Part shown: positions 1 through 17,868 of the stretch, piece by piece
Position numbering within the stretch: the first letter of the stretch is position 1
Layout of the letters: every line of letters begins with the position of its first letter
Origin: a virus
Lineage: Duplodnaviria > Heunggongvirae > Uroviricota > Caudoviricetes
IMG/VR virus record: IMGVR_UViG_2617271049_000015
Span: 1-17,868 of that record
Reading direction: 5' to 3' (one strand)
Length of the DNA stretch: 17,868 nucleotides
Program-made: the position numbers and the translations under genes
Notes under the pieces: generated by a model
What the model was told of the DNA's origin: nothing
Databases searched by the model: none
The model's input: only the letters and a program-made list of their open reading frames with translations

Positions 1-1164
1 TTACGCCTTCTTTATATCCTCCATAATTCCAGAGTGGGACATATTTGGGACATTATCACCAAAAATGTCGTCTATTTTCCTCGCATGCTCTGTCAAATGA
101 TTAGGCGCAAGGTGAGCATACCTACGAACCATTTCTATGGACTCCCATCCGCCCATTTCCTGAAGCACTGATAATGGGACGCCTGACTGAATCAGCCAGC
201 TTGCCCAGGTGTGTCTGAGGTCATGGAAACGGAAATCTTCAATTCCTGCACGACGACAAGCTGATAGCCATGATGTCTTGCTGTCGATGCGCATCTTCCT
301 GACCGCAGGCGTTGATGTTCCATCTGCTCGCTTAGCCGCCTTGGTATGTACAAACACCCATTTGTGATGCTTGCCTATTTGATCACGCAACACTTTACAG
401 GCGGTATCGTTTAGCGCCACACCAATGGCGCGGTTTGATTTGCTCTCTTCTGGATTCACCCAGGCAACTCGTCGCTGCATGTCGATTTGTTGGCATTCCA
501 GATTTATGATGTTCGACTTTCTCAGACCAGTTGCCAGCGCAAACTTGACGACAGATTTCAGTGGTTCGGGGCACTCATCAATAAGGCGTTTTGCTTCCTC
601 CTTTTCCAGCCATCTGACTCGCTTGTTTCTGACCGCTGGTATCTTGATGACAGGCGCTTTTTCCAGCCACTTCCAGTCGCGTTCTGCAGCACGGAGAATG
701 GCCTTTATCATGGCAAGATGCTTTGCCTTTGTCTGAGTTGATACTGGCTTTGGTTCATAAACAGGCAGTTCTTTACCTTTCCTGATGGCGGCCTGAACTT
801 TCTGTTTCCATATTTCTTTCGTCTTTCTGTTATGCATTCTGCTTACAGCAGAGTAAATCTTTGCCTCCGAGATATCTTTAAGCCTTATACCCTCAAAATG
901 TTCAAGCCAGAACTCAATCCGGCTTTTATCTGAATCGAGAGATTTTTTATCAGCTTTTTCCTCAAGCCATCTTAGGCAGGCCTCTTCAAAAGTGACATCA
1001 GGTAAATCCCCTAGCTTTTCTACTCGCCAGAGTTCTGCTTTTCGCTTGTCGTGCAACTCCTGAGCTTGCCGCTTGTCCTTTGTGCCAAGAGATTCCTTAA
1101 TTCGTTTCCCGCCCGGGAGCGAATACGAGGCATACCATATTTCATTTCTGCGGAAGAGTGACAT
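1..1164 (-). CDS. intD: Lambdoid prophage tyrosine integrase (DLP12 IntD-type), 387 aa
   Basis: Full ORF with ATG at 1164 preceded by GAGGAAAG SD; C-terminal tyrosine-recombinase catalytic region (HDLRHT...RYAH); stop codon at 1-3, so the att site is outside the window. Confidence 0.93.
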
Positions 1165-1391
1165 TTTCTTTCCTCTGTTATGCCATCACCCGCGCTCACC
1201 TGGACAGTATGCAGCGGAGACTGAAGCGCCGCAATGCAGGCTTGCCGTGTTGTGAGGTAAGGAGATTTTGGCTTGGTTGGATCTTTACGTGTTGCCTGTA
1301 GGCGGCCTGTTCGTATCCAGTTGGTGGCGGTTGGTCTGGATATCTTAAGAAACTGACAGGCCTCATCGAGTGTGAGGCTGTATGATTCCAT
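1020..1391 (-). CDS. xisD: Excisionase-like protein (Xis); ORF runs unusually far into int
   Basis: ATG at 1391 with GAGGT SD 5 nt upstream; N-terminus [31 protein letters not shown] is an Xis/AlpA-type HTH; frame stays open to 1020, overlapping int by about 145 nt, so the true C-terminus is uncertain (possible frameshifted pseudogene). Confidence 0.55.
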
Positions 1392-1466
1392 GGTTACCTC
1401 TGCTTTTTGAACGCATGTCACGTAACTTCTTAATGTGTTCTGCCGTTTCGATCTCTTCTGCTATCT

Positions 1467-1727
1467 GTGCCCACATTCGAGAAATGGTGTGAGTTGACTG
1501 AGCAGAAACCTGTCGGATGGGTGCGTGATGCTATGAAAGAAGCGTATGACGGATGCCGCGACGCCATGCTTCAGGGTGCCGAAAAAGCCGAGTCGCCCAC
1601 CACCATGCAGACCGCGCCAGCCCTAGATTCTTCGCCAAAAATTTCCGAGTCGCCCGTCAGCAACTCTCCGGTGATTCCGGATGGTTGGGTGCTGGTTCCT
1701 AAGGAGCCAACTCCAGAAATGCGTTAG
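1467..1727 (+). pseudogene. Remnant ORF (GTG start, no SD), possibly the 3' fragment of a deleted early gene
   Basis: 86-codon open frame with no recognisable ribosome-binding site; lies where the immunity/replication module has been lost; no family recognised. Confidence 0.25.
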
Positions 1728-1886
1728 GCGTACCATCAGGCGCAGGAAGAGTGTGAAGATGGCGGTAGATTATGGAGCCCAGACCACCAATGGAAGGCCA
1801 TGATCGCAGCAGCACCGCAGCAGGAGGCGAAGTGATTATGTCGTGACAGCATAATTGCGATGTCAACGATAAGCAGAGGTTTGAAA

Positions 1887-2081
1887 ATGAAATCACAATC
1901 ACCAGTGCAGCATGAAGTTAACATCGACGGCAAAGAGTATGTTGTCACAGTAGTCCAAACCGGCAAGTCAACGTGGAGGGCATGGGGAGATTCCTGGGGG
2001 CGCCATATAGTCGAAACAGGTTCTAGCGAACATAGCGCGCTTTCTCATTGGAAAGCAAAAGCTTTAGTTATGAATGGGTAG
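1887..2081 (+). CDS. Hypothetical small protein (64 aa)
   Basis: ATG at 1887 with AGAGG SD 7 nt upstream (an in-frame ATG at 1860 lacks an SD); hydrophilic, Trp-rich; no family recognised. Confidence 0.45.
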   Translation: MKSQSPVQHEVNIDGKEYVVTVVQTGKSTWRAWGDSWGRHIVETGSSEHSALSHWKAKALVMNG

Positions 2082-2104
2082 CGCGGAAACTTTGAAGGTA
2101 TAAT

Positions 2105-2130
2105 CCCCTCAAATAATCGAGGGGGTTTTT
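2105..2130 (+). terminator. GC stem-loop (CCCCTC-8 nt-GAGGGG) plus T5 that overlaps the SD of the next ORF; a TATAAT hexamer sits at 2099-2104
   Basis: Inverted repeat 2105-2110 / 2119-2124 followed by TTTTT ending at 2130; start codon at 2131. Could be a terminator, an RBS-occluding hairpin, or the leader of a transcript starting from the TATAAT. Confidence 0.35.
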
Positions 2131-2640
2131 ATGTCTGGTTGGGATAACGGTATAGATGCAGTTTCTGCGATTGCAGCTATCGCATCTGCGGTAGCAACTT
2201 ATTTAGCATGGCGATCCTCAGAAGCTAGCAGGGCCACATCCGAAAAAGCTTTGCAGTTGCAAGGAAAGCAGTATTTGTACGAGACATTAAAAGCTTGCGC
2301 TGAGAGAGCGAATTCATACTCAAAAGGAAAGAAAGGGGCTGACTGGAGCTTTCATGACGCAGCCAATATTGTTCGATGTTTGAACATGGCAATGGGGAGC
2401 ATAATAAATTACTCAGATACCAACAATCAGGATGCAATGAAAGGTCTGAAGCAATTCTTTATTAGCCAATTAAACATGGAGCTTTTTGAAGAGCTCAACT
2501 ATGAGGTTGGGCCTGATGCCTTCTTTCACGGAGAGGAGCTAACCAGCATGACGAGCGATATTTACTCGCAGTGGTTAAACATTATTTCATTCTTTAACCT
2601 CATGATTGTCACAGATGATGACCTCGCCGATGAAACATAG
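2131..2640 (+). CDS. Hypothetical membrane-anchored protein (169 aa), strain-specific moron
   Basis: ATG preceded by GAGGGGG SD; one N-terminal hydrophobic helix (IDAVSAIAAIASAVATYLAW) followed by a ~140 aa soluble domain with acidic C-terminus; looks more AT-rich than flanking phage genes; not part of the K-12 DLP12 layout as I recall it. Confidence 0.7.
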   Translation: MSGWDNGIDAVSAIAAIASAVATYLAWRSSEASRATSEKALQLQGKQYLYETLKACAERANSYSKGKKGADWSFHDAANIVRCLNMAMGSIINYSDTNNQDAMKGLKQFFISQLNMELFEELNYEVGPDAFFHGEELTSMTSDIYSQWLNIISFFNLMIVTDDDLADET

Positions 2641-2729
2641 CTTGATTGATTTTCCATAATCAACCCGCCATAATCATGTCATCGGAGCCTGAACAACTCC
2701 GGTGACTTCTGCGCTAAACGGGGACGTTT

Positions 2730-2831
2730 ATGCGCACATACAATCCAAACTCTCTTCTCCCTTCACAGATGCAGAAATGCACCTGCGTTTTTTTGCATCC
2801 AGCGTTTGATCTCTGCGGAGGTGAAGCGTGA
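2730..2831 (+). CDS. ylcH: Small Cys-containing protein (33 aa), YlcH-like
   Basis: ATG at 2730; [33 protein letters not shown]; stop overlaps the GTG start of ybcN (GTGA); position matches ylcH upstream of ybcN in DLP12. Confidence 0.5.
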
Positions 2832-3283
2832 ACCTCCCACAAGATGGTATCAAATTGCATCGCGGTAACTTCACCGCTATCGGTCGGCAGATCCAGCCTT
2901 ATCTGGAGGACGGCAAATGCTTTCGCATGGTGCTTAAACCGTGGCGCGAGAGACGCAGTCTTTCCCAGAATGCACTCAGCCACATGTGGTACAGCGAAAT
3001 CAGTGAATACCTCATCAGCAAGGGTAAAACGTTCGCCACTCCAGCTTGGGTAAAAGATGCTCTCAAACACACATATCTCGGTTATGAAACCAAAGACCTG
3101 GTTGATGTCGTAACCGGTGATATCACCACTATCCAGTCGTTACGCCATACCTCCGATCTTGATACCGGAGAGATGTATGTCTTCCTGTGTAAGGTTGAAG
3201 CCTGGACGATGAATATTGGCTGCCACCTGACTATTCCGCAGAGCTGCGAGTTCCAGCAGCTCCGCGACAAACAGGAGGAGTAA
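2828..3283 (+). CDS. ybcN: NinB-family recombination protein (151 aa)
   Basis: GTG start with GGAGGTG SD; RSLSQN motif shared with lambda NinB; sequence matches my memory of DLP12 YbcN. Confidence 0.9.
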
Positions 3284-3453
3284 TGGCTACACCGCTTATT
3301 CGTGTCATGAACGGACACATCTACAGAGTACCAAATCGTCGTAAGCGTAAACCGGAGCTGAAGCCTTCCGAAATACCAACACTGCTCGGATATACCGCCA
3401 GCCTGGTTGATAAAAAATGGTTGCGACTGGCAGCAAGGAGGAATCATGGCTGA
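3283..3453 (+). CDS. ninE: NinE-family protein (56 aa)
   Basis: ATG overlaps the ybcN stop (TAATG); basic RRKRKP segment as in lambda NinE; too short to appear in the supplied ORF track. Confidence 0.8.
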   Translation: MATPLIRVMNGHIYRVPNRRKRKPELKPSEIPTLLGYTASLVDKKWLRLAARRNHG

Positions 3454-3736
3454 TTTGAGAAAAGCAGCGCGTAGTCGGGAATGCCAGGTAAGAATCCCTG
3501 GCGTATGTAATGGCAACCCTGAAACGTCTGTACTGGCACATATCCGGCTGGCTGGATTGTGCGGCACCGGTATTAAACCGCCAGACCTTATTGCCACCAT
3601 TGCCTGTTCTGCCTGTCACGACGAAATCGACCGCCGCACGCATTTTGTCGATGCTGAGTACGCAAAAGAATGCGCGCTGGAAGGTATGGCGAGAACGCAG
3701 GTTATCTGGCTGAAAGAGGGGGTAATCAAGGCGTGA
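3446..3736 (+). CDS. ybcO: DUF1364-type putative nuclease (96 aa)
   Basis: ATG at 3446 overlapping ninE 3' end; Cys-rich CxxC...CxxCH pattern; the supplied ORF at 3407 is an upstream in-frame extension. Confidence 0.88.
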
Positions 3737-4095
3737 ATACTTACCACATCACACTACCCTGGCCTCCGAGCAATAACCGCTATTACCGCCATAATCGCGG
3801 GCGCGCACACATCAGCGCAGAAGGGCAGGCATACCGCGATAACGTCACCCGAATCATTAAAAACGCAATGCTGGATATCGGCCTGGCTATGCCAGTGAAA
3901 ATCCGTATTGAGTGCCACATGCCGGATCGCCGTCGCCGTGACCTGGATAATCTGCAAAAGGCCGCTTTTGACGCACTCACCAAAGCAGGTTTCTGGCTGG
4001 ATGATGCTCAGGTCGTTGATTACCGCGTTGTGAAGATGCCTGTTACCAAAGGTGGGAGGCTGGAACTGACCATCACCGAAATGGGGAATGAATGA
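3733..4095 (+). CDS. rusA: Holliday-junction resolvase RusA (120 aa)
   Basis: GTG start overlapping the ybcO stop (GTGA); [20 protein letters not shown]... matches RusA; the supplied ORF at 3670 is an upstream extension. Confidence 0.92.
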
Positions 4096-4232
4096 TGTTT
4101 GAGTCTTATATGGCAGAGCGTCTTCGCCGCCGCTGGGTGCGCCTGCGCTTATATCGTTTTCCTGGTTCTGTTTTGACCGATTACCGGATACTGAAGAATT
4201 ACGCCAAAACCCTGACAGGAGCAGGAGTATGA
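4092..4232 (+). CDS. ylcG: Small basic protein (46 aa), YlcG-like
   Basis: ATG overlapping the rusA stop; [23 protein letters not shown]...; position between rusA and Q as in DLP12. Confidence 0.6.
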
Positions 4233-4317
4233 AGTCAGAGATAACAATCAACTAATACTGTTTTGTTGATTTTTGCTTGTAATTGGCGTTCTGGTCTGAT
4301 TTTTGTGGAGTAAGTTG

Positions 4318-4701
4318 ATGCGTGATATTCAGATGGTTCTTGAGCGTTGGGGAGCGTGGGCGGCTAATAATCATGAAGATGTGACCTGGTCGTCCATTGC
4401 CGCCGGTTTTAAGGGATTAATTACTTCAAAAGTAAAATCTCGCCCGCAATGTTGTGACGATGACGCGATGATCATTTGCGGGTGCATGGCCCGTCTGAAA
4501 AAGAACAACAGCGATTTGCACGATTTATTAGTAGATTATTATGTAGTCGGTATGACATTCATGTCACTGGCAGGTAAGCATTGCTGCTCTGATGGTTATA
4601 TCGGGAAAAGGTTACAGAAGGCTGAGGGTATAATTGAAGGGATGTTAATGGCATTAGATATCCGGTTAGAGATGGATATCGTTGTTAATAACTCTAATTA
4701 A
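4318..4701 (+). CDS. quuD: Q-like late-gene antiterminator (127 aa)
   Basis: ATG at 4318 with GGAG SD 8 nt upstream (TTG at 4303 is an in-frame extension); Cys-rich zinc-binding region [12 protein letters not shown]; position immediately before the late region. Confidence 0.85.
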
Positions 4702-4840
4702 TATGCCAGTTGTTTACTAAAAGTTATTAAAAATGGGGCGTTGCAACGCCCCCAAAAATAAAGGGTAATATATAACAGAAGGTTTATATAGTTAGAAGCA
4801 AGGTTGTGCTCCTAAAGGAAGTGGCTTGAGGGAGCCACTT

Positions 4841-4879
4841 ATATGTTGGGGAGGCAAAGCCTCCCGCAACATATCTTTT
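4841..4879 (+). terminator. Long imperfect hairpin followed by CTTTTT, downstream of quuD and 18 nt past the nmpC stop; candidate tR'-like / convergent terminator
   Basis: ATATGTTGGGGAGGC-AAA-GCCTCCCGCAACATAT (about 15 bp stem with one bulge) then CTTTTT. A second palindrome GGGGCGTTGCAACGCCCC at 4735-4752 is followed by a T-rich run on the minus strand. Confidence 0.5.
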
Positions 4880-4890
4880 TCGTAATCAGA

Positions 4891-5988
4891 TTAGAACTGG
4901 TAAACCAGACCTACAGCAACGATGTCATCAGTGCTTACACCGAGTGCTTTAGTGAAGTCATTTTTGTCAAGCAGGTTGATTTTGTAATCAACGAAAGTAG
5001 ACATATTTTTGTTGAAGTAATAGGTTGCACCTACATCAACATATTTGACTAAGTCCTGATCGCCCCATACTCCAAGATCCTTACCTTTAGATTGCAGGTA
5101 AGCAACGGACGGACGCAGACCGAAATCGAACTGATATTGTGCAACAGCTTCGAAGTTTTGAGCTTTATTAGCAACGAAGTGATCAGCAAATACAGTCATA
5201 TTCTGGGTTTCAGAATAGGTAGTGGCCAGGTAAATGTTGTTAGCGTCATATTTCAGACCTGCGGCCCAAACTTCTGCATTTTTACCGGAAGCAAATACTT
5301 CAGGAAGAACTTTCCCTGCATTAACTTGAGTGTCGGTACGATCAGATTTCGCATAAGTTGCACCGATACCGAATCCTTCGTATTCATAGGTAGCAGAGAA
5401 ACCGAAGCCATCACCGTTACCTTCAGTGTAGTTATCGAAATCGCTACGATCGTTTTTGCCTTGGTACTGAGCAGCAAAGTTCAGACCATCAACCAGACCA
5501 AAGAAGTCGTTGTTACGATAGGTTGCAACACCAGTGGTACGACCAGTCATGAACACATCTGTTTGGGTCCAGGTATCGCCACCGAATTCTGGCAGAACGT
5601 CAGTCCACGCACCGATGTCGTATGCTACACCGTAGTTACGGCCGTAATCGATTGAGCCGTAGTCACCGAATTTCAGGCCTGCAAATGCAAGACGGGTTTT
5701 GTCTTTGGAGGAACCTTGAGATTCAGCGCGGTTGCCTTTGAATTCATATTCCCACTGACCGAAACCAGTCAGCTGATCGTTGATTTGGGTTTCACCTTTG
5801 AAGCCAAGACGGGCATAAGTAGTATCACCATCATCTGCATCATTAGAGGAGAAGTAGTGCTTAGCATTAACTTTCCCGTACAGATCCAGCTTGTTACTGT
5901 CTTTATTATAAATTTCAGCTGCCTGAGCAGACATCGCCATCAGTACTGATGCAGCTACAGCAGAAATTGCCACTGTTAATTTTTTCAT
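4891..5988 (-). CDS. nmpC: OmpC/OmpF-family general porin NmpC, intact (365 aa)
   Basis: ATG at 5988; signal peptide [23 protein letters not shown]; porin C-terminus ending in F; uninterrupted reading frame. Confidence 0.93.
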
Positions 5989-6416
5989 CGTGAGCCCTTT
6001 TTTTTGAACTATTATTAAAAAATGATGTCACTGCGCGATAAATATTCATCTAATCAATGTGATTATTTCAAGATGTAAGTTTTGGTTTCTCGTTTGATTT
6101 GTGAAGTAGATCTCTATTTTTATCTGAACTTTTTTCTATCGAATCCTATTTATAGCTCTTGGCTGAATAAAAATAAATCTATTAGCCAATTTATATTAAC
6201 GGCTGTTATTTATAAGTGCTCTATAATTTGAAGGTTCAATTTAAATCGGCTAAAAATAACACTGGAAATTATTTGTTGGTTATTTGTTGATATTTGCTTA
6301 TGTATTTGTAGTGGTGTTTTCAATACTCGGTAGCATTCTCGCAAATATCATTTAGTGGTTTACGTACGTAAAAAATTGGTTATGCTGTTAAGAGTGGTTA
6401 CTTCGTCACACAGCTT

Positions 6417-6446
6417 AAACCCGCCGTCGAGCGGGTTTTTCCATTT
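6417..6446 (+). terminator. Intrinsic terminator upstream of the lysis cassette
   Basis: AAACCCGC-CGTCGA-GCGGGTTTTT stem-loop with U-tract, about 120 nt upstream of essD. Confidence 0.6.
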
Positions 6447-6561
6447 TTTGAGTCTCGATATTAGCTGATAACCCAATACCTGAGTTATTCACTGACTCCG
6501 AGTCTGTTACGTTTCGTAGTATTCCCTCAATTTACACCCGCTTTGTCTGCGAGGTGGGGTT

Positions 6562-6777
6562 ATGAAATCCATGGATAAGTTAACAACGGGTGTCGCCTAT
6601 GGCACCTCAGCAGGTAGTGCCGGGTACTGGTTTTTACAGCTGCTAGATAAAGTCACGCCCTCACAGTGGGCGGCAATTGGAGTGCTGGGTAGCCTGGTAT
6701 TTGGCCTGCTGACGTACCAGACAAACCTTTATTTCAAGATTAAAGAAGATAAGCGTAAGGCTGCGAGAGGTGAATAA
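6562..6777 (+). CDS. essD: Phage holin (71 aa)
   Basis: GAGGTGGGG SD; small protein with transmembrane segments and charged C-terminus; first gene of the lysis cassette. Confidence 0.9.
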
Positions 6778-7274
6778 TGTCGCCATCATTACGCAAGGCT
6801 GTAGCAGCTGCTATTGGTGGTGGGGCTGTTGCCATAGCGTCTGTGCTCATCACTGGTCCGAGTGGTGACGATGGTCTGGAAGGTGTCAGCTACATACCAT
6901 ATAAAGATATTGTTGGTGTATGGACTGTATGTCACGGGCATACAGGAAAAGACATCATGCTCGGTAAAACGTATACCAAAGCAGAATGCAAAGCACTCTT
7001 GAATAAAGACCTTGCCACTGTCGCCAGACAAATTAACCCGTACATCAAAGTCGATATACCGGAAACAACGCGCGGCGCTCTTTACTCATTCGTTTACAAC
7101 GTGGGTGCTGGCAATTTCAGAACATCGACGCTTCTTCGCAAAATAAACCAGGGCGATATCAAAGGCGCATGTGATCAGCTACGTCGCTGGACATATGCTG
7201 GCGGTAAGCAATGGAAAGGTCTCATGACTCGTCGTGAGATTGAGCGTGAAATCTGTTTGTGGGGTCAGCAATGA
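6777..7274 (+). CDS. rrrD: Phage lysozyme / endolysin with N-terminal signal-anchor (SAR-type), 165 aa
   Basis: ATG overlaps the holin stop (TAATG); N-terminal hydrophobic Gly/Ala-rich segment [20 protein letters not shown]; lysozyme-like core. Confidence 0.92.
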
Positions 7275-7732
7275 ACAGAGTAACCGCGATTATCTCCGCT
7301 CTGGTTATCTGCATCATCGTCTGCCTGTCATGGGCTGTTAATCATTACCGTGATAACGCCATTACCTACAAAGCCCAGCGCGACAAAAATGTCAGAGAAC
7401 TGAAGCTGGCGAACGCGGCAATTACTGACATGCAGATGCGTCAGCGTGATGTTGCTGCGCTCGATGCAAAATACACGAAGGAGTTAGCTGATGCGAAAGC
7501 TGAAAATGATGCTCTGCGTGATGATGTTGCCGCTGGTCGTCGTCGGTTGCACATCAAAGCAGTCTGTCAGTCAGTGCGTGAAGCCACCACCGCCTCCGGC
7601 GTGGATAATGCAGCCTCCCCCCGACTGGCAGACACCGCTGAACGGGATTATTTCACCCTCAGAGAGAGGCTGATCACTATGCAAAAACAACTGGAAGGAA
7701 CCCAGAAGTATATTAATGAGCAGTGCAGATAG
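7271..7732 (+). CDS. rzpD: Inner-membrane spanin Rz (153 aa)
   Basis: ATG overlapping the endolysin stop (ATGA); N-terminal TM helix then coiled-coil-like domain; contains the embedded Rz1 frame. Confidence 0.88.
7491..7673 (+). CDS. rzoD: Outer-membrane lipoprotein spanin Rz1 (60 aa), embedded in the +1 frame of Rz
   Basis: Lipobox VVGC; proline-rich mature region (PPPPPAW...PPPDW); entirely inside rzpD in another frame. Confidence 0.85.
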
Positions 7733-7756
7733 AGTTGCCCATATCGATGGGCAACT
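7733..7756. terminator. 10-bp palindromic hairpin between convergent rzpD and borD
   Basis: AGTTGCCCAT-ATCG-ATGGGCAACT; no clear U-tract on either strand. Confidence 0.4.
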
Positions 7757-7763
7757 CATGCAA

Positions 7764-8057
7764 TTATTGTGAGCAATACACACGCGCTTCCAGCGGAGTA
7801 TAAATGCCTAAAGTAATAAAACCGAGCAATCCATTTACGAATGTTTGCTGGGTTTCTGTTTTAACAACATTTTCTGCGCCGCCACAAATTTTGGCTGCAT
7901 CGACAGTTTTCTTCTGCCCAATTCCAGAAACGAAGAAATGATGGGTGATGGTTTCCTTTGGTGCTACTGCTGCCGGTTTGTTTTGAACAGTAAACGTCTG
8001 TTGAGCACATCCTGTAATAAGCAGGGCCAGCGCAGTAGCGAGTAGCATTTTTTTCAT
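7764..8057 (-). CDS. borD: Bor-family outer-membrane lipoprotein (97 aa)
   Basis: Signal peptide with lipobox LITGC; matches lambda Bor / DLP12 BorD from memory. Confidence 0.92.
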   Translation of the reverse strand: MKKMLLATALALLITGCAQQTFTVQNKPAAVAPKETITHHFFVSGIGQKKTVDAAKICGGAENVVKTETQQTFVNGLLGFITLGIYTPLEARVYCSQ

Positions 8058-8347
8058 GGTGTTATTCCCGATGCTTTTTGAAGTTCGCAGAATCGTATGT
8101 GTAGAAAATTAAACAAACCCTAAACAATGAGTTGAAATTTCATATTGTTAATATTTATTAATGTATGTCAGGTGCGATGAATCGTCATTGTATTCCCGGA
8201 TTAACTATGTCCACAGCCCTGACGGGGAACTTCTCTGCGGGAGTGTCCGGGAATAATTAAAAACGATGCACACAGGGTTTAGCGCGTACACGTATTGCAT
8301 TATGCCAACGCCCCGGTGCTGACACGGAAGAAACCGGACGTTATGAT

Positions 8348-8800
8348 TTAGCGTGGAAAGATTTGTGTAGTGTTCTGAATGCTCTCAGTAAATAGTAATG
8401 AATTATCAAAGGTATAGTAATATCTTTTATGTTCATGGATATTTGTAACCCATCGGAAAACTCCTGCTTTAGCAAGATTTTCCCTGTATTGCTGAAATGT
8501 GATTTCTCTTGATTTCAACCTATCATAGGACGTTTCTATAAGATGCGTGTTTCTTGAGAATTTAACATTTACAACCTTTTTAAGTCCTTTTATTAACACA
8601 GTGTTATCGTTTTCTAACACGATGTGAATATTATCTGTGGCTAGATAGTAAATATAATGTGAGACGTTGTGACGTTTTAGTTCAGAATAAAACAATTCAC
8701 AGTTTAAATCTTTTCGCACTTGATCGAATATTTCTTTAAAAATGGCAACCTGAGCCATTGGTAAAACCTTCCATGTGATACGAGGGCGCGTAGTTTGCAT
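8348..8800 (-). CDS. ybcV: Lambdoid right-end protein of unknown function, YbcV-like (150 aa from the internal ATG)
   Basis: Open frame 8348-8881 with a GTG at 8881; ATG at 8800 ([11 protein letters not shown]...) chosen from memory of the K-12 protein; neither start has a clear SD. Confidence 0.6.
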
Positions 8801-9043
8801 TATCGTTTTTATCGTTTCAATCTGGTCTGACCTCTTTGTGTTTTGTTGATGATTTATGTCAAATATTAGGAATGTTTTCACTTAATAGTATTGGTTGCGT
8901 AACAAAGCGCGGTCCTGCTGGCATTCTGGAGGGAAATACAACCGACAGATGTATGTAAGGCCAACGTGCTCAAATCTTCATACAGAAAGATTTGAAGTAA
9001 TATTTTAACCGCTAGATGAAGAGCAAGCGCATGGAGTGACAAA

Positions 9044-17868: not shown

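What the first reader, a model, noticed from the sequence alone, without database searches (positions are those of the whole stretch)
1860..2640. Strain-specific moron in the prophage variable region: membrane-anchored 169-aa protein, with a small upstream partner ORF
Between xis and the conserved nin genes, where K-12 DLP12 carries other cargo as I recall, this window has two ORFs with good ribosome-binding sites and no family I recognise. The 169-aa product has one N-terminal TM helix and a soluble domain, and looks more AT-rich than its neighbours. Prophage cargo slots like this often hold superinfection-exclusion or abortive-infection genes, so this is the best candidate here for an undescribed phage-defence or host-modulating function.
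Basis: partly seen in the sequence, partly recalled or inferred. Interest (0 to 1): 0.6.

Follow-up and report, generated by a model that had tools for sequence, protein, structure and literature searches.

The report
Uncharacterised membrane-anchored lambdoid prophage cargo gene
The 169-residue gene is a real accessory gene of lambda-like prophages that probably makes a small inner-membrane protein of unknown, possibly anti-phage, function, and the small gene in front of it is a separate gene rather than its partner.

Summary
Both ORFs are real genes. The 169-aa ORF (2131-2640) matches PHROG 1779 (function unknown) end to end and nothing in Pfam, NCBIfam, PADLOC, PDB or BFVD. Its family is small, with 36 representatives among 1.84 billion proteins, all 150-180 aa apart from fragments and one 288-aa protein.

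In about 100 loci the gene sits in early operons of lambdoid prophages, always co-oriented. It is usually the last gene before the first nin gene. Every member examined has one N-terminal hydrophobic helix rich in small residues, with charge flanks that predict N-out/C-in. This helix is among the best-conserved parts of the protein. It is followed by an all-helical domain with no catalytic signature, and most members end in an acidic DLxD tail.

The small ORF is 64 aa and starts at 1887, not 1860. It is under purifying selection and folds confidently, but it is not a partner. It occurs upstream of different cargo, and most family members lack it.

The position next to xis results from an internal prophage deletion. 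A conserved hairpin with a T-run lies directly before the ATG. No defence function is shown.

My best guess (about 0.3) is a one-gene membrane exclusion or abortive-infection effector. An early lytic host-modulating role is nearly as likely. Interest is moderate to low.

The parts
2131..2640 (+). 169-aa cargo gene, a member of phrog_1779 (function unknown). It has a predicted single N-terminal membrane helix (residues about 8-26, N-out/C-in), an all-helical cytoplasmic domain and an acidic C-terminal tail (TDDDLADET).
   Evidence: ORF. PHROG match E 2.5e-77. Homologues: 29 clusters and 36 representatives. Hydropathy and charge flanks. AF2 model all-alpha, pLDDT 75-93 over residues 41-160. Identical DNA in 25 complete E. 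coli genomes.
1887..2081 (+). Independent small gene of 64 aa. The predicted fold is four beta strands plus a C-terminal helix. Function is unknown.
2099..2130 (+). Left boundary element. TATAAT (2099-2104) abuts and partly forms a 9-bp hairpin (2102-2127, AATCCCCTC/GAGGGGGTT), followed by a T-run that ends at the ATG. The Shine-Dalgarno sequence GAGGGGG is the 3' arm of the hairpin.
   Evidence: Terminator-like site. MFE -14.2 kcal/mol: and for the longer 56-nt stretch. The hairpin is kept, with compensatory changes, in 11 of 12 variants across family clades of 49-100% identity (CCCCTC/GAGGGG versus CCCTTC/GAAGGG; AAT/GTT versus ACT/AGT).
1467..1835 (+). Dead 3' remnant of a 268-aa gene ending in a PDGW motif. 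The gene is intact in strain N25. The deletion or recombination junction lies at about 1456-1462, and a nonsense change (GAG to TAG) at 1725-1727.
   Evidence: A weak DUF551-type tail is recorded for related neighbours.
2646..2736 (+). Right boundary of the slot, which belongs to the ylcH/ybcN leader and not to the cargo. It holds a promoter-like TTGATT-N17-CATAAT and two hairpins with conserved loops and covarying stems.
   Evidence: Homology to most E. coli genomes starts here.

Best explanation
**What is shown.** The 169-aa gene is a stand-alone accessory (cargo) gene of lambdoid temperate phages of Enterobacterales. It fills a swap slot bounded on the left by a conserved terminator-like hairpin and on the right by the conserved leader of the first nin gene.

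**What is inferred about the protein.** Its product is probably a bitopic inner-membrane protein:
- A short acidic N-terminus faces the periplasm.
- One membrane helix has a conserved face of small residues (S/A/G at about 9 of 12 consecutive positions).
- A non-enzymatic helical domain of about 130 residues and an acidic tail lie in the cytoplasm.

**Proposed mechanism (inferred, not shown).** It acts alone as a membrane-level exclusion or abortive-infection effector. The cytoplasmic domain would sense or bind a factor of an infecting phage. The small-residue helix would then self-associate or engage a membrane protein, and this would perturb the inner membrane or block a step of infection.

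**The neighbouring gene.** The 64-aa gene upstream is a separate gene that happens to flank the slot in one lineage.
For: **Real, selected protein family**
- The first search found 29 clusters at E down to 1e-105.
- Thirty-six representatives were found among 1.84 billion proteins. The full-length ones are 150-180 aa, apart from one 288-aa protein.

**Stand-alone gene**
- No neighbour is conserved across clades. The upstream gene is the 64-aa gene, Rha, or a gene like the 201-aa Enterobacter protein in L012. The downstream gene is YbcN, NinB, DUF1367 or theta.
- Distant members sit in the pL operon after N or near recombination genes.

**Accessory status**
- This allele is in 26 of 5426 complete E. 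coli genomes and the 47%-identity allele in 181. The adjacent ybcN leader is in 3315.

**Membrane helix**
- The best 19-residue window scores Kyte-Doolittle 1.5-2.5 in all 17 members. The N-flank has 0-1 K/R and the C-flank has 2-5 K/R.
- The helix is among the most conserved segments. Its mean column entropy is 1.60, against 2.07-2.61 for the soluble domain beyond residue 45, and 62% of its residues are A/G/S.

**No enzyme signature**
- Conserved positions are mainly structural: A, L, W, F, I, P, one N and one S.

**Company in the region**
- PD-Lambda-1 lies 3.2 kb upstream in PhiR26_1 and in 11 IMG/VR loci.
- Pyocin S and an AAA_15 ATPase lie next to distant members.

**Survival in decayed prophages**
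- The ORF is intact in this window, in strain 2020CK-00188, and in loci L017 and L022, where the neighbouring theta gene is truncated.

**Functional precedent**
- Published work describes prophage proteins with a conserved N-terminal hydrophobic helix that execute abortive infection at the membrane (Bab, bioRxiv 10.1101/2024.11.07.622273).
Against: - No phenotype data exist for any member. Literature searches for the accession and the PHROG number found nothing.
- PADLOC (2023) has no match.
- In the 93 loci tabulated and the gene tables, the gene is co-oriented with the early operon. In contrast, the identified defence or toxin cargo nearby (PD-Lambda-1, AAA_15, pyocin S) lies on the opposite strand.
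- In this clade the gene sits directly behind a terminator-like hairpin that sequesters its own Shine-Dalgarno sequence. No sigma-70 promoter passed the scan upstream of it. Expression from a repressed prophage is therefore unproven.
- The TATAAT hexamer is partly hairpin stem and covaries with the 3' arm, which argues against reading it as a -10 box.
- Only about 7-11 residues would face the periplasm, which is awkward for blocking DNA entry from outside.
- Within this window the cassette is identical in DNA to that of strain N25. Its intactness here therefore says nothing about selection.
- The membrane prediction rests on hydropathy alone. AF2 gives the helix pLDDT below 50.
Confidence: 0.3

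Rival explanations
1. It is an early lytic-cycle accessory protein. It would be transcribed from pR (or pL) only after N-type antitermination reads through the upstream hairpin. It would then act at the inner membrane for the phage's own benefit. Possible roles are host takeover, interference with division or a protease, counter-defence, or exclusion established during lytic growth.
For: - The gene is always co-oriented with the early genes and tightly packed among them.
- A terminator-like hairpin with a T-run, conserved with compensatory changes, lies directly upstream in several clades.
- No convincing sigma-70 promoter was found upstream in this clade.
- The gene occurs in viable, propagated phages PhiR26_1 and PhiR5_1.
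- Members occur at two different early-operon positions: before nin, and in the pL operon.
Against: - The gene is dispensable for lambdoid phages in general, since about 4% of E. coli genomes carry it against 61% for the neighbouring ybcN leader.
- In the Rha-linked clade it follows a strong hairpin with a T-run and a 190-nt AT-rich spacer containing promoter-like hexamers, which is a moron-like layout.
- It stays intact in prophage remnants that have lost pR.
Confidence: 0.3
2. It is a latent pore-former that works like HeLo, HeLL, Bell or Babybell cell-death domains. The N-terminal small-residue helix would be sheathed by the helical bundle in a soluble resting state. A trigger would release it to insert into the membrane and kill the infected cell.
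For: - The architecture matches: a conserved N-terminal hydrophobic helix plus a small helical bundle, encoded in a prophage.
- UniProt's automatic name for the Hafnia member is 'Fungal N-terminal domain-containing protein'. I read this as the HeLo-like N-terminal domain of fungal STAND proteins, from memory.
- The Bab paper states that homology within this superfamily is almost limited to the N-terminal helix.
Against: - hhalign of the family profile against the HET-S HeLo domain gives probability 0.16%. The query sequence was verified as PDB 2WVN.
- In the Pfam scans at E up to 10, no HeLo or HeLo-like model appeared among the 25 of 47 matched families that were listed for the 33 members, nor for the five members scanned individually.
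- There is no amyloid-type motif and no conserved adjacent sensor gene.
- The charge flanks fit a constitutive N-out/C-in anchor.
Confidence: 0.12
3. It forms a two-gene module with the 64-aa upstream ORF, for example a toxin-antitoxin or sensor-effector pair.
For: - The pair is adjacent, 49 nt apart, in this window, in the 12 E. coli loci shown and in all 8 Klebsiella loci shown.
- The small gene is a real gene: dN/dS is 0.11-0.44 and the AF2 model has pLDDT 89.9.
Against: - An 81%-identical copy of the small gene is followed by a theta-like gene and a different 160-aa gene.
- More than 60 of the 93 loci have the 169-aa family gene without the small gene. These include an 88%-identical Enterobacter copy.
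- A terminator-like hairpin separates the two genes.
- In strain S51 the 5' half of the small gene is replaced while the 169-aa gene is unchanged.
Confidence: 0.04

Closest known systems
PHROG 1779 (phage orthologous group, function unknown)
   Same: Full-length profile match: residues 3-167 against profile positions 2-169 of 169, E 2.5e-77. It is the same protein family.
   Different: The group carries no functional annotation, so membership explains nothing about mechanism.
Prophage inner-membrane superinfection-exclusion proteins, such as P22 SieA (PMC10883804), and in general HK97 gp15 and T4 Imm (the last two from my own knowledge)
   Same: It is a small protein (SieA is 162-164 aa) encoded by a temperate phage of enterobacteria. 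It is predicted to sit in the inner membrane, has no enzymatic motifs, and acts alone (for SieA).
   Different: SieA has three predicted membrane helices and a conserved FxRYPxEAxxFNK motif. This protein has one helix, a large cytoplasmic domain and almost no periplasmic part. There is no sequence relationship, since the Pfam scan was empty at E up to 1. Expression in the lysogen has not been shown.
Bab (Babybell) and the Bell, HeLL and HeLo membrane-targeting cell-death domains (bioRxiv 10.1101/2024.11.07.622273)
   Same: It is prophage-borne in E. coli. It has a conserved N-terminal hydrophobic helix rich in small residues, followed by a short helical bundle. It is a plausible membrane effector of abortive infection.
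   Different: There is no detectable homology to HET-S HeLo and no HeLo-type match in the Pfam tables returned. It has no C-terminal amyloid motif and no adjacent sensor such as Agp. It ends instead in an acidic DLxD tail.
Morons of lambdoid phages (Hendrix/Juhala concept; PMC3594210)
   Same: It is a single extra gene of lower GC than its flanks, present or absent between conserved genes. It has sharp boundaries and is preceded by a terminator-like hairpin.
   Different: An own promoter is not demonstrated. Only a -10-like hexamer is present, and it doubles as hairpin stem. No terminator-like site directly follows the gene.

Membership tests
PHROG 1779 | Significant full-length match to the family profile | tested here: met
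   E 2.5e-77, 259.5 bits, residues 3-167 against profile positions 2-169 of 169.
Known anti-phage defence systems (PADLOC-DB v2.0.0) | Match to any defence-protein model | tested here: not met
   No family at E up to 1 for either ORF. As a positive control, PD-Lambda-1 from locus L002 scores E 1.9e-198.
Moron (autonomous transcription unit in a phage genome) | Variable presence between conserved flanking genes | tested here: met
   This allele is in 26 and the second allele in 181 of 5426 genomes, against 3315 for the adjacent ybcN leader. Other loci carry different cargo at the same position.
Moron (autonomous transcription unit in a phage genome) | Own promoter upstream and terminator downstream | tested here: inconclusive
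   No sigma-70-type site passes the scan upstream. TATAAT at 2099-2104 lacks a -35 box and is part of the hairpin stem. The Rha-linked clade has promoter-like hexamers in a 190-nt AT-rich spacer. No terminator-like site lies directly after the stop codon.
Superinfection-exclusion membrane proteins (SieA, SieB, Imm types) | Sequence membership in a described Sie family | tested here: not met
   The Pfam scan at E up to 1 was empty. The Pfam scan of 33 family members gave only scattered chance-level hits.
Superinfection-exclusion membrane proteins (SieA, SieB, Imm types) | Inner-membrane location | tested here: inconclusive
   Hydropathy and the positive-inside rule fit one N-out/C-in helix in all 17 members. 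This is prediction only.
Superinfection-exclusion membrane proteins (SieA, SieB, Imm types) | Expressed from the repressed prophage and blocks superinfecting phage | not testable with these tools
   Needs RNA-seq or 5'-RACE of lysogens and phage challenge.
HeLo / HeLo-like / Bell / Babybell cell-death domains | Detectable sequence or profile homology to the family | tested here: not met
   hhalign against HET-S(1-226) gives probability 0.16% (sequence verified as 2WVN). No HeLo or HeLo-like model appears in the returned Pfam tables at E up to 10, though only 25 of 47 matched families were listed. UniProt's 'Fungal N-terminal domain' name for P0037 was not reproduced.
HeLo / HeLo-like / Bell / Babybell cell-death domains | Conserved N-terminal hydrophobic (pore-lining) helix followed by a helical sheath | tested here: inconclusive
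   The helix is present and is among the most conserved segments, and the rest of the protein is all-helical. Whether the bundle cups the helix cannot be read, because pLDDT is below 50 for residues 1-35.
HeLo / HeLo-like / Bell / Babybell cell-death domains | C-terminal amyloid signalling motif shared with an adjacent sensor gene | tested here: not met
   No neighbour is conserved. The C-terminus is an acidic DLxD tail.
Two-gene operon with the 64-aa ORF | Consistent co-occurrence of the two genes | tested here: not met
   The small gene occurs with theta-like cargo instead. The 169-aa family gene occurs without it in most loci.
dsRBD-like or HicB-like small fold (64-aa protein) | Significant structural match | tested here: inconclusive

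The most novel reading that the evidence does not exclude
The family is a previously unrecognised, stand-alone, one-gene cell-suicide or exclusion effector of lambdoid phages. A conserved N-terminal helix rich in small residues would oligomerise in the inner membrane. It would be held in check by the cytoplasmic helical bundle and the conserved acidic DLxD tail. This would be a functional analogue of the HeLo/Bell/Babybell executioners, but with no amyloid switch and no separate sensor.
Probability: 0.12. Interest if true: 0.65.

Novelty: new member of a known kind. Interest (0 to 1): 0.35.

Why it matters
If the protein excludes or aborts phage infection, it would add a compact single-gene membrane effector to the prophage defence repertoire. 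It would also mark the slot just before ninB as a place to mine for more such genes, because the slot has sharp and recognisable boundaries. If it is instead an early lytic factor, it would be a new membrane-directed host-takeover function found in about 4% of E. coli genomes. In either case the present evidence defines a clean, testable candidate and not a discovery. Uncharacterised single-gene cargo of this sort is common in lambdoid prophages.

Tried and rejected
**Searches that found no informative relative**
- Pfam, NCBIfam and PADLOC on both ORFs found nothing.
- The Pfam scan of 33 family members gave only scattered chance-level hits.
- A profile search against PDB sequences found nothing below E 0.19.
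- Foldseek against BFVD found nothing below E 0.2.
- The afdb50 library was unavailable.
- Literature searches for WP_000017329, phrog_1779 and PhiR26_1 returned no papers.
- Rfam found nothing in 1800-2900.
- tblastn of the 64-aa protein against deposited phages found no match.

**Hypotheses tested and rejected**
- HeLo homology was tested by hhalign and rejected.
- UniProt's 'Fungal N-terminal domain' name for a Hafnia member could not be reproduced.
- The partner or toxin-antitoxin idea for the 64-aa ORF is rejected on distribution.
- TATAAT at 2099 as a promoter is doubtful, because it pairs and covaries as hairpin stem.
- A 160-aa protein that replaces the family gene in L027 has an RxxxxH motif by eye, but no HEPN family match.

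**Technical failures**
- The search for related loci with the broad alignment failed because no stretch was conserved enough.
- MAFFT and RNAalifold misaligned the downstream hairpin. Per-sequence folding was used instead.
Full report
**Setting**

The window is a DLP12-type defective lambdoid prophage. It contains:
- intD at 1-1164 on the minus strand, followed by a xis-like ORF;
- on the plus strand ybcN (2828-3283), ninE, ybcO, rusA, ylcG and a Q gene;
- an intact nmpC/ompD-type porin gene on the minus strand (4891-5988).

The finding lies between the xis side and ybcN.

**The observation**

- *The 169-aa ORF.* It lies exactly at 2131-2640, with GAGGGGG 5-11 nt before the ATG.
- *The small ORF.* It runs 1860-2081 in frame, but all homologues are 64 aa and begin at the ATG at 1887. 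That ATG has an AGAGG 8 nt upstream, and the 1860 ATG has no Shine-Dalgarno sequence.
- *Base composition.* The 169-aa gene is 43.1% GC. Its flanks are 56.6% and 50-52%, but the window mean is 43.3%.

**Why the cassette lies next to xis**

No complete E. coli genome of 5426 carries the window's junction. Homology to intact prophages begins at about 1456-1462. In strain N25 the same DNA has 7 differences in 1385 nt, none in either ORF. There it follows P, ren, an ea22-like gene and a 268-aa gene, and it precedes ylcH and ybcN.

In the window only the last third of that 268-aa gene remains, and it carries a GAG-to-TAG change at 1725. An internal deletion has therefore removed the immunity and replication regions. 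Because the cassette DNA is identical to N25, its intactness here says nothing about selection.

**What the 169-aa protein is**

It matches phrog_1779 (function unknown) over its full length, E 2.5e-77. It matches nothing in Pfam, NCBIfam or PADLOC.

*Family size and range*
- The family has 29 clusters in the 5.8-billion-protein index.
- A profile search of 1.84 billion representatives found 36 proteins. The full-length ones are 150-180 aa, apart from one 288-aa protein.
- Named sources are Escherichia, Klebsiella, Enterobacter, Serratia, Hafnia, Citrobacter, Kluyvera, Phytobacter and Scandinavium.
- Among 50,697 deposited phage genomes only PhiR26_1 and PhiR5_1 carry it, at 44-46% identity. 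IMG/VR yielded 79 viral contigs.

*Structure*
- The AlphaFold model is all-alpha. pLDDT is 75-93 over most of residues 41-160 and below 50 for residues 1-35 and 159-169.
- Foldseek against BFVD gives nothing below E 0.2.
- A profile search of PDB sequences gives nothing below E 0.19.

*Conserved features*
- Conserved positions across the broad alignment are mostly structural residues, plus N61 and S33. I see no catalytic constellation.
- All 17 members examined have one N-terminal hydrophobic 19-residue window with Kyte-Doolittle 1.5-2.5. The preceding flank has 0-1 K/R and the following flank has 2-5 K/R. This predicts N-out/C-in.
- This helix is among the most conserved segments. Its entropy is 1.60, against 2.07-2.61 for the soluble domain beyond residue 45. 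It is 62% A/G/S, and nine positions are at least 85% small residues. That is unusual for a passive anchor. It suggests specific helix-helix contacts.
- Most members end in a conserved acidic tail, (V/A)T(D/E)xDLxD.

**Genomic behaviour**

In 93 loci the family gene is always co-oriented with the early genes, and in most it is the last gene before the first nin gene (YbcN, NinB or DUF1367). In some loci a theta-like (HolE/Hot-type) gene lies between them. The upstream neighbour depends on the clade:
- the 64-aa gene, only in the clade at least 95% identical to this allele;
- Rha in the 47% clade, often with PD-Lambda-1 on the opposite strand 3.2 kb upstream;
- a gene like the 201-aa Enterobacter protein in L012, in other clades.

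Distant members sit in other places:
- in the pL operon just after N;
- among recombination genes near xis and int in Hafnia;
- after replication genes, next to an AAA_15 ATPase or a pyocin S gene;
- in a decayed remnant beside a truncated theta gene.

No partner gene is conserved. This allele is in 26 of 5426 complete E. coli genomes and the Rha-linked allele in 181. The ybcN leader next to it is in 3315.

**The small gene is not a partner**

- An 81%-identical copy is followed, at the same spacing, by a theta-like gene and an unrelated 160-aa gene.
- An 88%-identical copy of the 169-aa gene in Enterobacter has no small gene.
- In strain S51 the 5' half of the small gene has been replaced while the 169-aa gene is unchanged.

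**Slot boundaries**

*Left boundary.* TATAAT (2099-2104) runs into a 9-bp hairpin (2102-2127) followed by a T-run that ends at the ATG. The Shine-Dalgarno sequence is the 3' arm of the hairpin.

The same element precedes family genes of 49-100% identity and also the theta cargo of L027. The hairpin folds in 11 of 12 variants. Compensatory changes include CCCCTC/GAGGGG to CCCTTC/GAAGGG, and AAT/GTT to ACT/AGT.

The last three bases of TATAAT pair and covary, so I read the hexamer mainly as stem and not as a -10 box. The element looks like an intrinsic terminator at the end of the replication and ea22-like block. I did not test whether it is the counterpart of lambda tR2.

*Right boundary.* This is the stop codon. 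From 2646 onward lie a conserved TTGATT-N17-CATAAT and two hairpins with conserved loops and covarying stems. They belong to the ylcH/ybcN leader.

**Mechanism**

*Shown:* this is a real, selected, stand-alone accessory gene in a recombination-prone slot.

*Inferred:* it encodes an inner-membrane, non-enzymatic protein whose conserved small-residue helix and cytoplasmic bundle act through protein contacts.

*My best guess (0.3):* a one-gene exclusion or abortive-infection effector at the membrane. The support is indirect:
- the company it keeps in the region;
- the conserved helix;
- its survival in remnants;
- the precedent of Bab, a prophage protein whose conserved N-terminal hydrophobic helix executes abortive infection (bioRxiv 10.1101/2024.11.07.622273).

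*The nearly equal rival (0.3):* an early lytic accessory function. The gene is always co-oriented with the early operons and sits behind a terminator-like hairpin that also hides its ribosome-binding site. No promoter was found for it in this clade.

*A HeLo/Bell-like latent pore-former (0.12):* this is attractive by architecture, and a UniProt automatic name hints at it. Homology was tested and not found. There is also no amyloid motif and no sensor neighbour.

**Comparison and novelty**

The family is already catalogued as a PHROG, but no function is assigned to it and I found no paper on it. It is not a member of any described Sie, Abi or defence family that I could test.

It most resembles small prophage inner-membrane exclusion proteins such as P22 SieA (162-164 aa, three membrane helices; PMC10883804). 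It differs from SieA in topology and sequence.

I file it as a probable new member of a known kind: prophage membrane accessory or exclusion proteins. Interest is moderate to low because no function is established and such cargo genes are common.

Noticed in passing
window 2646-2736: Directly after the stop of the 169-aa gene lies a promoter-like TTGATT-N17-CATAAT (2646-2674), followed by two hairpins. The first is at 2678-2706 with loop CCTGAACAA, and the second at 2710-2736 with loop GGGGAC. The second overlaps the ylcH start codon. Across diverged lambdoid loci the loops are conserved while the stems covary. There is no Rfam match. It may be an undescribed regulatory RNA or leader of the nin operon.
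   Followed up: partly
window 2099-2130, and loci L012, L043, L045, L058-L067 and L027 just upstream of the cargo ATG: A conserved TATAAT-hairpin-T-run element with compensatory stem changes marks the left edge of the cargo slot in many lambdoid prophages, whatever cargo follows. It looks like a terminator that also serves as a recombination boundary.
   Followed up: partly
L027 5246-5973 and L028 5246-5503: In other prophages the same slot, downstream of the 64-aa gene, holds a DNA polymerase III theta-like (HolE/Hot-type) gene. In L027 and L030 a 160-aa protein with an RIRNNLLH (RxxxxH) motif follows it. No HEPN or other family match was obtained.
   Followed up: partly
L058-L064, L066, L067 and L014 (downstream of the family gene); L022-L026: The 169-aa family gene and theta-like genes repeatedly sit side by side. 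L062 has two diverged family copies flanking a theta gene. The reason for this association is unknown.
   Followed up: no
L119 (E. coli 2020CK-00188), 3777-4497: An independent prophage deletion joins the gam region to about codon 5 of the 169-aa gene, yet an ORF of the same length is still annotated. This is a second remnant, after the window, that has lost the immunity and replication regions but keeps this gene and the nin genes.
   Followed up: partly
window 1456-1470: The deletion junction shares a short identical stretch (TATCTGTGC, 1462-1470) between the DUF4222-gene side and the 268-aa gene of intact prophages. This suggests recombination through microhomology.
   Followed up: partly
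window 4891-5988 (minus strand): There is an intact 365-aa OmpC/OmpD-type porin gene at the nmpC position. From my own knowledge, the K-12 DLP12 copy is interrupted by IS5. PhiR26_1 has the same gene annotated as OmpD.
   Followed up: no
window 10905-11103 (+): This is the only Rfam match at gathering threshold in the window: IS009 (RF02111), 224 bits.
   Followed up: no
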